The notes under the pieces are model-generated. The model had not been told where the DNA came from and did not search any database. It saw nothing but the letters and a program-made list of their open reading frames with translations. The translations under genes and the position numbers were made by a program. Of a DNA stretch of 64,000 bases, positions 1 to 64,000 are shown piece by piece. This DNA is from Candidatus Latescibacterota bacterium (GTDB lineage Bacteria > Latescibacterota > UBA2968 > UBA8231). The stretch spans positions 1,952,001 to 2,016,000 of the forward strand of contig CBDCSU010000006.1 in the NCBI GenBank assembly GCA_965221775.1. The letters run 5' to 3'. The number at the start of each line of letters is the position of its first letter. The stretch's first letter is position 1.

Positions 1-317
1 TCGAGCTGGTGCCCGGGTTCCGGCTGGACGAGCCCACGGCGGTGCTCTTCGGCGGCGACCGGTTGGGGGAGTACGGCTTCGAGTTCGCGGAGATCGACCG
101 CAAGATCCTCGCCGTGGAGTACGCCGACTTCGGCGCCGCCATCGCCGGCGAGTGCGGCCGCCCCGAGGTCGACGGCCGCCAGGGGGCACGCTCGGTGGCC
201 CTGGCCTACGCCTGGATGGAGTCGCAGGCCGCCGGGCGGGCGGTCACGGTGGAGGAGGTCCTCGAGGACCGCCTGCACGCCTATCAGGACGACATCAACG
301 AGAGTCTGGGGATCTGA
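1..317 (+). CDS. Gfo/Idh/MocA-family oxidoreductase, C-terminal part (truncated by window edge)
   Basis: C-terminal pattern 'EYADFGAAI..GRPEVDGRQGARSVALAYAWMESQAAGRAVTVEEV' is typical of Gfo/Idh/MocA C-termini; stop TGA 315-317 overlaps the next ATG. Confidence 0.6.
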   Translation, partial: ELVPGFRLDEPTAVLFGGDRLGEYGFEFAEIDRKILAVEYADFGAAIAGECGRPEVDGRQGARSVALAYAWMESQAAGRAVTVEEVLEDRLHAYQDDINESLGI

Positions 318-1123
318 TGGCCGCCATCCTCTGCCCCCGCTGCCACAAGCTGATCAGCGCCGACGAGCCCCGGTGTCCGCACTGCGGGCAGATCCGCCCC
401 GGCATGTTCGGCCTCGCCAGCCGCATGCGGAAGCTCGGCCTGAGCCTCGACTTCCCCCACGTGATCACCGTGGTCTGCGTGGGCCTGTACGTCTTGTGCC
501 TGGCCCTGGACCCGGGCGCCATCCTGCAGACCCGGGGGCTGATGAGCATCCTGGCGCCGTCGTCGAGAGCCACCCTCGAGGCGGGCATGACCGGCGGCTA
601 CCCGGTCCTCTACCTCGGCCGCTGGTGGACGGTGATCACCGCCATCTACCTCCACGGCAGCCTGCTCCACATCTTCTTCAACCTCATGTGGGTGCGGCAG
701 CTGGGGCCGCTGGTGAGCGAGCTCTTCGGCCCGTGGCGGCTGTTCGCCATCTTCACCATCTCGGGGGCGGTCGGCTTCATCGCCTCGGTGGCCATGGGCA
801 GCGCCGCCACCCTGGGCGCCTCGGGGTCGATCTTCGGGCTGCTGGCCGCCGCCATCGCCTACGGCCGCCGACGCGGCGCCGACCTGTTCACCCGCCAGTA
901 CCTGCAGTGGGCGGTGCTGCTCTTCATCTTCGGCCTCCTCATGCCCAACATCGACAACTGGGCCCACGGCGGCGGCTTCGTCGGCGGCTATGCCGCGGCC
1001 TGGATGTTCAGCCGCTCTCCCGACGAGCGCGAGGGCATCGGCACCTACGTCCTGGCCGGGCTCTGCGCCGTGGCCACGGTCCTCGCCTTCCTCTTCCAGT
1101 TCTTCGCCGCCATCACCTCTTGA
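317..1123 (+). CDS. Rhomboid intramembrane serine protease with N-terminal zinc-ribbon (CPRC..CPHC)
   Basis: TGATG coupling; rhomboid motifs HGSLLHIFFN, GASG (catalytic Ser) and AHGGG (catalytic His); multiple TM helices. Confidence 0.9.
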   Translation: MAAILCPRCHKLISADEPRCPHCGQIRPGMFGLASRMRKLGLSLDFPHVITVVCVGLYVLCLALDPGAILQTRGLMSILAPSSRATLEAGMTGGYPVLYLGRWWTVITAIYLHGSLLHIFFNLMWVRQLGPLVSELFGPWRLFAIFTISGAVGFIASVAMGSAATLGASGSIFGLLAAAIAYGRRRGADLFTRQYLQWAVLLFIFGLLMPNIDNWAHGGGFVGGYAAAWMFSRSPDEREGIGTYVLAGLCAVATVLAFLFQFFAAITS

Positions 1124-1782
1124 GCACCGCCGCCGAGCTCCTCGACGTGCTCGCCGAGGACGGCAGCGTCGTGAGCCGCAAGCCGCGCCACCTCGTGCAC
1201 CGCGACCACGACCTGCACGGGCTCGTCTTCGTGTGGTCGGCCTTCGCCGCGGGGGAGCGGCCGGTGATGGTCCTGCAGCGCCGGGGCCGCCCGGGCGACC
1301 CCTACGCCGGCCAGGTCGACGCCCTCGCCGGCGGTCACATCCTCGCCGGCGAGACCGCCGTCGACGCCGGCCGGCGGGAGCTGCTCGAAGAGGTGGGGCT
1401 GACGGCCGCCGCCGGCGACCTGCTCTTCCTGGGGTCGAGCCGCATGGAGCGGCCCACCGGCGACTGCCGCAGAATCGTGCAGCACCTGCTGCTCTACCCG
1501 GTGCCGCTGGAGCTGTCGCAACTGCGGTTCAGCGACGAGGTGGACGGCCTCGCCGAGGTCGATCTGGAGGAGTTCTCGGAGCTGATACTGGGGAGGCGGT
1601 CGAGTCTGCGGGGGCGGATCCGGTTCGCCGGCGAGCGGGAACAGATCGTCGAGCAGGAACTGCCGAGATCGGCGGTGGCCGGCTATCCGGACGAGATCCT
1701 CGACACCTTCCGGCGCAGCCTCGCCTCCATCCGGGGCTGGGCCCGCACCGGGCAGATCGATCCTGGTTGTTTCGCGGGGTGA
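1120..1782 (+). CDS. NUDIX hydrolase (IPP-isomerase type 1-like)
   Basis: TTG start overlaps the rhomboid stop; Nudix box GGHILAGETAVDAGRRELLEEVGL; N-terminal 'ELLDVL..RHLVHRDHDLH'. Confidence 0.8.
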   Translation: MSTAAELLDVLAEDGSVVSRKPRHLVHRDHDLHGLVFVWSAFAAGERPVMVLQRRGRPGDPYAGQVDALAGGHILAGETAVDAGRRELLEEVGLTAAAGDLLFLGSSRMERPTGDCRRIVQHLLLYPVPLELSQLRFSDEVDGLAEVDLEEFSELILGRRSSLRGRIRFAGEREQIVEQELPRSAVAGYPDEILDTFRRSLASIRGWARTGQIDPGCFAG

Positions 1783-2055
1783 CGAGGCGTCGGGCGCGGC
1801 GGGGGTCCGGGGTGGCGCACGCCCGGCCGATTCGCTCCCGGCTGCATCGAGGGGTGGGGTGCCGGGCGCGGGGCCCCGCCGGCGTGTGCATCGATCCTGC
1901 TGTTTCACGGACTGCAAGCGTGCCGGGCGCGGCGGGCCCCGCCGGGGTGTCCAGGCCAGGCTGCAAACGCGAAATGCGCGGAAGGGCTCGGACGGGGTGT
2001 TGCGGGCCGAGTGATCCCGGCTGCGTCGCGGCGCCTAGAGGGGTGGGGGCCGGCG
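1753..2055. repeat. Degenerate tandem duplication starting at the 3' end of the NUDIX gene
   Basis: ATCGATCCTG(G)TTGTTTC at 1756 vs ATCGATCCTGCTGTTTC at 1890; GTGCCGGGCGCGG..GGCCCCGCCGG at about 1859 and 1920; TCCCGGCTGC..GAGGGGTGGGG at about 1836 and 2015. Confidence 0.55.
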
Positions 2056-2074
2056 CGAGTGCCCGGGGGCTGCG

Positions 2075-2740
2075 TCAGGCCAGGACGCGCACCTCGCCGT
2101 CCTCGACGCGCACCGGGTAGCTGGCGACGCTGCGGCCGGGGCGGGTGAGACAGGCGCCGCTGGTGACGTCGAAGGTCCAGCCGTGGCGGTGGCAGGTGAC
2201 GACGCTGCCATCCAGGGAGCCGCAGCCGAGCTCGCCGCCCTCGTGGAGGCAGGTGTTGGAGGTGGCGTGGAAGGACCCGTCGACGTTGAACAGGGCCAGG
2301 GAGCGGCCCCGGGCCTCGACGACGACGGCGCCCCCCGGGGGCAGGTCGCCGGCCCGGGCCACCGTCGTCCACTCGGGGTCGCCGGGGGGCTCGGCGGGTT
2401 CCTCCGCGGGGTCGGCGGGAAGGTCGAGGGAGCGCAGGACCTGCACTGCCTCGATCACGTTGGTCAGACCCGCGGCGGGGTAGGCGCAGAGGATGGCGTC
2501 GAGGACCTCGTCGCGGGTGGCGCCCTCGCGCATGGCCCGCGGGATGTACTGGCGCAGGCCGCGCGGCGACAGGCGCACGACCTTGGTGACGATGGAGATC
2601 AGAAAGCGGGTCTTGGGGTCGAGGTGGCGCCCCGACTCCCGAAAGAAGGCGAGGAGGTGGCCCATCGCCTCGGGGCGCTCCCGCGACAGCCACTTCAGAC
2701 CGCTGAGCTTCTCGCCGTCCCTGCCTTCGTCGTCTGCCAT
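2075..2740 (-). CDS. Carboxymuconolactone-decarboxylase/AhpD-like domain fused to a Rieske [2Fe-2S] ferredoxin
   Basis: N-half 'LDPKTRFLISI..RAMREGATRDEVLDAI..AYPAAG' (CMD-like); C-half Rieske ligands C-L-H..C-H-R-H-G-W-x-F-D. Confidence 0.8.
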   Translation of the reverse strand: MADDEGRDGEKLSGLKWLSRERPEAMGHLLAFFRESGRHLDPKTRFLISIVTKVVRLSPRGLRQYIPRAMREGATRDEVLDAILCAYPAAGLTNVIEAVQVLRSLDLPADPAEEPAEPPGDPEWTTVARAGDLPPGGAVVVEARGRSLALFNVDGSFHATSNTCLHEGGELGCGSLDGSVVTCHRHGWTFDVTSGACLTRPGRSVASYPVRVEDGEVRVLA

Positions 2741-2755
2741 GGGTAGAATATAACC
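2741..2755. promoter_or_regulatory. Overlapping back-to-back -10 elements (TAGAAT on +, TATATT on -), putative bidirectional leaderless promoter
   Basis: 15-bp spacer GGGTAGAATATAACC between divergent start codons; each hexamer ends 6 nt before its start codon. Confidence 0.55.
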
Positions 2756-4510
2756 GTGCCTGAGAGATGCGATACGCGTGACGCCCGACGCCTGGCCGCC
2801 CTGCTGGAGCGGATCGACGGTTCCGGCTACCGGGCCTACCGCGACCTGCGCGGCGCCTGGGACTTCGGCGAGGCCGAGGTCCCCTTCCGCCAGCACGTCG
2901 ATCACGTGCAGGCCGACCCCTTCGCCGCCCCGAGCCGCATGCGCGTCCGCCTCGACCCGTCCGTGGCCGGCTTTCCCGCCCGCAGTTTCACCGCGGGTCC
3001 CCGGCGGCGCGCCCTGTGCTCGTACCTGGCGCTGCGGTTCTCGGACGAGGCCGGTGATTCGCCCCGGGGCGCGGGATCGGGCCACTCGGGCCGGATCGCC
3101 ATCGACCGCCCGGGGCAGCAGGTGCTGGAGCGGACCTGCGTCCTCATCGGCGACGAGGGCTCGGTGGAAGCGCGGTTCGTCGCCGGGTTGCCCGCCGCCG
3201 GTCGCCGGGTTCTGGGACGGGCCGCCGCCGACCTGCTCTGCCGCCGCCTGCCCGGGATCGTCGCCCGCGCGCTGCTCTGGGAGAGCTGCGACGAGGGCGA
3301 GATCGACGAGTGGACGCGCACCGCCGAGGACGCCGCCGCTCTGCGCGCGGCCCTGGCCGAGGGCGGATGGGTCGGCTTTGTCGCCGACGGGGCGGTGCTG
3401 CCCCGCCGGTCCGGCGTCGACGACCGGCCCCTGGCCGGCGCCGTCCCCTTCCGCTCTCCCCCCTCGCTGCGGGTGGAGCTGCCCACGCCCAACGCCGGTC
3501 CGGTGACGGGCATGGGAATCCCGGAGGGCGTGACCCTCATCGTCGGGGGCGGGTTCCACGGCAAGTCGACGCTGCTGTCAGCGCTGGCCCGCGGCGTCTA
3601 CGACCACCGGCCCGGGGACGGCCGCGAGCGGGTGGTCACCGATCCCACGGCGGTGGCGGTGCGCGCCGAGGACGGCCGCAGCACCGCCGGCGTCGACCTG
3701 AGCCCCTTCATCGGCGACCTTCCCTTCGACCACGACAACGCCTTCTTCTGCACCGGCCACGCTTCGGGCTCGACTTCCCAGGCGGCGGCGATCGTCGAGG
3801 CCCTGGAAGCCGGCACCCGCTGCCTGCTGGTCGACGAGGACACGGCGGCGACCAACTTCATGATCCGCGACGGCCGCATGCAGCAGCTCGTGGCCCGGGA
3901 GCAGGAGCCGGTGCGGCCCTTCATCGACCGGGTGCGCCAGCTCCACGAGGAGGCGGGCGTCTCCACGGTCCTGGTCATGGGCGGGACGGGCGACTACTTC
4001 GGCGAGGCGGACACGGTGATCGCCATGGAGCGCTACGAGCCGCGCGACGTGACCGTCCGCGCCCACGCCATCGCCCGCGCCCACGCGGGGGACCGCACCC
4101 GGGAGACGACGGGTCCGGTGGCGGGGGGAGTCTCGCGCGTGCCCCTGCCGGAGAGCATCGACCCGAGGCGCGGGCGCCGCGAGGTGAGCTGGAAGGCGAG
4201 GGGGCCCTTCGAGCTGCGCTTCGGGGAGGAGGAGATCGACCTCTCCGCCGTGGCGCAGCTGGTCGACGCGGGACAGACGCGGGCCATCGCCGAGGCCATC
4301 CTCCGGGGGCGGGAGCGCTACATCGACGGCCGCCGCGGCCTGGCGGAGATCCTCGACCGGCTGATGGCCGATGTCGCCGCCGGGGGGCTGGACGCCCTCT
4401 CCTCCCGGCCCTCGGGGGATCTCGCCGGTTTCCGCCGCTTCGAGCTGGCTGCCGCCCTCAACCGGCTGCGCACCTTGCGGGTGCGCCACCCGGAGGAGGT
4501 TTCCGCGTGA
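2756..4510 (+). CDS. Predicted ABC-class ATPase (ABC_ATPase/PF09818-like, MRB1590-like)
   Basis: N-terminal DHVQADPFAAPSR, Walker A GGGFHGKST, ASGSTSQAA, Walker B LLVDEDTAATNFMIRD, C-terminal RRFELAAALNRLR. Confidence 0.85.
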   Translation: MPERCDTRDARRLAALLERIDGSGYRAYRDLRGAWDFGEAEVPFRQHVDHVQADPFAAPSRMRVRLDPSVAGFPARSFTAGPRRRALCSYLALRFSDEAGDSPRGAGSGHSGRIAIDRPGQQVLERTCVLIGDEGSVEARFVAGLPAAGRRVLGRAAADLLCRRLPGIVARALLWESCDEGEIDEWTRTAEDAAALRAALAEGGWVGFVADGAVLPRRSGVDDRPLAGAVPFRSPPSLRVELPTPNAGPVTGMGIPEGVTLIVGGGFHGKSTLLSALARGVYDHRPGDGRERVVTDPTAVAVRAEDGRSTAGVDLSPFIGDLPFDHDNAFFCTGHASGSTSQAAAIVEALEAGTRCLLVDEDTAATNFMIRDGRMQQLVAREQEPVRPFIDRVRQLHEEAGVSTVLVMGGTGDYFGEADTVIAMERYEPRDVTVRAHAIARAHAGDRTRETTGPVAGGVSRVPLPESIDPRRGRREVSWKARGPFELRFGEEEIDLSAVAQLVDAGQTRAIAEAILRGRERYIDGRRGLAEILDRLMADVAAGGLDALSSRPSGDLAGFRRFELAAALNRLRTLRVRHPEEVSA

Positions 4511-5265
4511 TCTCGGTGGAGGCGGTCACCCGCGTCTTCGGCTCCGGCGCCGGCGCCATCACCGCCGTGGACGATGTCTCCTTCCAGGTCGATCGGGGGG
4601 AGATCGTCGGCTTCGTGGGGCCCAACGGCGCCGGCAAGTCGACGATGCTGAAGATGCTGGCCACCTACCTGCTGCCCACCTCGGGAAGCATCTCCGTCGC
4701 CGGGCACGATGCCGCCGAGGACCCCCTGGAGGTGCGCCGCCGCATCGGCTACCTGCCGGGGGACACGCCCCTCTACGGCGACATGGTGGTCGAGGACCTG
4801 CTGCGCTTCGCGGCGCGCGCCCACGGCCTGGGCGGGGACCGCCTCGAGGAGGCCGTGGAGCGCACCGTCGACCTGTGCGGCATCGGCCCCGTCCGCACCC
4901 TGCGGGTGCGCCAGTGCTCCACGGGGTTCCGCCAGCGCGTGGGCCTGTCCATCGCTCTCGTCCACGACCCGCCGGTGCTGCTGCTGGACGAGCCGACCCA
5001 CGGCTTCGACCCGCTGCAGGTGATCGCCTTCCGCCAGCAGCTCGCCGGTCTCAAGCAGGACCGGGCGATCCTGTTCTCCACCCACATCATCCCCGACGTG
5101 GAGGCCGTGAGCGACCGCGTCCTCATCATCCACCAGGGCCGCCTCCTCGGCGACGGCCCCCTGGGGGAGCAGGTTGAAGCCGCCGGCCTTCCGGAAGCCG
5201 GCCTCGAGGAGCTCTTCGCCCACCTCGTCTCCGCCTCCGGCGACGATCATGGCCTCGGACGCTGA
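4507..5265 (+). CDS. ABC transporter ATP-binding subunit (GldA-like)
   Basis: GTGA overlap; GPNGAGKST, signature variant CSTGFRQR, LLLDEPT, H-loop STH. Confidence 0.9.
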   Translation: MISVEAVTRVFGSGAGAITAVDDVSFQVDRGEIVGFVGPNGAGKSTMLKMLATYLLPTSGSISVAGHDAAEDPLEVRRRIGYLPGDTPLYGDMVVEDLLRFAARAHGLGGDRLEEAVERTVDLCGIGPVRTLRVRQCSTGFRQRVGLSIALVHDPPVLLLDEPTHGFDPLQVIAFRQQLAGLKQDRAILFSTHIIPDVEAVSDRVLIIHQGRLLGDGPLGEQVEAAGLPEAGLEELFAHLVSASGDDHGLGR

Positions 5266-6031
5266 GACCGGGGGACGGGGGCGCCTCCTCCGCGACTTCG
5301 CCGCCGGCGCGCGTCTGGTCGCCGGCCGCGAGCTGCGCGCCATCTTCGACTCCCCCATCGCCTACATCTACGCGGGCGTCTTCCTGGTCCTGTCGGGGAC
5401 CACCTTCATGAACGCCTTCTTCCTCGAAGGCGTCGTCGACATGTCCCCCTGGTTCGAGGTCCTGCCCTTCCTGCTGATCCCCTTCGTGCCGGCCATCACC
5501 ATGCGCTCCTGGTCGGAGGAGCACGCCCAGGGGACGGTGGAGCTGCTGCTGACCCTGCCCCTGGAGCCGATGCGGGTGGTGGCCGGCAAGTACGCCGCCG
5601 CCCTTCTCTACTACCTCGTCGTCATCGCCGGGTCCCTGCCGATCGTGGTCATGCTGGTGTGGCTGGGGGAGCCCGACCTGGGCATGATCCTGGCCGGCTA
5701 TCTGGGCGCCCTGCTCCTCGGCGCCCTGTTCCTCGCCTTCGGCCAGTTCCTCTCCAGCCTGACCCACAACCAGATCGTCGCCTTCGTCCTCGCCGCCATG
5801 ACCGCCTTCCTCCTCGTCTTCAGCGGCCATCCGCAGGCGGTGGAGATCCTCGACGGCCTCGCCCCGGCCTGGCAGCCGGGGACCTGGCTGGCCGAGTCGG
5901 TCTCCTGCCTGCCCCACTACCAGGCCTTCGCCGGCGGTCTGGTCGGGCTGGACCATCTCCTCTACTTCGTCCTCCTCTGCGCCTTCTTCCTGTGGATGAC
6001 GCGGATCGGCCTGCAGCGCCTCAAGTACTGA
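5249..6031 (+). CDS. ABC-2 type permease (GldF-like)
   Basis: 'RELRAIFDSPIAY', 'PAITMRSWSEE..GTVELLLTLP..VVAGKY', 'SSLTHNQIVAF'; about 6 TM helices. Confidence 0.88.
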   Translation: MASDAETGGRGRLLRDFAAGARLVAGRELRAIFDSPIAYIYAGVFLVLSGTTFMNAFFLEGVVDMSPWFEVLPFLLIPFVPAITMRSWSEEHAQGTVELLLTLPLEPMRVVAGKYAAALLYYLVVIAGSLPIVVMLVWLGEPDLGMILAGYLGALLLGALFLAFGQFLSSLTHNQIVAFVLAAMTAFLLVFSGHPQAVEILDGLAPAWQPGTWLAESVSCLPHYQAFAGGLVGLDHLLYFVLLCAFFLWMTRIGLQRLKY

Positions 6032-6041
6032 AGGAATCGCC

Positions 6042-9000
6042 TTGAAGCGGACCTTCCTGCTCCAGGCCCTCGCCGGCGCCGTCCTGCTCTTCGGGATCAC
6101 GGTCTACGCCGGACGGCTGCTGGGCGCCGCGGGGTCGGCCGCCCACCTCGATCTCGGGGGCCGCCACCCGGCCACCGTGCCGGCCGAGCTGCGCCGTCTC
6201 CTGCGCGGCCTCGACGGCGAGCTGACCGCCACCCTCTTCGTCAGCGGCCGCGAGCGCATGCCCTCCCACCTGCGGGAGGTGGAGGCGACGTCGCGGGCTC
6301 TGCTCGAGGAGATGGAGGACGCCGCCGGGGGGCGCTTCAGCTACCGGGTCATCGATCCCGGCCTCTCCGGGCCGGCGGGCGCCCGCTACGCCGCCTCGCG
6401 CCGGGCGAGTCCGATCCGCGTGCGCCGCGTCGTCGACGACGCCGAGAGCCAGGCGGAGATCTGGTCGTCCCTGGTGTTCTCCCGGGAGGGCCGGCCGCGG
6501 CGGGAGGACATCCTCATCCAGGGGATCGAGAACGCCCATCTGCCGCACCTGGCCCGCCTGGTGGCGGCGCGGCTGACGGCGGGGGAGTCGGCGCCGCAGG
6601 CCTCCTTCGCCCTCTCGGCGCCGCCGGGGTACGGGAAGTTCCCCCGCTACCTGAGCCAGCACGGCCCCGTCGTCGAGATCGACGTCGATGCGGGCGGCTT
6701 CATCCCCCGCGACGTGGACGTCCTGTTCTGGCTGGAGCCGCGGCGGGTGACGCGGCAGCACATCGCCGCGCTGCGCCAGTTCCTGGCCTCGGGACGGACC
6801 GCCGTCCTGGCGGGCAGCGCCTACCGCGTGCGCTACTCCGCCGGCGAGGAGGGGGAGGTGCGCTTCCGCGTCGAGGGGCAGGGCGGCGCCTGGGAGCGGC
6901 TCCTGGAACCCTTCGGCCTGGAGCCGGTGGCGGATCTGCTCATGGACCGCAACGCCGGCCCGGTGACGGTCCCGGTGGACGGGGTGGAGGGCGAGGTGGA
7001 GGCCCCCTTCCACCTGCGAAACCTGCCCGCCTTCCGCGACTTCCGCCCCTTCCGGACGCCGGCCCGGGGCGGTCTGAGTTTCACGGCCGCAAGCCCCCTG
7101 CGCGTCGACCCGCGCCGGGTGGCCGCGGCAGGCTACCAGGCTCACGTGGCCGCCACCACCACCGAGCACGCCTGGGTGCGGCCCCTGCCGCGGGGCGGGT
7201 TCGGCCTGGAGGACCTGTCCGCGGGCCTGCGCGTGCCCAAGCAGAACCTGATGATCCTGCTCACCCCGGAGGACCCGTGGGCAGGTCAGCTGCTGGTGCT
7301 GGCCTCGGCCAGCCCCTTCCGCGACGAGATCCTCGAGCAGGCCGGGTACGGCCACGCCGTCTTCGTGCGCGACCTGGCCCGCTCCTTCGCAGACCCCGGG
7401 CGGCTGGTGCGGCAGCGGGTCGATCGAGGGTTGCCGCCGGGCCTGCCGCCCCTGTCGGGCGGGGCCCGCGTGGGCTGGCGTCTGGCGGTGGTGGGCCTCG
7501 TGCCTCTGCTGTGGGCGGGGCTGGCCCTGCGGACCCTGCGCGGCGGCCTCCGGCCGGGGGGCGGGTACCGCCCCGCACGGGGCCCGGCGCTCGCGGCCGG
7601 AGGGGCGGTGGCAGCGGTGGCCGTGGTGTTCCTGGCGCTGCGCGGTCCCGTGTCCGGCCTGCACTGGGACCTGACCGCCGCGGGGGTTCACACCCCGGAT
7701 GCCTCGGTGGTCTCGGATCTGCGAAACCGGGCGGCGAAGCTGAAGGCCGAGATGGTGCTGTCGCCGCGGTCGCAGCTGCCCCCCGAGGTGCGCGGCGTGA
7801 CCGACCGCCTGCGGCCGGTGCTGGCCGATGCCGGCGTCGAGGTGGAGGTGCGCCGTCCCGTGGAGGGCCGGGACCCCGGGGTGCCCGCCTTCGAGGTGGA
7901 GCGGGTCCGGCGGGACACGAGTGTCACCACCGAGATCCACAGCGGACTCGTGCTGCGCCAGGACGGCCGCTCGACGACGATCCCCCGCCTCGACCGGCAC
8001 AGCGGCGCCCACCTGGACTTCCTCCTCGCCGCGGCATTGAAGCGGCTCGACGAGGGGCGGGCCCCCGTGGTCACGGTGGTCTCGGACCTGCCGCGCCTGT
8101 CGCCGGCCGAGGCCCACGAGGACTACCAGAAGAAGGGGTTGAGCGCTCCCCAGGGGGTGGACGTGTACGCCCGCGCCAAGGAGATGCTGCGGCAGTACGG
8201 ATACGACGTGCGCCATGTGCCGTTGCGCGAGCCCGTCTTCCCCGAGCGGCCGGGAGCGGTGATCTGGTTCCAGCCGCGGCGGGACTCGACGCCGGTCCTG
8301 ACCTGGCTGAGCCGGCACCTGGCGGGAGGGGGGCGAGCCGTGGTCGCCATGCAGCACTTCAACATCCAGCAGCGCCAGTACCGGGGCACCGGCTTCGGGA
8401 CCGTGCACTGGCCGCAGCCGCAGTTCCAGGACTTCGACCGCTACCTGAAGCTCTTCGGCGTCGAGCAGGTGCGCGAGGTGCTGATGGACCGCAGCCGCCA
8501 CCACCTGGAGTTGGACACCCAGGTGAACCGCACCGCCGTGCGCGAGTACGACCCCCAGCGGGTGGCCCTGCCCTTCCTGATCCGGGCCCTCGGCAGCAAC
8601 CACTCCCGCTCCTCGCCGGTGACCGGCCGGCTCGGGGACCTGCTGTTCATCTGGGGGAACCGCTTCCGCGTGGACGCCGGCGCTCTGGACGAAGCCGGCC
8701 TGCGCTCGCAGGTCCTGGCCACGACGACGGAGCGCGCCTGGTCCTACGACTGGAGCGGCGGCTTCCTGAAGGCGGAGACCCTGCGCGAGACCGCCGGCTA
8801 CCTGCCCGGGCTCCAGAGCCTCGCCCTGACCCTGGAGGGGCGCTTCCCCGCCGTCGAGGCGGAGGAGACCGAAGTGGGCGGCACCCGCCTGGAGGTGCTG
8901 CCGGTTGATGGTGCCCGGGAAGGCTGGATGCTGCTCCTCGGCTCCTCGGAGATGTTCAAGAACCACCGCCTTTTCACCGCCGGCTTCGCCCACGACCAGC

Positions 9001-9212
9001 TGCTGCTGAACGCGGCCGCCATGGCCGCTCTCGGACCGCGGATGGCGGAGTTGCAGGGGCGCGCTAGTGCGCCGGCCAGGGGTTTTGCGGTCCAGGGTTC
9101 GGCGAGCCGCGCCGCCTGGCGATTCGCCGTGATCGGCGGCGCCCCGCTGGCGCTTGCGCTCGTGGGGCTCTGGCGCTGGTGGCGTCCGCCCGCCCGGAGA
9201 GCACGGCCGTGA
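6042..9212 (+). CDS. GldG-like ABC auxiliary membrane protein with two tandem GldG modules
   Basis: Follows the gldA/F-like genes; two internally similar halves (LFWLEPRR/VIWFQPRR, DLLMDRN/EVLMDRS, ATTTEHAW/ATTTERAW), each bounded by TM helices. Confidence 0.75.
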   Translation: MKRTFLLQALAGAVLLFGITVYAGRLLGAAGSAAHLDLGGRHPATVPAELRRLLRGLDGELTATLFVSGRERMPSHLREVEATSRALLEEMEDAAGGRFSYRVIDPGLSGPAGARYAASRRASPIRVRRVVDDAESQAEIWSSLVFSREGRPRREDILIQGIENAHLPHLARLVAARLTAGESAPQASFALSAPPGYGKFPRYLSQHGPVVEIDVDAGGFIPRDVDVLFWLEPRRVTRQHIAALRQFLASGRTAVLAGSAYRVRYSAGEEGEVRFRVEGQGGAWERLLEPFGLEPVADLLMDRNAGPVTVPVDGVEGEVEAPFHLRNLPAFRDFRPFRTPARGGLSFTAASPLRVDPRRVAAAGYQAHVAATTTEHAWVRPLPRGGFGLEDLSAGLRVPKQNLMILLTPEDPWAGQLLVLASASPFRDEILEQAGYGHAVFVRDLARSFADPGRLVRQRVDRGLPPGLPPLSGGARVGWRLAVVGLVPLLWAGLALRTLRGGLRPGGGYRPARGPALAAGGAVAAVAVVFLALRGPVSGLHWDLTAAGVHTPDASVVSDLRNRAAKLKAEMVLSPRSQLPPEVRGVTDRLRPVLADAGVEVEVRRPVEGRDPGVPAFEVERVRRDTSVTTEIHSGLVLRQDGRSTTIPRLDRHSGAHLDFLLAAALKRLDEGRAPVVTVVSDLPRLSPAEAHEDYQKKGLSAPQGVDVYARAKEMLRQYGYDVRHVPLREPVFPERPGAVIWFQPRRDSTPVLTWLSRHLAGGGRAVVAMQHFNIQQRQYRGTGFGTVHWPQPQFQDFDRYLKLFGVEQVREVLMDRSRHHLELDTQVNRTAVREYDPQRVALPFLIRALGSNHSRSSPVTGRLGDLLFIWGNRFRVDAGALDEAGLRSQVLATTTERAWSYDWSGGFLKAETLRETAGYLPGLQSLALTLEGRFPAVEAEETEVGGTRLEVLPVDGAREGWMLLLGSSEMFKNHRLFTAGFAHDQLLLNAAAMAALGPRMAELQGRASAPARGFAVQGSASRAAWRFAVIGGAPLALALVGLWRWWRPPARRARP

Positions 9213-9804
9213 CGGGCGGTGTTCCATTGGCCTCGGCTTGGTGGGGCTGGCGCCGGTGGCGTCTCCACGGGAGGCCGTGGCCGTGATGTGCGGTGGTCCG
9301 CTAACCCTCGCCTTGGTGGGGCTCTGGCCCTGGCGGCGGTCGTGTCGGGCGGCGCTTCGCCGGCCCTCGCCCTGGTGGGCCTATGGCGGCGTCCCCGAGG
9401 GCCGGGAGCCGCGGCCGTGATGGGCGGTAATCCGCTGGCCCTCGGCTTGGTGGGGCTCCGGAGCGGGCAGCGGTCCCTCCGCCGGGGGCGGCGCTCGTGT
9501 CGCGGCGCTCCGCCGGCCCTCGCCCTGGTGGGCCTATGGCGGCGTCCCCGGGGGCCGGGGAGCCACGGCCGTGATGGGCGGTAATCCGCTGGCCCTCGGC
9601 CTGGTGGGCCTCCGGCGCTGGCAGAGGTCCCTCCGCCGGGGCGGCGCTCGTGTCGGGCGGCGCTCCGCCGGCCCTCGCCCTGGTGGGCCCCTGGCGGCGT
9701 CCCCGGGGGCCGGGAGCCGCACCCGTGATGGGCGGTAATCCGCTGGCCCTCGGCCTGGTGGGGCTCCGGCGCGGGCAGCGGTCCCTCCGCCTGAGGGGGC
9801 CCTC
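9126..9804 (+). repeat. Tandem array of nine ~59-80 bp units (higher-order ~154-bp dimer x3) derived from the 3' end of the GldG-like gene
   Basis: Units begin at 9129, 9209, 9283, 9342, 9417, 9497, 9571, 9650, 9725 with core GTG..GGCGG..CCG(C/G)..GCCCTCG(G/C)C(C/T)TGGTGGG. Confidence 0.9.
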
Positions 9805-10848
9805 GTGATCCGCCACCTGCTGCTGCTGGCCGTCGTCCTGGCCGGAGTCGCCGCGGCGGACGGCTGGCTGCGCCAGGCCCGGGACAGCCGCCGCGCCGAG
9901 GCGGGGGCGCTGCGGGCGGTTCTGCCTCCCTCCAGGCAGGTCGAGCCCGAGCGGGTCCGCCGCCTCTCCCTGCAGATCCCGGGCTCGTCCCCGTGGGTCT
10001 ACGAACGCCGGGGCGGCACCTGGCGCTTCCCCGCCTACTTCGGCGCCTACGTCCACTCCGGTCGGGTGGACGGGCTCCTCCACGAGGTGCTCGGCGCCTC
10101 CGGCACCCTGGTCAGCACCGACGACGAGGACTTCGACGACCTCGGCGTCTCCGGGCCGCAGGCCGTGCGCCTGACCCTCGAGGGCAACGCCGGGGAGTCC
10201 CTCGGCGAGATCTGGATCGGGAGGGGGATCCCCGGGCCGGCCGGCGACGAGAGCTACGTCCGCCGAGCCGGCTCGGACAGCGTCCTCCACCTGCACGCCA
10301 ACCCCCTGCGCCAGGTGGGAGCCGCGCGGCCTCCCATGCTCGACCCGCACCTGATGCCGAGGGACGAGCGCCGCGCCGCGGTGGTGGAGGTGCTGGTGGC
10401 GCCGCCCGCCGAGGAAGCCTACCGGCTGCGGCGGGTGCTGGCGGCCTTGCCCGAGGACGCGCCGGCCCTGCCTCTGCCTGTAGGGGAGCGGGATCGCTAC
10501 CGCTGGCTGCTGCAGCGGGAATCGGGCGTGGACAGTTGTGTCGACGCCAGCGTCTATGCCTACCTGACCTACCTGCGGCAGGTGCGGGTGGAGCGCCTCG
10601 TCGACCCCGCGGCCTCGGCGGGATACGGATTCGGCGCGGCCCGGGTAGAGCTGACCGACGAAGAAGGGGTCCGAGACGTGCTGGAGGTCGGAGGGGCGGC
10701 CGGCGCCCAGGAGCGCTACGCGCGCAACGGCCGAGCCCGGCTGACGGCCGTCCTCGCCGCCGGGCGGGCCGAGTGGCTCACGCCCCCGGCGGCGGTGCTC
10801 CTGGACACGCTGGCGCAACCGTCCCCCTTCGAGGGCGCCCGCCGCTGA
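9805..10848 (+). CDS. DUF4340-like exported protein (usual fourth gene of GldAFG-type clusters)
   Basis: N-terminal TM/signal; repeated 'W....' and 'DLG/YGF...' motifs, 'IGRG..ESYVRRAG' and 'VGG..ERYARNG'; gene context. Confidence 0.65.
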   Translation: MIRHLLLLAVVLAGVAAADGWLRQARDSRRAEAGALRAVLPPSRQVEPERVRRLSLQIPGSSPWVYERRGGTWRFPAYFGAYVHSGRVDGLLHEVLGASGTLVSTDDEDFDDLGVSGPQAVRLTLEGNAGESLGEIWIGRGIPGPAGDESYVRRAGSDSVLHLHANPLRQVGAARPPMLDPHLMPRDERRAAVVEVLVAPPAEEAYRLRRVLAALPEDAPALPLPVGERDRYRWLLQRESGVDSCVDASVYAYLTYLRQVRVERLVDPAASAGYGFGAARVELTDEEGVRDVLEVGGAAGAQERYARNGRARLTAVLAAGRAEWLTPPAAVLLDTLAQPSPFEGARR

Positions 10849-11096
10849 GAAGGCCCCCCGCGGTGGACCAGGAAGCGGCCCTGCTTCGTGCGCTGGCCCG
10901 GTCGGAGGGCGGGAGCAGTCCGCCTGCGCAGATTTCCGTGTGAGGTCGGCCGTCGCGGGCCCAGGTTCGTAACGCTTATCTTGGCCCGGGCAGCCAGCCC
11001 CGGGTCGCCGACCGACCCGGGCAAGCCTCGACGGCAGGGGTGCTGGCTTGCCACGCGCCGAGGCCGCCCTGAACTGCTGGACAACGGAGGCTGACA

Positions 11097-11840
11097 ATGA
11101 ACCACTCCCGATCTGCCTGGCTCGCCGCTCTTGGAGGACTCGTGCTCCTGGCAGCCGGCGTCAACGCGGAGTCGATTGAGGATGCGAAGGCCGCCTTCGC
11201 GGAGGGCCGCTTCGCCGACGCGGCCGCTATCGCCGAAGCGGCCGGGACCTCCGAAGGCTATGCCCTGGCGGCGCGATCCCTCGCCGTGTACGGGCACTAC
11301 GCGGCTCCCGAGGAAGAGAAGAAGGAGTTGTTCGAGCGCGCTCTGCAGTTGGGGGAGGAAGCGGTGCGTGCAGATACGGCGAACCCCGAGGGGTACTTCC
11401 AGTCCGGCCACGCCCTCGGCCGCTACGCGCAGAGCATCGGCACCATGAAGGCGCTCCGGAAGGGCCTCGGCGGCAAGACCCGCAAGATGTTCGAGGCCAC
11501 CCTCGCCCGCGCCCCGGACCACGCCCTGGCCAACCTGGCTCTCGGCGGGTGGAACGCCGACATCGTCAGCCGCGCCGGGCGCATGATGGCCAGGGTCATG
11601 TACGGGGCCACCCGCAAGAAGGCGACCGTCCACTTCGAGCGCGCCTTGGAGCTGGCCCCGGAGTCGAAAGTGGTGCTGCTGGACTATGCGCTCAGGCTGC
11701 CGAAGCTCGCCGGCAAGAAGGGCAAAGAACGGGCGAGGGGGCTGCTGAAGAAGGCGGTGGGCCTGCCGGTGGGGGATGTCTACGGCGGGTTCGTCCACGA
11801 ACGGGCGGTGGACGAGCTGAAGGCGCTGGAGGGGGAATAG
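11097..11840 (+). CDS. Exported TPR-like alpha-helical protein
   Basis: SD GGAGG; signal peptide ending VNA; TPR-like repeats (ALQLGEEAVRAD..NPEGYF, FERALELAPES). Confidence 0.7.
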   Translation: MNHSRSAWLAALGGLVLLAAGVNAESIEDAKAAFAEGRFADAAAIAEAAGTSEGYALAARSLAVYGHYAAPEEEKKELFERALQLGEEAVRADTANPEGYFQSGHALGRYAQSIGTMKALRKGLGGKTRKMFEATLARAPDHALANLALGGWNADIVSRAGRMMARVMYGATRKKATVHFERALELAPESKVVLLDYALRLPKLAGKKGKERARGLLKKAVGLPVGDVYGGFVHERAVDELKALEGE

Positions 11841-13176
11841 GCCAAGCCCTCAGCTGGGCATGCCGCGCCCACGGTCGCGGCCCAACAATTGGGACAACTT
11901 CGCCATGGCCGGATTCCTGGCCGATGCGGCGGCGGGCATGCTCTCCAACCGCTGCAGCAGTTCCGACTCCGAAGAGTGCCTCGGCCAGTCCAGGTTGGCG
12001 GCGACCCGGTCGTCGTCGAGCGTGATCGCGGACAACTCGAGCAGCCCGACCAGATCCCGCACTAACGCACGACCAGGGAACTTGAGGCTTTGGTAATCGG
12101 CCCAAACCCTTCCCGCAAGCTCAGTCAGACTGATGGAGCCGACGTCCAGCAGGATCTCCAGTACTATCAGCTGGCGGTCCGCCAGGACCCGTCGGCGGGG
12201 ACTGCGGAGCTGCGCGAACAAGGACCTGGCGAACTCGCGGAACAGGGTGCGCTGGTGGTTGACGGCGATGGCCTCCGCCACTGCGTTGCACCGCTCGGCG
12301 ACCGCCCCGAGGGCGAACCGGAGGAAGGGGGTCAGGTCGTGTCCCCCGTGCCGGGTGGCTGTCAGCGCCGCCAGGTACTCCTCCTTGTGCTCGTAGTAGT
12401 AGTTGGAGAGGCTGACCATCACCATGTCGTTGACCCCGGCCTGCCGCAGCATGAACGCCTCCAGTGCGCGGGCGGTGCGGCCGTTGCCGTCGCCGAAGGG
12501 GTGCATCGATCCCACGTGGTAGTGGGTGGCGACGGCCTGAACGATCCGGTCGTGTTGCCGGAACTCCCCCTCGATGGCGGAACAGAGAGAATCGAAGGCG
12601 GTGCGGCACTCGCTGCCGCCGTCGGCCCCCCTGCAGGGCGGCGTGCCGAAGGTGACGTTCCAGGCCTGGGGACGCAGTGCTCCGGGCTCGCAGTGATCGT
12701 CGTCACAGCCGGTCACGATGCGCCGGTGGGTCTCCAGGACGAAGTCGGTGGTGACCCACCGGTCGGCCGGCTGTGAGCGCATCCAGCGGCAGGTGGCGTC
12801 GGCGGCCCTCAACTGCCGCTGGGAATGGGTCAGGCCGGTGTGTGCGGGAGGGTCTGGGGCGAGGGCTTCTTCCTGCTCACGCTGTGTGAACTCGGCGCCT
12901 TCGATGCGCGAGGTGCCGGCGGCCTCCAGCCGCAGTTGTTCCTCGTGGACCTGCTCGATCCACCGGGGCAGATACGGCATTCGATTCAGGACTCCGGCGG
13001 CGGCCTTGGCCTGCACCAGCGACTCGAAGACGGCCGTGGGGTCGTAGCGTATCCACTGCTGCGGTATTGCGTAGCGGCTGATGGCCTGGGGTTCCATTTG
13101 CGGGCCATTTCCGTCCCGTTCCGAGAACGATTGAGCCTAAAGCATTGTTTTTCCATGTCATAGTATAGGCCAAGCC
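11837..13176. repeat. 12-bp direct repeat ATAGGCCAAGCC (11837-11848 and 13165-13176) flanking the fic gene
   Basis: Exact match read from the sequence on both sides of the gene. Confidence 0.7.
11850..13097 (-). CDS. Fic-domain protein (class II-like, probable C-terminal wHTH)
   Basis: Canonical HPFGDGNGRTAR motif; N-terminal autoinhibitory TSRIEG; minus-strand TATACT -10 at 13162-13167. Confidence 0.92.
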   Translation of the reverse strand: MEPQAISRYAIPQQWIRYDPTAVFESLVQAKAAAGVLNRMPYLPRWIEQVHEEQLRLEAAGTSRIEGAEFTQREQEEALAPDPPAHTGLTHSQRQLRAADATCRWMRSQPADRWVTTDFVLETHRRIVTGCDDDHCEPGALRPQAWNVTFGTPPCRGADGGSECRTAFDSLCSAIEGEFRQHDRIVQAVATHYHVGSMHPFGDGNGRTARALEAFMLRQAGVNDMVMVSLSNYYYEHKEEYLAALTATRHGGHDLTPFLRFALGAVAERCNAVAEAIAVNHQRTLFREFARSLFAQLRSPRRRVLADRQLIVLEILLDVGSISLTELAGRVWADYQSLKFPGRALVRDLVGLLELSAITLDDDRVAANLDWPRHSSESELLQRLESMPAAASARNPAMAKLSQLLGRDRGRGMPS

Positions 13177-13280
13177 ATTTCTCGTTTCCATCTCATTTCA
13201 AGACCGTTTCGATCCCGGAGCCCGGGCCCCAGCAGCGAGTCAGCCGCCCGTCGCGGTCCAGCCGCCTGGCCGGCCGGCGA

Positions 13281-13790
13281 TCAGACCGGATCCCTGGAGA
13301 GACGGCCTTCGTCGTCGATCAGGACGACGCGGTCCGGACGGTGGGGGCCCCACCTCCACATCACGAGGTTGAGATCGTCGCCGCCGGATCCGGCGGCGTA
13401 ACTCCGAACCCGCATCCCCGCATGGCCTTCGGCGATCAGACGGTCGGCCAGGGCCTGGGACGCCGGTACCGCGCCGGCCAGCATCTCCGCTTCCCAGGTG
13501 GGGCATGCGAACTCGGAATCGCTGGCGCCCAGCGCCCGGCACTGCTCTTCGTCCAGGGCATCGAAGACCGGCTCGGCATCGACCTCATAGGCGCAGAGGG
13601 TTACCGGCTGGAGGGTTCGGCCTAGTGGCAACGCTTCGCGTATGGCGGTCAGTGGGGACAGCGAGGTGTAGAGCGCGGGAATTCCAGGCCGATTGAAACG
13701 CCCGCCGTAACGGCGCGAGCCCTCGCCGGACAAGGGGCTCCAGGACCACTGCGGATTGTGGGCCCGGTAGACCAGCCCCTGGAACCGCAT
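13281..13790 (-). CDS. RES-domain toxin (MbcT/ParT-like)
   Basis: 'VYR..SGEGSRRYGGRFNRPG.PALYTS..TAIRE..GMRVRS..NLVMW' gives the R-E-S triad. Confidence 0.92.
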   Translation of the reverse strand: MRFQGLVYRAHNPQWSWSPLSGEGSRRYGGRFNRPGIPALYTSLSPLTAIREALPLGRTLQPVTLCAYEVDAEPVFDALDEEQCRALGASDSEFACPTWEAEMLAGAVPASQALADRLIAEGHAGMRVRSYAAGSGGDDLNLVMWRWGPHRPDRVVLIDDEGRLSRDPV

Positions 13791-13806
13791 TCAGGAGAGC
13801 AGGAAC

Positions 13807-14157
13807 TCAGGCATAGCCCCCGGCCATGATCCGGTCGAGATAGGCATGCACCTGATCCGCCTTGCCTTCGCGCAGCAGCTGATCCGGGGTGGCGCCCCCG
13901 AAGCCGGGCAGTGGCTCGGCGCGGAACCAGGCGTAGGCGGCAAGCGGGGACCCGGAGGCGTCTTCGACGCGGTTCAGAATCTCCAGCATCTGGCGCAGAC
14001 GGATCTGTGTCTTCCGGGCCTTGACCCGTGATGCGCGCGTGAATGCGTCCTTTCCGAGGCCCAACGTGCCGGCGATCTCCAACTTGGTGGTGCGCAGCGC
14101 GTCGGCGACGAGCGTAGGCGAAAAGACCTGATCCTCGACGAATTCACTGAATCGCAT
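13807..14157 (-). CDS. Xre/MbcA/ParS-family antitoxin
   Basis: N-terminal HTH-like region; C-terminal 'AYAWFRAEPLPGFGGATPDQLL..V..YLDRI..GGYA'; directly upstream of the RES toxin. Confidence 0.9.
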   Translation of the reverse strand: MRFSEFVEDQVFSPTLVADALRTTKLEIAGTLGLGKDAFTRASRVKARKTQIRLRQMLEILNRVEDASGSPLAAYAWFRAEPLPGFGGATPDQLLREGKADQVHAYLDRIMAGGYA

Positions 14158-14175
14158 GGCCTGACCTCATGGTTT

Positions 14176-14207
14176 ATGACGCAATATAGCGATATGCACC
14201 GTGTCAT
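14176..14207 (-). promoter_or_regulatory. Putative TA promoter/operator: imperfect inverted repeat ATGAC-GC-AATAT..ATAT-GC..GTCAT overlapping a TATATT -10
   Basis: AT-rich palindrome 20-50 bp upstream of the antitoxin start. Confidence 0.45.
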
Positions 14208-14229
14208 CCAGTCCAGGAACGCGTGGCAG

Positions 14230-14288
14230 CGAGGCTGCCGTAGAGGCCGAAGAAGCTGAGGACCGATGGCAGTGGCACCAGACCGAGG
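14230..14288 (-). repeat. Degenerate copy of RND gene segment 14664-14728
   Basis: CGAGGCTGCCG(T/A)AGAGGCCGAAGAAG..CCGATGGC..AG(T/C)GGCACCAG(A/G)CCGAGG occurs in both; translates LGLVPL..FFGLYGSL vs LGLVPL..FFGLFGSL. Confidence 0.7.
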
Positions 14289-14442
14289 ATGATCGCTGGT
14301 CCCGTCGTCGCTATTCCGAATGTACCCCCCAGCAGTACCCCACCATGTCGGGTGGTTCTTCGTGCCGTGCCGTGGGTCCGGCCCGCTAGGACCTCGCCGA
14401 GGCTGGGCCTCAGCCGCAGGGCAGTCAACCGCGGGCCCGGGG

Positions 14443-17400
14443 TCAACCGCCCGAAGCCGGGACGCCTCCCTCCGGGGCCTCCGCCGCCCCCCCGCCTGCC
14501 GAGAAGTGGCGGCTCAGGAACCGCCCCATGTCGTCGGTCAGCGAGTACATAACCGGCACGAGGACCAGGGTCAGGAAGGTGGCGAAGAGGATGCCGACGA
14601 TGACGGCGATCGCCATGGGGCCCCACCAGGCGGCCTGCTCGCCGCCCCAGTAGAGGTTGGGGTCGAGGCTGCCGAAGAGGCCGAAGAAGTCGAAGTTGAG
14701 GCCGATGGCCAGCGGCACCAGGCCGAGGGCGGTGGTGACCGCCGTCAGGATCACGGGGCGCAGACGGGTGCGGCCGGCGCGGATGAGGGCGGCCTGGCGG
14801 TCGAGTCCGTCGCGGCGGCGCAGGATGTCGATGTAGTGGACGAGGACGATGGCGTTGTTGACCACGATCCCGGCGAGGGAGATGACGCCGACGCCGGTCA
14901 TGATGATCCCGAAGGGCATGCGGAAGACCATGAGCCCGAGGAGGACGCCGGCGGTGGACATGATCACCGAGGTGAGGATGATCACCGGCTTGATCACCGA
15001 GTTGAACTGGGTCACGAGGATGAAGGCGATCAGGCCCAAGGCCGCCAGGAAGGCGGTGGCCAGGAACTCCATGGCCTCGCCTTGTTCCTCCTGCTGGCCG
15101 GTGTAGCGCACCGTGTAGCCCGGGGGCAGCTCGTCTTCAACGAAGGACGCGAGGTGCTCCTGCACCTCGAAGAAGACGGCGTTCTTGTTGAGGCCGGCGC
15201 GCACGTCCGAGCTGATCGTGGCCATGCGGTCCATGTCCTTGCGGCGGATCGAGCCGAGCCCCTCTCCCACCGTCCAGCTGGCCACCGAGACCAGGGGGAT
15301 CGGCTCGCCCGGACCGTTCTCCACGACCAGGTCGCGCAGCGACTCCAGGTCCTGCCGCCAGGGCTCGGCGAGGCGCACGACCACGTCGTACTCGTCGTTG
15401 CCGGTGCGGTAGCGGCTCGCCTCCGTGCCCTGCACGGCGGTGCGCACGACGCCGGCCACCTTCGCCGTGGACAACCCGTACATGGCGGCCCTCTCGCGGT
15501 CGACATGCACGGCCAGCTCCGGGCGGGCCTCGTCGAGGTCGCTCTCGAGGCCGCTGAGCTTCGGCGCCACGGGGGAGCTTCTCAGGACCTGCAGGACGCG
15601 GTCGGAGAGGTCCTTGAGCACCCGGGGATCCTTGCCGACGATCTCGATGTTCACCGGCGCCCCCTGGGGCGGCCCGTCCACGGGCTTGTCCACCGAGATC
15701 TCGGCGCCGGCGATCTCGCGCCCAACCCTCTCCTGCATGCGCGCCAGGGTCTCGAAGCTGTCGAAGCGCCGCTCGTGGTACTCGGTGAAGTTCACCATGA
15801 CGCGCGCGTCGTTGGCTCCCTGGGTGCCGCCTATCAGCGGGCTGCCCCCGGCGCCGACGGTGGTCACCGCCGACTCGGCGTCCTCGAAGCCCTGGACGCC
15901 GCGCACCTGCAGCTCCAGCTCGCGGGCGATGCTGTCGAGGTACTCGACGCGGGTGCCCACCGGCGCCTGGGCATCGACCCAGACCTGCCTGGGCGGGATG
16001 TCCTCCGGGAAGAACACGATGCCGCTGTTGAAGCGGCCGAAGGCGGCGACCATGGCCACGAGCACCGCCAGGGAACCGGCGACGACGATGAAGCGGTGGC
16101 CGAGGGCCCAGCCCAGGACCCCCTCGTAGCGGTCGATGAGCCACGGCAGGTCCGCCCCCTGGAAGCGCCGCGCCAGGGGACCGAGGATCAGGCGATGGGC
16201 CAGGATGGCGGCGACGGCGGTGGCGGCCAGCAGGGCCACGGTCAGGGCGTTGGCCGCGGCCAGACTCGCGGCGGCCAGAACGGCGAGGGCGATCAGCGCC
16301 AGGCGCCCAGAAAGCGGCATCCCGGCTCCGCGCTCTCCCTCCAGCCGCAGCCACCGGCTGCACAGCACCGGAACGATGACGAGGGCCACGAAGAGGGAGC
16401 TGGAGAGGGTGACGATCAGGGTCATGGGCAGGTACTTCATGAACTCGCCCACGGTGCCCGTCCAGAACAGGAGCGGACTGAAGGCGGCCAGGGTCGTCAA
16501 CGTCGAGGCGATGACGGGCAGAGCCACCTCGCCCGTGGCCTTGCGCGCGGCCTCTGCCCGGTCCCAGCCCTCCTCGACGTAGCGGTAGGTGTTCTCGACG
16601 ATGACGATGGCGTTGTCCACGAGCATGCCGAGGGCGAGGATCAGGGAGAACAGGACCACCATGTTCATGGTCACGCCGAGGAGCCCGAGGACGAGGAAGG
16701 AGAGCAGCATCGACGTGGGGATGGCGACGCCCACGAAGACCGAGGTGCGCACGCCGAGGAAGAACAGCAGCACCCCGACGATCAGCAGCAGGCCGGAGAG
16801 GATGTTGTTCTCCAGGCTGCTGACCATCATGCGGATGTCGCGGGACATGTCGGAGGTCGTCTTGACCACCGTCGTGGGCGGGAGCTCCGCCTCCATCCCG
16901 GCGATGACGTCGCGCACGGCGTCGGCCGTCTCGATGATGTTCTCCCCCGTCCGTTTGATCACGTCGAGGGTGACCACCGGCCGGCCGTCGAGGCGGGCGT
17001 AGCTCCGGCGCTCGGCGAAGCCGAAGTCGACATCGGCCAGGTCGCGCACATAGACCGGCCGTCCTTCGGGAGCGGCGACCACGAGGTCGCCGATCGACCG
17101 GGGGTCGTCGATCTCGCCGTCGACGCGGACCAGGAACTTCAGCTCCCCCACGTCGATGGAGCCGCCGGGGATGTTGATGTTCTCGTCGCGCACCGTCTCG
17201 ACCACGTCCTTCAGGGTCAGACCGTAGTAGAGCAGGCGCGGCAGGGAGACGTCGACCTGCACCTCGCGCTCGCGGCCCCCGCGCAGGTCGACGCGCAGCA
17301 CCGAGGGGATCTGCTCCAGGCGGTCCTGCAGCTCCTCGCCCAGCTGCTTGAGGCGGACCAGGCCGTACTCCCCGGACAGGTTCACCTGCAGGATCGGCAC

Positions 17401-17844
17401 GTCCTCGAAGTCGAACTCGTAGATGCGGGGCTCCTCGGCGTCGGCGGGGAGGTCGCCCTTGGCCAGATCGACCTTCTCGCGCACCAGCCGCATGGCCTCG
17501 GGGAGATCGACTTCGGTGCTGAACTCGGCCACCACGCTGGAGTAGCCCTCGACCGAGGTCGAGGTCAGCTCCTTCAGGTCCGGAATCGTCTTCAGCTCCA
17601 GCTCCAGCTCCCGCGTCACCAGCGACTCCATGTCCTTGGGCGACACCCCGGGGTAGATGGTGTTCACCGCGATGACGGGGATCTCGATCTGGGGGAAGGC
17701 CTCCTTGGGGACGCTGCGGTAGGCCACGACGCCGGCCAGGGCGATTATGGCGAAGAGCATGAGCACGCTGGTACCGTGGCGCACCGCCCAGGAGGTGACG
17801 GGCAGTTCGTCGAAGGCGTCGGGGCCGCCGGGGCGATCGGTCAT
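14443..17844 (-). CDS. RND efflux transporter permease (AcrB/AcrD/AcrF family)
   Basis: 1133 aa; 'LGMLVDNAIVIVEN', 'GIVVNNAIVL', 'RLRPVILTAVTT..GLVPLA', 'PMAIAVIVG..TFLTLVLVP'. Confidence 0.95.
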   Translation of the reverse strand: MTDRPGGPDAFDELPVTSWAVRHGTSVLMLFAIIALAGVVAYRSVPKEAFPQIEIPVIAVNTIYPGVSPKDMESLVTRELELELKTIPDLKELTSTSVEGYSSVVAEFSTEVDLPEAMRLVREKVDLAKGDLPADAEEPRIYEFDFEDVPILQVNLSGEYGLVRLKQLGEELQDRLEQIPSVLRVDLRGGREREVQVDVSLPRLLYYGLTLKDVVETVRDENINIPGGSIDVGELKFLVRVDGEIDDPRSIGDLVVAAPEGRPVYVRDLADVDFGFAERRSYARLDGRPVVTLDVIKRTGENIIETADAVRDVIAGMEAELPPTTVVKTTSDMSRDIRMMVSSLENNILSGLLLIVGVLLFFLGVRTSVFVGVAIPTSMLLSFLVLGLLGVTMNMVVLFSLILALGMLVDNAIVIVENTYRYVEEGWDRAEAARKATGEVALPVIASTLTTLAAFSPLLFWTGTVGEFMKYLPMTLIVTLSSSLFVALVIVPVLCSRWLRLEGERGAGMPLSGRLALIALAVLAAASLAAANALTVALLAATAVAAILAHRLILGPLARRFQGADLPWLIDRYEGVLGWALGHRFIVVAGSLAVLVAMVAAFGRFNSGIVFFPEDIPPRQVWVDAQAPVGTRVEYLDSIARELELQVRGVQGFEDAESAVTTVGAGGSPLIGGTQGANDARVMVNFTEYHERRFDSFETLARMQERVGREIAGAEISVDKPVDGPPQGAPVNIEIVGKDPRVLKDLSDRVLQVLRSSPVAPKLSGLESDLDEARPELAVHVDRERAAMYGLSTAKVAGVVRTAVQGTEASRYRTGNDEYDVVVRLAEPWRQDLESLRDLVVENGPGEPIPLVSVASWTVGEGLGSIRRKDMDRMATISSDVRAGLNKNAVFFEVQEHLASFVEDELPPGYTVRYTGQQEEQGEAMEFLATAFLAALGLIAFILVTQFNSVIKPVIILTSVIMSTAGVLLGLMVFRMPFGIIMTGVGVISLAGIVVNNAIVLVHYIDILRRRDGLDRQAALIRAGRTRLRPVILTAVTTALGLVPLAIGLNFDFFGLFGSLDPNLYWGGEQAAWWGPMAIAVIVGILFATFLTLVLVPVMYSLTDDMGRFLSRHFSAGGGAAEAPEGGVPASGG

Positions 17845-18926
17845 CGGGATACGATGCGCAGGCGGTCGCCGTCGGCCACCTGCTGCTGGCCGACGACGAT
17901 CAGGCGGTCCGCCGGGGACAGGCCCGAGGTGGCCACCACCTCGTCGCCGCCCGAGGCGCCGAGGGTGACGGGGCGGGCCCGGGCGACGGGGCCTTCACCG
18001 CCGTCGCCGGCGACGAAGGCGGTGAAGCCTTCCTCGGTGCGGACCAGGGCCTGGTTCGGCACCACGATGGCCCCGGGATGGACCTCCAGCACGAGCATCA
18101 CCTCGGCGACCATGGCCGGCTTGGCCCCGGCCACGGCGCGCTCGAGGGCGAGCTCGACGGGGAAGGTGCGGTGGCGGCCGTCGACGGCGGCCCCCACGTA
18201 GGTCACCGTGGCCGCGCAGGTGTCTCCGAGGTCGGCGAAGGCGACCGTCGCCCGGTCGCCGGTGCTCACGTCCGCGGCGTAGCGCTCCGGGACGCCGGCG
18301 GTCACCTTGAGGGGCTCCAGGTCGAGGATGTGGGCCACCGCCTGGCCCGGGGCGACGACCGAGCCGACCTCCACGAGGCGGCGGTCGAGGAGGCCATCGA
18401 AAGGCGCCCGCACCACCGTGCGCCGGAGCCGCGCCTCGATCAGCTCCAGCCGGGCCTGGCTCTGCTCGGCGGCGAGACGGGCCTCGACGTACTCCCCCTC
18501 GGTGCCGACGCGTTCCTCCTCGAAGAGCCGCTTCCGGCGCACCCAGCGGTCGGCTGCCAGGGCCGACTGGGCCTGCGCCTCGCCGCGCTGGGCGCGCAGC
18601 AGCTCGTCGTCGAGCCGGACCAGCGCCTGGCCGCGGCGCACCTTCTCGCCCTTGTCGGCCAGGATCGCGGCCACCGTCCCGCCCTCCTCGGCGCCGACCG
18701 TCACCTGGCGGTCGGCGCCGACCGTGCCGGTGAGGCGGATCATGTCGGTGAAGGGCCGCGCCTCGAGGATCTCGACTTCGACGTTGATGATGCGCCGGGT
18801 GTCGGGCGCGGTGGACTCGTCGTCGGCGGGCGCGTCCCCACAGCCTCCGAGGGCGAGCAGGGCCGCGGCGGCGGCCGGCGGAAGGGCGCCTCGGACGCGG
18901 CGCCACCAGGGCAGGGGATTCCTCAC
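17841..18926 (-). CDS. RND periplasmic adaptor (membrane fusion protein), lipoprotein
   Basis: Lipobox LGGC; 'GTV..I..DKGEKVRRGQALVRLD', 'VRAPFDG', 'VPE'; ATGA overlaps on both sides. Confidence 0.92.
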   Translation of the reverse strand: MRNPLPWWRRVRGALPPAAAAALLALGGCGDAPADDESTAPDTRRIINVEVEILEARPFTDMIRLTGTVGADRQVTVGAEEGGTVAAILADKGEKVRRGQALVRLDDELLRAQRGEAQAQSALAADRWVRRKRLFEEERVGTEGEYVEARLAAEQSQARLELIEARLRRTVVRAPFDGLLDRRLVEVGSVVAPGQAVAHILDLEPLKVTAGVPERYAADVSTGDRATVAFADLGDTCAATVTYVGAAVDGRHRTFPVELALERAVAGAKPAMVAEVMLVLEVHPGAIVVPNQALVRTEEGFTAFVAGDGGEGPVARARPVTLGASGGDEVVATSGLSPADRLIVVGQQQVADGDRLRIVSR

Positions 18927-20995
18927 TCCATCTCCTCCGGGTCGAGTGCGGGCTCGCCGTCGACGGGGGACACCCGTCCGATGGCGAGGCCCAACTGGGC
19001 CCGCCTGGCGAGCCGGTCGTGGGCCGCCTGGGCCATGTTGAACTCGCTGCGCCGCAGGGCGACCTCGGCATCGGTCACCTCGAGCTGGCTGCCGAGGCCC
19101 TCGCGGAAGCGGGCGCTGGCGATCTCGAACCCCCGCCGGGCCTGGGCCACGGCGAGGCGCTGGCCTTCCTGGCGCCGGCCGGCCTCGGCCAGCGCCGCCT
19201 CCAGGTCACGGACCTGGACCGCCGCCTGATCGCGGGCCATCTGGGTACGGACCTGGGCCTGGCGCAGGGCGGCCTGCCTCTGGTCGATGCGCGCGTCCCG
19301 CTGCAGGCCGCTGAACAGGGGCAGCTCCACGGAGAGGCCGGCCATCTTGCTGGTGGCGCGGTTGCGGGCGCTGCCGAAGAAGTCGGGTCTTCCGTCCTGC
19401 TGCGCCTGCACGTCCCAGGTGGCGAAGAGGGAGAGCTTGGGCAGGTACTCCGCCTGCTCGATCCGCACCTGCCTCCGGCTCAGCTCGGCGGTCTGCTCGA
19501 GCTGGCGCACGTCGGAGCGGTGAGCCAGCGCCGTCTGCACCAGGTCCCCGTCCGGCAACTCCCGGCCGGAGTCGGCCGTGGTGAGGGATGCGCTCCCGGA
19601 CAACCGCAGCCGGCCGGGGTCGTCGAGGGCCAGCTCCAGGCCCAGGCGCCGGCGCGCCGAGTCCCTGGCGTTGCGGGCCTTCAGCAGCTCCGGCTCGAGG
19701 TTGGCCAGCTCGACCTCCAGCCGCAGCACGTCGTAATCGGAGGCCAGGCCCGCCCGGGCCCGGGCGCGGGTCTCGTCGAGGGCCTGCCGCAGGCGGTCCA
19801 GGGACCGCTCGGTGAGGCGCACCTCCTCTCCGCGCAGCAGCAGGTCGAAGCAGAGGAGGCGCACCCGCGTCGCCACCTGCTGCGACTGGCCGCGCACCAT
19901 TTCCGTCCGCAGCCGCAGGTAGTCGCCGGCGGCTCCGAGGCCGACGAGGGCTCTCGGGTCGAACAGCGGCTGCCGCAGAGTGACGGCGCTCTGCCAGCTG
20001 TTGTCGGCGCCGAACTCCAGGGAGATGAACTCCCCCTCCGGGGCCGCGGGATTGAAGAATCTCGCCGGCACGAAGGAGACGGGCGGCGAGATGTTGCGCG
20101 CGTAACGGGCCGAGAAGTCAACGCGGGGCCAGACCTCTCCCCAGGCTTCGGAGGCCCGCTCCTCGGCCTCGGTCACGAGCAGCCGCGCCTCCGCCATCTC
20201 GCGGCCCCGGTCCAGGGCCAGCTCCACCACCTCGTCGATGCTCAGCTGCAACTCGCCGCCCGGGGGAGTGTCCTCCGCGACAACCGGCGCCCCCCAGCCC
20301 ATGAGGAGCCAGGTCAGCACGGACGAGGCCCGGGCGCGCAGCCGGCCCTTGCCGCCGGAGGCGGCTGCCGCCTCTGACTGCGAGAGATCCGCCATGGCCC
20401 GGTCCATCTCCACCTCGTAGGCGGGGGTGGCCATGCCGGTGATCGCCCGCCGGCTGGAGGCCCGGTAGTGGCGGCGGAACTCCCCGGCGTCCATCTGCAG
20501 GCAGCCGCGCAGGTAGATGGAGATCAGGCCGTGGGCGTGGGCCCACAAGGTGCAGGAGACGTCGGCGGGGTCGAGGGGCTGGAAGAGGCCGGCGTCGATG
20601 CACTCGCGCACACGGTCGTTGAAGAACCGGCCGACGCTGGCGACCTGCTCCGTCACCTGCTCGGGGAACTCGTCCACGCCGAGGGTGTGGGCGGGGGTGT
20701 AGAGCATCTCGTAGTACTTCGGCTGATCGAGGGCGAAGTCGAGGTAGGCCTGGCCCGCCAGGTAGAGGCGCTCGGCGGGGGTGCGGCCCGAAAGGGCGCC
20801 GTAGAGCCGCTCGCTCAGCCGCCGGTAGGCTTCGGCGACGACGTCGAGGAGCATCGCCTCGCGGCTGTCGTAGTGACGGTAGAGGGCCGGCGCCGTGACC
20901 CCCAGGTCGCGGGCCAGCCGGCGCATGGAGACGGCCTCGGCGCCGCCCTCCAGGTAGAGCTCGCAGGCTCTCGTGAGGATATCCGTGCGGTCCAT
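18923..20995 (-). CDS. In-frame fusion of a TetR-family regulator (aa about 1-196) and a TolC-family outer-membrane factor
   Basis: TetR HTH 'SMRRLARDLGVTAPALYRHY', C-terminal 'WAHAHG'; then a signal-like segment and OMF motifs (LRQPLF, YDVLRLEVEL, AEYLPKLSL, LPLFSG, RFREGLGSQLEVTDAE); no intervening stop. Confidence 0.85.
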   Translation of the reverse strand: MDRTDILTRACELYLEGGAEAVSMRRLARDLGVTAPALYRHYDSREAMLLDVVAEAYRRLSERLYGALSGRTPAERLYLAGQAYLDFALDQPKYYEMLYTPAHTLGVDEFPEQVTEQVASVGRFFNDRVRECIDAGLFQPLDPADVSCTLWAHAHGLISIYLRGCLQMDAGEFRRHYRASSRRAITGMATPAYEVEMDRAMADLSQSEAAAASGGKGRLRARASSVLTWLLMGWGAPVVAEDTPPGGELQLSIDEVVELALDRGREMAEARLLVTEAEERASEAWGEVWPRVDFSARYARNISPPVSFVPARFFNPAAPEGEFISLEFGADNSWQSAVTLRQPLFDPRALVGLGAAGDYLRLRTEMVRGQSQQVATRVRLLCFDLLLRGEEVRLTERSLDRLRQALDETRARARAGLASDYDVLRLEVELANLEPELLKARNARDSARRRLGLELALDDPGRLRLSGSASLTTADSGRELPDGDLVQTALAHRSDVRQLEQTAELSRRQVRIEQAEYLPKLSLFATWDVQAQQDGRPDFFGSARNRATSKMAGLSVELPLFSGLQRDARIDQRQAALRQAQVRTQMARDQAAVQVRDLEAALAEAGRRQEGQRLAVAQARRGFEIASARFREGLGSQLEVTDAEVALRRSEFNMAQAAHDRLARRAQLGLAIGRVSPVDGEPALDPEEME

Positions 20996-20998
20996 GAG

Positions 20999-21067
20999 TG
21001 AACGATGTTAACTGGAGGTCCCCACCTTGTCAACAGGGTGAGGGGGACTTCTTGTTAAACGTGTTCA
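20999..21067 (-). promoter_or_regulatory. Sigma70 promoter TTGACA-17-TAACAT with two inverted candidate TetR operators
   Basis: -35 at 21028-21033, -10 at 21005-21010; TGAACGATGTTAA (20999-21011) and TTAAACGTGTTCA (21055-21067). Confidence 0.7.
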
Positions 21068-21090
21068 GCGGATGTCGGGAGGGGCGGGCT

Positions 21091-21537
21091 TCAGGACCCG
21101 AGCACGGCCATGCAGCACTTCTTGAACTTCCGGCCGCTGCCGCAGGGACAGGGGTCGTTGCGGCCGGTGACGGCGCCGCGGCGCCGCACGGTCTCGCCCC
21201 GGACGCTGCCGTCCCGGCGAAAGGCGGCCTGGTAGCCGGTCTCCATGGAATCCACCCGCCGCGCCCACTCCCCGCCCAGGGGGAACCGTCCCGTGACCGG
21301 CAGGTACTCGAGGAACTCCCTGAGCAGGCGCGGGAAGGCGCGCCGCTGCGCCAGGGGCGCGTCGAGCCGGGCGACGCTCTTCAGGGCGCGTTCCATGGCC
21401 TCCTCGGAGACCACGTCGCCCACCTGCTCGCACCAGTGCCCCAGCAGGGGCTCGGCGCCGTCCTTCAGGTGGTCGTCCAGCAGCAGGAAGTGCTGCGAAC
21501 CGGCGAAGGCGCCGACCTCGTCGGTGAGCCTGGACAT
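21091..21537 (-). CDS. SEC-C metal-binding motif protein
   Basis: C-terminal [18 protein letters not shown]. Confidence 0.8.
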
Positions 21538-21555
21538 GTGATCGGGGGGCCGGCC

Positions 21556-23043
21556 TCAGGGCAAGCTGGTGGCGCCCATCAGGTAGCGGTCACACTCGCG
21601 GGCGGCCTCGCGGCCCTCCTTGAAGGCCCAAACCACGAGGCTCATGCCGCGGCGCACGTCGCCGGCGGCGAAGACGCCGGGGACGCTGGTGGCGTACCGG
21701 CCCTCCTCGGCCTTGACGTTGGAGCGCGGGTCCCGCTCCAGGGACAGGGCGTCGGGCAGGGTGTCCTGCGGGCCCAGCCAGCCCATGGAGAGCAGCACCA
21801 GCTCCGCCGGCCACTCCTTCTCGGTGCCGGGCACCTCGCGGAAGGGGCGGCCGTCATCCGGCACCCACTCCACGTCACGGGTCACCAGGCCGCGGAGGCG
21901 GCCGCCGCCGTCGTCGAGGAGTTCCACCGTGCTCAGCAGGTACTTCCGGGGGTCGTCGCCGAAGAGGGCGGCGGCCTCCTCCTGGCCGTAGTCGAGGTTG
22001 TAGACCTTGGGCCACTCCGGCCAGGGGTTGCCGGCGGTGCGCTCGTCCGGGGGCGCCGGGATGATGTCGAACTGGAAGAGGCTGCGGCAGCCGTGGCGCA
22101 GGGAGGTGCCGACGCAGTCGGTCCCCGTGTCCCCGCCCCCGAGGACGATCACGTTCTTGTCCTTCGCCGAGATGTACTCCCCGTCTTCCAGTCCCGAGTC
22201 GAGGAGGGACTTGGTGTTGACGTGCAGGAAGTCCAGGGCCTGGTGCACGCCCGCGAGCCCGCGCCCCGGCACGTCCAGGTCGCGCGGCTTCAGGGCCCCG
22301 GTGCACAGCACCACGGCGTCGAAGCCGTCCACGAGGTGCTGCGCCTCCACGTCGAAGCCGACCTCGGTGTTGGTCACGAAGACGACGCCCTCGGCCGCCA
22401 TCTGGTCGATCCGCCGCTGCACGAGGCGCTTGTCCAGCTTCATGTTGGGGATGCCGTACATCAGCAGCCCGCCGGGGCGGTCGGAACGCTCGTACACGGT
22501 GACCCGGTGGCCGGCGCGGTTGAGCTGCATGGCGCAGGAGAGCCCCGCCGGTCCTGAGCCGACCACGGCCACCCGCTTGCCCGTGCGTCGATCGGGCGGC
22601 TCCGGGACCACCCAGCCCTCGTCCCAGGCCTTGTCGATGATCGAGACCTCGATGTTCTTGATCGTCACCGCCGGCTCGTTGATCCCCAGCACGCACGATC
22701 CCTCGCAGGGGGCCGGACAGACCCGCCCGGTGAACTCGGGGAAGTTGTTGGTCTTGTGCAGGCGCTCGAGCGCCTCCTGCCACATGCCGCGGTAGACGAG
22801 GTCGTTCCACTCCGGGATCAGGTTGTTGATCGGGCAGCCCGAGGCGAAGGGCGAGTTCTCGGGCAGCGTGGTCCCGGTGTGGCAGAAGGGGATCCCGCAG
22901 TCCATGCAGCGGGCGCCCTGGTCGCGGATCCGCTCGTCGCCCAGGTGCAGGTGGAACTCGTCGAAGTCGCGCAGGCGCTCGACGGGGTCGCGGTCGGCGG
23001 GCAGCTCGCGCTCGAACTCCATGAATCCGGTGGGTTTGCCCAT
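21556..23043 (-). CDS. gltD: Glutamate synthase small subunit
   Basis: [56 protein letters not shown]. Confidence 0.97.
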
Positions 23044-23054
23044 CGTTCTCTCGC

Positions 23055-27662
<4,608 letters not shown>

Positions 27663-27736
27663 TGGAGGTCCTTTGGGGAGGCGCCCTTGCGTGGGAGGAG
27701 GGGCGCGTAGGGCTCGTTTCTCGAAGTGAAGGGCGT

Positions 27737-27765
27737 AACATAGTCTCGGCAGAGGATGATGTCAA
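27737..27765 (-). promoter_or_regulatory. Sigma70 promoter of gltBD (TTGACA-17-TATGTT)
   Basis: Consensus -35 with 17-bp spacing about 75 bp upstream of gltB. Confidence 0.65.
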
Positions 27766-27874
27766 CGGTCCTCTTGCCAGGATTCGGGGTGGAATCGGTT
27801 GGTTAGGTCTACCATAATGGCGATGAATGGCCTAAATTGGTCGTTTCCACCTATTCAAAGGTACAAATGAGGCC

Positions 27875-28450
27875 ATGCATGATCTCGACGAGCAGGAGCG
27901 GCTCATCCTTCGTGCGCTGATCCGCAGTCCCCGGGCCCCCGAAAACCGCATCGCCAGGGAGACCGGGGTTCCGGTGCGCTCGGTGCGGCGCAAGCGCCAG
28001 CGGCTCGAGGAGCGGGGGGTCCTGAAGTACTACGCGGCCGTCGACCGCGAGGGTTCCCCGGACTCCGGGCGTACCACCCAGCACATGGTCATCATCAAGT
28101 TCCGGCTGGGTGTGACCCGGGCCCAGGTCGAGCAGGAGATCCGCGAGGAGCCCAACGTGGCCAACGTGTTCTCCGAGCTCATCCGCGACAGCTACCTCGC
28201 CGAGACCGACGGCCACATCGCCCTGGTCATGGTCGTGGAGGGAGCCTCCGACTCGGACGTGACCGACAGCCTCCAGGCTCAGATCATCCCGTCGATCCGC
28301 AGCAACCACGGCCAGGACTGCATCCAGGAAGTGCGGACCATGCGCGTTCTCGGGCTGATCCGGCGCGAGCACAACTACCTGCCCGCGGTCAACATGGAGG
28401 GAGCCCAGCTGGCCGCCGACTGGCCGGACGAGGCGATCTACGTGGGATGA
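27875..28450 (+). CDS. Lrp/AsnC-like transcriptional regulator
   Basis: 'LDEQERLILRAL..PRAP..RIARETG..SVRRKRQRLEERGVL' HTH; divergent from gltB. Confidence 0.8.
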   Translation: MHDLDEQERLILRALIRSPRAPENRIARETGVPVRSVRRKRQRLEERGVLKYYAAVDREGSPDSGRTTQHMVIIKFRLGVTRAQVEQEIREEPNVANVFSELIRDSYLAETDGHIALVMVVEGASDSDVTDSLQAQIIPSIRSNHGQDCIQEVRTMRVLGLIRREHNYLPAVNMEGAQLAADWPDEAIYVG

Positions 28451-28478
28451 GGGGAGGCGATGCGCCCCGCCCCCGCCG

Positions 28479-29822
28479 TCAGGTGAAGACGTAGCGGATG
28501 ACGAAGAGGGCGCTGAGCACCCAGAGAGCCGGCCCCAGCCGGCCCGCCCGGCCGCGCACGACGGCCAGGAGCGTGTAGGACAGCAGCCCGGCGGCGATGC
28601 CCTCGGAGATCGAGTAGGTCAGGGGCATGGCGGCGATCGTCAGGAAGGCGGGCACCGCCTCGGCGTAGTCGGTGAAGTCGATGCGGGTCACCGGCTCCAT
28701 CATGAAGACGCCGACGAGCACCAGCACCGGCGCCGTGGCCACCGCCGGCACGTGGCTCACGAGGGGCGCGAAGAACAGGGCCACCAGGAACAGGGCCGCC
28801 GTGGTCAGCGCCGTCAGCCCGGTGCGGCCCCCGTCGGCAACGCCGGAGGCGCTCTCGACGTAGGTGGTGGTGGTGTTGGTCCCGAAGAGGGCTCCCGACA
28901 TGGTGGCCAGCGAGTCGGCCATGAACGCCCTGCGGACGCGCGGCAGCCGTCCCTGCTCGTCGAGGTAGCCGACCTTCTGCGCCAGGCCCACGAGGGTGCC
29001 GGTGGTGTCGAAGAGATCGACGAAGGTGAAGGTGAGGATCACCGTCAGCAGGCCGGCGCCCGTGAGCGCCGCGAAGTCCAGGGCGAGGAAGGTCTCGCCC
29101 AGCCCCGAGGGCCAGCTGACGATGCCCCCCGAGCCGCTCCCGCTCACTCCCAGGGGCAGGCCGAGAAGCGTGGTGACGGCCATGCCCCACAGCAGCGCAC
29201 CCCGGACGCGGCGCACGACGAGGGCCGCCGTGACCGCCAGCCCCGCCAGGGCCAGGCCGATGCTGGCCATGGAGGTGCCCGGCGGGAGCAGGGCCCGCAA
29301 CTCGGCGTCGACGAAGTAGCGGCCGTCCACCAGGCCGAGGCTGCCGGTGCCTGGATGGAAGACGACGAGGCCGGCGTTCTTCAGTCCGATGAGGGCGATG
29401 AAGAACCCGATCCCGACGCTGATGGCGCACTTCAGGCCCAGGGGGATCGCGTTGACCACCGCCTCCCGCAGCCGCGTGAGCGTGAGGCCGAGGAAGATCG
29501 CCCCCGAGACGAAGACCGCGGCCAGGGCCCCCTGCCAGGGCAGGCCCAGGGAGAGCACCACGGTGTAGGTGAAGAAGGCGTTCAACCCCATGCCCGGAGC
29601 CAGGGCGAAGGGGTAGTTCGTCAACAGGCCCATTAGGGCGCTGCCCAACGCCGCCGCCAGGCACGTCGCCGCCAGGACCCCGTCGGCCGGCATACCCGCC
29701 TGCGACAGGATGAGGGGATTCACCACGACGATGTAGGACATCGTCAGGAACGTGGTCACCCCGGCGCGGACCTCGCGCCGAACGGTGGTGCCGTGCTCTT
29801 CGAGTCGGAAGCGGGCGATCAT
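28479..29822 (-). CDS. NCS2/AzgA-family purine permease
   Basis: 'EVRAGVTTFLTMSYI..NP.IL', APGMGLNAFF, DLFDTTGT, YVESASG, GGRTGL. Confidence 0.93.
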   Translation of the reverse strand: MIARFRLEEHGTTVRREVRAGVTTFLTMSYIVVVNPLILSQAGMPADGVLAATCLAAALGSALMGLLTNYPFALAPGMGLNAFFTYTVVLSLGLPWQGALAAVFVSGAIFLGLTLTRLREAVVNAIPLGLKCAISVGIGFFIALIGLKNAGLVVFHPGTGSLGLVDGRYFVDAELRALLPPGTSMASIGLALAGLAVTAALVVRRVRGALLWGMAVTTLLGLPLGVSGSGSGGIVSWPSGLGETFLALDFAALTGAGLLTVILTFTFVDLFDTTGTLVGLAQKVGYLDEQGRLPRVRRAFMADSLATMSGALFGTNTTTTYVESASGVADGGRTGLTALTTAALFLVALFFAPLVSHVPAVATAPVLVLVGVFMMEPVTRIDFTDYAEAVPAFLTIAAMPLTYSISEGIAAGLLSYTLLAVVRGRAGRLGPALWVLSALFVIRYVFT

Positions 29823-29852
29823 GACGGGCCGGGCGCTGAAGCTGCCCCCGGA

Positions 29853-30158
29853 TCAGCGGCGGGCCACGAGCTTGTCGTGGTATTTCTTGAGTTGGGACTC
29901 GACGCGGTGGGCGGCGTCGTCGACGGCCTTGAAGAGGTTGTTGTCCGAGGTCTCCCCCTTGCCCACGATCCGCTGGTTGGGAACCTTGACGATGATCTCC
30001 ACGGACGTGGCGTGCCGGTGTTTCTCCTGCGTGTCGAGGATGACCTCGGTGTCGACAATGCGGTCGAAGAACTGGTCGAACTTGCCGCAGACCCCCTCGA
30101 TGTGCTCCTTCGTCGACTCGGACAGCTTCGTGCTCTTGGCATCGATTCGCACAGCCAT
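29853..30158 (-). CDS. hpf: Ribosome hibernation promoting factor (short HPF/RaiA type)
   Basis: 'LSESTKEHIE..KFDQFFDRI..EVIL..EIIVKVP..LFKAVDDAAHRVESQLKKYHDK'. Confidence 0.85.
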   Translation of the reverse strand: MAVRIDAKSTKLSESTKEHIEGVCGKFDQFFDRIVDTEVILDTQEKHRHATSVEIIVKVPNQRIVGKGETSDNNLFKAVDDAAHRVESQLKKYHDKLVARR

Positions 30159-30212
30159 GATGTCCTCCTCTTCGATGGTGTAGGTCCGGGACCGGCGGTC
30201 GGCCCCGGCGGG

Positions 30213-31190
30213 TCACACCTCGCTCACGGGAAAGTGCCGGACAAGGGGCTCCAGGTCCTGCCAGAAAGCCTCGGGGATCGAGGCGGATCCGGCTGCCGCG
30301 TTGGCCTCGGCCTCGGCGGGGGTTCGCGCCCCGGGGATGGTGGATGCCACCAGGGGATGGCGGGTGCACCACTGCAGCGCCGCGGCGTTCATGGCCACCC
30401 CGTGATCGGCGCAGAGCCCCTGGATGCGGGTGACGTGATCCATGACCTCGGGCGTGAAGCGCCTGGCGAGGTAGTTGCGCCCCCCCACCTGGCCGGTGGC
30501 CAGCAGTCCGCGCTCCAGGGGCGTGGCCCCCACGAGTCCCACGCCGTGCTTCTCCGCCGCCGGCAGGATGCGCTCGGCGGCGCGCTGGTTGAGCAGGCTC
30601 CAGCACTCGGGGATCACGGCGGCGTCGAAGGCCCCCGTCTCGATGTACTCCACGTTGGTAGCTGGTACATTGGAGGCCGTGCCCACCCAGGTCACCACGC
30701 CCTCGTCCTGCAACTGGCGCAGGGCCCCGAGGGTGCCGTCGCCGCCCATGACCCGCTCCATGGGCACGTCCATGGCGTCGTGGATGTAGAGCAGGTCGAA
30801 GCGCTCGAGGCCGAGGCGCTCGAGGCTCCCCTCCACGTGCCGCAGCACGGCGTCCCTGGAGTGGTCGATATCATTGTAGAGTTGCCCCACTTTCGTGGTC
30901 ACCGTCACGCGGGACTTCAGGTCGGGCCGCTGGCGCAGGGCGTCGCCGATCATCCTCTCCGACCCTGTGGCGAGGTAGAGAGGCGCGGTGTCGACGAGGG
31001 TGCAGCCGCCTTCGATGGCGGCGATCACCGCCTGGGCGCCCATCTCCGGATCGAGATCCACGTCCCAGGGAGCGCCGGGCACGGAGTAGGCCCGGGCGGC
31101 CTCGTTGGCGCCGGGAATGCCGAGGAAGGCGGTGCCCAGACCGACGATGGAAACCTCCAGGCCGGTCCGTCCGAGCTTCTTGGTTTGCAT
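30213..31190 (-). CDS. Aldo/keto reductase
   Basis: LGRTGLEVS, DTAPLY, SE..IG.AL, TTK, SLERLG..DLLYIH. Confidence 0.92.
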   Translation of the reverse strand: MQTKKLGRTGLEVSIVGLGTAFLGIPGANEAARAYSVPGAPWDVDLDPEMGAQAVIAAIEGGCTLVDTAPLYLATGSERMIGDALRQRPDLKSRVTVTTKVGQLYNDIDHSRDAVLRHVEGSLERLGLERFDLLYIHDAMDVPMERVMGGDGTLGALRQLQDEGVVTWVGTASNVPATNVEYIETGAFDAAVIPECWSLLNQRAAERILPAAEKHGVGLVGATPLERGLLATGQVGGRNYLARRFTPEVMDHVTRIQGLCADHGVAMNAAALQWCTRHPLVASTIPGARTPAEAEANAAAGSASIPEAFWQDLEPLVRHFPVSEV

Positions 31191-31253
31191 CTCGGGGCTC
31201 CTGGAGTGGAGTGGACGCCGGACAGCGTCCGCCCTCGAAGCCGTGGCCGCTCC

Positions 31254-32540
31254 TCAGCGCTGGCTCAGGGGCACGTAGCAGACCTCGGTCGGCCCGGTGT
31301 AGACCTGCCGCGGGCGGTGGATGCGGCCCTTGGTGACGAAGCGGTCCTCGTACCACTGGGCGATCCAGCCGGGCATGCGGCCCATGGCGAACATGACCGT
31401 GAACATGCTCGTGGGAATGCCCAGGGCGCGCAGGATCACGCCCGAGTAGAAGTCGACGTTCGGGTAGAGGCTGCGTTCCTTGAAGTAGTCGTCCGCCAGG
31501 GCGGCGCCTTCCAGCTCTTCGGCCAGTCCCAGCAGCGGATCGTCCCGCTGGATCTTTGCCAGCACCGCTTCGGCCTGCTTCTTGATGATCCTGGCCCTCG
31601 GGTCGAAGTTGCGGTACACACGGTGGCCGAAGCCCATGAGCCGGATGCCCGCCTTCTTGTCCTTCACCTCCTGAACGTAATCCTTCACCGAGATCCCCTG
31701 CTCGAGGATCGACTCGAGCATGCTCACCACGGCCACGTTGGCGCCGCCGTGGAGGCGGCCCCAGAGAGCGGAGACCCCCGCCGCCACCGAGGCGAAGAGG
31801 TTGGCCCCGGAGCTGCCCACCATGCGCACAGTCGAGGTGGAGCAGTTCTGCTCGTGGTCGGCGTGCAGCAGCAGCAGCACGTCCAGGGCCCGCACCAGGG
31901 CCGGGTCGGGCTCGTAGTCCCGGTAGGGCTCGGAGAACATCATGTGCAGGAAGTTCTCGCAGAAGTCCTTTTCCGGGTGCGGGTACACGAGGTAGTGGCC
32001 CATGTCGTGCTTGTACGAGTAGGCGGCGATGGTGCGCACCTTCGAGATGAGCCGGGCCGCCGCCTCTTCGAAGAGCTCCTCGTCCTCGGTGTCGAGCAGT
32101 TCGGGATAGAAGCAGGCCAGGGAGTTGAGCACCGCCGACAGCACCGCCATGGGCGGCGAGCCCGGGGGGAAGACCTCGAAGTGCTGGCGGAGCTGCTCGC
32201 GCAGGAACTGGTGGTGGGTCAGGTGACTGGTGAAGCGGTCGAGCTGCTCCCGCGTTGGCAGCCGGCCCCAGATCAGCAGGTGAGCGGCCTCGATGAAGGA
32301 GCTCTGCTCGGCCAGGTCCTCGATGGGGATGCCGCGGTAGCGGAGGATGCCGCGGTCGCCGTCGATGAAGGTGATGGAACTCTGGCAGGAGCCGGTGTTG
32401 CCGTAGCCTTCGTCGAGGGTGATGTAACCGGTCTGGTCGCGCAGCTTGCTGATGTCGATGGCGTGCTCGTTCTCGCTGCCCACGACGACGGGGAGGTCGA
32501 ACTTCTTCTCGCCAAGCTGCAGGTTGGCCGTTTCCGGCAT
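31254..32540 (-). CDS. gltA: Citrate synthase
   Basis: LHADHEQNCST, LHGGAN, MGFGHRVY, YPNVDFYSG. Confidence 0.97.
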   Translation of the reverse strand: MPETANLQLGEKKFDLPVVVGSENEHAIDISKLRDQTGYITLDEGYGNTGSCQSSITFIDGDRGILRYRGIPIEDLAEQSSFIEAAHLLIWGRLPTREQLDRFTSHLTHHQFLREQLRQHFEVFPPGSPPMAVLSAVLNSLACFYPELLDTEDEELFEEAAARLISKVRTIAAYSYKHDMGHYLVYPHPEKDFCENFLHMMFSEPYRDYEPDPALVRALDVLLLLHADHEQNCSTSTVRMVGSSGANLFASVAAGVSALWGRLHGGANVAVVSMLESILEQGISVKDYVQEVKDKKAGIRLMGFGHRVYRNFDPRARIIKKQAEAVLAKIQRDDPLLGLAEELEGAALADDYFKERSLYPNVDFYSGVILRALGIPTSMFTVMFAMGRMPGWIAQWYEDRFVTKGRIHRPRQVYTGPTEVCYVPLSQR

Positions 32541-32579
32541 TGGAGCCTCTTGCTGGTGTGTTGGGGGAGAGGGGATACC

Positions 32580-32609
32580 AGTCTAACGGTGGACGGCAAA
32601 AGGTGTCAA
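32580..32609 (-). promoter_or_regulatory. Sigma70 promoter of gltA (TTGACA-18-TAGACT)
   Basis: Near-consensus hexamers 40 bp upstream of the start codon. Confidence 0.65.
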
Positions 32610-32662
32610 CGTCCCCGGCGACGCGGGGGACCGCACCCAACCGGGCCCCGCGGCCGCCTCGT

Positions 32663-33571
32663 TCATCCCCGATCCAGGAGGGCGCGCACGAACTCCGGGC
32701 CGTCGAAGGGCTGCAGGTCGTCGAGGCCCTCGCCCAGGCCGAGCAGGCGAATCGGCACGTCCAGCTCCCGGCGCAGGGCGAAGGCGATGCCGCCGCGGGC
32801 GGTGCCGTCGAGCTTGGTGAGGGCCAGGCCCGTCAGCTCCAGGGCCGAGTGGAACTCCCGGGCCTGGGCCAGGGCGTTCTGGCCGGTGGTGGCGTCGAGG
32901 ACGAGAAGCCTCTCCTGGGGGGCCCCGTCGAGGCACCGGGCCAGCGACCGGCGGATCTTCTTCAGCTCCTCCATGAGGTTGACGTGGGTGTGGAGCCTCC
33001 CCGCCGTGTCGACGAGGAGCACGTCCGCGTCCCGGGCCCGGGCGGCCTGGGCCGCGTCGAAGGCGACCGCCCCCGGGTCGGCCCCCTGCCGGGAGCGCAC
33101 GATCTCGGCGCCGGCGCGCTCGGCCCATACCTGCAACTGGGCCACGGCGCCGGCCCGGAAGGTGTCGCAGGCCGCCACCATCACCTTGCGGTTCTCGCCG
33201 GCGTAGCGCTGCGCGAGCTTGCCGATGGTGGTCGTCTTGCCGGCGCCGTTGACCCCGGCCACCAGGATCACCCAGGGCCGCGCCGGCAGGTGGGTGACGT
33301 CGAAGCCCTCTCCGGGCGGGAAGATCGCCTCCAGCTCCGCTGCCAACAGCTCGAAAGCGTCCCCCTCCGAGTCCCGCACCCGGGTGCGCAGGCCGCCGGC
33401 GATGGCCGCCGAAGTATCGACGCCCACGTCGGCCGAGATCAGGATCTCCTCGATCTCGTCGAGGAGATCGTCGTCGAGGCGGCGGTCGCTCACGGCGTCG
33501 GCGACGGCCTCGACCACGGCGGAGCGCGTGCGCGACAGGCCGGCGCGGATGCGGTCGAAGAAACCCTGCAC
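32663..33571 (-). CDS. ftsY: Signal recognition particle receptor FtsY (NG domain only)
   Basis: GTG start 'GFFDRIRAGLSRTR'; GVNGAGKTTT, DTFRAGA, DTAGR, TKLDGTARGG. Confidence 0.95.
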   Translation of the reverse strand: MQGFFDRIRAGLSRTRSAVVEAVADAVSDRRLDDDLLDEIEEILISADVGVDTSAAIAGGLRTRVRDSEGDAFELLAAELEAIFPPGEGFDVTHLPARPWVILVAGVNGAGKTTTIGKLAQRYAGENRKVMVAACDTFRAGAVAQLQVWAERAGAEIVRSRQGADPGAVAFDAAQAARARDADVLLVDTAGRLHTHVNLMEELKKIRRSLARCLDGAPQERLLVLDATTGQNALAQAREFHSALELTGLALTKLDGTARGGIAFALRRELDVPIRLLGLGEGLDDLQPFDGPEFVRALLDRG

Positions 33572-33816
33572 GGGGGGGCCCTCAGCCGCGGACCGGGGGC
33601 TGACCCCCTCCGGCGGGGGGGCGGTGGGTCGGGTGCATGCTCTTCTCCCGGGGGCTTCGGTCTGGATCGGTCCGCCGCCCATGGGCCGGTGACCCCGATG
33701 GCCGGCAGCAGTCAGGAAGGAAAGGTCGGTACAGAATGCCGTCCGGTCCGCGGAAGTGTCAAGAATCCGGGAGCGGGGAGCGGCTGCCGCACCGACGAAG
33801 CCCACCCTCCCCCCGA

Positions 33817-33845
33817 TTGACGGGAGGGGTGTGGACGGGTACATT
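33817..33845 (+). promoter_or_regulatory. Sigma70 promoter TTGACG-17-TACATT upstream of the S55 peptidase operon
   Basis: Hexamers at 33817-33822 and 33840-33845. Confidence 0.65.
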
Positions 33846-33905
33846 GGCCGGCTCCCTATCCGGAGGCGCACCTCTTTGGGGTACAACCAGTTACGAGCAC
33901 CGGGC

Positions 33906-35633
33906 ATGCCCTTGGGCGGGATTTTCGGCGGTCTGCTTGGCGCGGCTTCCTGCATCCTCCTCCTCCATGCCCCGGCTGCCGCGGTCGAGTTGGCGCCGGT
34001 GTCCGAGCTCGCCCGGGGGATGCGGGGATACGGCCTGACCGTTGTCGAGGGCACCCGCATCGACACCTTCGACGTTGAGATCCTGGGGGTGGAGCACAAC
34101 TCGATGCTCCCAGGCCGCGACGTCATCCTCGTCCGGCTGTCCGGCCTGGGGCTGGAGGAGACGGGTCTCGTGGCCGGTATGAGCGGCAGTCCGGTCTACG
34201 TCGAAGGGCGCCTGGTGGGCGCCGTGGCCTGGGGCTGGTTCGCCGCCGACGAGCCGGTGGGACTGCTCACCCCGATCCACGAGATGCTCGCGGTCATGGA
34301 GCGGGACCTGTCGGCCCCGGCCCGGGGATCCACCGCGGCGCCGGTACCGGCGCGGCCCTCCGGCCTGGTGCGCCTGGCGGCGCCCGTGTGGGTGTCGGGC
34401 GTCGGCCGCGGGACCGCGCAACGCATGACCGAGCTCCTGTCGCCCCTCGGCCTCGAGCCCCTCCTGTCTCCGGCCGGTGAAGATCCCTCCCTGGAGACGC
34501 CGCCGCTGCGGGCGGGCAGCGCCGTGGGAGTGCAGCTGGTCGGCGGCGATCTGAGCATGGTCGGCATCGGCACGGTGACCCATGTGGACGGCGACCGCCT
34601 GGTCGCCTTCGGCCACGACTTCGTCGGCAGCGGCGCCATCGACCTGCCGATGACGGGGGCCCACATCTTCGGCGTCCTCGACCACCGGTTCCGCTCCTTC
34701 AAGCTGGGCGCGGCCACGGCCACCGTCGGAGCCGTGCGGCAGGACCGCTTCGGGGGGATCGCCGGCCTCACCGGGGCGAGGGCGGGCGTGCTCCCGGTGG
34801 AGATGGCCGTCGCCCCGGAGGGCGAGACCCGGGAGTTCCGGTTCGAGGTCGCCCGGCTCCGGTTCTTCACCGCCGGCCTGATCCAGTCGGCGTTGATAGG
34901 GGCCTTGGAGTCCACCTCCAAGGTGATGGGCGAGGCCTCGATCGATCTGAACATCGACATCGAGCTGGACGACGGCCGCAAGGTGACGTGGGACCAGATC
35001 TACAGCGGGGTCGACGCGACCTTTGGCGCCGCCATCGATGCCGGCACACCTCTGCGAGCCCTGGCCCGCTCCTCCTTCGAGGGGATCCGCCTGGCCGGGG
35101 TGCGGATGCGGGCCGATGTGAGGGAGGAGGTGCGCGTCGCGCGACTCTCGGGGGCGGGCCTGGACCGGCCGAGGGTTCGCGCCGGGGAGGAGGTCACCGT
35201 CTCGGTGCGGCTGTCTCCCTACAGGAGCGCCGAGAGAGTCCTCCAGATCCCGGTGCGGGTTCCGGCCGGCGCGGCCGGAGAACTGGGGGTGAGGGTTGGG
35301 TCGGGTCGCTCCGCCAACGGCTGGGAGGAAGAGCGCCTGGGGGCTGGCCCTGCGGCAGACGCCGAGGAGTTGCTGAGGCGTCTGAACCGGCCCCGGCGGG
35401 AGGACGAGCTGGTCGTGCAGCTGACCGTCGCCGAGCCGGGGCTGACCTTGGACGGCCGCGAGCTGCCCTCGCCGCCCCCCTCGGTACACCGGCTGTTGTC
35501 GCAGTCGCCGGTGGCGGGCAGCACCCGCATGGTGGCCTGGCGGGTCCTGGCGGAAGAACGCGTGCCCGCCGGCTTCGTCCTGCGCGGGGAGCAGAGCCTC
35601 GTCCTCGAGGTGGACCCGGAGGGCCGCCGATGA
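33906..35633 (+). CDS. SpoIVB peptidase S55 domain protein, exported
   Basis: 'GMRGYGLTV..G..F.VEILGV', 'GLVAGMSGSPVY..GRLVGAVA', 'AFGH'; signal peptide. Confidence 0.88.
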   Translation: MPLGGIFGGLLGAASCILLLHAPAAAVELAPVSELARGMRGYGLTVVEGTRIDTFDVEILGVEHNSMLPGRDVILVRLSGLGLEETGLVAGMSGSPVYVEGRLVGAVAWGWFAADEPVGLLTPIHEMLAVMERDLSAPARGSTAAPVPARPSGLVRLAAPVWVSGVGRGTAQRMTELLSPLGLEPLLSPAGEDPSLETPPLRAGSAVGVQLVGGDLSMVGIGTVTHVDGDRLVAFGHDFVGSGAIDLPMTGAHIFGVLDHRFRSFKLGAATATVGAVRQDRFGGIAGLTGARAGVLPVEMAVAPEGETREFRFEVARLRFFTAGLIQSALIGALESTSKVMGEASIDLNIDIELDDGRKVTWDQIYSGVDATFGAAIDAGTPLRALARSSFEGIRLAGVRMRADVREEVRVARLSGAGLDRPRVRAGEEVTVSVRLSPYRSAERVLQIPVRVPAGAAGELGVRVGSGRSANGWEEERLGAGPAADAEELLRRLNRPRREDELVVQLTVAEPGLTLDGRELPSPPPSVHRLLSQSPVAGSTRMVAWRVLAEERVPAGFVLRGEQSLVLEVDPEGRR

Positions 35634-37675
35634 AGCCGCTGATCCGCCGAATCCAACTGCTCCTCTGCCTGGCCGCTCCCGGGTGGAGCGTCGATCCGGT
35701 CACCCTTCACCAGGCCCGGTACTCCGACTTCGAGGCCGGCACCGGCGAGGGCGTCGCCCTGCTCTCCGAGGGCGAGCTTGCCCTGGGCCCGGTCCTGGCT
35801 CCCCTGGCCGAGGTCGATGGCCGCCGCATCTGGACCTTGGCAGCCGATGGTGCCGACTTGTGGGTCGGCACGGGAGATGACGGCCGCATTTTCCACATGA
35901 CGGACAAGGACACCTCTCCGCAGCTGCTCTTCGACTCGCCCGAAGTCGGGATACACGCCCTTCAGCCGTCGGATGGCGGGCTCTTCGCCGGCACTTCTCC
36001 CGACGGGGTCGTCTACCACCTCAGCCCGACGGGCGAGCTGGCCTCGGAGACCCGCTCGGGGAGCCGCTATGTCTGGGACCTGGCCCTCGACCGCCGGGGG
36101 CGGCTGCTCGTGGCTGCCGGCGCACCGGCGCGTGTGCTGCGCCTGGACGGCGGCGAGGTGGACACCCTGTTCCAGGGAGGCACCGCTGGTCATGTGCGCG
36201 CCCTGGCGGGCGCCGGCTCGCGGTGGTATGCCGGCACCGCCGTCTCCGGCCCCGGAGAGGACGCTTCGAGGCCACCGGGCCGGGCCCGCATCTACGAGCT
36301 CACCGGGTCGCGGGCCCGCCTGGTGGTTGAGACCGACGCAGAGGAGGTGACCCATCTCCTCGCTGTGGGGGACACTCTCTTCGCCGCCGTCGTCGGCTCG
36401 GCACCGGCCCCGAAGGGGGGAGGCCCGGAGTCGCTGGCGACTCTGCTGAGGATCGATCCGGACGGGGGGTCCTACCCCTTGTGGCGCGGCCGTGGAGTGT
36501 GGGCCGGGATCGCCAACCTCGGAGGCGGCTGGCTGGCCGCGGTCCTGCGCGATCCGGCACAGGCCCTGCGGGTGTGCACCGAGGGATTGTTGATCGAGCG
36601 CCTCGCCGCCGCCGATTCCCTGTCGCCGAACGCGCTTCTGCTCCATGGGGGCGACTGGATCCTCGGCGACGGGCTCACGGGGCGGCTGTCGCGCCTGACG
36701 CCCAGCGCCGCCGACAGCGGATTCTTCGACGCCCCGGTGGAGGACCTCGGGGGCCACGGACACTGGGGGGCGGTGACCTGGGAGGCCACGGTCCCCGAAG
36801 GCACCGGGCTCTTCCTGCGGACCCGCTCGGGCAACACGGCCACGCCGGACGAGACCTGGAGCGAGTGGTCGGAGAAGGTCCGGGAGTCCGGCACGGCGAT
36901 CGCCAGCCCCCCGGCGCGCTACCTGCAGTACCGCCTGGTCCTGTCGTCGCGGGATCCTCGACAAACGCCCCTGGTCCGGCGCGTGTCGATGGCCGCGCGG
37001 CCGACGAACCTCCCTCCCCGCATCTCCGAGGTGAGCACCTTCGCCTATCGCGGCAATCCCCAGGGCCAGGGACCTCCTCCGCCGCCCCAGAACGGACCCC
37101 GCGACGGAAACCGGGGGCTCCCCCGGAGCAAGAGCCTGCGTCTCGTGCGCTGGCAGGCACAGGACCCGAACGGCGACGAGCTCAGCTACCGCGTCTACCT
37201 GCGCGGCGAGAATCAGCGGCAGTGGAAGCTGGTGGAGGACCGGATCGCCCAGACCACCCTGTTCTGGGACACGGAGAGCATGCCCGAGGGCACGACGCAG
37301 CTGCGTGTGGTCGCTTCCGACGCCCCGGACAACCCACCGGAGCTGGCCCTCGAGGACGACTACGTGAGCGCTCCCTTCCCCATCGACAACACCCCGCCCC
37401 GGGTCCGTCTGACGGCGAGCCGGGAGCGTGGCGGGATCCGCCTCCACGCGGAGATCGAGGACGCCGTCACCGCGATCCACGGGGCCCGCTACAGCGTCGA
37501 TTACGACGACGAGGGCACGCGCCTGGCCGCCGCCGACGGGGTCTTCGACGGCGGGCGGGAGGAGGCGGACTTCCGGGTCGAGGACCTGGAGCCGGGAGAG
37601 CACGTCATCTCCGTGCAGGCGTGGGACGCCCTCGACAACGTCGGCGTGGCCCGCATTCTCGTGGAAGTCGAGTAG
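35630..37675 (+). CDS. Exported beta-propeller protein with C-terminal FN3/Ig-like domains
   Basis: ATGA overlap; propeller repeats (IWTLA, GTSPDGVVY, YVWDLA), 'TRSGNT..PD.TWSEWS', 'DPNGDELSY', 'DNTPP'. Confidence 0.75.
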   Translation: MKPLIRRIQLLLCLAAPGWSVDPVTLHQARYSDFEAGTGEGVALLSEGELALGPVLAPLAEVDGRRIWTLAADGADLWVGTGDDGRIFHMTDKDTSPQLLFDSPEVGIHALQPSDGGLFAGTSPDGVVYHLSPTGELASETRSGSRYVWDLALDRRGRLLVAAGAPARVLRLDGGEVDTLFQGGTAGHVRALAGAGSRWYAGTAVSGPGEDASRPPGRARIYELTGSRARLVVETDAEEVTHLLAVGDTLFAAVVGSAPAPKGGGPESLATLLRIDPDGGSYPLWRGRGVWAGIANLGGGWLAAVLRDPAQALRVCTEGLLIERLAAADSLSPNALLLHGGDWILGDGLTGRLSRLTPSAADSGFFDAPVEDLGGHGHWGAVTWEATVPEGTGLFLRTRSGNTATPDETWSEWSEKVRESGTAIASPPARYLQYRLVLSSRDPRQTPLVRRVSMAARPTNLPPRISEVSTFAYRGNPQGQGPPPPPQNGPRDGNRGLPRSKSLRLVRWQAQDPNGDELSYRVYLRGENQRQWKLVEDRIAQTTLFWDTESMPEGTTQLRVVASDAPDNPPELALEDDYVSAPFPIDNTPPRVRLTASRERGGIRLHAEIEDAVTAIHGARYSVDYDDEGTRLAAADGVFDGGREEADFRVEDLEPGEHVISVQAWDALDNVGVARILVEVE

Positions 37676-37683
37676 CCCCCGGG

Positions 37684-38781
37684 TTGGATGACGCCAAGGC
37701 ACTCGGCCGGGCCCTGGTCCTGGCCGCCCGGGGCCGAGGCAGAGTGAGCCCGAACCCGCTCGTCGGCGCCGTCGTCGCCGACCGGTGCGGAACCGTCGTC
37801 GGCGAAGGCTGGCACCGCAGGGTCGGCGGCCCCCATGCCGAGGTCGAAGCCCTGCGGGCGGCCGGCGAGAGCGCCCGCGGCGGCACCCTGTTCTGCAACC
37901 TTGAGCCCTGCTCCTTTCACGGTCGAACCCCCCCGTGCGCCGAGGCGGTGGTCGCCGCCGGTGTGCGCCGGGTCGTCTGCGCCCTGCAGGATCCCGACCC
38001 GCGGGTCGACGGCCGGGGCTTCCGGCGCCTCCGGGAGGCCGGTATCGAGGTCGAGGTGGGTGTCCGCGCGGCCGAGGCGGAGGAGCTGAATGCCGCCTAC
38101 CTGCACCACCGGCGCACCGGACGGCCGCTGGTGGTGCTCAAGCTGGGCCAGTCCCTCGACGGTCGCATCGCCACGGCCTCAGGGGCCTCGCGGTGGATCA
38201 CCGGCGAGGCGGCCCGGCGGCACGCCCACCGCTGGCGTTCCTGGACCGACGCGGTGGCCGTGGGGGCCGGCACGGTCATCGCCGACAACCCGGCCCTGAC
38301 GGTGCGCCACGTGAAAGGCCGGGACCCGCGGCCTATTGTCGTCGACGGGCACCTGCGCTGCCCGCCGTCGGCGAAGGTCTTCGGGGGCCGGGAGCCGATC
38401 CTGGCGACATCGGCATCGGCCCCGGAGGCGGAGCGCCGGCGGTTCGCCGAGCGCGGCGTCGAGGTCTGGACGCTGGCCGACAAGGGCGGGACCTTCGAGT
38501 TGGGAGAGCTGTGGGCCCGGGCCGGCCAGGCGGGTCTCACCAGCGTCCTCGTCGAAGGCGGCCGCGGGCTGGCGGGCGCGGCCCTGCGGACCCGGTCGGT
38601 GGACCGCGTCATGATCTACATCGCCCCGCGCCTGCTGGGCGGCGATGCCCTGGCCGGCGTCGGCGAACTGGGCCTGGAATCCCCGGCGGAGACCCCGATC
38701 ATCGAGCAGGTGCGCACCCGACGCCTGGGAGAGGACCTGCTCTACACCGGGAAGGTGGTCTACCCGTGTTCACCGGACTGA
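37684..38781 (+). CDS. ribD: Bifunctional deaminase/reductase RibD
   Basis: PNPLVGAV, HAE, LEPC..PPC, SLDGRIA, WIT, VEGG. Confidence 0.95.
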   Translation: MDDAKALGRALVLAARGRGRVSPNPLVGAVVADRCGTVVGEGWHRRVGGPHAEVEALRAAGESARGGTLFCNLEPCSFHGRTPPCAEAVVAAGVRRVVCALQDPDPRVDGRGFRRLREAGIEVEVGVRAAEAEELNAAYLHHRRTGRPLVVLKLGQSLDGRIATASGASRWITGEAARRHAHRWRSWTDAVAVGAGTVIADNPALTVRHVKGRDPRPIVVDGHLRCPPSAKVFGGREPILATSASAPEAERRRFAERGVEVWTLADKGGTFELGELWARAGQAGLTSVLVEGGRGLAGAALRTRSVDRVMIYIAPRLLGGDALAGVGELGLESPAETPIIEQVRTRRLGEDLLYTGKVVYPCSPD

Positions 38782-39419
38782 TCGAGGAGGTGGGCACCGT
38801 CCGCCGGGTCGAGGCCCGGGGGGAGGCTCTGCGGCGCCTGGAGATCGAGGCCCCGGGTATCTGCGCGGACCTGAAGGCCGGGGACAGCGTCAACATCAAC
38901 GGCGCTTGCCAGACCGCCGTGGACCGGAGAGGCGGGAGGTTCCTCGTCGAGTCGGTGGCCGAAACCCTTCGGCGCACGACTCTGGGGGAGCTGCGGCCGG
39001 GATCGCCCGTCAACCTGGAGCGCTCTCTGCGCCCGACCGACCGGCTGGGCGGGCACCTGGTCCTCGGGCACGTGGACGGGGTCGGAACCGTGCGCCGTCT
39101 CGATGTCGCCGCCGGCGACACCGTCCTCGAAGTGGCCCCCCCGGCGGAGCTGGCCCGCTATCTGGCGGCCAAGGGATGCGTCGCCGTCGACGGCATCAGC
39201 CTGACCCTCGTCGAGGTCGCCGCCGACGGCACCTTTACCATCGCTATCATACCGCATACATTAGCACATACGACCCTTTCCCAGGTCCTCGCGGGCGCCC
39301 GGGTGAACCTCGAGATCGACGTGGTTGCCCGCTACGTGGAGCGCCTTCTGGAGGCCGGCCGCTCCCCCATCCCGGGCGGCCTCACCCTCGACGCCCTCCG
39401 GGACTTGGGATACACCTGA
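38766..39419 (+). CDS. ribE: Riboflavin synthase
   Basis: (M)FTGLIEE, NGACQT, VNLERS, GGHLVLGHVDG, DGISLT, IPHT. Confidence 0.96.
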   Translation: MFTGLIEEVGTVRRVEARGEALRRLEIEAPGICADLKAGDSVNINGACQTAVDRRGGRFLVESVAETLRRTTLGELRPGSPVNLERSLRPTDRLGGHLVLGHVDGVGTVRRLDVAAGDTVLEVAPPAELARYLAAKGCVAVDGISLTLVEVAADGTFTIAIIPHTLAHTTLSQVLAGARVNLEIDVVARYVERLLEAGRSPIPGGLTLDALRDLGYT

Positions 39420-39423
39420 TGAC

Positions 39424-39448
39424 GCCCGGCTTCGGCCGGGCTTTTTTT
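39424..39448 (+). terminator. Intrinsic terminator-like hairpin GCCCGGC-TTCG-GCCGGGC-T7 inside the rib operon
   Basis: Perfect 7-bp GC stem, cUUCGg tetraloop, followed immediately by seven T. Confidence 0.75.
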
Positions 39449-40688
39449 GACCTTGTCCGACTTCAACACCATCGAGGAGAGCATCGAGGACCTGGCCGCC
39501 GGCCGCATGGTGGTCCTGGTGGACGAACGCGCCGTCGACGTGGACGGGTCCGATCTCGTTGGCGAGGGCGAGCTGGTCATGGTCGCCGAGCTCGCCGACG
39601 CCGCCTCCGTCAACTTCATCACCCGGCACGCGGGAGGCCCGGTCTACGTCTCCGCCGACCGCGAGCGGCTCGAGGCATCGGGCCTGGAGCTGGCCCGCCC
39701 CGGCGGCGGCGGCCCTCGGAGCGCGGCCTGCATGACCTCGGTAAACGCCCGCGAAGTGACGGGCACCGGGGTCTCGGCCCAGGAACGCGCCCTCACCATC
39801 CGCCGCCTGGCCGATCCCGACAGCCGCGGCGCCGACTTCGTGCAGCCCGGCCACGTGACGCCCATCGCCGCCCAACCCGGTGGGGTGTTGCGGAGGGCGG
39901 GCCACACCGAGGCCTCCGTCGACCTGGCACGGTTGGCCGGTTTCGAGCCGGTGGCGCTTCTGGCCTCGGTCCTAGACGCCGACGGAGAGCTGGCGTCCAC
40001 CCCCTACCTCCTCGAGTTCGCCGCCCGCCACGGCCTCAAGATCGCCACCATCCGCGATCTGATCGCCCATCGGCGCCGGTCCGAGAAGCTGATCGAGCTG
40101 CAGGCCCGGACCCCCATGCCCACCGAGCACGGCGAGTTCACCGTCTACGCCTACCGCTCCCTGGTCGATGGCAGTCCGTACATCGCCCTGGTCATGGGAG
40201 ATGTCGCCGACGGCGCGCCGACACTGGTGCGCATGCACTCCTCCTGCGTCACCGGCGACGCCCTGGGCTCGTATCTGTGCGACTGCGGCGAGCAGCTGGA
40301 GCGGGCCATGTCTCTGATCGCCTCCGAGGGCCGAGGGGTGATCGTTTACATCCAGAGTCACGAGGGCCGCGGCATCGGGCTGATTCACAAGCTCAAGGCC
40401 TACGAGCTGCAGCAGAGCCAGGGGCTCGACACGGTCGAGGCCAACCACGCCCTCGGCCTGCCCGCCGACGCCCGGGACTACGGTATCGGCGCCCAGGTCC
40501 TCTACGACCTCGGTCTGCGGCAGTTGCGCCTGCTGACCAACAACCCGCGCAAGCGCGTCGGCCTCGAGGGCTACGGGCTGACCGTGGTCGAGGAAGTGTC
40601 GCTGGCGGCGGAGCCCAACCGGCACAACATCCGCTACCTGCGGACCAAGCGAGACCGCATGGGGCACACCAACCTGCTCTCGGAATGA
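39447..40688 (+). CDS. ribBA: RibBA: GTP cyclohydrolase II with an N-terminal, apparently degenerate DHBP-synthase domain (start uncertain: TTG 39447 or 39453)
   Basis: RibA motifs RMHSSCVTGD..GS..CDCG, EGRGIGL, RDYG, LLTNNP; RibB motifs PGH and RAGHTEA. Confidence 0.9.
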   Translation: MTLSDFNTIEESIEDLAAGRMVVLVDERAVDVDGSDLVGEGELVMVAELADAASVNFITRHAGGPVYVSADRERLEASGLELARPGGGGPRSAACMTSVNAREVTGTGVSAQERALTIRRLADPDSRGADFVQPGHVTPIAAQPGGVLRRAGHTEASVDLARLAGFEPVALLASVLDADGELASTPYLLEFAARHGLKIATIRDLIAHRRRSEKLIELQARTPMPTEHGEFTVYAYRSLVDGSPYIALVMGDVADGAPTLVRMHSSCVTGDALGSYLCDCGEQLERAMSLIASEGRGVIVYIQSHEGRGIGLIHKLKAYELQQSQGLDTVEANHALGLPADARDYGIGAQVLYDLGLRQLRLLTNNPRKRVGLEGYGLTVVEEVSLAAEPNRHNIRYLRTKRDRMGHTNLLSE

Positions 40689-40697
40689 GGGGACCCG

Positions 40698-41165
40698 ATG
40701 CCGAAAGTGCATGAGGGCAAGCTCGAGGCCGGCAGCCGGCGCTTCGCCATCGTCGTGGCCCGCTTCAACAGTCTGATCACGGGCAAGCTGCTCGAGGGCG
40801 CGCTGGACTGCCTGCGGCGCCACGGATGCCCGGAGGACAACGTCGAGGTCGCCTGGGTCCCCGGCTCCTTCGAGCTGCCCCTGGTGGCGCGCCGGCTGGC
40901 GGGCACCGGGCGCTTCGACGCGGTCATCTGCCTCGGCGCGGTGATCCGCTCCGAGACCCCCCACTTCGACTTCGTCGCCGCCGAGACGGCTCGCGGCATC
41001 GCCCGGGTCGGCCTCGACAGCGGCACCCCCGTGACCTTCGGCGTCATCACCACCGATGACACCGAGCAGGCGGTGAACCGGGCCGGCGTGCGTTCCGGAA
41101 ACCGCGGGTGGGACGCGGCGATGAACGCCATCGAGATGGCCGACCTGATGGCCGGCCTGGACTGA
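40698..41165 (+). CDS. ribH: 6,7-dimethyl-8-ribityllumazine synthase
   Basis: [34 protein letters not shown]. Confidence 0.96.
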
Positions 41166-41174
41166 CAAGAGGCC

Positions 41175-41633
41175 GTGACCGGCGCCGCCGACGAGTGGGG
41201 AGTGGAAGAGGAGGAGCTGCCGGACAGTCGTAGCGGCGCCCGGCGGCTGGCTCTCGAGGTTCTCTACTGGGAAGTGGCGTCACCGGGGCAGCTCGAGGAG
41301 GCCCTGCGGCAGCGGGCCACGGCCGCCGGCCTCCGGCGGGAGAACGTCGAGTTCGCCAGCCGCCTGGCGCGGGCGGCCGTGGAGCACGCCGAGGAGCTCC
41401 ATGGCCTGATCTCCTCCACCACCACCAACTGGAGCAGCGACCGCATCGCCCGCCTCGACGGGCTCGTGCTTCGGCTCGGGGCTGCCGAGCTGCTCTATTT
41501 CGACGACGTTCCCGGCCGGGTGGCCATCGACGAGGCCGTGGAATTGGCCCGCACCTACGGCGGCGGTCAGTCCCATGCCTTCGTCAACGGGGTTCTGGAC
41601 GGAATCGCGAGGGCCCGCGGCATCCGGTTGTGA
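41175..41633 (+). CDS. nusB: Transcription antitermination factor NusB
   Basis: R..AR..ALEVLY, NW..DRIA.LD..VLRLG, VAIDEAVELA, FVNGVLD. Confidence 0.93.
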   Translation: MTGAADEWGVEEEELPDSRSGARRLALEVLYWEVASPGQLEEALRQRATAAGLRRENVEFASRLARAAVEHAEELHGLISSTTTNWSSDRIARLDGLVLRLGAAELLYFDDVPGRVAIDEAVELARTYGGGQSHAFVNGVLDGIARARGIRL

Positions 41634-41835
41634 CCCGCCCCCGCAGGGCCGGTGCGCCGGTGGCCGTTTCCCGGAGCGTCGAGTATCTTTGCCGCACTGG
41701 TTCCCGCCCGTCCGGTACGCGGGACGCTTCCCCTGCCGTGAGGAACTCGGCCGCCGGGAGATGCTCCGGTCGCCCCCCGCGCCTGGCATCCGAAATCCCG
41801 ATCCGTTTCCCATCACACCGAACCGCACACAGGCC

Positions 41836-44800
41836 ATGCTGGGTTCAATAAAGAAGCTCTTCGGCTCCCAGGCGGAGCGGGAGTTCAGGAAGGCCGCGCC
41901 GGCCCTGGCCGACATCAACGAGGAGCTGGCACGGCTGCGGACGCTCTCCGACGCCGAGCTCTTCGCCCGCACGGCGGGGTTCCGGGAGCGGATCCGCGAT
42001 CACGTCGGCCCCCGCGCCGGGGAGCTGCAGGAGATCGAGGAGCAGTTGCGCAGCGACCTCGAGCCAGGGGAGCGCGAAGATCTCAACGATCGCCACGAGG
42101 CCCTGAACGAGGAGATCCACGCCGCCGAGGGGGAGGCCCTCGAGGAGATTCGGGAGGAGGCCTTCGCCCTGGTCAAGGAGGCCTGCCGCCGGCTGGTGGG
42201 GCGCACCTGGGAGGGTGTCGGGGGCCCCGAGGAGTGGTTCATGGTGCCCTACGACGTGCAGCTCTTCGGCGGCACCGTGCTGCACCAGGGCAAGATCGCC
42301 GAGATGGCCACCGGCGAGGGCAAGACCCTCGTGGCCACCATGCCCCTGTACCTCAACGCTCTGCCGGGCCGCGGCGTGCACCTGATCACCCACAACAACT
42401 ACCTGGCCAAGCGCGACGCCATGTGGATGGGCGGCGTCTTCAACTTCCTCGGTCTGTCCGTGGGCGTGATCCAGGACCAGCGCCAGACCGGCGGCGCCGA
42501 GGCCTACCTGCTGCCGGCGACGGAATCGCCCCCGGAGGAGTTCGTCTGGCGGCCGGCCACCCGCTACGAGGCCTACCGGGCCGACATCGTCTACGCCACC
42601 AAGGACCAGGTGGGGTTCGATTACCTCTACGACAACATGGCCACCCGGCGCGAGCACATGGTGCAGCGGGAGTTCAACTACGCCATCGTCGACGAGGCCG
42701 ACTCCAACCTGATCGACGACGCCCGCACGCCGCTGATCATCTCGGGTCCCGTGCCCGAGGCGTCGAACCGCTACGCCGAGTTCAAGCCCATGGTGGAGAG
42801 GCTGCTGCGGGCGCAGACGAACCTCGTCAACAAGCTCGTGGCCGAGGCCGAGAGCAAGCGCCAGCAGGCGGACAGCGAGTACGAGGCCGGCATCGCCCTG
42901 CTGCGCGCGGTCCGCGGCGCCCCGAAGAACCGGCGCCTCATGAAGACGCTGCAGGAGGAGGGGACGAAGCGACTCATCGGCCGTGTGGAGGCCGACTTCA
43001 TGCGCGACAAGCGCATGACCGAGATCGACGACGAGCTGTTCTACGCGGTGGACGAGAAGGCCCACACCATCGACCTGATGGACAAGGGGCGGGACCTGCT
43101 GTCGCCCGACGAGCAGGCCCTGTTCGTCCTTCCCGACGTGAGCGAGGAGATCGGCCGCATCCGCAAGGACGAGTCGCTGGGCGAAGAGGAGCGGCGCACG
43201 GCCGAGGACGAGGCCTACCGCGACCATCAGCAGCGCACCGAGGCGGTGCACAACATCAACCAGCTCATGCGCGCCTGCACCCTCTTCGAGCGCGACGTGC
43301 AGTACATGGTGACCGAGGACCGGAAGGTCGTCATCGTCGACGAGTCCACCGGCCGGCCCCAGCCGGGACGGAGGTTCGCCGACGGCCTGCACCAGGCCCT
43401 GGAGGCGAAGGAGGGAGTCAAGGTCGAGCAGGAGACGCAGACGGTGGCCACCATCACCCTGCAGAACCTGTTCCGCATGTACCGCAAATTGGCGGGCATG
43501 ACCGGCACGGCCGAGACCGAATCAGCGGAGCTGTGGGAGATCTACAAGCTCGACGTCGTCGTCATCCCCACGCACCGTCCGGTGCGCCGTCTCGATCACG
43601 AGGACCAGATCTTCCGCACCAAGCGCGAGAAGTACAACGCCATCATCGAGGAGATCAGTTGGCTCCACGAGCGCGGCCTGCCCGTGCTGGTAGGTACGAT
43701 CTCGGTGGAGATCTCCGAGCTGCTGTCGCGCATGCTCAAGCGCAAGGGGATCCAGCACCAGCTGCTGAACGCCCGCTTCCACGAGAAGGAGGCGCAGGTC
43801 GTGGCCGACGCCGGCCAGCCGGGCACGGTGACCATCGCCACCAACATGGCCGGGCGGGGCACCGACATAAAGCTGAACCCGGGCGTCGTCCACATAGAGC
43901 GCGAGCTGATCGAGTCGGAGACGACTCTGGAGGACACCGTCAACGGCCGTCCCCTGGCCGAGGAGCTCACCGAGAACCCGAGCGGCCTGCAGGTGATCGG
44001 CACCGAGCGGCACGAATCGCGCCGCATCGACCGGCAGTTGCGGGGCCGCGCCGGCCGGCAGGGCGATCCCGGAGGCTCGCGCTTCTACCTGTCCCTAGAG
44101 GACGACCTGATGAGGCTCTTCGGCTCGGAGCGCATCGCCTCGGTGATGGACCGCCTCGGCGCCGAGGAGGGCGAGGTCATCGAGCATCGCATGGTGACGC
44201 GCTCCATCGAGCGGGCCCAGAAGAAGGTGGAGGCGCGAAACTTCGAGATCCGCAAGCACCTGCTGAAGTACGACGACGTGATGAACCAGCAGCGCCAGGT
44301 GATCTACAACCGGCGGCGCGACATCCTCGAGCGGGACACCGCCCGCGACCAGGTGCTCGACATCATCACCGAGACCGTCTCCGGCCTGGTCGCCGCCCAC
44401 GCGCAGGCCGACATGCACTCCTCCGAGTGGACCTGGGAAGACCTGGCCGCCGACTTCTCGACCCGGTTCTACACCCCCTTCCCCGTGGAGGTGGCCGAGC
44501 GCGACGGCGTCGAGTCCTCCGGCCTGGAAGCGCGCCTCCTCGAGGCCGCCCGGGCCGCGTACGAGCACCGCCGCCAGGCCGTCGACGAGAGCACCTTCAA
44601 CGAGGTGGAGAAGGCGATCCTGCTGCACACCATCGACACGTGCTGGCAGGAGCACCTCTACGAGATGGACGAGCTGAAGGAAGGGGTCGGTTTCGCCGGG
44701 GTGGGCGGCAAGGACCCCCTGATGGTCTACCAGAAGGAGGCTTTCGAGATGTTCGAGAGCCTCATCGGGCGGATCGATACCGAGTCGCTGAGCAACCTCT

Positions 44801-45141
44801 TCCAGCTTCGCGTCGAGGCGGGACCTGTACCGGAGAGGCGGGCGCCCGCCGGACGGGGCCGGTTCAGCGACATCCATCGGGAGGCGACGAACCTCGGGTT
44901 CCGCGGCGCACCGGCCGGTCCCGCCGAGGTCTCGCAGCCGGGTGCGCCCGCGGGCGACGGAATGCCCCTGGGGCGCCCGGCCGGCGCTCCCCGGGACGAC
45001 CAGGAGCTCGTGGCGGCCGGCAGCGAGGGAGGCGCGCCGGCGAAGAGAGCGCCGGTGCGGGCCGGTCCCAAGGTGGGCCGGAACCAGCCCTGCCCCTGCG
45101 GCAGCGGCAAGAAGTTCAAGCACTGCCACGGCAAGGGCTGA
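41836..45141 (+). CDS. secA: Preprotein translocase ATPase SecA
   Basis: MATGEGKT, DEAD, GLHQALEAKE, GMTGTA, ATNMAGRGTDI, QLRGRAGRQGDPG, C-terminal SEC-C motif. Confidence 0.98.
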   Translation: MLGSIKKLFGSQAEREFRKAAPALADINEELARLRTLSDAELFARTAGFRERIRDHVGPRAGELQEIEEQLRSDLEPGEREDLNDRHEALNEEIHAAEGEALEEIREEAFALVKEACRRLVGRTWEGVGGPEEWFMVPYDVQLFGGTVLHQGKIAEMATGEGKTLVATMPLYLNALPGRGVHLITHNNYLAKRDAMWMGGVFNFLGLSVGVIQDQRQTGGAEAYLLPATESPPEEFVWRPATRYEAYRADIVYATKDQVGFDYLYDNMATRREHMVQREFNYAIVDEADSNLIDDARTPLIISGPVPEASNRYAEFKPMVERLLRAQTNLVNKLVAEAESKRQQADSEYEAGIALLRAVRGAPKNRRLMKTLQEEGTKRLIGRVEADFMRDKRMTEIDDELFYAVDEKAHTIDLMDKGRDLLSPDEQALFVLPDVSEEIGRIRKDESLGEEERRTAEDEAYRDHQQRTEAVHNINQLMRACTLFERDVQYMVTEDRKVVIVDESTGRPQPGRRFADGLHQALEAKEGVKVEQETQTVATITLQNLFRMYRKLAGMTGTAETESAELWEIYKLDVVVIPTHRPVRRLDHEDQIFRTKREKYNAIIEEISWLHERGLPVLVGTISVEISELLSRMLKRKGIQHQLLNARFHEKEAQVVADAGQPGTVTIATNMAGRGTDIKLNPGVVHIERELIESETTLEDTVNGRPLAEELTENPSGLQVIGTERHESRRIDRQLRGRAGRQGDPGGSRFYLSLEDDLMRLFGSERIASVMDRLGAEEGEVIEHRMVTRSIERAQKKVEARNFEIRKHLLKYDDVMNQQRQVIYNRRRDILERDTARDQVLDIITETVSGLVAAHAQADMHSSEWTWEDLAADFSTRFYTPFPVEVAERDGVESSGLEARLLEAARAAYEHRRQAVDESTFNEVEKAILLHTIDTCWQEHLYEMDELKEGVGFAGVGGKDPLMVYQKEAFEMFESLIGRIDTESLSNLFQLRVEAGPVPERRAPAGRGRFSDIHREATNLGFRGAPAGPAEVSQPGAPAGDGMPLGRPAGAPRDDQELVAAGSEGGAPAKRAPVRAGPKVGRNQPCPCGSGKKFKHCHGKG

Positions 45142-45165
45142 AGGGGCGGGCCGGGAAGGTAGGCC

Positions 45166-46719
<1,554 letters not shown>

Positions 46720-47038
46720 TCCGCCGCGGCAACCCCCGGGGTGCAAGACCTCGTCCTCCTCCGCGAACCCCCGGTGCAACCACCACAAAGTCGTAAAGGG
46801 GTCGGCGGCCCAGGGAGACTCATGGGCCCTCCAGCCTTGGGGTTCGGGCGGGTGAGGGGCACCGCTCGTGGCGCGGCGGCCTGCCCGGGCTGTCAAGGCG
46901 GCCCTTCCCCCAAGCGGAAATGCAGAGGCTGCGGCTGGACGCAGAGGGGCGGATAGGGGACCCTCGGCAGGGGGCCCGGCCGCGTCAGCCTACGTCAAGA
47001 TGAGGGGCAGGTGCGCCCGGGGATGGGAAGCCGGTGCT

Positions 47039-47521
47039 TCAGAGTTCGGGCCAGGCCAGCTCGTACTCACCGCCCTCCAGCTGCTCCCGCGCCAGGAGAA
47101 CGATCAGCGACGGGTAGACGCGCTGCTCGATGTCGCGGCGCAGGTTGCGAAGGCCGATGGCCACGGAGTGCGCCTGCCGCCGGGTGTCGCCGGTCTCGTC
47201 GCGCGCCAGGCGGCGGGCGTCCTCGAAGGAGCGCTGGTAGAGGTCGTGGGTGTTGCGGATCGTGCGCTCGTCGAGCTCCGGGATGGCGTCCACGGCGGCG
47301 GCGTACTCGTCGAGCATGGCCCGGGCCGCCTCGATGTCGGCATCGGTCACCGGCACGCTTGGATCGTCGAAACGCAGGATCGTCCGCTCCACGCGCTCGT
47401 TGAAGGAATGGAACTCCTGGATCGACTTGACGTACTGCTTCAGTTCGGCGATCTCCGCCTCCCTGCCGCAGCCCGTCACCCCCACCGCCAGCGCGAGTGT
47501 GATCAGCAGCCCCCGTACCAT
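47039..47521 (-). CDS. Hypothetical helical lipoprotein
   Basis: SD GGAGG; signal peptide with lipobox VTGC; coding-like composition. Confidence 0.7.
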   Translation of the reverse strand: MVRGLLITLALAVGVTGCGREAEIAELKQYVKSIQEFHSFNERVERTILRFDDPSVPVTDADIEAARAMLDEYAAAVDAIPELDERTIRNTHDLYQRSFEDARRLARDETGDTRRQAHSVAIGLRNLRRDIEQRVYPSLIVLLAREQLEGGEYELAWPEL

Positions 47522-47642
47522 TTCGACCTCCAGGCGTAGGTGTTGCGGTTCCGGAGGGCCTGCCGGAGAGGGTTTCCGACGCCCGCCCGACGGGCCCGCG
47601 CGTAACATACAAAGGCCCGAAAGCCGAAGGCAAGGCGCTTCG

Positions 47643-47671
47643 TTGACGGGTTGCGGGGGCCGGGATACCTT
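47643..47671 (+). promoter_or_regulatory. Sigma70 promoter TTGACG-17-TACCTT upstream of purC
   Basis: Hexamers at 47643-47648 and 47666-47671. Confidence 0.6.
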
Positions 47672-47697
47672 CACCAAACCCCCTTCACCCGCACCCG

Positions 47698-48699
47698 ATG
47701 GAGGCACTGTTGGTCAGCCGCGAACAGCTCCGCAACCTGCTTGACGACTGCCTGCTCGAAGCCCGCTTCGATCGCTGGGCCGACTCCTACCACCAGGGGA
47801 AGGTCCGCGACATCTACCGCCTTGCGGACCGCCGCATCCTGATCACCACCGACCGGCAGAGCGCCTTCGATCACGTCCTGGGCACCATTCCCCTGAAAGG
47901 GCAGGTCCTCAACCGGATCGCCCAGTACTGGTTCGAGCGCACCGCCGACATCGTGCCGAACCACGTCCTCCAGGTGCCGCACGCCAGCGTCACCGTGGCC
48001 GAGGAGCTGGACATGTTCCCCGTGGAGGTCGTCGTGAGGGGCTACCTGACGGGCAGCACCGAGACCTCGGCCTGGACCCACTACGCGCGCGGGGTGCGGG
48101 AGTTCTGCGGCAACCGGCTCCCCGACGGCATGGTCAAGAACCAGCCCTTCGAGGCGCCCATCATCACCCCCACCACCAAGTCCGAGGAACACGACGAGTC
48201 GATCTCTCCGGAGCAGATCGTCGAGCGCGGACTCGTCGACGAAGGGACCTGGCGCCGGATCGAAGAGATCGCCCTGGAGTTGTTCGCCCGCGGGCAACAG
48301 CTGGCGGCGGAGCAGGGGCTGATCCTGGTGGACACCAAGTACGAGATGGGCCGCAACGCCGAGGGGCGGATCGCGGTGGCCGACGAGATCCACACGCCCG
48401 ACTCCTCCCGCTACTGGATTCTGGACAGCTACGAGGAACGCCACGGGCGCGGCGACGAGCCGGAGAGTCTGGACAAGGAGTTCCTCCGTCTGTGGCTGAA
48501 GGAGAAGGGCATCTCCGACGACAACATCCCGCATCTCGACGACGATATCCGCGTCGAGGTCGCCGGGCGCTACGTCGATCTCTTCGAGCGGGTGACGGGG
48601 CGGAGCTTCGAGCCCGACGTGGGGGAGGACGGTTCCGTGAGGGACCGCATCGAGAGGGCGATCGAGCCGTTCTTCGCCCCCGAGGGCAAACCGGTGTGA
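47698..48699 (+). CDS. purC: SAICAR synthetase
   Basis: GKVRDIY, TDRQSAFD, IPLKGQVLN, EVVVRGYLTGS, TPTTK, DTKYEMG, DEIHTPDSSRYW, DKEF. Confidence 0.96.
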   Translation: MEALLVSREQLRNLLDDCLLEARFDRWADSYHQGKVRDIYRLADRRILITTDRQSAFDHVLGTIPLKGQVLNRIAQYWFERTADIVPNHVLQVPHASVTVAEELDMFPVEVVVRGYLTGSTETSAWTHYARGVREFCGNRLPDGMVKNQPFEAPIITPTTKSEEHDESISPEQIVERGLVDEGTWRRIEEIALELFARGQQLAAEQGLILVDTKYEMGRNAEGRIAVADEIHTPDSSRYWILDSYEERHGRGDEPESLDKEFLRLWLKEKGISDDNIPHLDDDIRVEVAGRYVDLFERVTGRSFEPDVGEDGSVRDRIERAIEPFFAPEGKPV

Positions 48700-48971
48700 G
48701 CACCGGGGCCGCGGAGCTGCGGAGCGCGCCGGCGCGCCGGTCGGTCCTCGGCCGGTTCCTGGGCGCCGTCCTCGTGTTTCGACTGGAGCTTCGGCTGCCG
48801 GCGGTCGACGCGGGGCTCGTGCTCCTGTCCTGGCTGCGGCGGCCGGTGATCCAGATGCCCGTGGACCGGGCGCGGATCCCCGGGGGTTCGCTGCTCTCGA
48901 TAGCGCCGTCTCCAGCCGCGGACGCCCGCAGCCGGACTCGCCGGCGTCTCGACGAGGTCTTTCCTTTCTGA
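48696..48971 (+). CDS. Hypothetical small protein
   Basis: GTGA overlap with the purC stop; fills the gap to the next ORF; no recognisable motif. Confidence 0.4.
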   Translation: MSTGAAELRSAPARRSVLGRFLGAVLVFRLELRLPAVDAGLVLLSWLRRPVIQMPVDRARIPGGSLLSIAPSPAADARSRTRRRLDEVFPF

Positions 48972-48982
48972 GCGAGCCTCCC

Positions 48983-49261
48983 GTGCTTCACCGTCAGCTG
49001 CGAACAGCCCTGGAGGAGATCTTCGGTGAGGACTACGTCGAGGAAGCCCTGCGACACTCCGAGCTGGCGGAGCTGGTGATCTGCGAGCGCACCGACCAGT
49101 TCAAGGACACCGTCCTCGGCTTCCAGCGCCTGAACTACCGCGACGAGCAGTCCACCTACGCCGCAGGGCTGGAACGCGAGTTCGGCGTCGCCCTCATCTG
49201 CTCCCTGCTGCACAACCCCACACGCCAGCTGATCGCCGAGCTCGGCCTGAACTACCTGTAG
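48983..49261 (+). CDS. Hypothetical 92-aa acidic helical protein
   Basis: Strong GC3 coding pattern; globular protein-like composition. Confidence 0.7.
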   Translation: MLHRQLRTALEEIFGEDYVEEALRHSELAELVICERTDQFKDTVLGFQRLNYRDEQSTYAAGLEREFGVALICSLLHNPTRQLIAELGLNYL

Positions 49262-49307
49262 TGTTCGGCGGCGCAGGCAGGGGGCCGACAGGCCGGCCCC
49301 TCCGCGC

Positions 49308-50801
49308 GTGACCGGCAACCCGCTCCTCGCCTTCGACCTCGGCGCCGAGAGCGGCCGCGCCATTCTCGGCCGCTTCGAGGGCGAGCGTCTGGAACTGGAG
49401 GAGTTGCACCGCTTCCCCACGGGGGGCACGGCCGTCCTCGACCGGCTCTACTGGGACGTGCTGCGCCTGCACGACGGGATCAAGCAGGGGCTGCGGGCGG
49501 CGGCCGGGGCCCGGATCGCCTCCGTGGGCGTCGACACCTGGGGGGTGGACTTCGGCCTGCTGGCCGCCGACGGGTCCCTCCTCGACAACCCCCGCCACTA
49601 CCGGGACCCGCGGACCGAGGGGGTGCTGGACCGGGCCCTGGAGCGCGTCTCCCGGGAGCGCGTGTTCGCCGCAACGGGGGTGCAGCTCCTGCCGATCAAC
49701 ACCCTCTTCCAGCTGCTGGCCATGCAGGAGCAGTCCGCTCCCCAACTGGGCGCCGCCCACCGGCTGCTGATGATGGCCGACTTGCTGCATTACTTCCTCA
49801 CGGGGGAGCAGGTCTGCGAGTTCACCAACGCCACCACCACCCAGTTCTACGATCCGCAGCGGGGGCGCTGGTCGACGGAGCTCCTCGAGGCCTTCGGCCT
49901 GCCGCACCGCATCCTGCCCGAGATCGTCCCGCCGGGCACGCGGATCGGCCCGCTGCTGGAGAGCGTCTCCCGCGACTGCGGCCTGGCCTCCGGGATCCCG
50001 GTGGTGGCGCCGGCCACCCACGACACCGGCGCGGCGGTGGCCGCGGTCCCGGCCGAGGGTCCGGACTTCGCCTACATCAGCTCCGGCACCTGGTCTCTCA
50101 TGGGCGCCGAGTTGCAGGCCCCCGATCTCTCGCCGGGCGCCCTGCGCTGCAACTTCACCAACGAGGGCGGCGTGGGCGGCACCTTCCGCTTTCTGAAGAA
50201 CATCATGGGGCTGTGGCTGGTGCAGGAGTGTCGGCGCGCCTGGTCGGCCGAGGGCCGCGACCTCTCCTACCACGAGCTCACTCGGGCCGCGGAAGAGGCT
50301 CCCGGCTTCGGGGCTCTCGTCGATCCCGACGACGGGCGCTTCCTGCCTCCGGGGGACATGCCCGGCCGGGTGGCCGCCTTCTGCCGCGAGACGGGGCAGA
50401 CCGAGCCCGCCGGCGAGGGCGCCGTGATCCGCTGTCTGCTGGAGAGCCTGGCCCTGAAGTACCGCTGGGTCCTCGAGCGCCTCGAGGAGGTCCTGGGCCG
50501 GCGCCTGGAGCCGGTCCACGTGGTCGGCGGGGGCATCCGCAACACCCTGCTCTGCCAGCTCACCGCCGACGCCACCGGGCGTCCGGTCGTCGCCGGGCCG
50601 GCGGAAGCCACGGCTGTCGGCAACCTGCTGGTGCAGGCCCTCGGCCTCGGCCGTCTCGGCTCGGTGGAGGACATCCGCGCCGTGGTGCGCGCCTCCTTCG
50701 AGCCCCGGACTTTCACCCCGTGCGGGGACGACGGCCGCTGGGAGGAGGCGTACGGCCGCTTCTGCAGGCTGCTGCCCGACCCCCCGGCTGCGGGGGGCTG
50801 A
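49308..50801 (+). CDS. rhaB: Rhamnulokinase-family FGGY sugar kinase
   Basis: DLGAESGR, VDTWGVDFGL, YRD.RT, HDT, SSGTWSL, TNEGG, KNIMGLW. Confidence 0.85.
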   Translation: MTGNPLLAFDLGAESGRAILGRFEGERLELEELHRFPTGGTAVLDRLYWDVLRLHDGIKQGLRAAAGARIASVGVDTWGVDFGLLAADGSLLDNPRHYRDPRTEGVLDRALERVSRERVFAATGVQLLPINTLFQLLAMQEQSAPQLGAAHRLLMMADLLHYFLTGEQVCEFTNATTTQFYDPQRGRWSTELLEAFGLPHRILPEIVPPGTRIGPLLESVSRDCGLASGIPVVAPATHDTGAAVAAVPAEGPDFAYISSGTWSLMGAELQAPDLSPGALRCNFTNEGGVGGTFRFLKNIMGLWLVQECRRAWSAEGRDLSYHELTRAAEEAPGFGALVDPDDGRFLPPGDMPGRVAAFCRETGQTEPAGEGAVIRCLLESLALKYRWVLERLEEVLGRRLEPVHVVGGGIRNTLLCQLTADATGRPVVAGPAEATAVGNLLVQALGLGRLGSVEDIRAVVRASFEPRTFTPCGDDGRWEEAYGRFCRLLPDPPAAGG

Positions 50802-50866
50802 AGTCCAGAATCAGCTTCCCGGTTCGCGGGGAGCGTCTGCCGCAAGACACCACAGGAGGGCGCACA

Positions 50867-52711
50867 GTGACGGCTCCATACGATGGTTCCCCCATCGCCT
50901 ACGACGTGACCTGCCGCAGGAACGTGATGGTCCCCATGCGCGACGGCGTGGGGCTCGCCTCCGACATCTACCTCCCCTCGGTGGGAGAGGAACCCGCGGC
51001 CGGCCGGTTTCCCGTCATCCTCGAGCGGACCCCCTACGACAAGGCCGCGCCGCGGCAGGTGACCAATGCGGGCTACTTCGCGCGGCGGGGCTACGCCACG
51101 GTGATTCAGGACGTTCGCGGCCGCTTCGCCTCCGAGGGCGAGTGGTACGCCTTTGCCAGGGAGGCGCCGGACGGCTACGACACCGTCGAGTGGATCGCGG
51201 GCCAGGAGTGGAGCAACGGCAAGGTCGGCACCATGGGAGGCTCGTACGCCGGCAGCGACCAGAGCGCCCTCGCGACCCTGGCGCCGCCGCACCTGGAGAC
51301 CATGGTCGTGGCGGTGGGCGCCTCCAACTACTACCACGGCTCGATGCGCCAGAACGGCGCCCTGGAGCAGCGCTTCCACGTCTACGTCTTCCGCATGGCG
51401 ATGACGAGCAAGGAGGCCATGGCCGACCCGGGCCTCCAGGCGGAGATCATGAAGGCCTTCACGCAGGACATGCCTGACATCGTGCGCCGGTTGCCGCTGA
51501 AGAAGGGAGCCACGGTGCTGCGCCGGCTGCCCTCCTACGAGCAGTGGGCCATCGACATCCTGACCCACGGGGAGTTCGACGACTACTGGAAACAGCGGGG
51601 CTACGCCATCGACGAGTACTACGACGAGCACGCCGACGTGCCGACCCTGTATCTCGGCGGCTGGTACGACTCCTACGCCCGCAACACCCCCACGAGCTAC
51701 CGCAAGCTCAGCGATATCAAGCGGTCGCCGCAGGTCCTGCTGATGGGGCCGTGGACGCACGGCTGCTACGAGGTGACCCACGCCGGGGACGTCGACTTCG
51801 GGACCGACTCGCACATCAACCAGAACGACCTGCGGCTGGCCTGGTTCGACCACCACCTCAAGGGCATGGCAACGGAGTTCGCCGACTGGTCGCCGGTGCG
51901 CATCTTCACCATGGGCACCGGCAGCCAGCGGATGAACAAGCACGACTACGACCGCCGCCTCGACCACGGCGGCTACTGGCGCAGCGAGCCGGACTGGCCC
52001 CTGCCGGGCACGGTGGAGACGCGCTACTACCTGCGCGCCGGCGGCGGGCTGTCGCGGGAGCAGCCCAAGGAGAAGGAGGCGCCGTCCACGGGCTACACCT
52101 TCGACCCCCGGGATCCGGTGCCGACAATGGGGGGCGGCATCTCGGCGGCCGACACCATCATCCCCCCCGGCGCCTTCGACCAGCGCGGCCGGCCCGACTT
52201 CTTCGGCTGCGTCGACGAGCTGCCGCTCAACACCCGAGGGGACATCCTCACCTTCCAGACCCCGGAGCTGGCGGAGGACACGGAGGTCACGGGCCACATC
52301 GTCATGCACCTGTGGGCGTCGTCGTCGGCCCGGGACACCGATTTCACCGCCAAGCTCATCGACCTCCATCCGCCCTCGGGCGACTACCCGGACGGTTTCG
52401 CCATGAACATCACCGACTCGATCCTCCGCGCCCGCTACCGGAACGGCTGGACGCGGCCGGAGCTGATGGAGCCGGGGACCCCTTACGAGTTCGTCTTCCA
52501 TCTCTACCCGACGTCGAACGTCTTCCGCCGCGGCCACCGCATCCGCCTGGACATCAGCAGCAGCAACTGGCCGCGCTTCGACGTCAACCCCAACACCGGG
52601 GGGCCTCTCGGCCTCGAGAGCCGCTGGGAGATCGCCCACCAGACGATCCTCCACAGTCCGGGGCACCCGTCGCACATCGTGCTGCCGCTGCAGAAGGCCG
52701 CCGCGAGCTAG
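50867..52711 (+). CDS. CocE/NonD-family alpha/beta hydrolase
   Basis: SD AGGAGG; MRDGV.L..DIY, RTPY, DVRGRFASEG, GGSYAG, GGWYD, GPWTH, SSNWPRF. Confidence 0.92.
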   Translation: MTAPYDGSPIAYDVTCRRNVMVPMRDGVGLASDIYLPSVGEEPAAGRFPVILERTPYDKAAPRQVTNAGYFARRGYATVIQDVRGRFASEGEWYAFAREAPDGYDTVEWIAGQEWSNGKVGTMGGSYAGSDQSALATLAPPHLETMVVAVGASNYYHGSMRQNGALEQRFHVYVFRMAMTSKEAMADPGLQAEIMKAFTQDMPDIVRRLPLKKGATVLRRLPSYEQWAIDILTHGEFDDYWKQRGYAIDEYYDEHADVPTLYLGGWYDSYARNTPTSYRKLSDIKRSPQVLLMGPWTHGCYEVTHAGDVDFGTDSHINQNDLRLAWFDHHLKGMATEFADWSPVRIFTMGTGSQRMNKHDYDRRLDHGGYWRSEPDWPLPGTVETRYYLRAGGGLSREQPKEKEAPSTGYTFDPRDPVPTMGGGISAADTIIPPGAFDQRGRPDFFGCVDELPLNTRGDILTFQTPELAEDTEVTGHIVMHLWASSSARDTDFTAKLIDLHPPSGDYPDGFAMNITDSILRARYRNGWTRPELMEPGTPYEFVFHLYPTSNVFRRGHRIRLDISSSNWPRFDVNPNTGGPLGLESRWEIAHQTILHSPGHPSHIVLPLQKAAAS

Positions 52712-52744
52712 CCGCGGTTCGGGGAACGGGAACCGAACCGCGGC
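52711..52744. terminator. 12-bp perfect GC hairpin after the CocE gene (no U-tract)
   Basis: GCCGCGGTTCGG-N10-CCGAACCGCGGC. Confidence 0.45.
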
Positions 52745-52846
52745 CGGGGTAGTCGGTGTCGGAGACGGCACTGCGCGCGGATGCAGGCAGGACGCTATCT
52801 TCCGTCTCCGTTGCGCTCGATTCTCCAGACTGAAGGAAGCCCCCCG

Positions 52847-53677
52847 GTGGCCCAGTACAATCTCGCCGACCTGCATTCCCATTCGACCTGCTCCGACGGG
52901 CAGCGCACACCCCGAGAGGTGGTGGAGGAAGCGGCCTCCGCCGGGGTCCGCGTCCTGAGCCTGACCGACCACGACACCGTGGAGGGGGTGGCGGAGGCGG
53001 CCGCCGCCGGCCGGGAGCTCGGTGTGGTGACGGTTCCGGGCACCGAGCTCAGCGCCCACGTCAACGACCGCGAGCTGCATCTGCTCGCCTACTTCATCGA
53101 CTACCAGGACCGCCGCCTGGGCTCCTACGTCGAGCTTCTCCACCAGCGCCGCCGGGACCGCGGCGAGGCGATTGTGGATCGGCTCAATCAGCTCGGCGTG
53201 TCGGTCACCCTCGATGATGTGCTGGTGAGGGCCGCCGGGGGGCCGCTGGGACGCCCCCACATCGCCGCGGCCATGGTCGCCAGCGGCGCGGTGCCGACGA
53301 AGGAGGAGGCCTTCCACCGCTTCATCGGCGACCGCCGGCCCGCCGACGTGCCGAAGCCGCGCAGCCCGGCGGCCGAGGTCATCGGTCTGGTCCACGAGCT
53401 CGGCGGCGTCATCGTCCTCGCTCATCCCGGTCTGGCCGTCTCGGAGACGGTGATCGCCGAGCTGGTCGATGCCGGCCTCGACGGTGTCGAGGTTTACCAC
53501 CCCTCCCACAAGCCCTCCCAGATCGAGCACTACCAGGACATCTCCAGGCGCTACGGCCTTCTCATGTCCGGCGGCTCCGACAGCCACGGCGAACCTGAGG
53601 GCCCGCGGGTCGGCGACTGCGGCATCGGCTGCGAGGCCGTGGAGGCCCTCAACGAACGCGCCGCCACCTATGCCTGA
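52847..53677 (+). CDS. PHP-domain phosphoesterase (TrpH/YciV-like)
   Basis: DLHSHS..SDG, TDHD, ELHLL, GRPH, AHP, GGSDSHG. Confidence 0.92.
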   Translation: MAQYNLADLHSHSTCSDGQRTPREVVEEAASAGVRVLSLTDHDTVEGVAEAAAAGRELGVVTVPGTELSAHVNDRELHLLAYFIDYQDRRLGSYVELLHQRRRDRGEAIVDRLNQLGVSVTLDDVLVRAAGGPLGRPHIAAAMVASGAVPTKEEAFHRFIGDRRPADVPKPRSPAAEVIGLVHELGGVIVLAHPGLAVSETVIAELVDAGLDGVEVYHPSHKPSQIEHYQDISRRYGLLMSGGSDSHGEPEGPRVGDCGIGCEAVEALNERAATYA

Positions 53678-55358
53678 AGTCCGCCCGGGGGCGTCGTCCG
53701 TCCCCTTCCTTCGATACGGCGGGCTCCCGTGCTTGGTGGCCGTGCTCCTGGTTTCGACGCCCGGCCGCGGCGCCGTTCCAACCGGTTATCTGCAGGATGC
53801 CGAGCCACCCCCGACGACGGGAATGCTCGGCTCCAGCATCACCGATGTCGTATGGAGCGGCCGCTACCTGTGGGTCTCCACGGAACGGGGCCTGGCCCGC
53901 CTGGATCCGTCCCGGGGGGACGGCCTCGAGGCCGGGCACTGGGTCACCTTCACCGAGGAGCACGGCCTGGGCCGGGGTGCGGTCAGCGCCCTGGCCGCCC
54001 ACGGAGACACGGTCTGGGCGGCTACCCTCTTCGATTCCCTGACGGCGGGCAATCGCAGCCGGCAGGTCGGCAGCGGCATCTCCTGGTCCACCGACGCCGG
54101 CGCCAAGTGGCAGCGGATCTCCAACGAGGCCCTCTTCGACACCCTGCGCCCCGGATTCGAGGACGGCCCCTGGACACCGGTGGAGAACGCCTGCTTCGGG
54201 CTGGCCGTCGAGGGCGACACCGTGTGGGCCACCTTCTTCGCCGGATCGGCGGTGCGCTCCATCGACTTCGGCCGCACTTGGGAGCGCGTGCTCCCGGGCG
54301 GGGCGGACCGCATCGTCTACAACAACACCCGTTACCGGGTGCGCGTCGACAGCCTCGAGGACGCCGGTGCTGCCGAGGACTTCATCGCCCGGGCGCAGGC
54401 CGCAGCCGACAGTGTCGACGCCCTGAGTTATCTCCACCGCACCTTCTCCGTCGCCGCCTACGGCGACACCGTGTGGATCGGCACCGCCCTCGGCGTGGCC
54501 TCCAGCTTCGACTTCGGCCGCACCTGGACCGTGCACCGGTCGCGGCGGGACGAGTCCGGCCAGGTTCTCCCGGGCCACCTCTCCGCCCACTGGGGGGTGG
54601 CGGTGGAGCGGCAGATCCGGCCCGACGGGAGATCCGTCGTCTGGGTCGGCACCGACGTCACCGACGAGCCCCCCGGGCAGGTTCGGGCCATCCACCGCAC
54701 CGAGGACGACGGCGACACCTGGACCTCCTCGGGTTCCACCTTCGCCTGGGATTTCGCCTTTGCCCCCGACTCTGTCTGGGCGGGCACCGAAGAGGGTTTG
54801 CTCCTGAGCCCGGACCACGGGGAGAGCTGGCTGGAGGTGCCGGTGCAGGACATCCTGAGCCAGGACCTCTTGAGGAAGCCCTTCATCGGGGTCGAGCGGT
54901 TCTCCCTGCCCGACGGGCGGATCGCCCTGTGGGCCGGGGCCGACAACGGCCTGGGCCGGTCCCTCGACGACGGCCGGACCTGGACGATCCTGAGCTTTCC
55001 GGTACGCGTGCGGGCCATCGACACCGGCCGGATGATCGACGGGGAAGGACTCGTCGACACCCGGGGGGCCAAGACCTATGCCGCCCCGAGCCCCTTCGCC
55101 CCGTCCCGCGGACAGAGCTGCATGGTCGTGTACAGCCTGGCCGAGGCGGACGAGGTGAGCGTCGACATCTACGATTTCTCGAGCCGCAAGGTGCGCGCCC
55201 TCGTGGACGGCGAGAGCCGGCCCGGGGGGCGCCACCACCGCGAGCCCTGGGACGGCCTCGACGACGGCGGCGGCCAGGTGGCCAACGGCGTCTACTTCTT
55301 CCGCGTCGAGACCGCCTCCGGCAGCCGGGCCTTCGGCAACGTGGTGGTCCTGGACTGA
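53670..55358 (+). CDS. Exported beta-propeller (BNR/Asp-box repeats) with a C-terminal FlgD-Ig/T9SS-CTD-like domain
   Basis: S-x-D-x-G-x-T-W repeats; C-terminus 'YAAPSPF.P..V.VDIYD....VRAL..WDG.DD.G..VANGVYFFRV'. Confidence 0.8.
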   Translation: MPEVRPGASSVPFLRYGGLPCLVAVLLVSTPGRGAVPTGYLQDAEPPPTTGMLGSSITDVVWSGRYLWVSTERGLARLDPSRGDGLEAGHWVTFTEEHGLGRGAVSALAAHGDTVWAATLFDSLTAGNRSRQVGSGISWSTDAGAKWQRISNEALFDTLRPGFEDGPWTPVENACFGLAVEGDTVWATFFAGSAVRSIDFGRTWERVLPGGADRIVYNNTRYRVRVDSLEDAGAAEDFIARAQAAADSVDALSYLHRTFSVAAYGDTVWIGTALGVASSFDFGRTWTVHRSRRDESGQVLPGHLSAHWGVAVERQIRPDGRSVVWVGTDVTDEPPGQVRAIHRTEDDGDTWTSSGSTFAWDFAFAPDSVWAGTEEGLLLSPDHGESWLEVPVQDILSQDLLRKPFIGVERFSLPDGRIALWAGADNGLGRSLDDGRTWTILSFPVRVRAIDTGRMIDGEGLVDTRGAKTYAAPSPFAPSRGQSCMVVYSLAEADEVSVDIYDFSSRKVRALVDGESRPGGRHHREPWDGLDDGGGQVANGVYFFRVETASGSRAFGNVVVLD

Positions 55359-56308
55359 TGCGGCGCGGCCTCGCCCTCGCGGCCCTGATCGTGTGGCAGG
55401 CGGCGTCTCCGGCCGCTGCCGGCCTCGGCGGCGCCTGGCTCGACACCGGCCTCGGCGCCCGGGCCCTCGGTCTGGGCGGCGCCCAGGCGGCCGCCGCCGA
55501 GGGGCCCGCCGCCGTGATCTACAACCCAGCGGGACTGGCCACCTCGACCGGGAAGGGAATGCTGGCCTCGTACCAGCCCCTGTCCCTCGACCGCACGCGG
55601 TCCGGACTGGCGGCGGCCATGAACCCGAGGGGAGACCTGGCCTTCGGCCTGGCCTGGCTGCACGCCGGGGTGGGCGGCCTGCGGGGGCGCAGCGGCTCGG
55701 GGGAGGCCACCGGCGACCTGGGGAGCGCCGCGGATGCCGTGATCTTCGGCCTCGGACTGCGTCCGTCGGCGACGCTGCAGATCGGCGCCAGCCTGAAGAT
55801 CCTCCGGCACCGCATCGAGGTGCCGGTGAGCGGCGCCTCGACGGCCACCGGCCGCGGCGCCGACCTGGGAGTCCGCTGGAGCCTGTCCTCGCGCACGGCC
55901 CTCGGCGTGACCGCCCGCAACCTGCTCGACAAGCTGTCGTGGACGGTGCAGCGGCCCTCCGACCAGACCAGCGTCACCGAGGAGGCCCTGCGATCGGCCC
56001 TCGCCGTGGGGGTCTCGCACGTCCTCCGCCAGGGGGCCATGGCCGCCGTGGAGGCGGAGGTCCTCGACCCGGCGGGGGACCGCGAGCTGCGCGGGCATCT
56101 CGGTCTCGAGTGGAGGCTGAGCGACCTGTTGACCCTGCGCGGCGGACTGCACCGCGCCGGCGCGGGAGAGGGCGCGGGACGGCCCGCCTTCGGCGTCACG
56201 GTGCGGCCCATGCGCGTGGAGGCCTTCGAGGTCCACTACGCGTACGTGGCGGACGAGATCGGCGCCGGCGCCCGCACCGTCTTCACCCTTGCGGGTCAAC
56301 TGCCATGA
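55358..56308 (+). CDS. PorV/PorQ-like outer-membrane beta-barrel
   Basis: TGATG coupling; 'GARALGLGGA..A....YNPAGL', 'GADLG', 'LTLRGG', 'HYAY'. Confidence 0.75.
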   Translation: MRRGLALAALIVWQAASPAAAGLGGAWLDTGLGARALGLGGAQAAAAEGPAAVIYNPAGLATSTGKGMLASYQPLSLDRTRSGLAAAMNPRGDLAFGLAWLHAGVGGLRGRSGSGEATGDLGSAADAVIFGLGLRPSATLQIGASLKILRHRIEVPVSGASTATGRGADLGVRWSLSSRTALGVTARNLLDKLSWTVQRPSDQTSVTEEALRSALAVGVSHVLRQGAMAAVEAEVLDPAGDRELRGHLGLEWRLSDLLTLRGGLHRAGAGEGAGRPAFGVTVRPMRVEAFEVHYAYVADEIGAGARTVFTLAGQLP

Positions 56309-57225
56309 AGGTCCGCGCGCCGGGGGGCGTGCGCAGGCCGGCGGCCTTACGGCCGCGGCGGGTTCTGCCGGCGGTCCTGATCGCGGTCTGGGCCTGCTGG
56401 AGGCCCGGCGGCATCGACGCCGGCACCGGTCTCGGGTTCCTGCGCCAGGACGCCGGGGCCCGGTCCGCGGCCCTGGGGGGCGCGGCGACGGCCCTCGCCG
56501 ATCCGTCGGCGGCCAGCCTCAACCCGGCGGCCCTGGCCCCGGGCGCGGCGGCCGTCCTCAGCCATACGGAGTGGATCGGCGGCATGCGCCACGAGCAGGC
56601 GGCGGCCTTGTGGACGCGAGCGGCGGGCGATGTGCTGGCTCTCGACGTGCGTCTGGCCCATGCGGGAGGGCTGGAGCGCCGTCTGGGCCCGACCCGGGAC
56701 CCCCTGGGGGAGTTCGGCCTCTACGAGTGGACGGCGGGCGCCGCCTGGTCCCGCCCCTGGGGAGAGCGCCTGCGGACGGGAATCGGCGCCAAGGTGTTGC
56801 GCCAGTCGATCGACGTGGAGGCTTCGGCGGGACTGGCCGCCGACCTGGGGCTGCTCTACGGGAGCGGCCCCTGGCGGCTCGGGGCGGCGGTGCGCAACCT
56901 GGGGCGGATGAACGCCCTCGACCGGGAGGCCACCGAGCTGCCCTTGCAGGCCCGCCTCGGCGCGGCCCTGGCCCGGGGGGCCCTGACCGCCGCCGCCGAC
57001 GTGGGCGCGAGCCGGGGCACCGGCGCGAGCCTGCACCTGGGGGCGGAGTGGCGTCTGTCGCCGCGCCTGGTGGTGCGCACCGGGTACGGCACTCCCGCCT
57101 CCGGGAGTCTGGCCTTCGGGCTGGGCCTGACGGCCCGCCCCTGGCAGCTGGACTACGCCTTCCTGCCCATGGGGGACGGACTCGGTGCCGGCCACCGGGT
57201 GAGTCTGGTCATGCGGGGGGCCTGA
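56305..57225 (+). CDS. Second PorV/PorQ-like outer-membrane beta-barrel
   Basis: 'FL....GARSAALGGA..LNPAAL', 'SHTEW', 'AADLG', 'RNLG', 'GAEW', 'LDYAF.P.GDGLG.GHRVSL'. Confidence 0.78.
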   Translation: MKVRAPGGVRRPAALRPRRVLPAVLIAVWACWRPGGIDAGTGLGFLRQDAGARSAALGGAATALADPSAASLNPAALAPGAAAVLSHTEWIGGMRHEQAAALWTRAAGDVLALDVRLAHAGGLERRLGPTRDPLGEFGLYEWTAGAAWSRPWGERLRTGIGAKVLRQSIDVEASAGLAADLGLLYGSGPWRLGAAVRNLGRMNALDREATELPLQARLGAALARGALTAAADVGASRGTGASLHLGAEWRLSPRLVVRTGYGTPASGSLAFGLGLTARPWQLDYAFLPMGDGLGAGHRVSLVMRGA

Positions 57226-57226
57226 G

Positions 57227-58270
57227 ATGAAGTGGTGGCGGAGGCAACGGCTGCCGCTCCGCCCGACGGAGCCCCTCGAGGACTGGGACGGCCCGTCTCC
57301 GTACTCACCCGGGTATGGAGTCGAGGGGGCCTGGTCCGAGGCCCGCCGCCCGCCGCCGTCCACGGCGCCGCGGCCCTCCACTCACCTGCTGCTGTTCCTG
57401 ATGACCCTGTTCTCCATGATGGTGGCCGGCGCCATGCAGCAGGGCGTCGACCCCCTGATGGAGTTCGGCCAGCTCGTTCACCTCGTGGAGGGCTGGCCCT
57501 TCGCGGCCACCCTCCTCGGCATCCTGACGGTGCACGAGTTCGGCCACTACTTCGCCGCCCGCAGGTGGGGGGTGAAGGCCTCCCTGCCCTACTTCATCCC
57601 CCTTCCCTACCTGTCCCCGCTGGGCACCCTCGGCGCCGTGATCCGCATCCGCTCGCCGATCCCGCACAAGCGCGCCCTTCTCGACATCGGCGCCTCGGGC
57701 CCGCTGGCGGGTCTGGTCGTGGCCGTCGCCGCCTGCCTGGTGGGGCTGCCCATGTCCAAGGTGGTGGAGCCCGGCTACTTCCTGGAGCTGCCGGAGAGCA
57801 TGCGGCCCGGGGTCCTGCAACTGGGCTCGCCGCTGTTGTTCGAGGGGCTCTCGGCGTGGCTGCTTCCGGCCGCCGAAGACAGCATCGTCCTCCTGAGCCC
57901 GGTCGCCTTCGCCGGGTGGGTGGGCCTGGTGATCACCGCCTTCAACCTGCTGCCCGTGGGCCAGCTCGACGGAGGACATATCGCCTACGCCCTCCTCGGC
58001 GACCGCCACCACGCCGTCGGCCGGCTGTGCTTCGCCACCCTGCTGGCCATGGGCGTGTACGGGGTGATGTCGGTTTTCTGGGACCTGCCGCGGGGGTGGC
58101 CCGGGTGGCTGCTGATCGCCCTGCTGCTGGCCCTCGTCGGCCGCCGCCACCCGCCTCCGTACCATGCCGCGATCCCCCTCGACGGCCGCCGCCGGGCGAT
58201 CGCGGTCCTGTGCTTCGTCCTCCTGGCCCTGTGCTTCACGCTGGTGCCGCTCTCCGAGATGGCGGGATGA
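57227..58270 (+). CDS. Site-2 protease (M50 metallopeptidase)
   Basis: HEFGH, LPYFIP, GTLGAVI, DIGASGP, NLLPVGQLDGGH. Confidence 0.93.
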   Translation: MKWWRRQRLPLRPTEPLEDWDGPSPYSPGYGVEGAWSEARRPPPSTAPRPSTHLLLFLMTLFSMMVAGAMQQGVDPLMEFGQLVHLVEGWPFAATLLGILTVHEFGHYFAARRWGVKASLPYFIPLPYLSPLGTLGAVIRIRSPIPHKRALLDIGASGPLAGLVVAVAACLVGLPMSKVVEPGYFLELPESMRPGVLQLGSPLLFEGLSAWLLPAAEDSIVLLSPVAFAGWVGLVITAFNLLPVGQLDGGHIAYALLGDRHHAVGRLCFATLLAMGVYGVMSVFWDLPRGWPGWLLIALLLALVGRRHPPPYHAAIPLDGRRRAIAVLCFVLLALCFTLVPLSEMAG

Positions 58271-59025
58271 GATCGAGGCGCCGCCATCTGTTGCCCGCGG
58301 CCTTGTGGCTCCTGGCCGCCTGCGGACTCGAGGAGGGCGCGGAGGTCGAGTGCCGCTGCGCGGAGGACACCGACCTCACCGCCTTCCCGCGGTGCAGGGA
58401 CGCCGCCATCGAGGCCGAAGCCGGTGCGTCGAGCCCGTTGTCGACGCGCCTGCCGGAGTGTCCGAGCGGCGATCTCCTCTTTCTTCGCGACCCGACCCTG
58501 TCGGAGGCGGTCGTCTTCAACCTCGAAGACTCCATCGAGGGCTTCAGCCCCACCCAGTACATGGACCAGCTCTCGGAGGACTTCCTCTTCGCGCCCGAGC
58601 TCGCCGGGGTGGAGCCCTTCGGGGAGGTCTTCGACCTGCCCCCCGGGTACCACCCCGACCCTCCCGACACCGACACCCTGTGGACCCGCGAGGACGAGCG
58701 CCGCTTCGCCTTCAACCTTCTCGACCGCAGCAACTTCCAGCGCATCAACATCAGCCGCTGGTTCGACGCCAACGAGGACGAGCAGAGGCTGTACCCGGAC
58801 GATCCCCGGCTGGAGACGTATATTTTCCCCTACATCATCGACTTCACCACCCGGCCCGGCGAGGAGCAGGAGGCGCGCATCTTCGAGGTGCGCGGGCGCA
58901 TGCAGATCGACCTGGTGACGACGAGCGACGAGAACCCCGTCTGGTCCATCCGTCGCTGGCAGGACTTTCGCGAGCCGTCCTCCGAACGCACCCTCACCGA
59001 GTTGCGGGGCGAGTTCGCGCAGTAG
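58267..59025 (+). CDS. Hypothetical lipoprotein (NTF2-like fold suspected)
   Basis: ATGA overlap; lipobox LAAC; paralogous to the next gene. Confidence 0.7.
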   Translation: MRSRRRHLLPAALWLLAACGLEEGAEVECRCAEDTDLTAFPRCRDAAIEAEAGASSPLSTRLPECPSGDLLFLRDPTLSEAVVFNLEDSIEGFSPTQYMDQLSEDFLFAPELAGVEPFGEVFDLPPGYHPDPPDTDTLWTREDERRFAFNLLDRSNFQRINISRWFDANEDEQRLYPDDPRLETYIFPYIIDFTTRPGEEQEARIFEVRGRMQIDLVTTSDENPVWSIRRWQDFREPSSERTLTELRGEFAQ

Positions 59026-59040
59026 CAGGAGGGAAGACCC

Positions 59041-61733
<2,693 letters not shown>

Positions 61734-61779
61734 GAGCGCCTATTTTTCCGGGTCGATCCTCCCTCACGAAAGGCCCCAT

Positions 61780-62118
61780 GTGACCCTGCTCTTCCTCCTT
61801 GCGGAGCCCGCCCACGCCATGGGCGGCGGCGGCGAAGGCCAAGGCGGCACGCCCCTGGTCATCCTGCCGTACGTCCTGATGTTCGTCGTCCTCTACTTCC
61901 TGATCCTGCGGCCGCAGATCAAGAAGCAGAAGTCGCAGCAGAAGATGATCTCCGAGTTGAAGAAGGGGGACAAGATCGTCACCAGCGGCGGCATCCACGG
62001 GGTGATCCTCAACCTGAAGGACGAGGTGATCACGGTGAAGATCGCCGAGAACGTCCGCGTCGAGATGTCGCGCTCCGCCGTGTCGCGAGTCCGCGACGAG
62101 GGCGAGTCCAAGTCCTGA
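61780..62118 (+). CDS. yajC: Preprotein translocase subunit YajC
   Basis: 'YFLILRPQ.KKQK', 'LKKGDKIVTSGGIHG'. Confidence 0.95.
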   Translation: MTLLFLLAEPAHAMGGGGEGQGGTPLVILPYVLMFVVLYFLILRPQIKKQKSQQKMISELKKGDKIVTSGGIHGVILNLKDEVITVKIAENVRVEMSRSAVSRVRDEGESKS

Positions 62119-63071
62119 AGGTCGTCTTCCTCGGCAACCCCGACTTCGCGGTACCCTCCCTGCGCCGTCTCGCCGCCAGCCGGCACGAGGTGGCCGCCGT
62201 GGTCACCAATCCCGATCGCGCCGCTGGCCGCGGACGCCGGCTCCGGCCCCCGCCGGTCAAGACCGCCGCCGCCGCACTCGGCCTCCCCGTCCTGCAGCCG
62301 GATTCCCCGCGCGACCCGGCCCTGGCCGAGCAGCTGCGGGCCCTGGCCCCGGACGCCCTGGCGGTGGTCGCATACTCCATCCTCCCGAACCGCCTCCTTC
62401 GCCTGCCCCGCCTGGGGTCGGTCAACGTGCATCCGTCCCTGCTGCCCGCCTACCGGGGGGCCGCCCCCATCGTGTGGGCCCTGTTCGACGGCTGCACCGA
62501 GACGGGGGTCACCACCTTTCTGCTGAACCGGCGCGTCGACGCGGGCGACATCCTGCTCCAGGAGAGGGTGACCGTCGGCGGCGGCGAGACCGCCGGAGAG
62601 CTGGAGGCACGGCTGGCCGAGGACGGCGCGCGGCTGCTGGTCCGCTCCCTCGACGGGCTGGAGGACGGCAGCCTGCAGCCGAGGCCCCAGCCGAGAGAGG
62701 GGGAGTCGCGGGCCCCGAAGCTGACGCGGGAGGACGGCCGCATCGACTGGAGCTGGCCGGCCGAGCGGGTGCGCAACCGGGTGCGCGGCGCGAACCCGAT
62801 GCCCGGTGCCTTCACCGAGTGGGCGGGAGGGGTGCTCAAGGTGCATCGGGTCGAGCGGGTGGAGCCGGCCGCCCGAGGGGCTGCCCCGGGCGAGGTGCTC
62901 TGCTGCGGCTCGGAGGACGGAGTGGTCGTGGCCTGCGCCGACGGAGCCGTGCGCCTGGGCGAGGTGCAGCCGGCCGGACGTGAGCGGATGTCGGCCGGGG
63001 CCTTTGCCCGGGGCTATCCGCTGCGGTCCGGGGACCGTCTGGGGGGCGGCCAGAGCCGTGGCGAGGGCTGA
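62115..63071 (+). CDS. fmt: Methionyl-tRNA formyltransferase (probable CTG start)
   Basis: Conserved N-terminus (M)KVVFLGNPDFAVPSL begins at CTG 62115; NVHPSLLPAYRGAAPI, DAGDI, APKL. Confidence 0.92.
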   Translation: MKVVFLGNPDFAVPSLRRLAASRHEVAAVVTNPDRAAGRGRRLRPPPVKTAAAALGLPVLQPDSPRDPALAEQLRALAPDALAVVAYSILPNRLLRLPRLGSVNVHPSLLPAYRGAAPIVWALFDGCTETGVTTFLLNRRVDAGDILLQERVTVGGGETAGELEARLAEDGARLLVRSLDGLEDGSLQPRPQPREGESRAPKLTREDGRIDWSWPAERVRNRVRGANPMPGAFTEWAGGVLKVHRVERVEPAARGAAPGEVLCCGSEDGVVVACADGAVRLGEVQPAGRERMSAGAFARGYPLRSGDRLGGGQSRGEG

Positions 63072-63609
63072 GGCGGGCGGCTTCGGGCTCGCCGGCTTCC
63101 TGGTCGCGCTGCTCGCGGGCCTGCCGGCGGCCGCGGAGGAGTCCGAACCCTCGGTGGAGGCCGAGGCCGATTCGGTTCGGAGCGCGGAGGAGCCCCTGTC
63201 TCGGCGCGTCGCCCGGCCATCCGGACCCGTGGATCCAACGGCGGCCGACTCGGTGCTCCAGGCGGGAGGGCGGCTGGCCCCTCGCGCCGCCCTGGTGCGT
63301 TCGGCGGTGGTGCCGGGATGGGGACAGGCCGCCAGCGGTCACTGGCTGAAGGCGCTGCTCTTCGCCGGCGCCGGCGCCGGCTGGTTGGCGTCCGCCGTGG
63401 TCGAGAGCTCCCGCTTGGCCGAAGCCCCCACGGCGCAGGAGCACGAGGACCGCGCGGCGCGGCGCAACACGCGGGTCCTTTCCTACCTCGTAACCGCTAC
63501 CTTGTCCGCCGTGGACGCCTACGTGGACGCCCATCTGGAGGACTTCGACCTCGACGCCGCGGACCTGGAGACGCCCGGGGTCCGGCTGACCATCCGATGG
63601 GGTCCATAG
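63058..63609 (+). CDS. DUF5683-like membrane protein
   Basis: 'P..A..RSAVVPGWGQ....W.KA', 'DAYVDAHL.DFD'. Confidence 0.7.
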   Translation: MARAEAGGFGLAGFLVALLAGLPAAAEESEPSVEAEADSVRSAEEPLSRRVARPSGPVDPTAADSVLQAGGRLAPRAALVRSAVVPGWGQAASGHWLKALLFAGAGAGWLASAVVESSRLAEAPTAQEHEDRAARRNTRVLSYLVTATLSAVDAYVDAHLEDFDLDAADLETPGVRLTIRWGP

Positions 63610-63629
63610 GACAGGAGGGAGGTGTGCAG

Positions 63630-64000
63630 ATGCTCACCGATGCGCAGAAGCAGGAGTTCGACGACCGCGGGTACCTCGTCTTCGAGGGCCTGCTGGGGGG
63701 CGCCCGTCTCGCCCACTACCTGTCGGCCCTCGACGAGCTGGTCGAGCGAGGCCGCGCTCTGAGCGAGCCGGAGGGACACTTCAGCCTCGAGCTCGACGCC
63801 GAAGGCCGGCCTGTGCCCGGGCTGCTGCACAAGGTGCAGGGCGTGTGCGTCGTCGACTCCAGAGTCCTGGACCTGGCCCGCGAGCCGGCCATCGTCGACC
63901 GGGCGGCGGAGCTGCTCGGCTGCGAGGAAGTGGATGTCTTCGGCACCAAGTTCTTCCCCAAGCTTCCCGGCGGCGGCACGTCCACGCACTGGCACCAGGA
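63630..64000 (+). CDS. Phytanoyl-CoA dioxygenase (PhyH) family protein, 5' part (truncated by window edge)
   Basis: SD AGGAGG; 'MLTDAQKQEFDDRGYLV..FFPKLPGGG..THWHQ(D)'. Confidence 0.85.
   Translation, partial: MLTDAQKQEFDDRGYLVFEGLLGGARLAHYLSALDELVERGRALSEPEGHFSLELDAEGRPVPGLLHKVQGVCVVDSRVLDLAREPAIVDRAAELLGCEEVDVFGTKFFPKLPGGGTSTHWHQ

Follow-up and report, generated by a model that had tools for sequence, protein, structure and literature searches.

A TetR-type repressor and a TolC-type outer-membrane factor encoded in one reading frame, joined by an internal signal peptide, in uncultured Gemmatimonadaceae

Results

Domain Organization of the Fused Gene

The stretch of DNA analyzed here (64,000 nucleotides; herein the window) contains a tetR-OMF-MFP-RND operon, in which the first gene joins a TetR-type repressor to a TolC-type outer-membrane factor (OMF) and is followed by genes for a membrane-fusion protein (MFP) and an RND permease (Table 1). 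The OMF stop overlaps the GTG start of the MFP gene in a GTGA at 18923 through 18926, and the MFP and RND frames share 4 nt (17841 through 17844). The fused gene carries the only OMF of the operon; the genome has other OMF paralogues (four matches in G000).

Table 1. Features of the fused tetR-OMF operon (positions in the window)
Feature	Position	Strand	Remarks
Fused tetR-OMF reading frame	18923..20995	-	690 codons and stop; no internal stop
TetR domain, residues 1-190 (HTH and TetR_C_33)	20426..20995	-	Pfam, AlphaFold model, dN/dS
Former TetR C-terminal tail, residues 191-215 (25 residues)	20351..20425	-	Holds ATG197 and GAGG
Internal signal peptide, residues 216-240 (KGRLRAR / ASSVLTWLLMGWGAP / VVA)	20276..20350	-	Alignment; predicted cut after Ala240
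Mature TolC-type OMF, residues 241-690	18926..20275	-	OEP x2, model
Membrane-fusion (adaptor) protein gene, MFP	17841..18926	-	HlyD_D23 8e-20
RND permease gene	14443..17844	-	ACR_tran 2.4e-199
Sigma-70-like promoter TTGACA-17-TAACAT	21005..21033	-	10/12 positions matched
Operator-like box O1, TGAACGATGTTAAC on + / GTTAACATCGTTCA on -	20999..21012	+	Overlaps -10 and predicted transcription start
Operator-like box O2, TGAACACGTTTAAC	21054..21067	-	Upstream of -35 hexamer

Pfam places TetR_N (PF00440) at residues 6 through 51 (43.8 bits; cut-off 24), TetR_C_33 (PF13305) at residues 80 through 170 (49.4 bits; cut-off 26.8), and OEP (PF02321) on two stretches reaching residue 673 (174 bits; cut-off 22). 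Frame and domains together bear out the original prediction of a single 690-aa open reading frame with TetR, a basic and hydrophobic segment, and a full OMF in succession; the segment, described there as GKGRLRARASSVLTWLLMGWGAPVVA/EDT, lies at residues 215 through 243. The TetR part is not a free-standing repressor of ∼200 residues, as the frame continues for 475 codons beyond it without a stop.

In the AlphaFold model residues 1 through 213 form helices only (pLDDT 89 to 97 for the TetR domain), ending in a predicted tail helix at 191 through 213 where pLDDT drops from 89 to 74; residues 214 through 245 (pLDDT <50) are unstructured between two confident domains. The OMF part (pLDDT mostly >90) consists of long helices (347 through 414, 420 through 454, 565 through 631, and 637 through 672) and β-strands arranged as strand pairs. 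It is matched by TolC and VceC chains in the PDB (E values 2e-8 to 7e-7) and scores below the NCBIfam cut-offs for both TIGR01844 (TolC; 92.0 versus 225 bits) and TIGR01845 (NodT; 92.6 versus 210 bits). It is thus a divergent OMF assigned by neither the TolC nor the NodT subfamily model, and no NCBIfam model covers the fused TetR-OMF form. A NodT-type lipobox was not found, there being no Cys at +1 past the hydrophobic stretch (VVA/EDT), so the OMF is not a lipoprotein.

Promoter and Candidate Operators

The TTGACA-17-TAACAT promoter proposed in the original prediction is one of two promoter-like sites found in 14000 through 21700, against 0.2 expected from shuffled sequences. Between its -10 hexamer and the tetR ATG, 9 nt downstream, there is no Shine-Dalgarno sequence, and the tetR-OMF mRNA would be nearly leaderless if transcription starts where predicted. 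The promoter lies within an inverted repeat (arms 20999 through 21023 and 21043 through 21067) whose cores, O1 and O2, are 14-bp imperfect palindromes on either side of it; these are the two inverted candidate operators that had been noted, present as sequence and unique in the genome. The pattern TGAACNNNKTTAAC matches only O1 and O2 in the window (0.09 matches expected) and only the same two sites in the 5.36-Mb genome; as it was derived from O1 and O2 themselves, their uniqueness alone is informative. TTGAC(A/G) and a GTTAAC(A/G)(T/A)CGTT box are kept in all nine aligned loci, fused and unfused, as is a box related to O2, and the spacing from -10 to ATG is 7 to 9 nt across these loci.

The Internal Signal Peptide

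Residues 216 through 240 align with the N-terminal signal peptides of five unfused orthologues, and by this homology the internal hydrophobic linker is the former signal peptide of the OMF itself. Beginning 215 residues from the N terminus of the protein, it shows the three regions (n, h, and c) of a signal peptide and a predicted cleavage site of the A-x-A type. All 18 junction sequences, counted by hand, have at least three Lys/Arg in the n-region, a hydrophobic stretch of 12 to 17 residues, Ala at -1, and Val/Ala at -3. The segment is the top hydropathy peak of the protein, though a moderate one (1.12; 19-residue Kyte-Doolittle window). In the uncleaved chain, as modeled, the structured part of the OMF begins ∼8 residues after the hydrophobic segment; from the geometry of TolC we take this spacer to be too short for the uncleaved chain to reach the outer membrane, so that cleavage would be needed. 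The genome encodes two signal peptidase I enzymes, two M50 (site-2-type) proteases, and one SppA-type S49 protease.

Conservation and Origin of the Fusion

Among the 41 related genomes searched, the frame is open over query residues 1 through 690 in five (G000, G002, G004, G006, and G007), all from one genus (5 of its 10 genomes), at 84 to 100% identity and with in-frame indels only; in the relative L017 the junction is open, but the OMF frame shifts near residue 348. All 16 protein clusters at 80 to 99% identity, which come from several sources, carry PF00440, PF13305, and PF02321. A stop or frameshift at the junction in relatives, named in the original prediction as evidence against it, was looked for, and the junction proved open in these five genomes and 16 clusters. 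Coverage of the junction was likewise found: contig X5 (794 nt; window 19818 through 20611), from an independent metagenome study, crosses it with no gaps. A contig of the run that is the likely source (X1 record 1) spans 18712 through 21150 and has no differing letters but, somewhere along its length, 24 letters more than the window. Two RNA-library runs, of a kind that can contain DNA and so no proof of transcription, gave short contigs at 20210 through 20393, 20447 through 20694, 20821 through 20971, and 18778 through 18945; no contig from these runs lies over 20394 through 20446, and transcript ends are not visible there.

The fused group belongs to uncultured Gemmatimonadaceae. Values of dN/dS, obtained with L017 left out, are 0.10 to 0.20 for the TetR part (10 pairwise comparisons) and 0.16 to 0.42 for the OMF part; they point to strong purifying selection on TetR and suggest that both halves are functional. 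The fused clade is young (dS 0.05 to 0.33). Codons 188 through 215 offer 6 to 9 one-step nonsense changes per genome, and by rough arithmetic ∼1 nonsense event is expected neutrally in the five-genome tree, or fewer should the OMF start at Met197; the lack of a stop in these codons is therefore no proof of selection.

In all four unfused relatives compared, the tetR stop and OMF start overlap as ATGA with tetR one frame ahead, and the fusion thus arose by a one-base frame change at this translationally coupled junction. The fused tail resembles, by eye, the unfused TetR tails up to their stop (..ASG and stop versus ..ASGGK), and Lys216 occupies the place of the ancestral OMF Met1, where P0018 has Met. 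The unfused operon of sister Gemmatimonadaceae (L006, L008, L009, and L010) has the same promoter and operator layout, with TetR 62 to 70% and OMF 55 to 59% identical; its leaderless tetR ends with the TGA within the OMF ATGA, giving two proteins and an OMF with an N-terminal signal peptide, whereas in the fused gene the two frames run together and Lys has replaced the OMF start codon. In a tree of OMF sequences (printed without support values, and leaving out L017 for its frame shift, P0012 for a shifted C terminus, and L011 for truncation), the 16 fused proteins and P0018 form one clade with P0019 as its sister, and five split forms fall outside. Recent loss of a stop codon, an alternative in the original prediction, thus holds as to origin, as a frame change at the ATGA overlap, and fails as to a recent or private event, since dS within the clade reaches ∼0.3 and the sister lineage shares the fusion. 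In that lineage (P0019 and L011) the OMF frame survives next to a decayed TetR part, and the fusion is thus dispensable there as a regulator.

A Second TetR-OMF Family

As to the search for TetR_N plus OEP architectures proposed with the original prediction, a fused family of 135 clusters exists in Elusimicrobiota besides the 16 clusters of this group. Its members (e.g., P0113 and L021) resemble the gene described here in having a signal-peptide-like joint and in being followed by MFP and RND genes. Of 78 Elusimicrobiota species loci, 63 are fused, 14 split, and one truncated. In 35 of the 60 mappable fused loci the stretch that begins 12 codons ahead of the n-region Lys and ends 2 codons past it contains no ATG, GTG, or TTG; there, the OMF has hardly any route of synthesis other than the fusion.

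The two families differ in several respects. The Elusimicrobiota OMF is only 24 to 28% identical to the OMF here (A2 alignment), and in an OMF search P0113 scores 156.7 bits, and the nearest unfused OMF of Gemmatimonadaceae type reaches 513.9 bits. At the Elusimicrobiota joint TetR runs directly into the signal peptide without the tail that is present here, and the split relatives have TAA or TAG followed immediately by an in-frame ATG, or short overlaps. L021 has TTGACA-17-TATAAT 25 nt before its ATG and, unlike the gene here, is thus not leaderless. The Elusimicrobiota fused family is also much older and larger than that of Gemmatimonadaceae. Because the junctions differ, each family has its own unfused relatives, and the OMF match is distant, the two fusions are of independent origin and do not share descent of the joint. 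An architecture that arose at least twice and has persisted across much of Elusimicrobiota is no short-lived accident. The Atlas names a Verrucomicrobiota cluster (54 members, 738 aa), which we record as a lead only.

Discussion

The polyprotein reading put forward in the original prediction stands insofar as the fusion is genuine and inherited and the linker shares descent with the N-terminal signal peptide that unfused orthologues carry, with its features kept in 18 of 18 sequences. We lean toward a TetR-OMF precursor that signal peptidase cuts into a free channel and a repressor bearing the signal remnant. Transcription would start at the nearly leaderless sigma-70-type promoter, whose sequence is seen between the two operator boxes, and the TetR part would fold in the cytoplasm. 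Basic residues 216 through 222 would keep the N-terminal side cytoplasmic while the hydrophobic segment enters Sec as a hairpin and the OMF is translocated; signal peptidase I would then cut after V/A-x-A240. By analogy with the respective families, the freed 450-residue OMF would trimerize in the outer membrane and serve the downstream-encoded MFP and RND pump, and TetR, retaining its tail and the signal remnant, would stay at or slip off the inner membrane and repress the operon via O1 and O2 until released by ligand. The net effect would be one repressor monomer per channel monomer by this route, hardening a stoichiometric coupling for which the ATGA overlap had already provided in the ancestor. 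Against this reading, an N-terminal domain of 215 residues that is folded and probably dimeric may impede targeting of the moderately hydrophobic segment to Sec. The weakest part of the original prediction is the coupling of repression to export flux, because TetR might be able to fold and bind DNA even while the precursor is uncleaved.

The main alternative, less likely but possible, is that two in-frame products are made, as the original prediction also considered: nearly all OMF would start at ATG197 with a 44-residue signal peptide, and a weak leaderless tetR start would give TetR-OMF, tolerated as a by-product after loss of the stop codon and supplying enough repressor. The internal start that had been predicted is there, with ATG197 at 20405 through 20407 and GAGG at 20413 through 20416, 5 nt apart. 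Met197 and GAGG occur in 18 of 18 fused sequences and are absent from unfused relatives, where the aligned residue is Lys or Thr/Gln; this fits a separate OMF start with the fused chain as a minor product. Position 195 varies among V, A, G, and E, all with G-initial codons, which is weak evidence that GAGG is kept, and the motif resembles the GGAGGAG ahead of the MFP GTG start. With the former OMF start now Lys216, any free precursor needs a new start; the OMF of P0019 is called from a start inside its TetR remnant, and leaderless tetR without a Shine-Dalgarno sequence is ancestral. On the other hand, GAGG ahead of an in-frame ATG is probably not rare in a GC-rich, Glu-rich gene, and no internal promoter-like site was found in 14000 through 21700. 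The fused chain persists, and with no stop from Met1 to codon 690 every ribosome starting at the tetR ATG must read into the OMF; the 35 of 60 Elusimicrobiota fused loci that have no nearby start indicate that the fused route can suffice.

The precursor reading can be extended to the proposal, which we consider unlikely, that TetR-OMF fusions are a recurrent regulatory device (Gemmatimonadota, Elusimicrobiota, and perhaps Verrucomicrobiota) in which signal peptidase leaves the repressor on the inner membrane, either tethered there or released only once an S2P/SppA-type protease has removed the signal remnant. If so, a tethered repressor would keep the operon that encodes it close to where pumps are assembled, and repressor dosage and availability would report how much channel has been exported.

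It is highly improbable that the protein is instead an uncleaved ToxR/CadC-like bitopic regulator with TetR in the cytoplasm, a single pass through the membrane, and an OMF-like part that senses in the periplasm instead of forming a channel. The predicted topology is that of membrane-bound one-component regulators, and the genome has other OMF paralogues; but the hydrophobic stretch is short, moderate, and signal-peptide-like rather than anchor-like, the -3/-1 Ala/Val pattern is retained throughout, and the OMF, with a full two-repeat TolC architecture and a confident model, has the free OMF of sister operons as its orthologue and is the sole OMF gene in its own operon. That two normal genes were joined artificially, by a frameshift in assembly or sequencing, or by a recent mutation private to this genome, is for practical purposes ruled out: a single-base error at the ancestral ATGA would indeed fuse them and L017 does carry a frame shift elsewhere in the gene, but the same open junction recurs across genomes, clusters, and the independent-study contig, and in 17 of 18 sequences Lys or Arg now stands in place of the former start codon.

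The merger of TetR and OMF seems never to have been studied. A literature search of full article texts returned nothing on TetR-OMF fusions or membrane-tethered TetR; PMC4827864 was rejected as a report of such a fusion, the matching text reading "tetratricopeptide" and not TetR. In NCBI records TetR-OMF proteins go under "TolC family protein" or "hypothetical protein", names that hide the regulator part. The parts are ordinary (a TetR repressor, a TolC-type channel, and a Sec signal peptide); their combination with the export signal in the middle of the chain is not. If processed as we propose, the protein would be a naturally occurring bacterial polyprotein that signal peptidase cleaves, with repressor and channel fixed at one to one. 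It would also offer a ready system, supplied by nature, for seeing how Sec and signal peptidase cope when a large folded domain precedes the signal peptide.

In AcrR/AcrAB-TolC and TtgR/TtgABC a local TetR repressor and palindromic operators control the RND pump, adaptor, and OMF, and canonical TetR-RND systems encode the repressor in a gene of its own, usually divergent and expressed at a low level; here, by contrast, the OMF polypeptide begins with the repressor. ToxR/CadC-type factors and RodZ place a DNA-binding domain at a cytoplasmic N terminus, cross the membrane in a single hydrophobic pass, and end in a periplasmic part, which is the topology predicted here before cleavage. They differ in that the ToxR/CadC type carries an OmpR-type winged helix where we find a TetR HTH, and that the hydrophobic segment here is a cleavable-type signal peptide, not a stable anchor, followed by a channel protein instead of a sensor. 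Also similar in construction are the single-gene RND-OMF fusions P0144, P0149, and P0169 (ACR_tran and OEP; 1488 to 1556 aa), in which the OMF is likewise joined to the preceding gene of its operon with its own signal peptide as the joint. In those fusions the partner is a membrane protein of the same machine, whereas here it is a soluble DNA-binding repressor, so that a cytoplasmic regulator is linked to an outer-membrane protein.

The Fusion Is Inherited within a Genus

Residues 1 through 690 of the fused TetR-OMF protein (OMF, TolC-type outer-membrane factor) are matched in one stop-free frame in five genomes of one genus, out of 41 related genomes searched; these are the window's own genome and four others at 84 to 95% identity. 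The original prediction had described a single 690-residue ORF carrying a TetR domain, a hydrophobic segment, and a full OMF domain, all of which are borne out by the open frame and the Pfam assignments. The TTGACA-17-TAACAT promoter with its two inverted boxes and the internal ATG with its GAGG, also described there, were each located. The coordinates are summarized in the table.

Features of the fused gene, its promoter region, and the downstream genes
Feature	Position	Strand	Basis or remark
Fused tetR-OMF frame, uninterrupted 690 codons	18923-20995	-	ORF scan and translation
TetR_N	aa 6-51 of fused protein		Pfam, above gathering score
TetR_C_33	aa 80-170 of fused protein		Pfam, above gathering score
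OEP repeat, two stretches	end at aa 673 of fused protein		Pfam, above gathering score
25-residue tail between TetR and signal segment	aa 191-215 of fused protein		
Junction segment KGRLRAR-ASSVLTWLLMGWGAP-VVA, then EDT	between tail and OMF domain		
Internal ATG (Met197)	20405-20407	-	GAGG 5 nt upstream
Membrane-fusion protein (MFP) gene	17841-18926	-	HlyD_D23
RND permease gene	14443-17844	-	ACR_tran
TTGACA-17-TAACAT promoter-like site	21033-21005	-	hexamer scan
14-bp box TGAACGATGTTAAC	20999-21012	opposite to 21054-21067 box	flanks promoter-like site
14-bp box TGAACACGTTTAAC	21054-21067	opposite to 20999-21012 box	flanks promoter-like site

Two checks proposed with the prediction were an alignment of the junction (the joint of TetR tail and signal segment) across relatives and a search for TetR_N + OEP architectures. 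In the alignment the frame is open in the five genomes, with no stop or frameshift at the junction and only in-frame length changes around it. Searches of this kind returned 16 close clusters and a separate Elusimicrobiota family. The close clusters, from a large protein collection, share 80 to 99% identity and all contain the TetR and OEP families; a 17th sequence, P0018, begins within the tail and is in frame across the joint. A gapless 794-nt DNA contig from another study spans 19818 through 20611, including the junction. The open junction in genomes, clusters, and this independent metagenome contig rules out an assembly artifact.

The public relatives are labeled as Gemmatimonadaceae metagenome-assembled genomes, some as Latescibacterota, and the sequencing runs containing the junction are mostly sponge metagenomes. 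Public databases name such proteins "TolC family protein" or [quoted passage not shown]; the architecture is thus visible there, yet our literature search found no paper on it, and the one candidate paper was irrelevant to it.

Strain-level differences were also recorded. The record 1 contig of X1, the window's likely source run, spans 18712 through 21150 with no differing letters, yet has 24 letters more than the window over this stretch. A contig of X5, a set from another study, carries an extra in-frame GTT after 20217, within the N-terminal residues of the mature OMF, a frame-keeping strain variation. In a sixth genome (L017:3001-5072) the fused junction is intact and the OMF part carries a frame shift near residue 348, either a real lesion or a long-read assembly error.

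Downstream, GTGA at 18923 through 18926 contains both the stop codon of the OMF and the start codon of the MFP gene, and the ORFs for MFP and RND have four bases in common.

The Fusion Arose from an ATGA Overlap

The tetR and OMF genes are separate but adjacent in four genomes of the same genus and one of another genus. In the four unfused loci that could be read (4/4), the tetR stop TGA lies inside an ATGA whose ATG is the OMF start, tetR being one frame ahead. Judged from these sequences, one base gained (or two lost) just before the OMF ATG would merge the frames and abolish the tetR stop. Compared by eye, the tail in the fused protein is similar to those of unfused TetRs as far as their stop (..ASG-stop versus ..ASGGK). 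The former OMF Met1 position is now Lys216, with Met retained in P0018, and unfused orthologs have N-terminal signal peptides with which the hydrophobic segment can be aligned. The "linker" is therefore not a new element: it combines the former TetR tail with the former signal peptide of the OMF.

A FastTree phylogeny of the OMF (35 rows, rooted at the midpoint, without printed support values) groups the 16 fused proteins with P0018 in a single clade. P0019 is the sister of this clade, and the five split forms fall outside. P0019 and the sister-lineage locus L011 retain an in-frame remnant of the TetR C terminus that runs directly into the hydrophobic segment, the tail being deleted. P0019 is full length; in L011 (1240-2472) stops interrupt the N-terminal portion of TetR, and the OMF frame terminates prematurely after ..FATWDVQAQ. 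Because the remnant is in frame, the fusion predates the split from this lineage, in which TetR was lost later.

The Promoter Layout Is Shared with Unfused Loci

Two promoter-like sites were found between 14000 and 21700, against 0.2 in shuffles, and TTGACA-17-TAACAT is one of them. Between its −10 hexamer and the ATG of the fused gene lie 9 nt, which contain no Shine-Dalgarno sequence. The motif of the flanking boxes has no further match in the window or in the whole 5.36-Mb genome; as it was derived from the same two sites, the informative point is its uniqueness alone. The aligned loci, fused and unfused, all (9/9) keep the promoter, the upstream box, and the box that covers the −10 hexamer and the start codon, with 7 to 9 nt between −10 hexamer and ATG throughout. 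Since this layout and short spacing are common to both kinds of locus, the ancestral design appears to be a leaderless tetR whose translation is coupled to that of the OMF gene. The upstream neighbor (21091-21537, − strand) encodes a 148-residue protein with a SEC-C-type motif at its end, and the end of this gene sits before the promoter in 5/5 fused genomes.

Both Domains Are Maintained around a Signal-Peptide-Like Segment

Among the five genomes (dS 0.05 to 0.33), dN/dS is 0.10 to 0.20 for the TetR domain, 0.10 to 0.60 for the tail, 0.13 to 0.94 for the signal segment, and 0.16 to 0.42 for the mature OMF. The TetR and OMF domains have been under purifying selection since the fusion. An AlphaFold model of the fused protein (122-row alignment, mean pLDDT 89.7) has a TetR part that is confidently predicted and entirely helical, including a helix at 191 through 213, then pLDDT below 50 at 214 through 245, and a confident TolC-like part from residue 246 on.

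All 18 listed junction sequences keep a basic n-region and a hydrophobic stretch of 12 to 17 residues, and in each (18/18) Ala occupies position −1 and Val or Ala position −3. The junction holds the highest hydropathy peak of the protein, but a modest one (1.12, 19-residue window). The hydrophobic segment thus seems more typical of cleavable signal peptides than of stable membrane anchors. No Cys follows the predicted cut site; the OMF is therefore not a lipoprotein.

Release of the OMF: Precursor Cleavage or Internal Start

The model places the first structured residue of the OMF only about eight residues beyond the hydrophobic segment. A TolC-type protein on such a short tether cannot reach the outer membrane, so either cleavage or a separate OMF start is needed. 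The OMF might be made mostly from Met197, yielding an OMF precursor that lacks TetR and has a long signal peptide: Met197 occurs in 18/18 fused sequences, is absent from unfused tails, and has a usable GAGG upstream. Its use would relieve the one-to-one constraint on repressor and channel and could make it the main OMF source; the fused chain would nonetheless persist, because ribosomes from Met1 encounter no stop. We regard predominant use of Met197 as possible but less likely than the precursor route.

Elusimicrobiota Fusions and the Proposed Precursor Route

An exhaustive representative search found three further TetR_N + OEP proteins (619 to 628 residues), from an Elusimicrobiota family of 135 clusters with the TetR and OEP families in 120/120 listed. 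Its 78 distinct species-level loci comprise 63 fused, 14 split, and one cut by a contig end. In the fused proteins TetR leads straight into a classical signal peptide, and MFP and RND genes again lie downstream; in split relatives the two genes overlap by ATGA or slightly more, or an in-frame ATG comes immediately after TAA/TAG. The family is a parallel independent of the window's fusion. Among the 60 fused loci that were mapped (three were not mappable), 35 lack any ATG, GTG, or TTG in the stretch reaching from 12 codons upstream of the basic residue to 2 codons downstream, and 46 lack one when the stretch begins 6 codons upstream. In loci lacking a nearby start, the OMF could hardly be made except within the fused chain; by analogy, these missing start codons are the strongest indirect support for the precursor route. 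At the Elusimicrobiota locus L072 (1340-1420), TetR and OMF are parted by a frame change in an A run (..TTTAAAAAAATAAAAATT..) with no OMF start codon visible, which may reflect slippage or an error in the homopolymer.

The ESM Atlas holds three clusters of TetR-OMF architecture, with Gemmatimonadota, Elusimicrobiota, and Verrucomicrobiota as the commonest phyla; the Verrucomicrobiota cluster is a lead from the Atlas listing. The representative search also returned distant OMF homologs joined in one protein to a complete RND permease (ACR_tran + OEP; P0144, P0149, and P0169, 1488 to 1556 residues) and partial forms of such proteins (P0124 and P0143).

We incline toward the precursor route being physiologically relevant in the window's operon. 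The TetR part would remain in the cytoplasm, the basic residues holding the N-side inside while Sec takes up the hydrophobic segment. Cleavage by signal peptidase I would occur after Ala240, and the 450-residue OMF would proceed to the outer membrane. Two genes for signal peptidase I, two for M50 proteases, and one for an SppA-type protease are present in the genome; one of its two Peptidase_M50 matches lies in the window (57500-58015, + strand; G000:C6:2009500-2010015), ∼36 kb from the operon. Escherichia coli RseP is described as clearing signal peptides from the membrane (PMC8144685), which makes a second proteolytic cut releasing TetR conceivable. The coupling of repression to export flux put forward in the original prediction is a speculative possibility. 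One repressor monomer would be produced per channel monomer, seemingly a small step beyond the operon's earlier state, given the ancestral ATGA coupling. Local TetR regulators repress efflux operons, and by analogy with them TetR would repress through both candidate boxes.
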